From Candidatus Thorarchaeota archaeon (GTDB taxonomy: Archaea; Asgardarchaeota; Thorarchaeia; Thorarchaeales; Thorarchaeaceae): a DNA stretch of 32,307 nt. Positions within the stretch are counted from its first letter, which is position 1; every line of letters begins with the position of its first letter. The stretch is taken from contig RDOC01000009.1 in NCBI GenBank assembly GCA_011364985.1, forward strand, positions 1 through 32,307, in the 5' to 3' direction. Below are positions 1 through 32,307 of this stretch, one piece after another. The position numbers were made by a program, and so were the translations under genes. The notes below the pieces were generated by a model. The model was not told where the DNA came from. It did no database searches and saw only the letters and a list, made by a program, of their open reading frames with translations.

Positions 1-313
1 TGCAAGTTACAGGCGAATCCAGCTGTCGTACACCACATTTCGCAATTCTAAGACAGTGGAAACAAGGGCACCCATTCATATCGGAAAGTCTTCCCGAGTC
101 ATCATCTTCACTAAACACTGCCTTGATGATGTATTGTTCTTCCTCTAATTGTTGTTTCTGCACTCTTACCAATCCCTTGGATTCCAATTGCTGTATTGCT
201 TCAGCAACTCCTTCTTTGTCAATGCCAAGACTAGTCGCCAGTTCGTCTATGAAAAGACCTCTCTCCCCAGCCGCTTTCAGAGCGCTTAGTGTGTGGTTGA
301 TTTCACCTTTCAT
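1..313 (-). CDS. RPC34/RPC39-like winged-helix + Fe-S cluster protein (TFE beta subunit homolog), 3'-partial
   Basis: Not in the ORF track because it runs off the edge. Manual translation from ATG at 313 gives MKGEINHTLSALKAAGERGLFIDELATSLGIDKEGVAEAIQQLESKGLVRV...MNGCPCFHCLRIAKCGVRQLDSPVTC: a wHTH followed by the CPCxxC...C...SPxxC motif of RPC34-family proteins. Confidence 0.85.
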   Translation of the reverse strand, partial: MKGEINHTLSALKAAGERGLFIDELATSLGIDKEGVAEAIQQLESKGLVRVQKQQLEEEQYIIKAVFSEDDDSGRLSDMNGCPCFHCLRIAKCGVRQLDSPVTC

Positions 314-443
314 TCAGATGACCTTTGGCTAACGCATGGCAACATCGGACATTCGACACGGAGTGATATTTAGATTTCGGAAGCGGCTTCACAGTTCTGC
401 GATGCAGCGTGCGACTAGATTCAGTGATGTACAAAAGCGAGCG

Positions 444-686
444 TCATTTTTTCCTTACGAAAAGATATAGGTTTTGACCCAAGTACTTCTCAGGAGAAGT
501 CCCCTTCAGAGGGCGGACTGCTACAAATGGCGATTTTACTGGGCCAAAGACATCAGTAATTGACCCTACCGTTTCCGCGTTCTTATCTACAACTACTGCA
601 CGCTCTCCTGAGGGAGGAGTGTTCTCGGCTCTGATAATCAAGGAACCGCGTTTTGACATGTGTAGGACCTTACCAAGCCTTCTCAA
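444..686 (-). CDS. gar1: H/ACA RNP protein Gar1/Naf1
   Basis: MRRLGKVLH...VGSITDVFGPVKSPFVAVRP is the archaeal Gar1 signature; adjacent to srp19. Confidence 0.93.
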   Translation of the reverse strand: MRRLGKVLHMSKRGSLIIRAENTPPSGERAVVVDKNAETVGSITDVFGPVKSPFVAVRPLKGTSPEKYLGQNLYLFVRKK

Positions 687-714
687 GTTCTAACCTCCAG
701 CAAGAGCACATGGA

Positions 715-1074
715 CTATCGTTTCTTCCCTTTCTTCGCCTTTTTCCCTTTATTTGCCGAAGCTTGTTTTGCTGACTCCCGTTGTGCAGTAACCCTTCGGA
801 CACCTTTCGCAAGCATCAGCAGAAGCCGTTTCTTCTTATGACCATCAGGATTTTTCAGCATCAAGTAGCCAGATGGTCCAGCCCATTTTCGTGGGTATTT
901 CTTTTCGGGACTATCTTCGTAATCAAAGCCGGCCATGTCAGCAGCTTCCTTCAAGGCATTTAGGGTGACATCTGGAGCAGTGAGATTCTTGGGTATTTTA
1001 CGCCCTTTGGTTCTACTCAGGTTGGAATCAAGATAGGCAGGCCAAACAATAATCGCATCTTCGTGTTTTCTCAT
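715..1074 (-). CDS. srp19: Signal recognition particle protein SRP19
   Basis: IIVWPAYLDSNLSRTKGRKIPK and KKYPRKW motifs, with a basic C-terminal tail. ATG at 1074 chosen; the ORF opens at TTG 1080. Confidence 0.95.
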   Translation of the reverse strand: MRKHEDAIIVWPAYLDSNLSRTKGRKIPKNLTAPDVTLNALKEAADMAGFDYEDSPEKKYPRKWAGPSGYLMLKNPDGHKKKRLLLMLAKGVRRVTAQRESAKQASANKGKKAKKGKKR

Positions 1075-1231
1075 GACCAAGAAATTCCTTGTACGTTGTC
1101 CTTGCTATTTCATAACTGGGAGTTTTTTATCTTTGCTCTCTAGCAGATTCAAACCATAACTCAGAAGAGGGAACTATACAACAAAGAGCTTCATAAGAAG
1201 AATTGATTCAAGACCGGGAATAGGAGCTGTT

Positions 1232-1726
1232 TTGCAGTTGGCAAGAAAGAGCAAAGATGTGTATTTTTGTGAGATAGCCGATTTAGTTTCATCGAGGAGC
1301 ACATGCCTAAGGAATCAGGTCGGAGCAGTAATTGTCAGAAACTCTCAGATTTTAAGCACAGGATATAACGGTGCACCCAAAGGTCTTCCTCATTGTGAAG
1401 ACGTCGGCTGCATAAGAGAAGAGCTAGGAATCAATCCCGGAGAAAGACATGAACTATGCCGAGGATTACATGCAGAACAGAATGCAGTGATTCAGGCGGC
1501 ATATAATGGATTGAGTGTGAAAGATGCCAAGATATTCTGCACAACTCAACCATGTAGTATTTGCACAAAGATTCTCATCAATGCAGGTATTGTAGAAGTG
1601 ATATACATCGAACCGTATGAAGACGATTTAGCAGCTCAGTTGATTGAAGAAGCAGGCTTGAAGACAAGACAGGTCAAGATACCAAGACGGTATGGCAGAA
1701 ATGTAACGGAAAGAAGAGAATTATGA
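1232..1726 (+). CDS. dCMP deaminase (cytidine/deoxycytidylate deaminase family)
   Basis: [22 protein letters not shown], and the HAEQNA and PCSIC zinc-deaminase motifs. Confidence 0.93.
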
Positions 1727-1790
1727 AGTAGGAAGGATTAAGAATCATAAGGGAACAAATGCACTCCCAAGAGTTGAAGGAAGTCACTCT

Positions 1791-2705
1791 ATGGGAAGAA
1801 TCTACAATCTGATTAGTATTCAGGACCTGAGCCGCGAAACCATCGATTTGATTTTGGACACTGCACATAAGATGGAGTCTGTCGCGGCAGAAAGAAGTAA
1901 TGAACTCAGTAACAAGATAATGGCAGTTCTGTTCTTTGAGGCGTCGACACGAACTCGGCTTTCCTTTGAGAGTGCTATGCTACGCCTTGGAGGCAGCGTT
2001 CTTGGTTTTGCCGATGTAACAACGTCCTCAGCAGGCGTCAAGGGAGAAACTCTTGCGGATACAATTCGAACTGTCGAGAGATATGCAGACATTATAGTCA
2101 TTCGTCATCCTCTTGATGGCTCCGCAAGAGTAGCAGCTGAGTTTTCGGCGATCCCAGTGATTAATGCAGGAAGTGGAGCAGAAGAGCATCCTACTCAGGC
2201 GCTCCTTGATCTGTATTCGATTAAGAAAATGAAAGGAAAGATAGATGGCCTATTCATTTCTCTGTGTGGAGATCTACGTTATGGCCGTACTGTGCATTCT
2301 TTGGGTATGGCACTGGCAAACTACGACGTTAGCATCAATCTTGCGGCACCGGAGTCTCTTAGGATGAAACCTGCAATCGTAGATGAGATGAGAAAGGCTG
2401 GGCTAAAGGTGAGAGAAGTAAACTCCATGGACGAGGCTCTCAAAGATGCGGATGTAGTCTACATGACAAGAATTCAGAAGGAACGATTTCCTGATGTAAG
2501 AGAGTATACTGCTGTGCAGGGCAAGTTTCGAATTGACTCCGATGATGTTGCCAAAATGAAGAGAGATGCTATAATTCTCCATCCACTTCCAAGAGTTGAT
2601 GAACTGGATGCATCGATAGATACGGCTCCTCAAGCGAAGTACTTCGACCAAGTGTATAATGGAGTCGTTACAAGGATGGCTATTCTGAAGCTAATACTCA
2701 GCTAG
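1791..2705 (+). CDS. pyrB: Aspartate carbamoyltransferase catalytic subunit
   Basis: FFEASTRTRLSFE, HPTQALLD, GDLRYGRTVHSL, YMTRIQKER and HPLPR motifs. Confidence 0.98.
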   Translation: MGRIYNLISIQDLSRETIDLILDTAHKMESVAAERSNELSNKIMAVLFFEASTRTRLSFESAMLRLGGSVLGFADVTTSSAGVKGETLADTIRTVERYADIIVIRHPLDGSARVAAEFSAIPVINAGSGAEEHPTQALLDLYSIKKMKGKIDGLFISLCGDLRYGRTVHSLGMALANYDVSINLAAPESLRMKPAIVDEMRKAGLKVREVNSMDEALKDADVVYMTRIQKERFPDVREYTAVQGKFRIDSDDVAKMKRDAIILHPLPRVDELDASIDTAPQAKYFDQVYNGVVTRMAILKLILS

Positions 2706-3423
2706 GGGTTATTGCACGAAGTTCCTTAATCAACGAATCAATAGAACCGATCTTGCTTACAGCTAGGGGAATTCGCATCTGTTCGGACAAGTCTAGGGCG
2801 AGTCTATCTACTGTTCCAACTCCATGAAGTATAACAAGTGTTGGTTTAAACTCCTGTGACTTGATTGCTATCATCGGTGCCCGACCGGTATTTGCCTTTG
2901 AAAAAACAAGACACCGTTCAGTAGTCGCCCCGAAAAGCTTGAGGAAAGCTTCGCTGGAAAGCTCCCTCACAGCACGTTCAACGTCAACTAATGTGTAGCC
3001 GTATATCTCCCTTTCCAGAAGTTCTTTGCAAGTCAATACATTACACTTGAGCCTCGTGCAGAATTCCCGAATTGTCATCGATGAGTGGAAGTCGCTCATG
3101 GCTAGCACAATGTTCAAGTCAACTAGGCTCACGTCCATAAGACGGACATAGGCCGCAATCACTTGTCCACCATTTCGTTCATCAAGAGCAAGAAGAGCCA
3201 TCACAAATCGTCTAATTGTGGATGTACCAGGTGATTTCCTTCGGCCAGACTCATAATCGCTAATGACGCTCGGACTGATTCCAAGATAGTCTGCAAGCTC
3301 TATCTGTGGCAGTCTGAACCGTTCTCTCCACAAACGCATAGTTTGCCCCGGATGGTCAGAAAGAGCTATCTCGCCAGCTATTCGCCGGGCAAGACGCTCT
3401 CTCACAGACGATTGCATTGACAT
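2698..3423 (-). CDS. Conserved archaeal XRE-type HTH transcriptional regulator
   Basis: RIAGEIALSDHPGQTMRLWRERF...ISPSVISDYESGRRKSPG is a conserved archaeal HTH N-terminus; C-terminal GRAPMIAIK motif. Confidence 0.85.
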   Translation of the reverse strand: MSMQSSVRERLARRIAGEIALSDHPGQTMRLWRERFRLPQIELADYLGISPSVISDYESGRRKSPGTSTIRRFVMALLALDERNGGQVIAAYVRLMDVSLVDLNIVLAMSDFHSSMTIREFCTRLKCNVLTCKELLEREIYGYTLVDVERAVRELSSEAFLKLFGATTERCLVFSKANTGRAPMIAIKSQEFKPTLVILHGVGTVDRLALDLSEQMRIPLAVSKIGSIDSLIKELRAITPS

Positions 3424-3540
3424 TATCCATTCAAAAGATACGTTTGGACATAAGGATTTCGACTATTGCCGAAGTAGTATCTTAACGACTTGCAAGTCGG
3501 AAATGAATAGCAGTCCAGCCTCTTACGAGTCTAGAAAGAA

Positions 3541-3679
3541 TGGTGGGCCGGGGGCGATTCGAACGCCCGATCCCCTGGAAACTTGCTTGCGGACTCAATC
3601 ATCAGCAAGTCCCAAACCAGGAATCATTTTTGGCAATTAGTCGGAATGGCCAACCGTAGCCAAGCTAGACCACCGACCC
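3541..3679 (-). tRNA. tRNA-Pro(TGG) with two introns (D-loop intron 3628-3657; canonical 37/38 intron 3580-3610), CCA encoded
   Basis: Acceptor stem GGGTCGG/CCGGCCC, T-arm GGGCG-TTCGAAT-CGCCC, anticodon stem CCTGG/CCAGG with loop TTTGGG|T. Removing both BHB-bounded inserts gives a 78-nt cloverleaf. Confidence 0.92.
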
Positions 3680-3758
3680 ATTGGACAATCGCAGAGTCTT
3701 TACTTTGCGGTTATAAGAATAACGGAAAACATCGACTTGGATTGCTTTTGCCGACTTC

Positions 3759-5513
3759 TTACGCAGTCTTCTGCTTCTCAAGAACAACGCCCTGATATGG
3801 CTGAAGGGTTATTGTTGAGGAGTGAATCGGTCTTGAACCTCTAAGTGTAGAGAAAAGCACCCTATCGTAGTTCCCGGGCGTTCTATTCTCAATTTGCTTT
3901 CTGGAGAAATTCAGCCATACTTCCACAGACTGATGATCATACTTGCGTTCGTATACTAGAAGCTCTTTCTTATTTGCGGAGGGTTCCACAAGGTTCATTG
4001 AACCTGAGTGGAGAGCGGGCGTATCCCTTCTAAGTCTTAGAAGAGCCTTATAGCAGTTTAGAAGCGAGTCTGGGTTCGGCTCCTCTGCGCGAACGTTTAT
4101 GGTTTCATGCTGTGGTCCCACAGGTAGCCATGGTTCCACTTCTGCCGGACAAAATCCTGCATGAGAGGAAGAGTCCCACTGCATTGGCGTTCTACATTCA
4201 TCTCGATTCAGTAAAACGGAACCGTTTCTTGTAAGTAGATTGACAAAGAATTGAGGCAGCCAGCTGAATCTGACAGCCACAGGGTCCTGTGCGCCTTTAA
4301 GAGGAAATTTTGAATTAACCAGTCCGATTTCTTCTCCGTAGTAGATGAAAGGAACCCCTCTTGCGGTAAGCTGTAGTGTTGCATTGAGTTTTGCCTTTGA
4401 CTGGTCATTGCTGAGTTTGCTAATTCGGCGTGTTTGATCATGGTTGGAGAAAACCCACGTTGGGATATAGGGTTCCGGGAAGTGTTGTTCGTATCTTGAG
4501 ATAAGATTTCGAAATGCTTGTGCGTCCAATCTTGCATTGAGAGATTGAAGATGAAATGTTAGATGAAGACCGTTCGTCGCATTTCCTTCTGCCTCACCGT
4601 AGTATCGCCGTAGGGTCTCAAGTGATGCCCCAACTTCGCCAACCAAGAAACGTTCCGGATCGGAGAACTCGTTCATGACTTTTCGGAGCTCTTTTACAAA
4701 GACAAAATTGTCGGGATGATTAATGGTATGAACATGGTCCTGAAAGAAACTTCTCCTATTGTCTTCCGAAGGGAGGAATTGTAGTGCGAAGGGATTATTC
4801 TTGCCTACATCCGTGCCTTCGTAGATTGTGTTAATTATGTCGAGCCGGAACCCATCAATCCCCTTGTCTAGCCAATAGCGAACTGTGTCAAACATCTCCT
4901 CCTTGACCTTTGGATTGCGGTAGTTCAGATCCGGCTGAAAGGGCAGGAACTGGGCCCAGTACCACTGTTCTGTCAAATCATCATAGTGCCAGCCAGAACC
5001 TCCCACCATTGAAAGCCAGTTATTCGGAGGCTTTTTTCCTCCAGGTTTTCGCCCATCGCACCATATGTACCAGTCCCGTTTTTGGTTTTCTCTACTCGAA
5101 CGTGATTCCAAGAACCACGGATGTTGGTTACTGGTGTGATTGAGAACCATATCGAGGACTATGCGCATATCGCGGCTGTGTATCTCCTCTATTAACCTGT
5201 TACAATCGGCCATTGTTCCATATTCGGGTGCAATGCTTCTATAGCCGCTGATATCATAGCCATGATCTGCCTGCGGACTGGCAAAAAAGGGAGAGAACCA
5301 TATTGTTTCGATGCCCAGGTCTTGCAGGTAATCCAGTTTTGATATTATACCAGGAATATCCCCAATTCCATTATTCGAGCTGTCCTTGTAGCTTCGGGGA
5401 TATACCTGATATATTGTGGTTTTCTTCCACCATACCAGTTTGTCTACCCAGTTCTCAGGCAAATGCAATACCTCGCATAACCGGGATGAGAAGCTCCTTT
5501 TGTCATTTCTCAC
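3759..5513 (-). CDS. GH13 alpha-glucosidase / oligo-1,6-glucosidase family
   Basis: YQVYPRSY, DMVLNHTS, QPDLN, catalytic GFRLD / VGE / SNHD, YYGEEIG and RDECRTPMQW. The true start may lie downstream. Confidence 0.95.
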   Translation of the reverse strand: MRNDKRSFSSRLCEVLHLPENWVDKLVWWKKTTIYQVYPRSYKDSSNNGIGDIPGIISKLDYLQDLGIETIWFSPFFASPQADHGYDISGYRSIAPEYGTMADCNRLIEEIHSRDMRIVLDMVLNHTSNQHPWFLESRSSRENQKRDWYIWCDGRKPGGKKPPNNWLSMVGGSGWHYDDLTEQWYWAQFLPFQPDLNYRNPKVKEEMFDTVRYWLDKGIDGFRLDIINTIYEGTDVGKNNPFALQFLPSEDNRRSFFQDHVHTINHPDNFVFVKELRKVMNEFSDPERFLVGEVGASLETLRRYYGEAEGNATNGLHLTFHLQSLNARLDAQAFRNLISRYEQHFPEPYIPTWVFSNHDQTRRISKLSNDQSKAKLNATLQLTARGVPFIYYGEEIGLVNSKFPLKGAQDPVAVRFSWLPQFFVNLLTRNGSVLLNRDECRTPMQWDSSSHAGFCPAEVEPWLPVGPQHETINVRAEEPNPDSLLNCYKALLRLRRDTPALHSGSMNLVEPSANKKELLVYERKYDHQSVEVWLNFSRKQIENRTPGNYDRVLFSTLRGSRPIHSSTITLQPYQGVVLEKQKTA

Positions 5514-5564
5514 TCATGCGAAAGGTCATAACGTAAGGCTCTAACAAAGGAATAGGTGTAACAG

Positions 5565-5789
5565 ATGAGCCTTCTCGGTCCTGATGATTTTGACCTTGGA
5601 AGAAAGGAACGTAAGAAGAAATTGGCCAAGGACTTGGCACCAGAAGTCTGCAGACAAATCGAGAGATGGCTAGAACTTGAAGATGATAAAGAAGCGCTGC
5701 ACAGAATCTCAGAGCTTGTGGGCCCCGAAGAAGCGAACAGGCTGATTGCAAAGAAAAGGCTGAAGGCGCGAAAAGGGTCTCTCCAATGA
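5565..5789 (+). CDS. Small charged hypothetical protein
   Basis: 74-aa ORF with ATG start preceded by AGGTG, 10 nt before the next gene; protein-like charged helical composition. Confidence 0.65.
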   Translation: MSLLGPDDFDLGRKERKKKLAKDLAPEVCRQIERWLELEDDKEALHRISELVGPEEANRLIAKKRLKARKGSLQ

Positions 5790-5799
5790 CCCTTAGTGG

Positions 5800-6180
5800 A
5801 TGATTGTGATGTCAGAAGAAAGTCAGAGGAAAGTGGCAGAGATGGCAAAGAACTCTGGGGACTTGCAGACATCCCTAGCAATCATCCGAACAATTGAAGC
5901 CGAGAAGAGAACACATCTTGCACAGCTTCGCACTGGCTTTGGTGTGCTTACAATCCCGCTTTCACTTCTCACCATCCTGATTGCGACTTCGAAGTACTAC
6001 ATAGTTGAAGACGTGCTCGCTCTCATCATAGCTCTCATTGCTGGAATCATAGGTCTCGGAGTCATGGGGAGCTACCTTGTTGCAACAGCACTGTTGAAGC
6101 TTCGCAAGTCTGAGAAACTGAAGAATGATACCTGCAGCAGTACAGAAAGACTCCTGAGAAATTATGAAGCGGAGTCTTAG
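5800..6180 (+). CDS. DUF202/YidH-like small membrane protein
   Basis: RTIEAEKRTHLAQLRTG resembles the R..LA.ERT.LAW.RT DUF202 motif; two hydrophobic helices follow. Confidence 0.75.
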   Translation: MIVMSEESQRKVAEMAKNSGDLQTSLAIIRTIEAEKRTHLAQLRTGFGVLTIPLSLLTILIATSKYYIVEDVLALIIALIAGIIGLGVMGSYLVATALLKLRKSEKLKNDTCSSTERLLRNYEAES

Positions 6181-6294
6181 GCTGTCAGCTACTGAAGGAA
6201 GAACAGAAATAAGATTATAGCAGTGTGTGATCTATAACATCTAAAAGCATCAGATTGTCCTCTTGGAATGAGCCAAGTCCTATGGACAATCTTC

Positions 6295-6307
6295 GAAAGC
6301 TTTATCT
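6295..6307 (+). promoter_or_regulatory. BRE/TATA-like promoter of tRNA-Thr
   Basis: GAAAGCTTTATCT lies about 30 nt upstream of the mature tRNA 5' end. Confidence 0.55.
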
Positions 6308-6337
6308 CAGTAACTTGGTCGCAACCCTATTACCATT

Positions 6338-6415
6338 GCCCCTGTAGCTTAGCTCGGTTAGATCGCCTCCTTGGTAAGGAGGAGGCCGCGGGTTCAAATC
6401 CCGCCAGGGGCTCCA
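6338..6415 (+). tRNA. tRNA-Thr(GGT), CCA encoded
   Basis: Acceptor stem GCCCCTG/CAGGGGC, anticodon arm CCTCC-TTGGTAA-GGAGG, T-arm GCGGG-TTCAAAT-CCCGC. Confidence 0.96.
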
Positions 6416-6431
6416 CTCATTTTTGTTCTGC

Positions 6432-7142
6432 TCAATTTTGCACACCTAGGAAAAGACTTTCCCTAGAAAGACATGGCTCAAGAAGTCTAGGTGTCAATCC
6501 GTTGCCCTTCATAAGGGACATGAAGGTGGCCCTTGAGAATATGCCCATTGGACTAGGGTCCACAAAATGCTCAACACCCTTCTCTGTTGCTAAAAGAAAA
6601 TGGAAATTGAGATAAGCAATGTCGCCCTCGATTGTGCTGGTATTGACACGAGCCAGCTTGACCTCTGGTCTGTCTACGCAGCTGATTCCCGTTGACCCAT
6701 GATGAACTGTTTCCTTTGTAAAGAGGGGCTCAATTAGGACGACACCACCGGGAACTAGATGTTTCGAAAACGCATTGATCGCATGGCTGAGCTCCTCGAT
6801 TGTAGTAAGGTACGTAATGGATCCAAACAAGCAGGTTATCACATCAAACTTCTTGCCTAGATTCATGGTTGTCATGCTTTCGTGTATCAATTCGATTCCA
6901 GGCAGCCTCGCTCTCGCGATCTCTATCATCTCCTTACTAACATCAAGACCAGTTATATTGTATCTCTCTTTGAGGTGAATCAAATGGCTGCCAGTGCCGC
7001 ATGCGGTATCAAGTAAAGCGTTGCCTTGAGAGGTCTTGTATTCCTGGACAATCTGGTGGATTTTGTCAGCCTCTGCCTTGTAATCTTTGAGGTCATAAAT
7101 CAAATCATAGTACTTCGCAAGTTTCCCATAGAAGACTGTCAT
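6432..7142 (-). CDS. Class I SAM-dependent methyltransferase
   Basis: LLDTACGTG, GLDVSKEMI, FDVITCLFGSITYL and HLVPGG motifs; likely start ATG 7142 (MTVFYGKLAKYYDLIY). Confidence 0.92.
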   Translation of the reverse strand: MTVFYGKLAKYYDLIYDLKDYKAEADKIHQIVQEYKTSQGNALLDTACGTGSHLIHLKERYNITGLDVSKEMIEIARARLPGIELIHESMTTMNLGKKFDVITCLFGSITYLTTIEELSHAINAFSKHLVPGGVVLIEPLFTKETVHHGSTGISCVDRPEVKLARVNTSTIEGDIAYLNFHFLLATEKGVEHFVDPSPMGIFSRATFMSLMKGNGLTPRLLEPCLSRESLFLGVQN

Positions 7143-7275
7143 AATTCGCATCCAACATGACCTAGAGATAAATTGTGTGCAAACTGGAAAGCAAACAGAA
7201 GAGGAAAGATAGAAACGCATTTAGGAACTGCATCTTGAGAACTCAGTTGAGCAAGAAAGACGGAACTGGAGAATC

Positions 7276-8268
7276 ATGTCAATAGTATGTCTTGGCATCG
7301 AGGGAACCGCACATTCATTCGGAGCGGGATTGGTCTCCAGTAAGGGAGAGGTGCTCTCGAATGTGTGGGACATGTTCTCTCCTGAAGAAGGAGGAATACA
7401 CCCCCGAGAGGCAAGCCGTCATCATTCGGACCTTGGTCCTAAGATAATTGGAGAAGCAATAGAGAAGGCAGGAGTGACTTTTGAAAATGTAGATTTGATT
7501 GCATTTTCTAGAGGCCCGGGGCTTGGCCCATGCCTACGAACAACTGCAACAGTAGCGCGCACATTGGCCTTGAAGCTCTCCATTCCGCTAATTGGAGTCA
7601 ATCATTGCGTTGCGCACATTGAGATAGGATGCCTTGAATCGCGCTTTGAAGACCCAGTGACAGTCTACGTGTCAGGTGGGAACACGCAAGTCATCGCCTA
7701 CGCGGGAAGACGGTTCAGAACCTTTGGAGAAACTTTGGACATAGCAATAGGAAACATGCTAGATACCTTTGGGAGAGAGGCCGGAATGCGCTTTCCAGCG
7801 GGGCCAAGGATAGAAATCGAAGCCAAGCAAGGGAGGAATTACCATACATTGCCCTACTCCGTGAAGGGCATGGATCTGAGTTACTCTGGAATGCTAACAG
7901 CCGCAAAAAGACTTCATTCCGAGGGGATTCCACTCAATGATGTCTGTTTCAGTGTTCAAGAAACGGCATTTGGTATGCTGGCGGAGATATCAGAAAGAGC
8001 AATTGCGCATACCAAGAAGAAAGAACTGCTTCTCACTGGAGGAGTTGCGAGGAATAATCGACTTACAGAGATTCTTAGGGGAGTCGCCAAGCGACACGAT
8101 GCGAAGTTCCATAGAGTGACGCCATCTCTAGCAGGGGATCAAGGAGCGATGATAGCTTGGACAGGGATCCTGCAGTACCAAGTAGGAGATGTCATAGAAG
8201 TAGCGGAATCACAGGTCTTGCCAAAATGGCGTACGGATGACCAAGATATTCTATGGAGGGGGGAATGA
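7276..8268 (+). CDS. kae1: KEOPS subunit Kae1, tRNA N6-adenosine threonylcarbamoyltransferase
   Basis: LGIEGTAH, GGIHPREA, GPGLGPCL, VNHCVAHIEIG, YVSGGNTQ and GETLDIAIGN motifs. Confidence 0.98.
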   Translation: MSIVCLGIEGTAHSFGAGLVSSKGEVLSNVWDMFSPEEGGIHPREASRHHSDLGPKIIGEAIEKAGVTFENVDLIAFSRGPGLGPCLRTTATVARTLALKLSIPLIGVNHCVAHIEIGCLESRFEDPVTVYVSGGNTQVIAYAGRRFRTFGETLDIAIGNMLDTFGREAGMRFPAGPRIEIEAKQGRNYHTLPYSVKGMDLSYSGMLTAAKRLHSEGIPLNDVCFSVQETAFGMLAEISERAIAHTKKKELLLTGGVARNNRLTEILRGVAKRHDAKFHRVTPSLAGDQGAMIAWTGILQYQVGDVIEVAESQVLPKWRTDDQDILWRGE

Positions 8269-8894
8269 TAGACGAACCATGGACATTAGGTGCTGAGTCG
8301 GTGATTTACAAGATTGAGAGATGGGGACAGATTCTGCTCTTGAAGCAGCGGCCAAAGAAGCCGTACCTACTGCAAGCCATCGATGCTCAACTTCGACAAT
8401 CTCGGACATCGCGAGAATGTAAAATGCTTAATGTGGCAAGGGGTTTGGGAATTCCGACTCCTGCAGTTCACTGGGTAGATAGATCATCTTTTACCATTGC
8501 AATGGACTATATAGAAGGAACCCGACTCAGGGAGTTAGTCCAAGATGTACCTCCCAAAACACTTGAGAAGCTATGTGTGAGATTAGGTAGGCTTGTTGGT
8601 CTTCTTCACATGGGAGATGTAGTCCATGGAGACCCCACGACAAGTAATGTTATCGTTGATAGGATTGGAAAAATGTGGTTGATCGACTTTGGACTGGCAG
8701 AGATGAACGCAACCACAGAAATGAAGGGAGTGGATTTGCATCTCATGAAAAGAGCATTTGAAACAACCCACTGGGATATTCAAAATGAGATGCTTGATGC
8801 TGCTCTGACAGGATACAAACAAACTCTCGGCGAGAATGCAAATTCAATTATCGTAAGAATGGAAGAGATTCGTGAACGGGGACGATATCATTAG
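8265..8894 (+). CDS. bud32: KEOPS kinase Bud32
   Basis: GAE, HGDPTTSN, IDFGL, VDLH and the C-terminal RGRY; ATGA overlap with the kae1 stop. Confidence 0.96.
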   Translation: MIDEPWTLGAESVIYKIERWGQILLLKQRPKKPYLLQAIDAQLRQSRTSRECKMLNVARGLGIPTPAVHWVDRSSFTIAMDYIEGTRLRELVQDVPPKTLEKLCVRLGRLVGLLHMGDVVHGDPTTSNVIVDRIGKMWLIDFGLAEMNATTEMKGVDLHLMKRAFETTHWDIQNEMLDAALTGYKQTLGENANSIIVRMEEIRERGRYH

Positions 8895-8949
8895 ATATGT
8901 GAGCCTTCCATTTCTCAACCGAAGGGCATGTATCGAAAATGACGCACGA

Positions 8950-8963
8950 CAATGTTTATATCA
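8950..8963 (+). promoter_or_regulatory. TATA-like box upstream of rps15
   Basis: CAATGTTTATATCA lies in the intergenic region about 70 nt before the ATG. Confidence 0.5.
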
Positions 8964-9027
8964 GAAGTGTCAGGGCATGGGGCAGACCCGGTTTCTTGGG
9001 GCGTATTACACCTTAGAGGAAAGCCCG

Positions 9028-9489
9028 ATGGCAAGAATGCATACAAGACGCAAAGGACAGTCTGGTAGCAGACGACCGTCTACATTGAGAATCCCTGAGT
9101 GGATGGACAAGGAGAAGGATGCAGAGTGGGTGGAGAATAAGGTGATTGAATTGGCAAAAGCTGGAAACAGCCCCTCGATGATAGGCATGATTTTGCGGGA
9201 TCAATATGGTGTGCCCCTAGTTCGAGTGATTGCACAAAAGAGAATTCTTAACATAATTCACGAAAACAATCTGGAACGACAAGTTCCCGAAGACCTTCGA
9301 AACCTTATAGCAAAGGCTCTACGAATCCGGAAACACATGGAAGAGAATAAGCGAGATTTCGTATCCAAACGAGGCCTTCAACTTATCGAGAGCAAGATAC
9401 ACCGACTCTCGAAATACTACAGAAAGAAACGTGTCTTGCCTGCTGATTGGAAGTATAGTCCAGACCAAGCAGCCGTTCTTCTCAGGTAG
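9028..9489 (+). CDS. rps15: 30S ribosomal protein S15 (uS15/S13e)
   Basis: MARMHTRRKGQSGS, IGMILRDQYG, PEDL and LIESKIHRLSKYY. The start is the ATG at 9028, not the ORF-track start. Confidence 0.98.
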   Translation: MARMHTRRKGQSGSRRPSTLRIPEWMDKEKDAEWVENKVIELAKAGNSPSMIGMILRDQYGVPLVRVIAQKRILNIIHENNLERQVPEDLRNLIAKALRIRKHMEENKRDFVSKRGLQLIESKIHRLSKYYRKKRVLPADWKYSPDQAAVLLR

Positions 9490-9522
9490 CCTTATTATCG
9501 GCAACTGCTAATTGCTCTCAAG

Positions 9523-10854
9523 ATGAGCAGAAAATCCGGTAGGACTCCGAGCTTCAAAGCACTCAGAGAGAGCTACAATGACATTTCCCCTCCCAGTCCC
9601 AATCATGTCCTCATTGTTAGCTCCCCCATACCCAGTGCAACCTTATCCAGCGCTCTCCTTTGTAAGTGGTTTCTTAAGTCAGGCATTCTTTTCCATCTGA
9701 CTTTCTCCGAACCTATCATGAACATCGACACCATCAATGAATTGCGCAAAGCGTATGAAGATTCGGCAATGATTGTGGTCGGAATAGATATTATTGGCGA
9801 CAAGCGGCTCAGAAAGGGATCCAGCTATCCCCTCTTTCTAGGGAGCCAGTCTGAGTGCTCCCAAATTGAAGAACGAACCATAGGAAACAGGACGAACATT
9901 GCAGCTGCTTCTTATGCGTATACCATGGGCAATAACGAGACAGCTGATCCCAAATTGCTTCAACTCGCGGCTGCCGGCGCGATAGTAGATGATTTTCCCA
10001 ATCTCGTCTTGAAGGGAGCCTCGAAACAGGTTGTTGGTATGGCTGAAAAGGAGAAATTGATTGAAGAATCAAAGGGATTCAGACTATTCGGTGTCAACTT
10101 CCTTCAGCTGAAGGAAGTACTCACCTATAGCATCAGACCATACTTACAGAACTTAAGCGGCGTCCTAGATGCCTGTGATAGGATTTGCATTGACGCTGAT
10201 ATTCCCTTCTCTAAGTTTAGTATGCCTCTAAACGCACTAAGTTCGTTAGAAGCTACTAGATTCAATGAGCGTCTCTTGCCACTCATTGATCCGCGGACGA
10301 TCCCCTATGTCTTAGGGCAGGACTACGTTCTGACTCAGGAGAAAGAAGATAGTCTTGCCAGGCTTTTGTCGGGCATAAAGACACTAGCCGAGTTTGGTTG
10401 GACTGTGGGCGAATGGGGAACCTTGACTGCAATTTGGATGGGAAACAGAGAAGGAAGTCTGAGAGGAAGGGTACTTGATGCATACAAGCTCTATTCGTTA
10501 GATGTGATTGCTGGTGTTGAGGAGTGTATTGAAACGCTTCTCAAAAGCTCGGAGTCATTGACAAAGGGCAAGACAACAAGAATCTCCACCAAGGCCATTA
10601 GAAGAGAGACGCTCGCTGACGTTGGAAGGATACTCATTGAATCAGGACAAGTGGAAACGCCGTGTGTGGTCCTGAAGATGGAGAACTCTCTTGAGATGAT
10701 ATGGAAAATGAATTCTCGGACACTTCAAGAAGTCATTCCCTTGTTCTGGAAGGTGGGAATTTCTGCTGAGTCGACATCATCCCAGTCAATACGAATTGAA
10801 GCCGCAGATGATACAGGGAATACTGCGATGCAGATTATCGAGGAGATATGGTAG
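9523..10854 (+). CDS. RecJ/DHH-superfamily protein (rps15-linked), apparently lacking catalytic motifs
   Basis: Occupies the conserved archaeal position between rps15 and pcc1. LAAAGAIVD and LTYSIRPYLQNLSG resemble this family, but the DADG and DHH motifs are not recognisable. Confidence 0.7.
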   Translation: MSRKSGRTPSFKALRESYNDISPPSPNHVLIVSSPIPSATLSSALLCKWFLKSGILFHLTFSEPIMNIDTINELRKAYEDSAMIVVGIDIIGDKRLRKGSSYPLFLGSQSECSQIEERTIGNRTNIAAASYAYTMGNNETADPKLLQLAAAGAIVDDFPNLVLKGASKQVVGMAEKEKLIEESKGFRLFGVNFLQLKEVLTYSIRPYLQNLSGVLDACDRICIDADIPFSKFSMPLNALSSLEATRFNERLLPLIDPRTIPYVLGQDYVLTQEKEDSLARLLSGIKTLAEFGWTVGEWGTLTAIWMGNREGSLRGRVLDAYKLYSLDVIAGVEECIETLLKSSESLTKGKTTRISTKAIRRETLADVGRILIESGQVETPCVVLKMENSLEMIWKMNSRTLQEVIPLFWKVGISAESTSSQSIRIEAADDTGNTAMQIIEEIW

Positions 10855-10863
10855 GGAAGTAGA

Positions 10864-11103
10864 TTGCTTAAAGCAAGTATTGGAATTCGGTTTGCATCGG
10901 CATCTCAGGCGAGGGAGATCTTTGAAGCTGTAGTACCTGATAATCAAGAACTCCCACTGGGCCTAAGCATTGATTCGAATCTAGATGAGAACAAGATTAC
11001 CTTCGAAATAAGGTCGAATCGAGGAATCGATAGCTTGGCGGCAACGCTTGAAGACCTGATGAGTGCCATTGACCTCTCTGTTCGCACCATAGAATCCATT
11101 TAG
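10864..11103 (+). CDS. pcc1: KEOPS subunit Pcc1
   Basis: 79 aa with the IRF.S...A..I..AV.PD...SLAATLEDLM pattern; conserved synteny. Confidence 0.85.
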   Translation: MLKASIGIRFASASQAREIFEAVVPDNQELPLGLSIDSNLDENKITFEIRSNRGIDSLAATLEDLMSAIDLSVRTIESI

Positions 11104-11115
11104 GAACTAGCATGA

Positions 11116-12579
11116 CTAGTTGGACTCAATGCCATTGCCCTTGGCGAACTCACTGTATATGAATTCCGCTCGTTTTCTAGCTTGATTTGCCATGTCTTCT
11201 GTAATGAAGCCTCTTTGGACAGCTCGTTTGAGTAGATGTTGGTCGATAATGCGAGTTTCTGCATCAACTGGTGCCTTAATTACATCAATCTCAAGGTCTA
11301 CGTACCTAACTCGTCCAAGACCTGCTCCGTTGCTGGGATACAACTCGACTCCTGTGTTCACATTAATGTAGGTTCCCTTGAATTCATCATCTTTCGAGTA
11401 GTACTTGGTGACAAGAGTCATTGACCCAGGGATAACTTCAGTCATGGCGTAGTCACCCTCATCCCGCGCAAGGTTCATGTCATCTGGAGCGTCTTGGATT
11501 AGTTTGAGTTTCCGACTTGTATGTCTAAACTGCCTACGAATTAGTAGTCCGCGGTTTGTTGTTTCGATGACTCTGCCCTTAGTCAGTAATATTGATCGCC
11601 CATCAAGTTTCACATGTTCAATATTGATGGGGTCGCCCGTGCGTGGCATGTCCATGCTTACTACTTTCTCAAGCTTGGATGTGATGTAGGTGCGTTCTTC
11701 AGGACGGTCTTCAATTATGAGCTCTGCAAGGTCCACAAGAGAAGCGTAACCTGCGCTCTTGTGGAAGTGATGACGATCTACCGTTGGTTTGATTTTAGCC
11801 CTAGTCTTATCCAAGGCCTCCTTCACTTCCGCAGGAAACTCTATGTCGGCATTGCTAGTTCCTTCGAAAAGCAGTCTAGAAGGCTCTGGTCCGTCGTAAT
11901 TTGCATAAATCTGTTGAGCAGTATCAAGCAAATCTTCTACTTCATCTCGCAGCTCTTCGTCAGTTAGGTTTCTGGCTGCAGTTCGCCATAGAACACCCCA
12001 ATCCTCCGAATGGGTTCGTATCTTTCGTCCCAAATCCATTAGATTCTGACGCAGCTCAAGATCTTTGATCTTTGTGCTTAGTCGAACAACAGGCTCCGGA
12101 AGAAGAACGACGGCTCGTCCAGGGATAGTAATGCTGGATGAAAGCACAGGGGCCTTTCTCCCGTAATCGTGAGCTCGGACTTGAACCATGATGCTGATGC
12201 CTCGCTTCAATCGCCGATCCGGCAGAAGCCCCGTTATACTCCCGAGGTCCACCTTGGTGTGGCCAGTCTTTTCGTCTCTTCCCAGAACAACTCCTTTGTA
12301 GATTGAGCTTTTTGCCACACGGGGTGTGCGTGTGATTACCCACCCAAGCCTCTTTCTAAGAACCTCGGTCAGACGAGTCAGGACTGACTCGTAAGCAATG
12401 GCAACAATTCCCTGAAGGTCACTCCGGTCCCAAATGTCAACATCGGGAATTTCAGTTCTAAAAGGAAGCCCAAATCTTCTTGCCACTTCGGGAGTTGGTT
12501 GCACAACATCAAAATGGTTCTGCAACATTATCTGAGTCAACGATTGAGAGTATATTCCTCGTATTCTTGCCTTGATCAT
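11116..12579 (-). CDS. fau-1: FAU-1 family RNA-binding protein/ribonuclease (RNase E/G-like region + DUF402)
   Basis: N-terminal RIRGIYS, WGVLWRTAA, IEHVKLDG and C-terminal DUF402 motifs YINVNT and YVDLEIDV. Confidence 0.9.
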   Translation of the reverse strand: MIKARIRGIYSQSLTQIMLQNHFDVVQPTPEVARRFGLPFRTEIPDVDIWDRSDLQGIVAIAYESVLTRLTEVLRKRLGWVITRTPRVAKSSIYKGVVLGRDEKTGHTKVDLGSITGLLPDRRLKRGISIMVQVRAHDYGRKAPVLSSSITIPGRAVVLLPEPVVRLSTKIKDLELRQNLMDLGRKIRTHSEDWGVLWRTAARNLTDEELRDEVEDLLDTAQQIYANYDGPEPSRLLFEGTSNADIEFPAEVKEALDKTRAKIKPTVDRHHFHKSAGYASLVDLAELIIEDRPEERTYITSKLEKVVSMDMPRTGDPINIEHVKLDGRSILLTKGRVIETTNRGLLIRRQFRHTSRKLKLIQDAPDDMNLARDEGDYAMTEVIPGSMTLVTKYYSKDDEFKGTYINVNTGVELYPSNGAGLGRVRYVDLEIDVIKAPVDAETRIIDQHLLKRAVQRGFITEDMANQARKRAEFIYSEFAKGNGIESN

Positions 12580-12606
12580 CTGTGAACACTGGCCGATTCT
12601 TGGACA

Positions 12607-12635
12607 CCATCAAATGCCGCCAAGGCGGCTGATGG
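12607..12635. other. GC-rich stem-loop in the UPF0147-FAU-1 intergenic region
   Basis: CCATCA-AAT-GCCGCC-AA-GGCGGC-TGATGG inverted repeat. Confidence 0.6.
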
Positions 12636-12660
12636 CTTGGGTCGTACCCCACGTAGGAAA

Positions 12661-12927
12661 TCATGCGTCGCGGATTGGCTCCAGAACACTCAGGACGCGC
12701 CAAATCCTAGTTCTTGCGTAGTTAGGACAGTTCGGGTCTTGATTAGGCTCGTCCAAGATTGCTATTGCATTCTGAGCCCGCGCGGCTGGAGAGTCGCTCT
12801 CCTTCTCGAGTGCCGCAATGGCCTCATTAGCCGCCCGGCGTATATTACGGGGGACGGAGTTGTTCTCAGATATCTGCTTGAGAAGATGTTTGCTAAGGTC
12901 GATGCTCTTCTGTGTCTCGGGGTCCAT
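12661..12927 (-). CDS. UPF0147 family protein
   Basis: SVPRNIRRAA, AIAILDE and DPNCPNYARTRIW motifs. Confidence 0.93.
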   Translation of the reverse strand: MDPETQKSIDLSKHLLKQISENNSVPRNIRRAANEAIAALEKESDSPAARAQNAIAILDEPNQDPNCPNYARTRIWRVLSVLEPIRDA

Positions 12928-13120
12928 TGGGACTCACCTCAAATTGTCTCTACGCACGGATGGAGTGCGAACAACAAATGAGTGGTGCCTAGTTTTGCCA
13001 TATCAACGTTTTGGCACAGCTAAATAGACTCCAGACGACTGCTAGAGCCTAAAGAACGAAGTGGAATGCATGTCGGCATCTCTTTATACAAAATGTGGAG
13101 AAGGTCTTTTCGTGCTTATC

Positions 13121-13480
13121 ATGGTCGAAGGAAAAGAGACTTCTGTCAAGAAGATGGCGGAGTTGCTCAGACGAGGAGCAACCATGCTCGCCCAAGCATG
13201 TCCACAATGTGGGTCACCACTCTTGCAAATGGGCAATGACATCTATTGCGCTACCTGTGATCGACGGATTGTATATGCAAATGATGACGAAGAAGCTGAA
13301 GTCAAGGCAGTAAAGACGATGCTACCTCAGCTAAGGGAAACACTGATTCGAAAACTCGGTTCTATCACTGATGAGATTGAGAAGGAGAACAATATAGAGA
13401 CCCTCACCAAGCTGGCAAACCTGATGGTAATGTTGCTTCAAGCTCTACATAGACTGGAAACCATGAAGGGGCAGAGCTAG
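13121..13480 (+). CDS. UPF0148 / Sjogren's syndrome-scleroderma autoantigen 1 family Zn-finger protein
   Basis: MAELLRRGATMLAQACPQCGSPL...YCATC; start at ATG 13121; divergent from UPF0147. Confidence 0.9.
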   Translation: MVEGKETSVKKMAELLRRGATMLAQACPQCGSPLLQMGNDIYCATCDRRIVYANDDEEAEVKAVKTMLPQLRETLIRKLGSITDEIEKENNIETLTKLANLMVMLLQALHRLETMKGQS

Positions 13481-13527
13481 TAGTCTTCTATGCCATTTAC
13501 TTGAGAACTCATAAGCAAATTAGCATA

Positions 13528-14172
13528 CTACTCCTTCTTGGTAGTCCTTCTGAGTCTGGTTCTGCGAGCCTTGACCTCTTCAGGGCCCTTGAGAACCTTG
13601 CTCTTCCGAATCTCGCATTCTCTTACTGGGATTATCTTCTTCACTTCCTCATGTACTTCGCCAGCAAGATCTCCAAGAATGACCTTTTGAACAAGCTCAT
13701 CGAAGGTATGCTTCTTAGCATGAGTGCGGATAATTCTCTCAATGGTCTTTCGCACTGAGTGTTCTTGGCTTGTCTTGGACCTAGTCGTTGTGAATACTAT
13801 GACCGAGATTCTCATCAAGTAGTCATCTTTCGTCAGGATTGGACCAATCCAGTCTATTCTGGACGTCCCTCTCCGAACAAGACCCCGAAGATAGTCCGAG
13901 CTCCATTCATGTCCATGAAATACTGTGTTGGCCTGTTGACCTGTGATCTCCAGAATCTTGAAGCGTATCTTGACATGAATTTGATCGAAATCGCCTGTTA
14001 AGTCATACAGCGTTGGTTCTACTGTACGGCCTATCAAGGAATCCGGGCTTGCAGCGGGAGTTGCTCCAATCGCCTTGTTGTCAAAGTAATCCGGCGCAAG
14101 GACTTGGTACCAAGTCTTCTCTCGCCACTTGTCTCTTGTTCGAGCCGCTGCTTGTCTACTTCTGGAGGACAT
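13528..14172 (-). CDS. rps3ae: 30S ribosomal protein S3Ae (eS1)
   Basis: RDKWREKTWYQVLAP, GRTVEPTLYDLTGD, DYLRGLVRRGTSRID and EIRKSKVL motifs. Confidence 0.97.
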   Translation of the reverse strand: MSSRSRQAAARTRDKWREKTWYQVLAPDYFDNKAIGATPAASPDSLIGRTVEPTLYDLTGDFDQIHVKIRFKILEITGQQANTVFHGHEWSSDYLRGLVRRGTSRIDWIGPILTKDDYLMRISVIVFTTTRSKTSQEHSVRKTIERIIRTHAKKHTFDELVQKVILGDLAGEVHEEVKKIIPVRECEIRKSKVLKGPEEVKARRTRLRRTTKKE

Positions 14173-14382
14173 CTTGTCATCACACTCGTGGATTCACTTA
14201 CCAGTGAACCAGAGAATTGTAATTTGGTTGCTGGTCTGTGGCCATCAAACCGCGCCGACATTCAACGAGTCGAATAAAAAGATTGTGACATGAACCGTGA
14301 TGAAGGAATTGGAGTTTCCTGTACACAGCTGAGCAAACTAGATATTAGGGTGAGTCTTGGGATTTCAGTGGAGAGATTCAGA

Positions 14383-14517
14383 ATGAAAGAAGTTGCTTGC
14401 CCTCGCTGCGGGTATAAAGAAACTGCTATGGTCAAGAAGGAAATGCTGGGAAATGGTGGTTATCGTAGGCACTTCCGATGCCCCAGATGTAGCAATACTT
14501 GGGAAACAAAGGACTAG
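14383..14517 (+). CDS. 44-aa CPxCG zinc-ribbon microprotein
   Basis: MKEVACPRCG...RRHFRCPRCSNTWETKD has two CPxC motifs; GGAG precedes the ATG at 14383. Confidence 0.75.
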   Translation: MKEVACPRCGYKETAMVKKEMLGNGGYRRHFRCPRCSNTWETKD

Positions 14518-14612
14518 AGCAGTCATTGTGCTGCTATAAGGATTATATCAAGACTGCATTGTTTCTACCAATCAAGCGAAGACTGCCAAGCCAGTCAACT
14601 AGGTGCTATGAT

Positions 14613-14817
14613 TCAATTTCCTGTATGTTTAGAATATCGTATCAAAACCTCGAAAAGAACTCCTAAAAGAATCAAACCGAATATTGGGACATAAAGAAAT
14701 GCTATTGCAGCGAAATTCATGCCCAGTGCTAATAGTCCCACAGATGTGAGTCCAGATATTATCACCAGAAATGCAACAGACTAGTATAAGCCATCTTGGC
14801 CGATTCATCGCTAGCAT
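14613..14817 (-). pseudogene. Frameshifted small membrane protein
   Basis: MLAMNRPRWLIL continues, after a 1-nt shift at about 14781, as SVAFLVIISGLTSVGLLALGMNFAAIAFLYVPIFGLILLGVLFEVLIRYSKHTGN* with two TM-like helices. Confidence 0.4.
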
Positions 14818-15222
14818 GAGTTATGCACTCCATCCATGTATATAACTTGTCTTGAGTCCTTTTCAGGAGTCTTTCTTTGATTTCTTGAGTTTTTGATGCG
14901 AGGATAGAGCAAAATAACGTTGGTGGAGAAGTCTTGCATGCAATCTTGGCTGCGAATAATCAGATACGCAAGATTCGTGTCATTTCATACCTTCACTCGA
15001 TCTAAGAATCTGAACAAATACCAAAGAAGAAGTCAATAGAGCAAGTAGAATCGATATCGGATGAATTTAGATTAGCTGAGGAGAACTCGGAAAGAGCAAT
15101 GAATGAGTGCTTGCGATTGGTGAGAAAAGAGAAACTTATCAAATGATATGAATGAATTTGGAATATCCTTTGTACTAGTGATTATCCACTATGTCTTTTG
15201 TCTCCTGTATAAATGTAGAAAA

Positions 15223-15310
15223 TGGTGCGGAGGGCGAGATTTGAACTCGCGAATCACTACTGAATAGGATCCTAAGTCCTACGCCTTTGACCAGGCTTGG
15301 CAACCTCCGC
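15223..15310 (-). tRNA. tRNA-Leu(TAG), CCA encoded
   Basis: Acceptor stem GCGGAGG/CCTCCGC, anticodon arm TAGGA-CTTAGGA-TCCTA, long variable arm, T-arm GCGAG-TTCAAAT-CTCGC. Confidence 0.97.
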
Positions 15311-15559
15311 ATCGAAGCAACAGAGAACTCCGTCTTGATATAATCGTTTTGTTACCTTCGGCACAAAGGCGCTGCAAGGTCAACTGAGATGTGTAGCTGA
15401 TGGTTTCTGGAGTTACCAATGTGAACTTTCAACCAAATAGTCCAGATTCATGTAGTCAACTTGTAAAGGACATCTTAGAAATTTTAGTAGAAAGAAAAAG
15501 AAAGAGATTGAGCTATTAAGCCGCGGTCTCTTCAAATTTGGGTTGGTCGGTTTCTCCAG

Positions 15560-15925
15560 TTACATCCTTGAAGCGTTCACGGAGTTTTCTGGCCTCTTCG
15601 CCCGTTTTCTTAGTTTTCTCCTTCCAACGAAGTAACCGATAGCTGCACCAAGTCCAAGTCCAGCTCCGACAAATATTGGACCTGTAACACCCCCACAATC
15701 AGGAACTCCGAAGACCACTTCCACAGCCTTACCGAGGTACTGTTCATACACCGAATCAGTTCCCAAATTGATTTGGTCATATGATGTCTGAATAAAGTAT
15801 CCAATGCTATCCCTAAAGACAATACCCTCAACAGTACCAGCCAGCTTCGCAGCGAGTCCGGTCAAACCTCCAACAGCTGCACCAGCAACTGCTCCGACTT
15901 TATCATAAGCATCTTTTATCTTCAT
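15560..15925 (-). CDS. Gly/Ala-rich membrane protein, paralog A (probable frameshift near 15615; restored ORF would end at 15516)
   Basis: GGTGA RBS and two GxxxG-rich hydrophobic segments. The alternate-frame tail KTKKTGEE... aligns with paralog B's KTKRMTQE. Confidence 0.7.
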   Translation of the reverse strand: MKIKDAYDKVGAVAGAAVGGLTGLAAKLAGTVEGIVFRDSIGYFIQTSYDQINLGTDSVYEQYLGKAVEVVFGVPDCGGVTGPIFVGAGLGLGAAIGYFVGRRKLRKRAKRPENSVNASRM

Positions 15926-15936
15926 ACATTTTCACC

Positions 15937-16337
15937 TCAATTCTCAACTGCACCCTCAACCTGACCCTGATCTTCTTCACTAGACTCTACATACGATTCC
16001 TGGGTCATCCTCTTAGTCTTGATTCTTCCAGCAATATAATCGACAACTACACCAAGCCCAGCTGCAATAAACAACGGACCTGCGATGCCCTTGAAGTGAA
16101 GATTTCCGAAAATCACTTCTACAGCCCTACCTACGTACTGCTCATATACGGAATCAGTTTCCAAGAATATATCATTACCTAGGACATCCACATAGTAATC
16201 TATTGTATCATCTCAATCATAGCCATAGATAATACCCTCAACAGCACAAGCTAACTTAGCAACAAGTCCACCTACAACTCTAGCAGCTGCCCCTAGAACC
16301 ACTCCGATTTTGTCATAGGCTCTCTTATTTTCCCCAT
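15937..16337 (-). pseudogene. Gly/Ala-rich membrane protein, paralog B (disrupted)
   Basis: ATG at 16337 gives MGKIR, then a 1-nt frameshift to AYDKIGVVLGAAARVVGGLVAKLACAVEGIIYGYD, an in-frame TGA (16213-16215), then ...TDSVYEQYVGRAVEVIFG. It is collinear with 15560-15925. Confidence 0.8.
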
Positions 16338-16442
16338 ATTGATTCGTCTTTGAGTAGTGGACGCTCTATTCTATTTATCAAGTGTTTACTTACCATTTAT
16401 GATGGATGAATGCGCCCACCCGGTTTCCTCTCTCTTCACGAA

Positions 16443-16476
16443 TGAATCGTGAGCTCGAATCCCTCCCTCCGCACCA
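16443..16476 (+). repeat. Degenerate tRNA-Leu 3'-end fragment (att-like scar)
   Basis: TGAATCGTGAGCTCGAATCCCTCCCTCCGCACCA versus the tRNA-Leu 3' end TGATTCGCGAGTTCAAATCTCGCCCTCCGCACCA: 28/34 identical, last 12 nt exact; no 5' half found. Confidence 0.75.
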
Positions 16477-16517
16477 ACTTCGCTCATTATTCAGTTACTT
16501 GAAAGAAATCCACAGAA

Positions 16518-16954
16518 TCACTTACAATCCTCAATAACACTCATAATCTGCTTTGGTCGCATATTTGTTGTGAGCACCAATGACGTATCTCTTTCTTGGA
16601 TTATTGGGATGTCGCGGTAGTAGAAAATGAACGAGATGGTGTCTATGAGAAGAGCATCTCCTTGACGAAGTGCCTCTGCAAAGACCATCTGAACTTCCGG
16701 CATGTCTCAGAGCTCTTTCGCACCCCTAAGAGTGATGCAGAAGAAGTGGACGACCTCTCTGTTCATGAGGACCCTATGAGTGGGGCAATCGTTCCATCCA
16801 CCTTGTATAACTCGATGCATCTCTCTTGGTTCTCTTTGAGGAATATTATGACCTGGGATTCTCTAGTCTCCTCGCGTGAGGCCGTTGCTAGGGCCACTAG
16901 GGCGTCCTGAATTTGCGAATCGATGTCGTTACTCAAGATGGGCACTTCACTCAA
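16518..16954 (-). pseudogene. Disrupted hypothetical protein
   Basis: ORFs 16763-16954 and 16518-16703 can be joined through one frameshift (about 16770) and one in-frame TGA (VLMNREVVHFFCITLRGAKEL*DMPEVQ). Confidence 0.45.
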
Positions 16955-17103
16955 TTGTGTGTGGGCAATCCCTAATAGGCTGTACCAGAATCAGAAATGT
17001 GGACTAGACAAACCAAAGCATAGGAATTCTCGTTACCGAATTCTGCAGGAAAGAAGAACTAATGCGCTAACGTTATATCGGTATCAATTGAAACCTCATT
17101 AGA

Positions 17104-17204
17104 GCCGAGGTATCCAAGTGGTCACGGAGACGGTCTCGAAGCCTGTTGGCGAGGCAACCGTTACCCTTTGAGGTTCATGAGTTCGAATCTCATCCTCGGC
17201 GCCA
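17104..17204 (+). tRNA. tRNA-Ser(CGA) with 15-nt canonical intron (17141-17155), CCA encoded
   Basis: Acceptor stem GCCGAGG/CCTCGGC, G discriminator, anticodon stem ACGGT/ACCGT, BHB (CTCG/CGAG helix with AA|G and GC|A bulges), long variable arm. Confidence 0.95.
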
Positions 17205-17328
17205 TCTAATTGTCTGGATTATTCACGTAGCCGCTTGGAGACCGTTCATTTTTAGCTGGATAGTGTAACCATGAGTTTCTCATCCTTCCAGGAATGGCAC
17301 TAGAATCTTGAAGATTGATTATATTTCT
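17182..17328 (+). repeat. 147-bp direct repeat, copy 1 (tRNA-Ser 3' end + tnpB 3' end)
   Basis: Ungapped match to 21190-21336 (offset 4008), with 17 mismatches by manual count. Confidence 0.95.
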
Positions 17329-17442
17329 TGCCGCATTGATGTCGGCTTGAAAGTGATTACCACATGCTGAGCAATAGAAGAACTGCTCCAAGCATTTTGA
17401 AAAAACGAAATTTCGTCGGTCCATCCTGAAACCACACTTGGA
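17206..17442 (-). pseudogene. tnpB: C-terminal remnant of a TnpB (IS200/IS605/IS607-type RNA-guided nuclease)
   Basis: SKCGF...FFYCSACGNHFQADINAARNI is the zinc finger plus RuvC-III motif. The upstream part of the ORF does not resemble TnpB. The stop codon is 1 nt from the tRNA CCA. Confidence 0.85.
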
Positions 17443-17659
17443 AATGCATAGACCCGCAGCGAACGGCATACCTGAATCTGCAGCCAGCTTATTCGTGCTA
17501 TTGAAACTCATATCAAGAAGTGGAATTTTGAAGTATCTTATGACGCGTGAAGAGCCAGCAGATCTGCGCAGTCTAGATAATTCTTGTGATATTGCAGCAA
17601 GTAGTCTTCGCAGACAACTGGCCAAGCTTGAACAACTCTCGGTAATTACCCGGAAGTGA
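17438..17659 (+). pseudogene. Winged-helix (ArsR/MarR-like) protein fragment
   Basis: SRSGILKYLMTREEPADLRSLDNSCDIAASSLRRQLAKLEQLSVITRK fits a wHTH pattern; it ends at the wing and has no convincing start. Confidence 0.45.
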
Positions 17660-18227
17660 ACCCTAGGGTCGATCCGCATTCAGATGGACAGTGATCTGAG
17701 AGGAATATTGGCAGACCGTACTTGAGATTTAGATCCGATAAGACTTCCTCTGAATCTAGTACTTCTTCTTGTTCAATCAGTTGTGGATGGATGCTTGTTA
17801 CAGATACTCTTGACTGGGCAGTTCAATGTCGATGTCTTTGAAGATTTTGTTGCCAATTGCAGACGCATAGACCAAGGGAAACAACAACAGCGAACGTTGG
17901 AGAGCTGAGAATGCTTCCACGGCTTATGGTCACCGAGCGCCACTGGTACTGCCTTTGTTTACTCGCCACACTCCGTTTTGTATAGTGCATCAATTCGACT
18001 CCAAATCTGCTTGCGAACTGAATTTCGGGATGTGGGTGGGGTTATCAAGAGCATTACCGCTGCGTGCATCGCCGGAGAGAGTATCTAGGTCTGAAATGGG
18101 AAGATATGAGGCGTCATTAGAATCCCGCTGATTCGTGACGCGCAGGAAGAAGGCTTTTATCAAACCTCTGTGCTTCAGGCTGTAGACTATACAACTTATC
18201 GGGTGTCCGTATAGTTGGAGAGGAGGC

Positions 18228-19967
18228 TTGCAGAAACTGAGAACTCGTTTAATAGCTGTCTTCCTGACAGCAATATTCCTCACACTCTGTGTTCCTTCGG
18301 TCTTTGCCGCATGCCCACACGGACTTGATGACACAGATGTGTGGAATTTGAGCCCCGAAGAAAGAGCCAAGATTGGACCTGACTTGGGGCATTTCCTTCT
18401 GTCAAATGAGAAAGACAGAATTGATGTGATCGTCGGATGTGTGAAAGACTCCGGCTTTGATTATATACTTAGATCAAGGGAGGTCATAGGACATTTCGCA
18501 GTAGATGGCGAATGCCCACTTTTCAGAGTGTTTGGTGCCCAACTTTCGCCTAAACAGATTCTAACACTTGCTAGGTCGTCTCTTGTCACGAATATAGAAT
18601 GGAATCGTGATGACATCCAATTCTTCATGGATTCAGCCAGAGGAACAAATGGAGCAAACGTTGACGCTCTGAGAAATTCATACCCAGATTTAGATGGTAA
18701 CATGGACGGAAACATTAACTCGTACTCAACTGATGACATAGTAATCGCGATAATCGATACTGGTATTGACCCGTCTCATCTTGACTTAGATGATGGAAAA
18801 GTAATATTGTGGCATGACGGCATCCTTGGACTCCCGTACCCTTATGATTATGTTGATGGCCATGGAACAGCTTGTGCCGGGATTGCAGCTGGTGACGGCG
18901 AGGCTAATTGGAACTACAGAGGAGTAGCTCCCTATGCTGCACTCGCCGTTGTCAAGATGGCGCCAACCTATTTGGGTGCATTGGATGCTCTTGAGAAGGT
19001 GATGGTGTGGCACGCCTTATACGGAATTGACATCCTTAGTATCTCTTGGGGATTCATCCCAGGTAATCTAGTCTGGGATTGGACTCTTCCACTGATGGAA
19101 ATAGCTGTCAATGAGTTAGTTGCTGCAGGAGTCATTGTAACATGCGCTGCAGGCAACTATGATGGTCAAACTGATGAACGTAGGTACGTTTGTGTGCCTG
19201 CGACTGCAGAGTATGCCATAACTGTGGGAGCATCTAACGATGGTTACAACCGAATGTGGTACTCCGCATGGGGCAATACTCCCTATATCAAACCTGACAT
19301 TCTGGCACCGGGCAACAATATCCATGCACCAGCGGCAGACAATCAGTTCGACCCAGAAGCAACTCATGACAGATATCTGAACTTTGGAGGCACTTCCGCT
19401 GCATCTCCTTTTGCCGCTGGACTTATAGCACTACTCTTGGAAGATGAAGCTATGAGAGGCAACGAGGATGATGGTAATCCAGTGACCAAGCATCTTCTAA
19501 TGGCTAGCGCAGAAGAGCTTCCTGATGATACAGTTCCGGGAAAGGATGAGAAGAATGGTGCAGGGTTCATAGATGCGGTGAATATATGGAACTTCTGGCA
19601 TGATGATGTGTCAAGCAGCTTCATGGATGCCGAATACTCGCTAGGATATAGCTGGGAAGATCAGGACTGGCTTTGGACCAACGAACCCATGTGGACCTAT
19701 GACGGAGAGGACTGGTATTGGTTGTATGCTTACTCTAGCATTTTCATCTACATTGAAGTCTGGGGTGACCCCGATGCCATTGTAAAGATACGTATACTTT
19801 CCAGCGTAGGTGGATATCCAGGAAGTGTCCTGTCCTATTCGTATCCAAAGAATCATCCTGTCTGCGGTTACACAGCAACCTACACAGGAGCCTACTTCGT
19901 TAAGATAACGTGTGAGCAGTATAGCGGAGACTATTATGACATTAGAATCTCAACAACGCCTTCATAG
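18228..19967 (+). CDS. Secreted subtilisin-like S8 serine peptidase with prodomain and C-terminal PPC-like beta domain
   Basis: GGAGG + TTG start, signal peptide (..VPSVFA), catalytic IIDTG / HGT / AAGN / GTSAASP, and KPDILAPG. Confidence 0.95.
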   Translation: MQKLRTRLIAVFLTAIFLTLCVPSVFAACPHGLDDTDVWNLSPEERAKIGPDLGHFLLSNEKDRIDVIVGCVKDSGFDYILRSREVIGHFAVDGECPLFRVFGAQLSPKQILTLARSSLVTNIEWNRDDIQFFMDSARGTNGANVDALRNSYPDLDGNMDGNINSYSTDDIVIAIIDTGIDPSHLDLDDGKVILWHDGILGLPYPYDYVDGHGTACAGIAAGDGEANWNYRGVAPYAALAVVKMAPTYLGALDALEKVMVWHALYGIDILSISWGFIPGNLVWDWTLPLMEIAVNELVAAGVIVTCAAGNYDGQTDERRYVCVPATAEYAITVGASNDGYNRMWYSAWGNTPYIKPDILAPGNNIHAPAADNQFDPEATHDRYLNFGGTSAASPFAAGLIALLLEDEAMRGNEDDGNPVTKHLLMASAEELPDDTVPGKDEKNGAGFIDAVNIWNFWHDDVSSSFMDAEYSLGYSWEDQDWLWTNEPMWTYDGEDWYWLYAYSSIFIYIEVWGDPDAIVKIRILSSVGGYPGSVLSYSYPKNHPVCGYTATYTGAYFVKITCEQYSGDYYDIRISTTPS

Positions 19968-20149
19968 ACCACCCTGTGCGGTTGTTAGATACGCAAGTCC
20001 TGACGGAGATGTCAGGGCTTGTACCTTTCTTCATGTTTTCGAAAAGCAGCTTTCATTTGAACTGATGGACTCGGAGGGAGGTACTTTGTCGTCTGTCTTG
20101 AGAATACGGCAAAAGGAAGAGAACATGTGAAAGGAGGTACATTGCCTCA

Positions 20150-20929
20150 ATGAAAAATGGGATGATCACTATCCTCGACCAGTTCATCAATCTGACTGCA
20201 ATGTACTGCAAGTCAATCATGCTCGTGGGCAGCCAAGCCTCAGGATTAACAAACGAAGAAAGCGACCTCGACCTAATTGTGATTGCACATGGTCATAATG
20301 AGGCAATGGAGGTTCGGAAAATCGCCAGCAGATTTGGTACCAATATGGGACGAGCCATTCTGGATTGCAAAGTGTATACAGAGGACGAATTCACAAGGGC
20401 AAGGTCCGGTTCTGAGAACCGCTTCATATGGACCTGTATGAAGCAAGGAAAAGTAGTCTATGGAATGGATATTATTGATACGGTCCAGCTCAAGCCGGAT
20501 CAAACAAGGGATTCGTATTGGGAGCACATTCAGAATGTTGAAAACGCAATCTTGGACCTTGATAATGGAATTCATTTCACTGGTAGCTGTTATCATCTCT
20601 ATGATGCCTTGGCCACCACATATTTTATTGAAGCATTCATATTCCAATCAGCTATTCGGAAGCAAAGAAAGGAAGAGTTTATTGCGTCTGTGCTTGAAAA
20701 AGAGTACTCCATAATACGTGACAGATTCTACTGGGTTTTCAAACACATCAGTGCAGATGGCCTCAAGAATAACATTCGCGTGCCTTCAAGCATGGATCAG
20801 AGATTTAGTAGAACTCACTATGATAGTGTACATAAGAAAGCAATTCCTACTCTTGACTACGCTAGAAACACATATCGAAGGCTTGCCGAGTGGGCCGACA
20901 ACTTAGCCAACATCTATGAGAAATCATAA
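20150..20929 (+). CDS. Pol-beta-type minimal nucleotidyltransferase with helical HEPN-like C-terminal domain
   Basis: LVGSQASG...ESDLDLIVI...ILDCKV NTase motifs. The C-terminal half resembles HEPN helices, which is an inference. Confidence 0.8.
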   Translation: MKNGMITILDQFINLTAMYCKSIMLVGSQASGLTNEESDLDLIVIAHGHNEAMEVRKIASRFGTNMGRAILDCKVYTEDEFTRARSGSENRFIWTCMKQGKVVYGMDIIDTVQLKPDQTRDSYWEHIQNVENAILDLDNGIHFTGSCYHLYDALATTYFIEAFIFQSAIRKQRKEEFIASVLEKEYSIIRDRFYWVFKHISADGLKNNIRVPSSMDQRFSRTHYDSVHKKAIPTLDYARNTYRRLAEWADNLANIYEKS

Positions 20930-21189
20930 GCAGAGTTAGGTGGTGTAGGCGAAACTAGATAGATGATGATTTTCCGCTCCGAGTAATAGTCGAATATGGA
21001 AAAGGTGACTAAGAAAACCGATTCTCTCGTTTAGATTTGACTGGACAAAGTACCAATGGACTGGATACCTTGGCGAGAATAGCATTGTACTTTGTTCCCG
21101 GCATTGATTTAACTCTAACTCTGTTTGTGGGCCGGCTCAATGGCCCTGTCCATAGTATCCCGATAGATCTCTTCGAGTGAATTAAGGAT

Positions 21190-21336
21190 TTCAAGTTTCA
21201 TCCTTGGCGCCATCTAATTGTCTGGATCATTCACGTGGCCACTAGGAGACCGTTCATTTTTAGCTGGATGGTGTAACCATGAGTTTCCCATCCTTCTAGG
21301 AACGGCACTGGAATCTTGAACGTTGATTATGTTCCT
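21190..21336 (+). repeat. 147-bp direct repeat, copy 2 (degenerate tRNA-Ser 3' end + last 40 codons of tnpB)
   Basis: TTCAAGTTTCATCCTTGGCGCCA followed by a region whose minus strand reads RNIINVQDSSAVPRRMGNSWLHHPAKNERSPSGHVNDPDN*. Confidence 0.95.
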
Positions 21337-21344
21337 TCTGATAG

Positions 21345-22625
21345 TTAAAATGTTACTGACTCAATTTCCGGAGAACCGCCGGCAGCGGCTGCTTCCTGCG
21401 AAGTACTTGTGTCGATGATGTATTCCTCATATGCCTGTTGCTCCATGTTTATCAACCAGCCGTTATAGCGGTCACGAAGACCTGATACGTCAGCCTGTCC
21501 ACAACTAAACAGAATGACAAGAGCAATGAGAATCGCGAGCGCAGTCTTCTCCCACAGACTCAGGTAATCTTTCATGCATGCATCGAACACTTTGTTGTTG
21601 AGTCTGGTATAAGCATGATTACCAAAACCTCCTCGCGTAGGCCATGTAGCATCCGAATCTGTGACGAAACCTTCACCAGAACAGTGGTTCTCAGGAAAAG
21701 GGTTGTTACATAGTCCACGGCCGATAGGATAGATGTAGTTGAGATAACCAAATGGTGCGTGGAAATGGTATTCTGTTTGGGCACCCACAATCTTTGTCAT
21801 GAGAGACAATGCACCGCCGCAGTCATAGCAGTTGACAATCCAATTATCTGGATGGTCCTCGCTGGTCCCCGGACAGAACCTCGGTTCTGGTGGCACATTC
21901 CCATGTAGAACATATTCAATCCAATTGCTCATTTCGAATTGCCATGCATCCCAAGAAGAATGGTTGTATCTAGGTGCTCCTCTGTCTGTATCGTAGCGAA
22001 GATTATAGTCTCTATTGATGGCTTTGGTCATCTTCCGGGCTGCCCAGATATTATCTTTGGAGCCTCCAGCGATTCTACAGCATTCATCCAACAACTCGCC
22101 CCAAGGATTGCGATAGTCTCCGTAAGATTGTGACCATGGAGCCGGCGGCACACTCAGTACAAGGTAGATTCGGTGTGAGGTGTTCTTTAGTCGCTGCCAT
22201 GATGATTCACCTTGGCGTCGGTAGAACCATTCCCATGTCACCTGATGAACGCCAACCCTTGAAAAATCTCGATACGAGAGAGGGATATCTACTGTCGCCA
22301 ATGTAGCTTCGGGAGCAAATTCGACCCGAATCGGATCAAGAGGCCCCATGATTCCTCCCCCAGTAGCTTTGACCTCCCAGACCCTACTAGCCGTTGCAAA
22401 GGTGGCCAATTGGACTCGGATGTTGACAACTTGGCCGTCAGTTTCAGCAATAGCATAAGCGGCGCAGTTGTATTCAAAAAGGTTTGCAGTTAGCTTGGTA
22501 TACTCTGGTAATGGGACTTCGAAGTCCTGGTTTCGCCTGATGTTCATCGCCGAGTTTGTCGCAGACGAAGTATCCAGATTGAAATTGATGGACTCCAGTT
22601 GTAGTACCATTTTCCTCATCTCCAA
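21345..22625 (-). CDS. Hypothetical protein with transglutaminase/papain-like Cys-His-Asp motifs
   Basis: VNCYDCGGAL..., FGNHAY and VFDAC occur in transglutaminase-like order; beta-rich N-terminus; hydrophobic segment near the C-terminus. Confidence 0.7.
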   Translation of the reverse strand: MEMRKMVLQLESINFNLDTSSATNSAMNIRRNQDFEVPLPEYTKLTANLFEYNCAAYAIAETDGQVVNIRVQLATFATASRVWEVKATGGGIMGPLDPIRVEFAPEATLATVDIPLSYRDFSRVGVHQVTWEWFYRRQGESSWQRLKNTSHRIYLVLSVPPAPWSQSYGDYRNPWGELLDECCRIAGGSKDNIWAARKMTKAINRDYNLRYDTDRGAPRYNHSSWDAWQFEMSNWIEYVLHGNVPPEPRFCPGTSEDHPDNWIVNCYDCGGALSLMTKIVGAQTEYHFHAPFGYLNYIYPIGRGLCNNPFPENHCSGEGFVTDSDATWPTRGGFGNHAYTRLNNKVFDACMKDYLSLWEKTALAILIALVILFSCGQADVSGLRDRYNGWLINMEQQAYEEYIIDTSTSQEAAAAGGSPEIESVTF

Positions 22626-23447
22626 TCAGGTTATGGCTATGTTGAGTTGTGCCTTCTTGGGCAGGATTCCGGCATCTCCCCAGAGCATTGTGATCGTGTG
22701 TTCGCCTTTGTCCATGCCTGCCCGATAGTACCACTTGTCCGGGTTTGTGATATCCCGATTTATAGAACCGCTTGTTGTTAGGAAGAAAGTAAACCCGACA
22801 TCCTTCTTGATTTTGGGAATTGTACCAATTGCAAGGACTTCACCTGCAGGGATCTTGATAGGCGTTGGTGTTTTGCTTTGGATCTCGTGGAAGACTCCCT
22901 CCTTTTCCTCAGAGTATTCATCAACGGTCGGCAGCTGATTAAGAATTCCATCTATCCCTCGTGCAATTTCTACAATGGGCATTTCTGTTTCGAGACCCTC
23001 AACTGCTAAGAACACATTGTTCCGCACAAGTGTGACTATGTCAGGTGTCCCCTTCAGCCAGGCCCATGCAAGACCAAAATCTCCGAGATTATAGTTCTTT
23101 CGAACATCGACTACCGAGTCCAATCGGATAGGTCGTTCAAAGTCTTCAACAAACGAAAAAAGGAGGTCTAATGCCCCTTGAATTCTGTCCAAACAAAGGG
23201 CCAAGAGGATCTGAAGCCTAGCCTTGCGTTTCTCCTTCTCCGAAAAATGGAGTCTTCTGAAGATAGATAGAGGCGTCCGACGAAGAAACACTTCTTGGTG
23301 AACAAGCTTGTATGGCCTGAGAGATGTAAGGTCCATCTCCTCAAGAATGAGATTTTCACCCACAAGGGGACGAGATAGCTTCCTAAGTTCATCATCGAGA
23401 AATCGATTTCGTATTATTGAAGACTTGCGTTTCGATGACCTTGTCAC
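22626..23447 (-). CDS. Hypothetical protein directly abutting the downstream gene
   Basis: 273-aa ORF with GAGG upstream and a 0-nt gap to the next ORF; Ig-like beta-rich C-terminal part. Confidence 0.75.
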   Translation of the reverse strand: MTRSSKRKSSIIRNRFLDDELRKLSRPLVGENLILEEMDLTSLRPYKLVHQEVFLRRTPLSIFRRLHFSEKEKRKARLQILLALCLDRIQGALDLLFSFVEDFERPIRLDSVVDVRKNYNLGDFGLAWAWLKGTPDIVTLVRNNVFLAVEGLETEMPIVEIARGIDGILNQLPTVDEYSEEKEGVFHEIQSKTPTPIKIPAGEVLAIGTIPKIKKDVGFTFFLTTSGSINRDITNPDKWYYRAGMDKGEHTITMLWGDAGILPKKAQLNIAIT

Positions 23448-23602
23448 TTTGACGAACCTCCCAACTCAAGGCACCTAACCGGCTATTTTATTAAATCTAC
23501 GTCGATTTAAGCCTATCTGTTTCACAGAATCAATCCTGCAAGAAAATCCCTGAAGTTCTGGGCAGGAATTCAATCCATCTTGTATCCAGTATCGATTTGA
23601 CT

Positions 23603-24994
23603 CTAACTTCGCTTCAGTGCCTGTTCTGTTGCCCTATCCATGGCCTCTCTGCCAATCTTCTCAAGGGAGTCAAGGGTTTCCTGTGTCTTAGCACCGATGT
23701 ATAATCGGGCCTTCGGTTCAGTTCCTGATACCCTGACAAGGAGATAGGAACCATCGTTTCGCTCTATGCGAATACCATCTTCCTCTAGAATCTTCTCTAC
23801 TCCGGTTATCTCTTGGATGAGTATTTCCTTGACTATTGGAAGGAATCTAGGTTTCACCTCATCAGGGCATGGAATGTTGTCGCGAAGCATAGGATACTCG
23901 GGGACTGTCTTCATCAGTTTGATACAGCTCTCATCACCAATCTCATCGACCATCTGAGAGAGCCTTGCAGCGCCAGCAACACCATCCATCCATCCGCCCA
24001 AATCAGTGAAGATTGGCTTCCATGGTTCAGACGCGAAGATGATGATTCCTTCCTTGTCCAAAGCGAGACGTTCCTGGAGTGACCCCAGGGGAGCACGAAC
24101 CACCTCACCACCCTCGGCTTTGACAAGTTCATCAATGACACTAGAAGTATCAATGGAGACAACAACTCTACCTCCGTCATGCCGTTTCACTTCGTCCCTG
24201 GCGAAGAGAGCTATGACACGATTCTGGTCTATGAAACGACCTTCTTCGTCAATCACCGCCAGTCTATCTCCATCACCGTCATGACATAGAGTCACAGCAA
24301 AATCGGATTCCTTGGCAATTCTCATGGTGTCTTGAAGGTTCTTTGGAGATGGCTCAGCCGGCCTTCCTGGAAAGTATCCATCTTGATGAGAGTTTATTGT
24401 TACTACTGAGAAACCAAGTTCTCTCAGAAGGTGTGGTGTGTAGTTGGTTGCTGCACCATTGGCGGCATCCACCAGAACTCTCGTACCACTGCTTATACTC
24501 CCTCTTTCAAGTGCGAACTCCTTCACACGGCCAAGAAAATCATCTCGGATGTCATAGTGGGAAAGGCGCCCAACCTGACTCCAATCGGCAATTAGGAACT
24601 TCTTGTCCTCTACTCGCTCCTCCAAGAAGACTTCTTCGGTTCTGATGAACTCTCGACCCCGAGTGAAGAACTTGAAGCCATTGTCAGCAGGAGGATTATG
24701 GCTGGCAGTGATTATCACAGAAGCATTGATTCCTTTGAACACGCTGTGAAAAGCTGTTGTAGGCATTGGAACGATACCTAGGTCCACAACATCAACTCCG
24801 GTTGATAGCACTCCTGAAATGAATGCACCTCTGAGCATCTCTCGAGAAGTACGTGCATCGGTCGATACTCCAACTCCTCCAGTGCCCTTTAGGTACGTTC
24901 CCAGAGCACGTCCGAGGCCCAAGGCCAAGTCTGTCGTTACATTCTCAGCTATGCTTCCACGAATTCCGCTCGTGCCGAAAAGCCGCTTCGCCAT
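23603..24994 (-). CDS. glmM: Phosphoglucosamine mutase / phosphomannomutase family
   Basis: LFGTSGIRG, ITASHNP, DGDGDR and VRVSGTEP motifs. Substrate specificity cannot be resolved from sequence alone. Confidence 0.92.
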   Translation of the reverse strand: MAKRLFGTSGIRGSIAENVTTDLALGLGRALGTYLKGTGGVGVSTDARTSREMLRGAFISGVLSTGVDVVDLGIVPMPTTAFHSVFKGINASVIITASHNPPADNGFKFFTRGREFIRTEEVFLEERVEDKKFLIADWSQVGRLSHYDIRDDFLGRVKEFALERGSISSGTRVLVDAANGAATNYTPHLLRELGFSVVTINSHQDGYFPGRPAEPSPKNLQDTMRIAKESDFAVTLCHDGDGDRLAVIDEEGRFIDQNRVIALFARDEVKRHDGGRVVVSIDTSSVIDELVKAEGGEVVRAPLGSLQERLALDKEGIIIFASEPWKPIFTDLGGWMDGVAGAARLSQMVDEIGDESCIKLMKTVPEYPMLRDNIPCPDEVKPRFLPIVKEILIQEITGVEKILEEDGIRIERNDGSYLLVRVSGTEPKARLYIGAKTQETLDSLEKIGREAMDRATEQALKRS

Positions 24995-25006
24995 AATACA
25001 CAACTC

Positions 25007-25984
25007 TCAACTTTGTGGCAATGCCAAGTCTACAATGTCCTTTGCAGTTTCACCTATTCTGAGAAGAATATCCAATACATATAGCTGACTCTGTGGTTCG
25101 TTATCCGCTTTGGAGAGGAGAAAGTCCCTAGCCTTGGCAATATTGGACCCCAACTCCTTCTCAGCCTCGATCACCCATGACACCTTGTTCGAATCAAAGG
25201 CAAAGAGGTTGGCAACTGATTTTGATAGCATTTCCTTGACTTGGGCAACGATTAGCTCAATCTTCTTTCGCATTCGAGTATCAACGGGGACAGTGGTGTG
25301 GCTTGCTATCTCAACCGAGAGGTCTGCAATCCGCTCTATGTACTGCGCTGCAAGGCGAAAGTCCAGAGCCTCCACCGGTGCAATGCTCATTATCTCGGAC
25401 ATTCGTGGATATTGAATTGCTGAACGAAGCTCCCGAACAATGAGGAAGAATAGACGATCGACTTCTTCATCCCGCTGGTTGATATAGTCGGCACTTTTTT
25501 TGTCACCTTCAAAAAAGGCATCCACTGCGTCATCAAGCATTCGAGATGCCAAGAGATTCATTCGCTTCATTGTCTTTCTCACCGGGAGTGTTGAAGGGTC
25601 AACAAGACATCTAATCACTATCTCATTCTCGTCCTCTTCAGTGATTTCCAGAGCAACAAAACGCTTGATGATTCTCTCGAGTTCCAGACGCTGCTTGCCT
25701 GTTATCTTTTTGCTGCTGACAACATGAATCTCATCGAATCCAAGAAGGTATTTGCTTGTGATTACCCATCGAAGATTGGACTCTATTTGGATCGATGTGG
25801 ACCTAGGTTCCCCAGCCTTGGACAGTCGTGGGTCAACTATCAGGCAGCCGTCCTCTCTCTCTGCAACAACAACTGGATGGCCCTTGCTCAGTCCTTGCCG
25901 CTCAACCCAGTCTTTCGGCAAGATTATCAGGAACGAGCTTCCACTCTCTCCACCGGTTCTTTGTAGTCGTCTGATATTGACCAT
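25007..25984 (-). CDS. phoU: Archaeal phosphate uptake regulator PhoU with N-terminal AbrB domain
   Basis: RRLQRTGG..SFLIILPKDWV (AbrB), DEEVDRLF, IERIADL and LRIGE (PhoU repeats); start at ATG 25984. Confidence 0.93.
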   Translation of the reverse strand: MVNIRRLQRTGGESGSSFLIILPKDWVERQGLSKGHPVVVAEREDGCLIVDPRLSKAGEPRSTSIQIESNLRWVITSKYLLGFDEIHVVSSKKITGKQRLELERIIKRFVALEITEEDENEIVIRCLVDPSTLPVRKTMKRMNLLASRMLDDAVDAFFEGDKKSADYINQRDEEVDRLFFLIVRELRSAIQYPRMSEIMSIAPVEALDFRLAAQYIERIADLSVEIASHTTVPVDTRMRKKIELIVAQVKEMLSKSVANLFAFDSNKVSWVIEAEKELGSNIAKARDFLLSKADNEPQSQLYVLDILLRIGETAKDIVDLALPQS

Positions 25985-26159
25985 AATTGACCAATCCCTT
26001 CCAGATGGCGCCAAGAGCCTCTAAGTTGGAGTTCCTATTACACCTTCCGCAACTACTCATAATCAAGATGATATCACTCTACATCTTCAATTCAATTGGC
26101 TAAGGCAGATTCGATTGTCAGGCGATGATGTTTAAAACAGCTTCCGGTGAATTCTAGAC

Positions 26160-27794
26160 TTGATGCCTTTGACCCCAACGACGCGCAGAACTGTGTTGAG
26201 GAAGCTGATAGGATCCGGACTCCAAGTGTCTCCTGATGCGCTTGACTACATCCTGAGTCTGGATTCACCACTTATAGCAGTTGAAACAATAATTGCTGAA
26301 TGCGCATCGTCAACATATCCGTCTGTGCTTTCTCTTGAGTATATTAAGGGACAAGTTTCGGAGGATGGATCAGGGATTCATGAGGCCGTGACTCAGGAAT
26401 TTGTTTCAAAGGAAGCAAGTGAAGCTCTGGAATACGCCAGAATCAATCAGGCAGAAACGAATAGTTGGATTATCGAGTTGATCAAGAGTCCATTGGAGGA
26501 TTTGGTTGGGTCTCAGGGCACGGTCGAAGATTTCTTGAGGCTTTTTCGAGACAGATTCAGGAGAATAAGGAGTATATACATGGGGCGAATTGATACTCAA
26601 GGAGCATTTTCTCCGGCTGCAGCAAAATCATTCAGCCGTGATACACGGCGCTTCAGAGCAATGGGTAGAGAGGGAAAGAGAGGACTGAAGCCACCAAGTC
26701 AGAAAGTCATCGGAATTGTGCGAGAGAAGAGTGTATCCAAATCAGGGAATGTGATTGTGGAGATTGAAGACGAAGATGGTGTTCTTAACGCAGTCATACC
26801 AGCAAGAAAGGAAGGGCTAAAGGGGCACGAGCTTGCAGAGAAAGCAAGCTCCATACTCCTTGATGAAATAGTATGTCTTTCAGGGTTTGTCGATGAGGAT
26901 GGGCGAATGATTGCAGACGATGTCATTTTTCCAGACATTCCAACTGCACGCCATGCAGGAAGGGCAGAGAGGGACGTTTATGCAACCTTCGTGTCGGACC
27001 TTCATGTAGGAAGTAACGAGTTTCTAGAAGATGAGTTCGACCATTTCATAGACTGGTTACGTGGACACGATGTGGATGGACCTGACAAGGCAATGGTAGA
27101 GAAAATCCGCTACCTCTTCATAGCAGGAGATCTGGTGGATGGTATAGGCGTATATCCAGAGCAATTTGCAGACTTAGTTATACCAAGCCTGTATGATCAG
27201 TATTCAAAGCTTGCTGAAAAACTTCGTAAATTGCCCGAACGTATTAAAATCATATGTATTCCTGGTAATCACGACGCAAGCAGGCAGGCGCTTCCTAAGC
27301 CCCCAATCCACAAGGAGTTTGCTAAATCTCTATACGACCTAGGCAGCAAAGTTCTAATGGTTGGAGATCCTACCCACATTCGTGTCGAGGGAGTAGATAT
27401 TCTACTAACTCATGGAGACTCCTTGGACGATATGGTGACCAGTATTCCGGGGGCATCATACAAAGATCCAGCTCTACCTATGAAAGCGCTTCTTCGAAAG
27501 CGTCATCTTGCCCCGATTTATGGAGGGAAGACGGAACTTGCTCCTCTTGGCAGAGACTGGATGGTCATAGACAGCGTTCCAGATATTGTGCATTTTGGTC
27601 ATGCACACCATAACGCCAAGGATGCATATCGCGGTGTGATGATAATCAACTCAGGAACTTTTCAGTCTCAAACAGAATTCATGAGAAAGCAGGGAGTTGT
27701 TCCAACACCTGGTATCGTCACTATCATCAACCTAAGAACAGGTGCGGATGAGTTGAAGCTCTTCTACGACTTCTCGCAGCGAGCCCCTATTTGA
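26160..27794 (+). CDS. DNA polymerase D small subunit DP1 (3'-5' exonuclease)
   Basis: OB fold plus calcineurin-like motifs SDLHVGS, AGDLVDGIGVYP, PGNHD, HG, RHLAP and GHAH, and NSGTFQSQT. Confidence 0.97.
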   Translation: MMPLTPTTRRTVLRKLIGSGLQVSPDALDYILSLDSPLIAVETIIAECASSTYPSVLSLEYIKGQVSEDGSGIHEAVTQEFVSKEASEALEYARINQAETNSWIIELIKSPLEDLVGSQGTVEDFLRLFRDRFRRIRSIYMGRIDTQGAFSPAAAKSFSRDTRRFRAMGREGKRGLKPPSQKVIGIVREKSVSKSGNVIVEIEDEDGVLNAVIPARKEGLKGHELAEKASSILLDEIVCLSGFVDEDGRMIADDVIFPDIPTARHAGRAERDVYATFVSDLHVGSNEFLEDEFDHFIDWLRGHDVDGPDKAMVEKIRYLFIAGDLVDGIGVYPEQFADLVIPSLYDQYSKLAEKLRKLPERIKIICIPGNHDASRQALPKPPIHKEFAKSLYDLGSKVLMVGDPTHIRVEGVDILLTHGDSLDDMVTSIPGASYKDPALPMKALLRKRHLAPIYGGKTELAPLGRDWMVIDSVPDIVHFGHAHHNAKDAYRGVMIINSGTFQSQTEFMRKQGVVPTPGIVTIINLRTGADELKLFYDFSQRAPI

Positions 27795-27800
27795 AGCGGA

Positions 27801-29045
27801 TCAGAAGATTTCTTCAGCAATACGACCAAGCCGTATGTCCTCATCCAGAATGGTTCCAATCTGTTTTCGACTGACTGCTAGTCGTATCTTCTTAGTTCTT
27901 CCATAACGGCCTTTTGAGATGACTGTTGTATTTATCAGTCCCAGCATGTCAAGCTCGGAGATTAGGTCTGAGACCCGTCGCTGAGTCAACTTGTCAAGAG
28001 ATAATGCCTGTGCCAAGTCTTGGTAGACATTGTAGCATTCGCCGGTGAAGATGTCCTTCTTACCCTTGTTAGCAAGAGCATATACAGCAAAGAGAACTGC
28101 TTTGGACTGCATGGGAAGAGTCTTCACCGTTTCTGATATGGTATCTCTCTCGATGATCTTCTGGGCTTCACGAACATGCTCTTGGGTGACTATATCATCA
28201 CCTCTTCGCTCTGCCAGTTCTCCAGAGGTTCTGAGAAGGTCCAATGCTCTCCTTGCGTCTCCATGTTCCTGAGCTGCAAGAGCGCCAACAAGATTGATGA
28301 CACCTTCATCTGCAACAGCCTTGTCGTTGAATGCAATGTTTACGCGTTGTTGAAGAATGCCCTTGAGTTCGACTGCATTATAGGGGGCGAAAATGACCTC
28401 CTCCTCGCCCAGTGTGGAGAGAACTCGTGGGTCGAGCATCTCCTTAAACTTCAGGTCGTTACTAATTCCAATTATAGATATCTTGCTTTGCTCCAACTCG
28501 CCATTCATCCGTGTGAGACCATAGAGAATATCGTTTCCCTGACCAACATCACGCTTTACCAAGGAATCTACCTCGTCAAGTACCACGACCATTATGTTTG
28601 ATGATACATCCAGCTTCTTCTTGAAGATAGAGCGAATTTCATCGGTGGGCAGTCCTGTGAAAGGAACCTCGGAGCCATCTGGCATACGCGCCTCAATATC
28701 TTCACAGAGTTTTCTCAGAACTCGATAGTTTGTGCCAACGATGCGGCAGTTGACATATGCTGTGAGAGGCGATTGTACGTTACTTTGATGCGCTTTTCTT
28801 ACAAGGAGAGATAACACGTAGCGGGCAACGACTGTCTTCCCTGTCCCAGTTTTTCCATAGCAGAGTATGTTTGAGGGAGGGGCATTTCGCAGGGCAGGAC
28901 CAAGAATTGACCCAATTCTGTTCATTTGCTCATCCCGATAAGGCAGTTCTTCAGGGACATAGGTAGGTCGTAGGGCATCTCGGTCTCGAAAGATAGCCTG
29001 CCCTTGAAGGAATTTATCGAAGAGTTTGTCTAGTGGTTTTCCCAA
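27801..29045 (-). CDS. cdc6: Orc1/Cdc6 replication initiator
   Basis: Walker A GKTGTGKT, Walker B VVLDEVD, HGDARRALDLL and wHTH LTQRRVSDLISELDMLG...SKGRYGRT. Confidence 0.98.
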   Translation of the reverse strand: MGKPLDKLFDKFLQGQAIFRDRDALRPTYVPEELPYRDEQMNRIGSILGPALRNAPPSNILCYGKTGTGKTVVARYVLSLLVRKAHQSNVQSPLTAYVNCRIVGTNYRVLRKLCEDIEARMPDGSEVPFTGLPTDEIRSIFKKKLDVSSNIMVVVLDEVDSLVKRDVGQGNDILYGLTRMNGELEQSKISIIGISNDLKFKEMLDPRVLSTLGEEEVIFAPYNAVELKGILQQRVNIAFNDKAVADEGVINLVGALAAQEHGDARRALDLLRTSGELAERRGDDIVTQEHVREAQKIIERDTISETVKTLPMQSKAVLFAVYALANKGKKDIFTGECYNVYQDLAQALSLDKLTQRRVSDLISELDMLGLINTTVISKGRYGRTKKIRLAVSRKQIGTILDEDIRLGRIAEEIF

Positions 29046-29080
29046 TATCTCTGCACAGCTCCATGTGAAGGCAAGGCTAG

Positions 29081-29178
29081 TTCCAGTGGATTTCCAGTGG
29101 AGGAACCTATATTTCCACTGGAATTGCTCTCAAGTTAAAGCTGCGTATTACCAGACGGTATACGATCAAATGGAAATA
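29081..29178. promoter_or_regulatory. Cluster of mini-ORB (Orc1/Cdc6-binding) boxes
   Basis: TTCCAGTGGA at 29081 and 29092, inverted TTCCAGTGGAAAT at 29111-29123, and weaker TCAAATGGAAAT at about 29167; directly upstream of cdc6. Confidence 0.8.
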
Positions 29179-29259
29179 ATAATCTATGATGTCACAGAGA
29201 ATTCATCAAGGACTGCATGAGTCTTGAGATTGGTACTAGAAAAAAAGCGGGGCATTTAC

Positions 29260-29898
29260 GTGCGACTCAAGGACTTGGAGATAGCCCTCCAATCAATAGA
29301 ACGTGACACAGAGTTCGATGTAGGCCTAGAGCAGTATCCCACTCCACCCAACATAGCTGCATCAATTCTCTTTGCTGCACACATAGAGAACAGTGATATT
29401 CAAAACAAGGTAGTCTGCGATCTCGGATGTGGAGATGGAATCTTTGCTCTTGGTGCTGCTCTTCTAGGAGCGAAGAGAGTAATTGGTGTTGATGTTCAAT
29501 CCAAAGCCTTAAAGGTTTCTCGAAAAAACGCATTAATGCTGGGAACGGGCGGTACTACAGACTGGGTCCTTGCGGATGTTACATCCTTTGGGATAATTGA
29601 CACTGTTGATACTGTGGTGAGTAATCCTCCCTTTGGGACCAAGAGAAGAGGCGCCGACCTGAGATTCTTAAGCAAAGCGATATCTATTGCAAAGGTAATA
29701 TACAGTCTGCATCTAGCAGGTGAGAAGAACAGAATCTTCCTTGAAGGAGCCATTGAGGCCCTTGGAGGAGTAGTTACACAGATTGAAACCTTCGAGTTTC
29801 CAATTGGCAAGATATATGAATTTCATAAGAAAGAGCAGCATTTGATTGGAGTAGACCTTTATCGGATAGTTGTAGGAGAACGTGAAACGAATGGCTGA
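29260..29898 (+). CDS. METTL5-family RNA methyltransferase
   Basis: LEQYPTP, DLGCGDG, SNPPFGT and YSLH motifs; probable GTG start at 29260. Confidence 0.93.
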   Translation: MRLKDLEIALQSIERDTEFDVGLEQYPTPPNIAASILFAAHIENSDIQNKVVCDLGCGDGIFALGAALLGAKRVIGVDVQSKALKVSRKNALMLGTGGTTDWVLADVTSFGIIDTVDTVVSNPPFGTKRRGADLRFLSKAISIAKVIYSLHLAGEKNRIFLEGAIEALGGVVTQIETFEFPIGKIYEFHKKEQHLIGVDLYRIVVGERETNG

Positions 29899-30622
29899 TG
29901 TAAAGACTGGGGACTTGGTAACCCCTGGAGACCAACTGTGTGTGATAGAGGAGCTATCACCAGGGTATGGTACTTACGAAAAAGACGGGATCGTATTTGC
30001 AGCTACATCTGGCGGAGTATCCATAGACCTAAAGGATAGGGCAATCAGAATCTTAGAACCCAATGGAACGGTTCGACTGCCACTTCCTGTTCAGGGTGAT
30101 ATCCTAATGGGCGAGGCCCTCAATGTATACGAACAGCGCGCTGAGGTGAGTCTGGTCAAGCGTAATGGCAAAGACATCCTAAGCCCACTAGCCGGTGAGA
30201 TTCACATAAGCAATGTTACGAGACGCTTTGTTAGGTCAATGAGCGATGTCATAAGGCCTGGCGACATTGTAAAAGCTGTTGCACTCAATACTCACACTAT
30301 ACCTGTTGAACTGAGTCTGATAGGCCCAGACTTGGGCGTTCTGCTCGCTAAGTGTGTAAAATGCGGAAATGATTTGACGCTCACAACATACAACAATCTC
30401 ATTTGTCTTCGATGTGAGCATCGAGAAACCAGAGAAGTGGCGAAAGAGTATGGTCATATGTTTGGGCTTGAGCAAAGAACCGACTTGGCACCGCGTAGAA
30501 GGTCCTATGACGATAGACGACAAGATAGAGGGCGAAGAGGATCAGGGGGACGAAGAAACAACTACCACTATGGAAACCACAGTAGGAGAAATGGAAGGCC
30601 GCGAAGAGACAGTAGGAGATGA
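29891..30622 (+). CDS. csl4: Exosome RNA-binding subunit Csl4
   Basis: VTPGDQL...PGYGTYE, an S1 domain (IHIS...RPGDIVKA) and the LGV..AKC..CG...C..C...ETR Zn ribbon. Confidence 0.95.
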   Translation: MADVKTGDLVTPGDQLCVIEELSPGYGTYEKDGIVFAATSGGVSIDLKDRAIRILEPNGTVRLPLPVQGDILMGEALNVYEQRAEVSLVKRNGKDILSPLAGEIHISNVTRRFVRSMSDVIRPGDIVKAVALNTHTIPVELSLIGPDLGVLLAKCVKCGNDLTLTTYNNLICLRCEHRETREVAKEYGHMFGLEQRTDLAPRRRSYDDRRQDRGRRGSGGRRNNYHYGNHSRRNGRPRRDSRR

Positions 30623-30918
30623 TAATACCAATGAAACCGAGATTAATTGAGCATGAGAGAGCGGAATTGAGGATTGAGTTTCAAGAAGAAGACCATGGGT
30701 TTTGCAACCTCTTGCGAACAACCCTACTTGAGGAGCCATCGGTTGAGTTTGCAGGTTATAACATCGAACATCCACTTCTGGCTAGCCCTGTGGTGACACT
30801 CAGGACAAAAAGAAGACAAGCAAATGTGGTCCTACGTGAGGCGCTTGAGAAAATGTTGGCGCGTACTGAGGAGTTCAGAAAAGCCTTCAATCGATCAGTA
30901 GCGGATCATGTGGATTAG
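30619..30918 (+). CDS. rpoL: RNA polymerase subunit L (Rpo11)
   Basis: EDHGFCNLL...VEFAGYNIEHPL motif. Confidence 0.95.
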   Translation: MIIPMKPRLIEHERAELRIEFQEEDHGFCNLLRTTLLEEPSVEFAGYNIEHPLLASPVVTLRTKRRQANVVLREALEKMLARTEEFRKAFNRSVADHVD

Positions 30919-30947
30919 AGCTTGAAACTGACTGCCGGTGATTATGC

Positions 30948-31361
30948 ATGTGGCGTTTTTTAGGTGACCACCAAACAGTTGAAGGAATTCTTCGTGACAA
31001 GGACCTAGCAAAGCTTGGTGACAGCCTTGTGAACCTGTGCTATTCGCTGGCGAAGTCGCAAATAATAGGGAAGCCAACGGGAGAGAAAGTGAGAGACAAG
31101 GTCTTAGCAAGGGCAATCAGGGAAACTCCAATCTACGACAAGTACAGTCGAAGGACAGACGCAGGACGCGCAGCCGATGCCTATGAAGCTGCGATAGCCT
31201 ATCTGTGGCTCAAAGAGAAGGTGACCATAGAGAAAATTGTGGGGTCTTTGGTCACCAATATGACGAATGAAATAGATGTGAGTAGAAGGCATGAGAATGA
31301 GATTTCTTCTCAGGCATTTCAACGGCTTCTAGAGGAACTGATCCATCTATTACCTAGGTAG
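30948..31361 (+). CDS. Archaeal RNase III-like family protein
   Basis: DKDLAKLGDSLVNL...ADAYEAAIAYLW; conserved position after rpoL. Confidence 0.85.
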   Translation: MWRFLGDHQTVEGILRDKDLAKLGDSLVNLCYSLAKSQIIGKPTGEKVRDKVLARAIRETPIYDKYSRRTDAGRAADAYEAAIAYLWLKEKVTIEKIVGSLVTNMTNEIDVSRRHENEISSQAFQRLLEELIHLLPR

Positions 31362-31444
31362 GCTCATGCAAAGAATTGTGGTGCCTTCAGGAAGCCTTAA
31401 TTTGAAAAGAAGAGGTGAAGTCGAAAGCTTGGAGGCTGTGACAA

Positions 31445-31774
31445 GTGCAGTTCTGTGAAGAGTGTGGTGCAATGATGGTTCCCTTTACAGAGGAAGATGG
31501 CACCAGAGCTTTGAGATGCCGGAGTTGCGGGCACACAAAACCCATTGATGGAAAGCTCACAGTTTCTCAGAACATCGAGAAGACTCCCAGAGATAGAATT
31601 GTCATTGTAGATGATGACTCAATTCCAATGCCAGTGACAAAGGCAACTTGTCCAAAGTGTGGCAATAATGATGCCTATTATTGGACTGTCCAGACTCGAC
31701 GAGGCGATGAAGGAGCAACAGAGTTCTACAGATGCACAGAGTGCAAGCATACTTGGCGCAACTACGGTGGCTAG
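31445..31774 (+). CDS. tfs: Transcription elongation factor TFS
   Basis: Two Zn ribbons; QTRRGDEG acidic hairpin is intact. Confidence 0.96.
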   Translation: MQFCEECGAMMVPFTEEDGTRALRCRSCGHTKPIDGKLTVSQNIEKTPRDRIVIVDDDSIPMPVTKATCPKCGNNDAYYWTVQTRRGDEGATEFYRCTECKHTWRNYGG

Positions 31775-31888
31775 TGATACTTCCATCGTACTGGTTACGA
31801 GTGATACATTTATAGACCAAGGGCATATTGGCCACTAGCGGACTTAATATCCAGCTCTACTATTACTAGGAATGATGAGGATACTGGC

Positions 31889-32260
31889 TTGACTGAGGAG
31901 AAGAAATTTCCACGAATAAAACCAGCAAAACTCTCGACAGTAAGGAATTTGTCAGCCGAAACTGAGGGGCCTGTGAAGATAATCGGAATTGTTATTGAAT
32001 CAAGTCTAGGAATGGCACTGATTCAGGACATTCTCGATGATGTGGACAAGGCGGGAAGGATTATTGCCACTGTCGAAGGAACCCTCAATGAAACCGAGAA
32101 GTACATACTAATAGGCAACACCACCGAAAAGGATGGTAAAAAAGGAAAAGAACTCAGATTTGCGGCAAATCTGGCGTATAATGTCAATGACTTGGACATC
32201 AAAACCTACAAAGAGGTCTTGGAGCTGGAGTCCGAAGTAGTAAAAACACTGAGTAGATAA
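31889..32260 (+). CDS. Single OB-fold protein (RPA small subunit-like)
   Basis: VKIIGIVI...ALIQD...YILIG beta-strand pattern, 123 aa, with C-terminal helix DIKTYKEVLELE. Confidence 0.6.
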   Translation: MTEEKKFPRIKPAKLSTVRNLSAETEGPVKIIGIVIESSLGMALIQDILDDVDKAGRIIATVEGTLNETEKYILIGNTTEKDGKKGKELRFAANLAYNVNDLDIKTYKEVLELESEVVKTLSR

Positions 32261-32276
32261 TTAAGGAGGAGCCGAA

Positions 32277-32307
32277 ATGTTTCATGCAACGCTTGACAGT
32301 ACGAAGA
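32277..32307 (+). CDS. Probable PCNA sliding clamp, 5' fragment
   Basis: GGAGGA RBS then MFHATLDSTK, resembling the MF.A N-terminus of PCNA; tfs-pcn synteny is common. Only 10 codons are visible. Confidence 0.55.
   Translation, partial: MFHATLDSTK

Follow-up and report, generated by a model that had tools for sequence, protein, structure and literature searches.

In characterised TnpB systems the guide usually comprises ~16–20 nt, and TnpB/omegaRNA complexes of the IS200/IS605 type (e.g. ISDra2) reportedly play a role in homing and retention. Islands and proviruses that integrate into tRNA genes use tyrosine integrases, and casposons target tRNA 3' ends. Synthetic "cleave and rescue" (ClvR) gene drives combine a nuclease directed against an essential gene with a linked, recoded and resistant copy of that gene. 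In Asgard archaea, aCas1-associated TnpB loci have been assigned to the groups Cas1H-Asgard-1 and -2; in these, a conserved T is followed by a hypervariable stretch resembling a guide (Altae-Tran et al. 2023, PNAS, PMC10691335). The elements studied here belong to this catalogued aCas1-TnpB class. They share with it the Asgard host, the multi-copy loci, the two TnpB types (here 720 aa and 570 aa, each with a giant divergent ORF) and the conserved region 3' of tnpB, often with a conserved T, that precedes a hypervariable guide-like stretch. In contrast to the published loci, the downstream GTTCACTCA motif was not seen in the 720-aa type, and the window (the whole stretch of 32,307 nt analysed here) contains relics alone, without either gene. 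As the main text of that paper never mentions tRNA, it describes neither a tRNA-derived guide nor a split native tRNA nor an inverted spare one.

Two ungapped repeat copies of 156 nt (17174-17329 and 21182-21337) occur in the window at a spacing of 4008 nt. They are identical in 136 of 156 positions (87%), in agreement with the two ungapped, ~88% identical copies 4008 bp apart reported in the first-pass annotation, and a genome search with the repeat returned just these two in the 1.7-Mb assembly. Beyond both flanks, similarity drops to background. Each copy is a tRNA-Ser 3' end joined to an opposite-strand tnpB tail. Read on the tnpB strand, the last tnpB codons with a 77-nt scaffold are followed by an 18-nt guide segment, a 19-nt trailer and the antisense tRNA-Ser (Table 1). 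Identity between the copies is 91% for the scaffold, 83% for the guide segment, 95% for the trailer and 77% for the 31-nt tRNA 3' end. Copy 1 adjoins a complete tRNA-Ser(CGA), whose final 31 nt form the left end of the repeat; copy 2 keeps just the final ~28–31 nt of a tRNA. Trailers like that of copy 1 are also found 3' of tRNA-Ser ends in several related genomes (e.g. G064:C5, G046:C4, G030:C342). The two copies are probably the tRNA-proximal ends of decayed Thorarchaeota (Asgard archaea) TnpB elements that carried a tRNA-Ser-derived guide and a spare tRNA.

Table 1. Features of the tRNA-Ser locus and their positions in the window.
Feature	Position	Strand	Remarks
Intact tRNA-Ser(CGA), 15-nt intron	17104..17204	+	Rfam tRNA 45.3 bits; ARAGORN -i
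Trailer/spacer, copy 1	17205..17223	.	19 nt, between tRNA CCA and guide segment
Guide segment 1, TCTCCAAGCGGCTACGTG	17224..17241	-	Directly after scaffold; sense copy of tRNA-Ser positions 8-25
omegaRNA-like scaffold, copy 1	17242..17318	-	Covariance model R1, 58.8 bits, E 1.9e-14, full length
tnpB C-terminal relic (degenerate Zn finger + RuvC-III, QADINAARNI)	17287..17442	-	Within chimeric ORF 17206-17679; PF07282
Cargo between copies	18228..20929	+	S8 subtilase 18228-19967 (Pfam PF00082, 3e-41); nucleotidyltransferase 20150-20929 (Pfam PF01909 + PF18765)
Native tRNA-Ser(-) relic: positions 1-6 (GCCGGG) + upstream flank ATTGAT..TTAACTCTAACTCT	21097..21122	-	Match to relatives
Truncated tRNA-Ser 3' end, copy 2	21182..21212	+	U69 in acceptor strand (CCTTGGC)
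Trailer 2	21213-21231	-	
Guide segment 2, TCTCCTAGTGGCCACGTG	21232-21249	-	
omegaRNA-like scaffold, copy 2 (21250-21326) + last 11 nt of tnpB tail	21250..21337	-	R1, 60.1 bits, E 7.9e-15, full length
Second cargo, 426-aa + 273-aa ORFs	21345..23447	-	No match in Pfam, PHROGs or NCBIfam
Native upstream block of lost tRNA-Ser(-)	23529..23610	-	Still joined to phosphoglucomutase (PGM) gene 3' end

The tnpB tail of copy 1 is part of a minus-strand ORF whose stop codon lies 1 nt from the CCA, as previously annotated, and which matches PF07282 (Cas12f1-like TNB; Pfam, E 2.6e-6). In a tblastn search with an intact paralog, the final ~35 residues alone aligned to copy 1 (17287-17385; 66% identity to P0001 residues 684-718), and solely RNIINVQD..SSAVP aligned to copy 2 (21298-21336). 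This bears out that copy 1 extends into the Zn finger/RuvC-III region and that copy 2 ends at RNII. Both tails are real tnpB 3' ends, but over its final ~30 codons the chimeric ORF runs through the RNA scaffold, the guide and the trailer and is not tnpB coding sequence; in intact homologs, the stop is mostly located ~4–37 nt ahead of the scaffold end. Neither a usable tnpB nor a giant ORF is left in the window, and the relics are unable to act alone.

The scaffold boundary was deduced from an alignment of 28 homologous tnpB 3' ends of related genomes. These share a structured, covarying omegaRNA-like scaffold with a sharp end at ...AATGAACGG, 37 nt ahead of the tRNA; the 28 flanks stay alike as far as ...ACAATGAACGG and bear no relation to each other beyond. 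RNAalifold yielded hairpins in which pairs changed in a compensatory manner (C-G instead of U-A in nine sequences) plus a GGAC/GTCC stem, with which the stem GGAT...ATCC of copy 1 covaries. The covariance model matched nine sites across the genome, including both repeat copies. Seven of the nine represent orphan 3' relics; five of these are located outside the window and lack a nearby tRNA. The scaffold of copy 1 overlaps the final tnpB codons. The flanks 3' of the scaffold begin with T in 24 of 36 cases. As the scaffold stops 37 nt short of the tRNA, a guide of ~16–20 nt cannot reach it, which rules out the guide TGGCGCCGAGGATGAG proposed initially; the guide position is therefore occupied by TCTCCAAGCGGCTACGTG.

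This position nevertheless holds tRNA-Ser sequence, as the first-pass annotation had claimed for the guide, although it is the sense D-arm and not the antisense 3' end. Guide segment 1 contains a 14-nt exact run, TCCAAGCGGCTACG, common to the genus-typical D-arm in the tRNA-Ser(CGA) of G056, G057 and G058. Counted by eye, it matches this allele in 15 of 18 positions and the adjoining intact tRNA-Ser in 12 of 18; even the best native allele differs at three of the 18 positions. No other near match exists within the own genome. The first 12 nt of guide segment 2 are, again counted by eye, identical to positions 8-19 of the G055 tRNA-Ser(CGA), and the two guides differ where natural tRNA-Ser alleles differ. 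A Ser-guided copy was found in none of the other genomes searched, and no consistent TAM could be read from three target sites.

Plain ARAGORN missed the resident tRNA-Ser, which this program detected solely with the intron option. Its acceptor stem is GCCGAGG/CCTCGGC compared to GCCGGGG/CCCCGGC in the five same-genus alleles compared, and its D-loop is AGTGGTCA instead of AGCGGCTA or AGTGGCTA. Over its first 36 nt it is 81–89% identical to relatives, whereas the pairs of relatives compared reach 89–97%. Moreover, its orientation is inverted with respect to five of six same-genus genomes. Judged by these sequence comparisons, the gene is read here as a putative element-linked "spare" allele, not as a native gene rebuilt by integration. 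In relatives, the native order S3Ae(-), tRNA-Leu(+), tRNA-Ser(-), PGM(-) spans 1.2–2.9 kb. Its counterpart in the window measures ~9 kb with tRNA-Leu and tRNA-Ser both flipped, and synteny picks up again on either side. The relic of the native 5' end matches GGATACCCCGGC–ATTGAT... and GATTTAACTCTAACTCT in G058 and G062, one exact match being 17 nt long, and the upstream block next to the PGM gene (23603-25003) matches ATCAAT...CTGAAGTTC...GATTTRACTCTAAC of relatives. A native tRNA-Ser 3' relic was looked for and not found. On the minus strand, a 12-nt 5' piece (21063-21074) carries an A4 that is compensatory to U69 of the plus-strand copy 2.

Different cargo follows each copy. Both the subtilase/nucleotidyltransferase pair and the 426-aa/273-aa pair are missing from the syntenic interval of same-genus genomes, and the latter two ORFs have no paralog elsewhere in the genome. 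The tnpB tail of copy 2 ends 8 nt from the stop of the 426-aa ORF. The tandem cargo array suspected earlier was upheld, in the form of two generations. Likewise, both copies lack a nuclease, in line with the decayed nuclease noted at first. The ORFs of the window gave no integrase or transposase match, and a PF00589 (tyrosine) integrase is absent from the 74%-complete assembly.

At tRNA-His, tRNA-Lys and tRNA-Gly, the module of scaffold, sense tRNA piece, spacer and inverted intact tRNA recurs next to an intact 720-aa TnpB-like gene paired with an ORF of ~1,700 aa. In most loci, this giant ORF lies next to tnpB in divergent orientation; its Cas1 homology was not confirmed by Pfam, PDB profiles or hhalign. 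On contig C17, which together with C21 harbours the intact TnpB copies of this genome, the native tRNA-His is represented by a 5' half (141501-141538) and a 3' piece (132850-132877), both 97–100% identical to relatives. The interval from one to the other contains the giant ORF, tnpB, the scaffold, CTGTGGCTCCTTTG, 96 nt and an inverted intact tRNA-His, which is just 84–87% identical to relatives. CTGTGGCTCCTTTG corresponds to the anticodon arm of the native tRNA-His allele, and the guide-target match runs ~14 nt only. The same layout at tRNA-His, with the other TnpB type, is present on G055:C57. Three genomes from two genera (G069, G067 and G054) contain the tRNA-Lys module, and its spacer is homologous among them; in the first two, each guide fits the tRNA-Lys of the other lineage better than its own neighbouring tRNA-Lys. 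On C16, an intact tRNA-Gly and direct 29–42-nt repeats of its 3' end delimit a related element, an arrangement that looks more like an att or target-site duplication. In all, the ordered module is known here from four tRNAs, with two types of TnpB and in at least two genera; its sense tRNA piece begins with the very first base 3' of the scaffold, its spacer is short, and its inverted intact tRNA has the same identity as the broken one. Wherever this was tested, the broken tRNA pieces fit the allele of the relatives, and it is the intact tRNA that deviates. With six of ~44 P0001-type tnpB ends adjoining a tRNA, and three of the eight TnpB-domain matches of this genome near one, adjacency is far above chance. 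This part of the presumed link between the family and tRNAs holds; because ~38 of the 44 ends examined have no adjoining tRNA, the TnpB family as a whole is not tRNA-specific. Most members' guides are without tRNA similarity.

In the proposed scenario, the intact element would consist of the ~1,700-aa ORF ("aCas1" of the literature) divergent to the 720-aa TnpB-like nuclease. It would insert into a native tRNA gene and destroy it; the TnpB-omegaRNA complex might then cleave uninterrupted native-type alleles, for homing or empty-site exclusion, while the cell would survive on the guide-mismatched spare tRNA of the element. For the Ser module, we infer mobility by analogy with the His and Lys cases. 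Several observations speak against the scenario: the missing native 3' relic, the imperfect match of the guides to their targets, the lack of a consistent TAM, the non-tRNA flanks of most homologous elements, the att-like repeats on C16 and the 12-nt 5' piece with its A4. The window would represent two successive related generations, E1 (17205-21096) and E2 (21213 to ~23528), from which the giant ORF and almost the entire tnpB disappeared, while the cargo that each gained or kept is different. Copy 1 would retain a working spare tRNA and copy 2 just 31 nt of an older one; copy 2 may stem from either a second arrival or a local duplication. If the two orphan scaffolds are active at present, TnpB would have to be supplied in trans by the C17 and C21 copies. 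As in IS200/IS605-type systems, scaffold and tnpB 3' end overlap, the DNA just past the scaffold serves as the guide, and this guide fits an uninterrupted target, which is consistent with empty-site cleavage. Different from these systems are the lack of a Y1 or serine TnpA, the protein that is ~300 aa longer and scores 69 bits against an NCBIfam TnpB cut-off of 100, the essential tRNA gene as target, and the linked replacement tRNA and cargo.

The strongest competing explanation, which we regard as unlikely, is ordinary wreckage: a TnpB-bearing transposon in a native tRNA-Ser copy at a recombination hot spot, a D-arm piece that is no more than the broken gene, an intact tRNA that is an unrelated duplicate or laterally acquired, and a later local segmental duplication of the 156-nt unit, with no functional link among guide, nuclease and spare tRNA. 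The orphan scaffolds without a nearby tRNA and the family guides that do not resemble tRNAs are in line with it, as are the several rearrangements at the locus, which also flipped tRNA-Leu, and the inverted tRNA end fragments present in G057. The scaffold/D-arm junction common to both copies is simply explained by duplication. Chance debris fits poorly, however, with the same ordered module at four tRNAs, with intact tRNAs that are outliers wherever the broken pieces fit the relatives' allele, and with guide segments that differ at positions variable among natural tRNA-Ser alleles.

Still more doubtful is the original interpretation, according to which integrase-type elements entered the tRNA-Ser 3' end, the duplicated end represents attL/attR, TnpB sits next to attP, and the guide TGGCGCCGAGGATGAG, antisense to the tRNA 3' end, marks the empty site. 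As in tRNA-integrating islands, proviruses and casposons, the element lands at a tRNA locus and cargo is flanked by repeated 3' ends of tRNA, which are direct repeats on C16, and the adjacency to tRNAs exceeds chance. However, the guide is out of reach of the tRNA, no PF00589 integrase was found in the 74%-complete assembly, the repeat extends 125 nt past the tRNA, and a third att copy was not found. An RNA-guide module lies between element and tRNA, and in place of a rebuilt native gene there is a divergent copy of full length in inverted orientation; integration into the native gene would not invert it. A chimeric join or mis-resolved repeat as the origin of copy 2 is hardly credible despite the 22 contigs, the 74% completeness and the frequent location of related elements at contig ends in other assemblies, because the copies differ at 20 positions, their flanks are different and coherent, synteny resumes on both sides, and the only N run of the contig begins beyond the window end.

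We favour decayed TnpB elements with a tRNA-Ser-derived guide and a spare tRNA. Their predicted logic is that of ClvR or of toxin-antidote pairs, in that a nuclease would be aimed at an essential gene and tightly linked to an unrecognised, recoded copy. In contrast to ClvR, the system would be natural and prokaryotic, the essential gene is a tRNA, the function is a predicted one, and the nuclease is gone from the window. The element could presumably not be lost, since the cell would depend on its spare tRNA. If true, this layout would be a natural "cleave and rescue".

The window contains a single 156-nt direct repeat (17174-17329 and 21182-21337; repeat search), whose copies are 4008 nt apart, are 87% identical and align without gaps; similarity drops to background at either side. 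The tRNA in copy 1 was not called by ARAGORN when introns were disallowed. Rfam matched a tRNA at 17104-17201 (45.3 bits) whose anticodon loop contains a 17-nt insertion, and the intron-aware ARAGORN search identified a tRNA-Ser(CGA) spanning 17104-17204, its intron being 15 nt long. Copy 1 therefore starts within a complete archaeal tRNA. Copy 2 holds just the final 28-31 nt of tRNA-Ser. A minus-strand ORF (17206-17679) matches the TnpB/Cas12f TNB domain, ends in ...FFYCSACGNHFQADINAARNIINLQDSSAIPG... and has its stop 1 nt from the CCA; the translation of copy 2 consists of RNIINVQDSSAVP... only. The repeat had been described in the first-pass annotation as a tRNA-Ser 3' end joined to a tnpB tail, with the stop 1 nt from the CCA, and this description is accurate. 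Neither a third tRNA-Ser 3' end, which would be a third att copy, nor an antisense relic of the native tRNA-Ser 3' end was found in the window. Here and below, native denotes the allele of the relatives and its broken pieces.

In the organism's own assembly (1.7 Mb, 22 contigs, 74% complete), eight matches to the TNB domain were detected. The relic in the window resembles two intact genes for proteins of about 720 aa, located at C17:133507-135672 (P0001) and C21:52633-54828. P0001 carries the RuvC motifs DRG, FFEDL and HADVNAARNI plus CxxC pairs, and matches PF07282 at 7e-13. With the NCBIfam model guided_TnpB it scores 69.1 bits, which is under the cut-off of 100, and the match is confined to residues 491-706. 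Judged by these sequence features, the P0001 type is a divergent, enlarged branch of TnpB. Of the 86 genomes in the family, 44 contain homologs, and as many as 13 matches are listed for a single genome; they often lie at contig ends and are often C-terminal fragments. A tblastn search of the window with P0001 aligned residues 684-718 in copy 1, residues 703-717 in copy 2, and nothing else. The expectation that copy 1 reaches into the Zn finger and RuvC-III and copy 2 contains only the last tnpB residues is thus borne out by translations and tblastn: the first relic retains the Zn finger and RuvC-III only, the second the final 13 residues only. With about 35-50 tnpB residues remaining and no trace of the giant ORF that accompanies tnpB elsewhere, these are relics rather than elements. 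Among the ORFs of the window, no transposase match was obtained besides the tnpB tail.

The 3' flanks of 28 tnpB homologs were aligned. Two stems are conserved, first the hairpin CCAG...CTGG and then GGAC...GTCC; RNAalifold supports both by compensatory changes. Conservation stops sharply at ...ACAATGAACGG (after AATGAACGG) in the 28 loci, and the sequence beyond is unrelated between loci. A structured, presumably omegaRNA-like scaffold thus overlaps the tnpB 3' end, and its boundary with the guide is sharp. Upstream of tnpB, the left end is too divergent across homologs, because the alignment enters the giant ORF; no consistent TAM could be read at the target sites. R1, a covariance model built from the homologous tnpB 3' ends, recovered both copies of the window at full length (58.8 and 60.1 bits). 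These two scaffolds end at 17242 and 21250, 37 nt short of the tRNA CCA, so the antisense tRNA 3' end is out of reach for a guide of ordinary length. The proposal that this antisense 3' end is the guide is consequently not borne out: the boundary located with the covariance model lies away from the tRNA. A weak R1 match on the opposite strand (16562-16634(+), 8.7 bits, E 3.3) ends in TAGAAAATGAACGA and follows the frame RNPQNHLQSSI, similar to a tnpB tail. The match may mark a third right end in advanced decay; given its low score, it is not claimed as a third scaffold.

The 18 nt directly past scaffold 1, the guide segment TCTCCAAGCGGCTACGTG, are a sense copy of tRNA-Ser positions 8-25. Within it, TCCAAGCGGCTACG agrees fully with tRNA-Ser(CGA) in the same-genus genomes G056, G057 and G058, and the overall match of guide 1 is 15/18, all guide-to-allele matches being counted by eye from the printed alleles. 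The adjacent intact tRNA reads TATCCAAGTGGTCACGGA and matches guide 1 in 12/18 positions, with three extra mismatches mid-guide. The guide segment of copy 2, TCTCCTAGTGGCCACGTG, has its first 12 nt in common with the allele of G055. In several relatives, tRNA-Ser genes have a natural 3' trailer similar to the next 19 nt, which extend up to the CCA; the antisense tRNA comes next.

The tRNA-Ser of the window differs from five alleles (G055, G056, G057, G058 and G070) by a compensatory acceptor-stem pair and in the D-loop. Its surroundings are also rearranged. In same-genus genomes (G055, G057, G058, G062 and G070) the order is S3Ae(-), tRNA-Leu(+), tRNA-Ser(-), PGM(-) within 1.2-2.9 kb, with G056, which has tRNA-Ser(+), as an exception. 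The window differs in having tRNA-Leu(-) and tRNA-Ser(+), and S3Ae and PGM are about 9 kb apart. In G057 (contig C1, locus L065, positions 10603-11003 of the locus), a full tRNA-Ser(-) is accompanied by an inverted 17-19-nt 3' fragment adjoining PGM; in G056 (contig C31, locus L071), the tRNA and its upstream flank are as in G057 and have the opposite orientation. Judging from these alignments, the tRNA-Ser gene evidently flipped within the genus via inversion between inverted tRNA-end repeats. Searches for intact Ser-guided elements in the DNA of genus and family found none. A pattern scan of wider genomes, for which the pattern is too degenerate, returned only unrelated taxa, read as chance matches, and two scans of metagenomes yielded either nothing or five unrelated matches put down to chance.

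The whole arrangement is preserved at tRNA-His on contig C17. Between two native tRNA-His pieces, both 97-100% identical to relatives, lie the giant ORF, tnpB and the scaffold, followed by CTGTGGCTCCTTTG. The latter includes the anticodon-stem strand TCCTT, which pairs with AAGGA of the native allele and not with AGAGA of the spare. This spare, an intact tRNA-His in inverted orientation, is located 96 nt further on and is just 84-87% identical to relatives. A 7-nt TGTGGCT repeat at the junctions could be a target-site duplication, a feature that casposons have alongside a Cas1 casposase, a family B polymerase and terminal inverted repeats. The protein flanking tRNA-His belongs to a large paralog family and is unusable as a synteny marker. 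The same layout at tRNA-His occurs on contig C57 of G055, with the 570-aa TnpB type and an intron-bearing spare instead.

Two further tRNAs are involved. For tRNA-Lys, the module occurs in G069 and G067, which are of the same genus, and in G054 from another genus; it consists of the scaffold, CCAGTGGCTTAGC..., a spacer of about 45 nt that is homologous between G069 and G054, and an inverted tRNA-Lys. Each guide of G069 and G067 fits the tRNA-Lys of the other lineage better than its own neighbour (16-17/20 versus 13-14/20). At C16:48803-58694 (L014, L141), the 570-aa TnpB type and a giant ORF occur with a D-arm-like sense piece beside an intact tRNA-Gly(TCC); the element lies between this gene and two further copies of the gene's 3' end in direct orientation (55553-55581, 58666-58694). 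A tRNA-Leu with a 2846-nt intron reported there by ARAGORN is bogus, as it was built from the first tRNA-Gly 3' fragment. That tnpB ends abut tRNAs in related genomes had been anticipated, and this holds for a minority: among about 44 P0001-type scaffold ends examined, 6 lie against a tRNA in this arrangement, where roughly 0.05 would be expected by chance, and the flanks of the remaining ones are unrelated. When ARAGORN and Rfam were applied to the 28 homologous loci, most had no tRNA nearby, and comparing guides with the tRNA set of the genome revealed no general enrichment above controls.

In most loci, tnpB sits divergently beside an ORF of about 1,700 aa, and the second, 570-aa TnpB type (C15, C16) is arranged alike. 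Homologs of this giant ORF are all annotated as hypothetical proteins, and those with a named source come from Thorarchaeota, Lokiarchaeota, Promethearchaeia or other Asgard archaea. No Pfam match was obtained for it. A likeness to Cas1 was negative or marginal in Pfam searches with segments, a PDB profile search and hhalign against the canonical Cas1 of a related genome, and Pfam Cas_Cas1 (PF01867) has no match anywhere in the 74%-complete assembly. The sole hint of Cas1 is a weak BLASTP alignment (E 0.26) of PLNALLNYAGACL in the giant ORF to PVNALISFGNSLL at the Cas1 'NALL' motif. The giant ORF beside P0001 (P0002, C17:135849-141170) contains a D...E.K pattern, GRVDLTIF...VMILEIKTK, at residues about 395-425, and D397, E419 and K421 are invariant across 22 homologs. 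This conservation suggests a PD-(D/E)XK nuclease domain in P0002 besides the possible Cas1-like N-terminal motif.

Two Asgard-specific TnpB groups (Cas1H-Asgard-1/-2) linked to 'aCas1' have been catalogued (Altae-Tran et al. 2023, PMC10691335). The loci are often repeat-flanked, and downstream of tnpB a conserved T leads into a guide-like stretch that is hypervariable and has a GTTCACTCA motif behind it (PMC10691335); the main text never mentions tRNA (PMC10691335). Among the flanks compiled here, 24/36 start with T, and a GTTCACTCA-like motif was seen only in locus L027 and, as GTTCATTCACT, in the tnpB flank of the 570-aa-type locus on C16. Our loci probably belong to this class: the host is an Asgard archaeon and tnpB sits beside a giant ORF, the putative aCas1, in most cases. 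Both genes are at the locus there, whereas the window lacks the giant ORF and its tnpB is a mere relic. In IS200/IS605 and IS607, TnpA is part of the element; here, no TnpA of either family (Y1 HUH, serine recombinase) was found among the neighbours of the intact copies, only the giant ORF. The locus is probably a decayed tRNA-Ser example of the catalogued Asgard class, and the adjacent tRNA-Leu locus has a similar pattern.

As the most economical reading, we infer a take-over of the tRNA in four steps. The element would enter a tRNA gene; its TnpB-omegaRNA would bear a guide identical in sequence to the native gene before interruption; the element would supply a spare tRNA of full length with mismatches to that guide; and the inversion of the spare would also block deletion by recombination between direct repeats. 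Plain wreckage combined with a segmental duplication explains the tRNA-Ser locus alone. It leaves unexplained that an ordered module recurs at four tRNAs, and that the native pieces are consistently typical and the intact gene atypical. Misassembly as the origin of the arrangement is unlikely. The model of the first-pass annotation, in which the tRNA 3' end is an integrase att site and, in antisense, the TnpB guide, fails: the scaffold boundary, the missing integrase, the length of the repeat and the flipped orientation of the tRNA are all contrary to it, the direct tRNA-Gly repeats on C16 leaving room for an integrase of the element's own that duplicates the tRNA end. In tRNA islands with a tyrosine integrase the att repeats are confined to the tRNA end, whereas 125 nt of the window's repeat lie outside the tRNA; a third copy is absent, and Phage_integrase (PF00589) has no match, not even to a XerA-like recombinase, in the whole 1.7-Mb, 74%-complete assembly. 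What stands of that model is the element class and a guide taken from the targeted tRNA, in the form of a sense copy of positions 8-25; the antisense 3' end as that guide and the role of the tRNA 3' end do not, and the integrase is absent.

According to the take-over reading, we infer two related generations of the element in the window, laid out as listed in the table. Neither retains the giant ORF, and almost nothing of tnpB is left in either. The second unit may stem either from a second arrival or from local duplication.

Features of the proposed tRNA take-over loci. Layout rows 1 to 8 give the order at the tRNA-Ser locus, read on the minus strand and starting at PGM; the remaining positions refer to the window unless a contig is named.
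Feature	Position	Strand or orientation
Native tRNA-His 5' half, positions 1-38, with native upstream flank	C17:141501-141538	(-)
Native tRNA-His 3' piece	C17:132850-132877	(-)
Decayed native tRNA-Leu 5' piece	14576-14603	ancestral orientation
Intact flipped tRNA-Leu(TAG)	15223-15310	(-)
Native tRNA-Leu 3' piece	16448-16476	ancestral orientation
Native tRNA-Ser relic, positions 1-6 and upstream flank	21097-21122	native orientation
Native tRNA-Ser upstream block, full, still joined to PGM 3' end	23529-23610	native orientation
Layout 1: native upstream block		
Layout 2: 273-aa, then 426-aa ORFs		
Layout 3: tnpB tail 2, scaffold 2, guide 2, trailer 2		
Layout 4: old spare tRNA, 31 nt		
Layout 5: second partial native upstream block and tRNA positions 1-6		
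Layout 6: nucleotidyltransferase and subtilase genes		plus strand
Layout 7: tnpB relic, scaffold 1, guide 1, trailer 1		
Layout 8: working spare tRNA		

The syntenic interval of relatives lacks the abutting 426-aa and 273-aa ORFs (21345-23447); these have no match in Pfam, PHROGs or NCBIfam and no paralog in the own genome. At 21063-21074(-), GCCAAGGTATCC corresponds to the 5' end of a tRNA-Ser, and A4 of this piece compensates for U69 in the copy-2 3' fragment (CCTTGGC, 21206-21212), which is on the opposite strand. The piece hints at an inversion that broke an earlier spare tRNA.

The intact tRNA-Leu(TAG) is flipped against the same-genus genomes; as an allele it is an outlier, with 75-76/88 identical positions to relatives and 87/88 among relatives. 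The native 5' and 3' pieces flank it on either side, and a 63-nt inverted repeat (I1; 15205-15267 and 16432-16494) corresponds to the 3' half of the intact gene paired with the native 3' relic. tRNA-Leu is probably the third targeted tRNA of the genome, present with its native relics and without guide or scaffold. Between the flipped gene and the native 3' relic, two paralogous small minus-strand ORFs of 121 aa and 84 aa are located (15560-16320; repeat families D2/D3, 73% DNA identity). They match a holin-like family weakly and nothing else, and an older element may have brought them as cargo.

R1 has nine sites in the genome, two of which are attached to intact genes. Five are orphan scaffolds outside the window (C15:137456-137536, C15:60869-60946, C16:133681-133760, C19:13032-13108 and C2:16944-17017), and no tRNA was detected in their loci of about 3 kb. 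Four of the five have coding-like upstream sequence that retains just the last tnpB codons (H.DV.AARN...), and at C16:133681 none is recognisable. Including the pair in the window, 3'-terminal relics make up 7/9 scaffold copies, so the scaffold-plus-guide end seems to survive longer than the genes of the element.

A joint reading, which we offer only tentatively, is a serial take-over of the tRNA by RNA-guided 'cleave and rescue' elements combined with orphan modules policing in trans. Each arrival would cut the resident tRNA-Ser allele by means of a guide copied from that allele, and would install a guide-resistant inverted spare, shoving the tail of the previous spare and its cargo downstream and thereby assembling an array of cargo. 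Intact TnpB copies elsewhere in the genome may still take up the orphan scaffold-plus-guide modules in trans, so that these would go on policing the locus.

The weak point of the tRNA-Ser locus is that its nuclease is gone. It adds tRNA-Ser as the second targeted tRNA of the genome after tRNA-His, together with evidence for succession, cargo turnover and preferential survival of the scaffold-plus-guide end. If the reading is true, the Asgard aCas1-TnpB elements would be more than 'transposons with a hypervariable region', and would provide a ready-made natural trio of guide, target and immune allele that is testable in vitro. It would also account for the flipped, allelically odd tRNA genes ringed by tRNA fragments in these genomes. 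TnpB would gain a concrete biological role besides transposon retention, and the elements would be naturally occurring selfish DNA that takes an essential tRNA hostage by breaking the native gene, aiming a nuclease at it and supplying a resistant copy.
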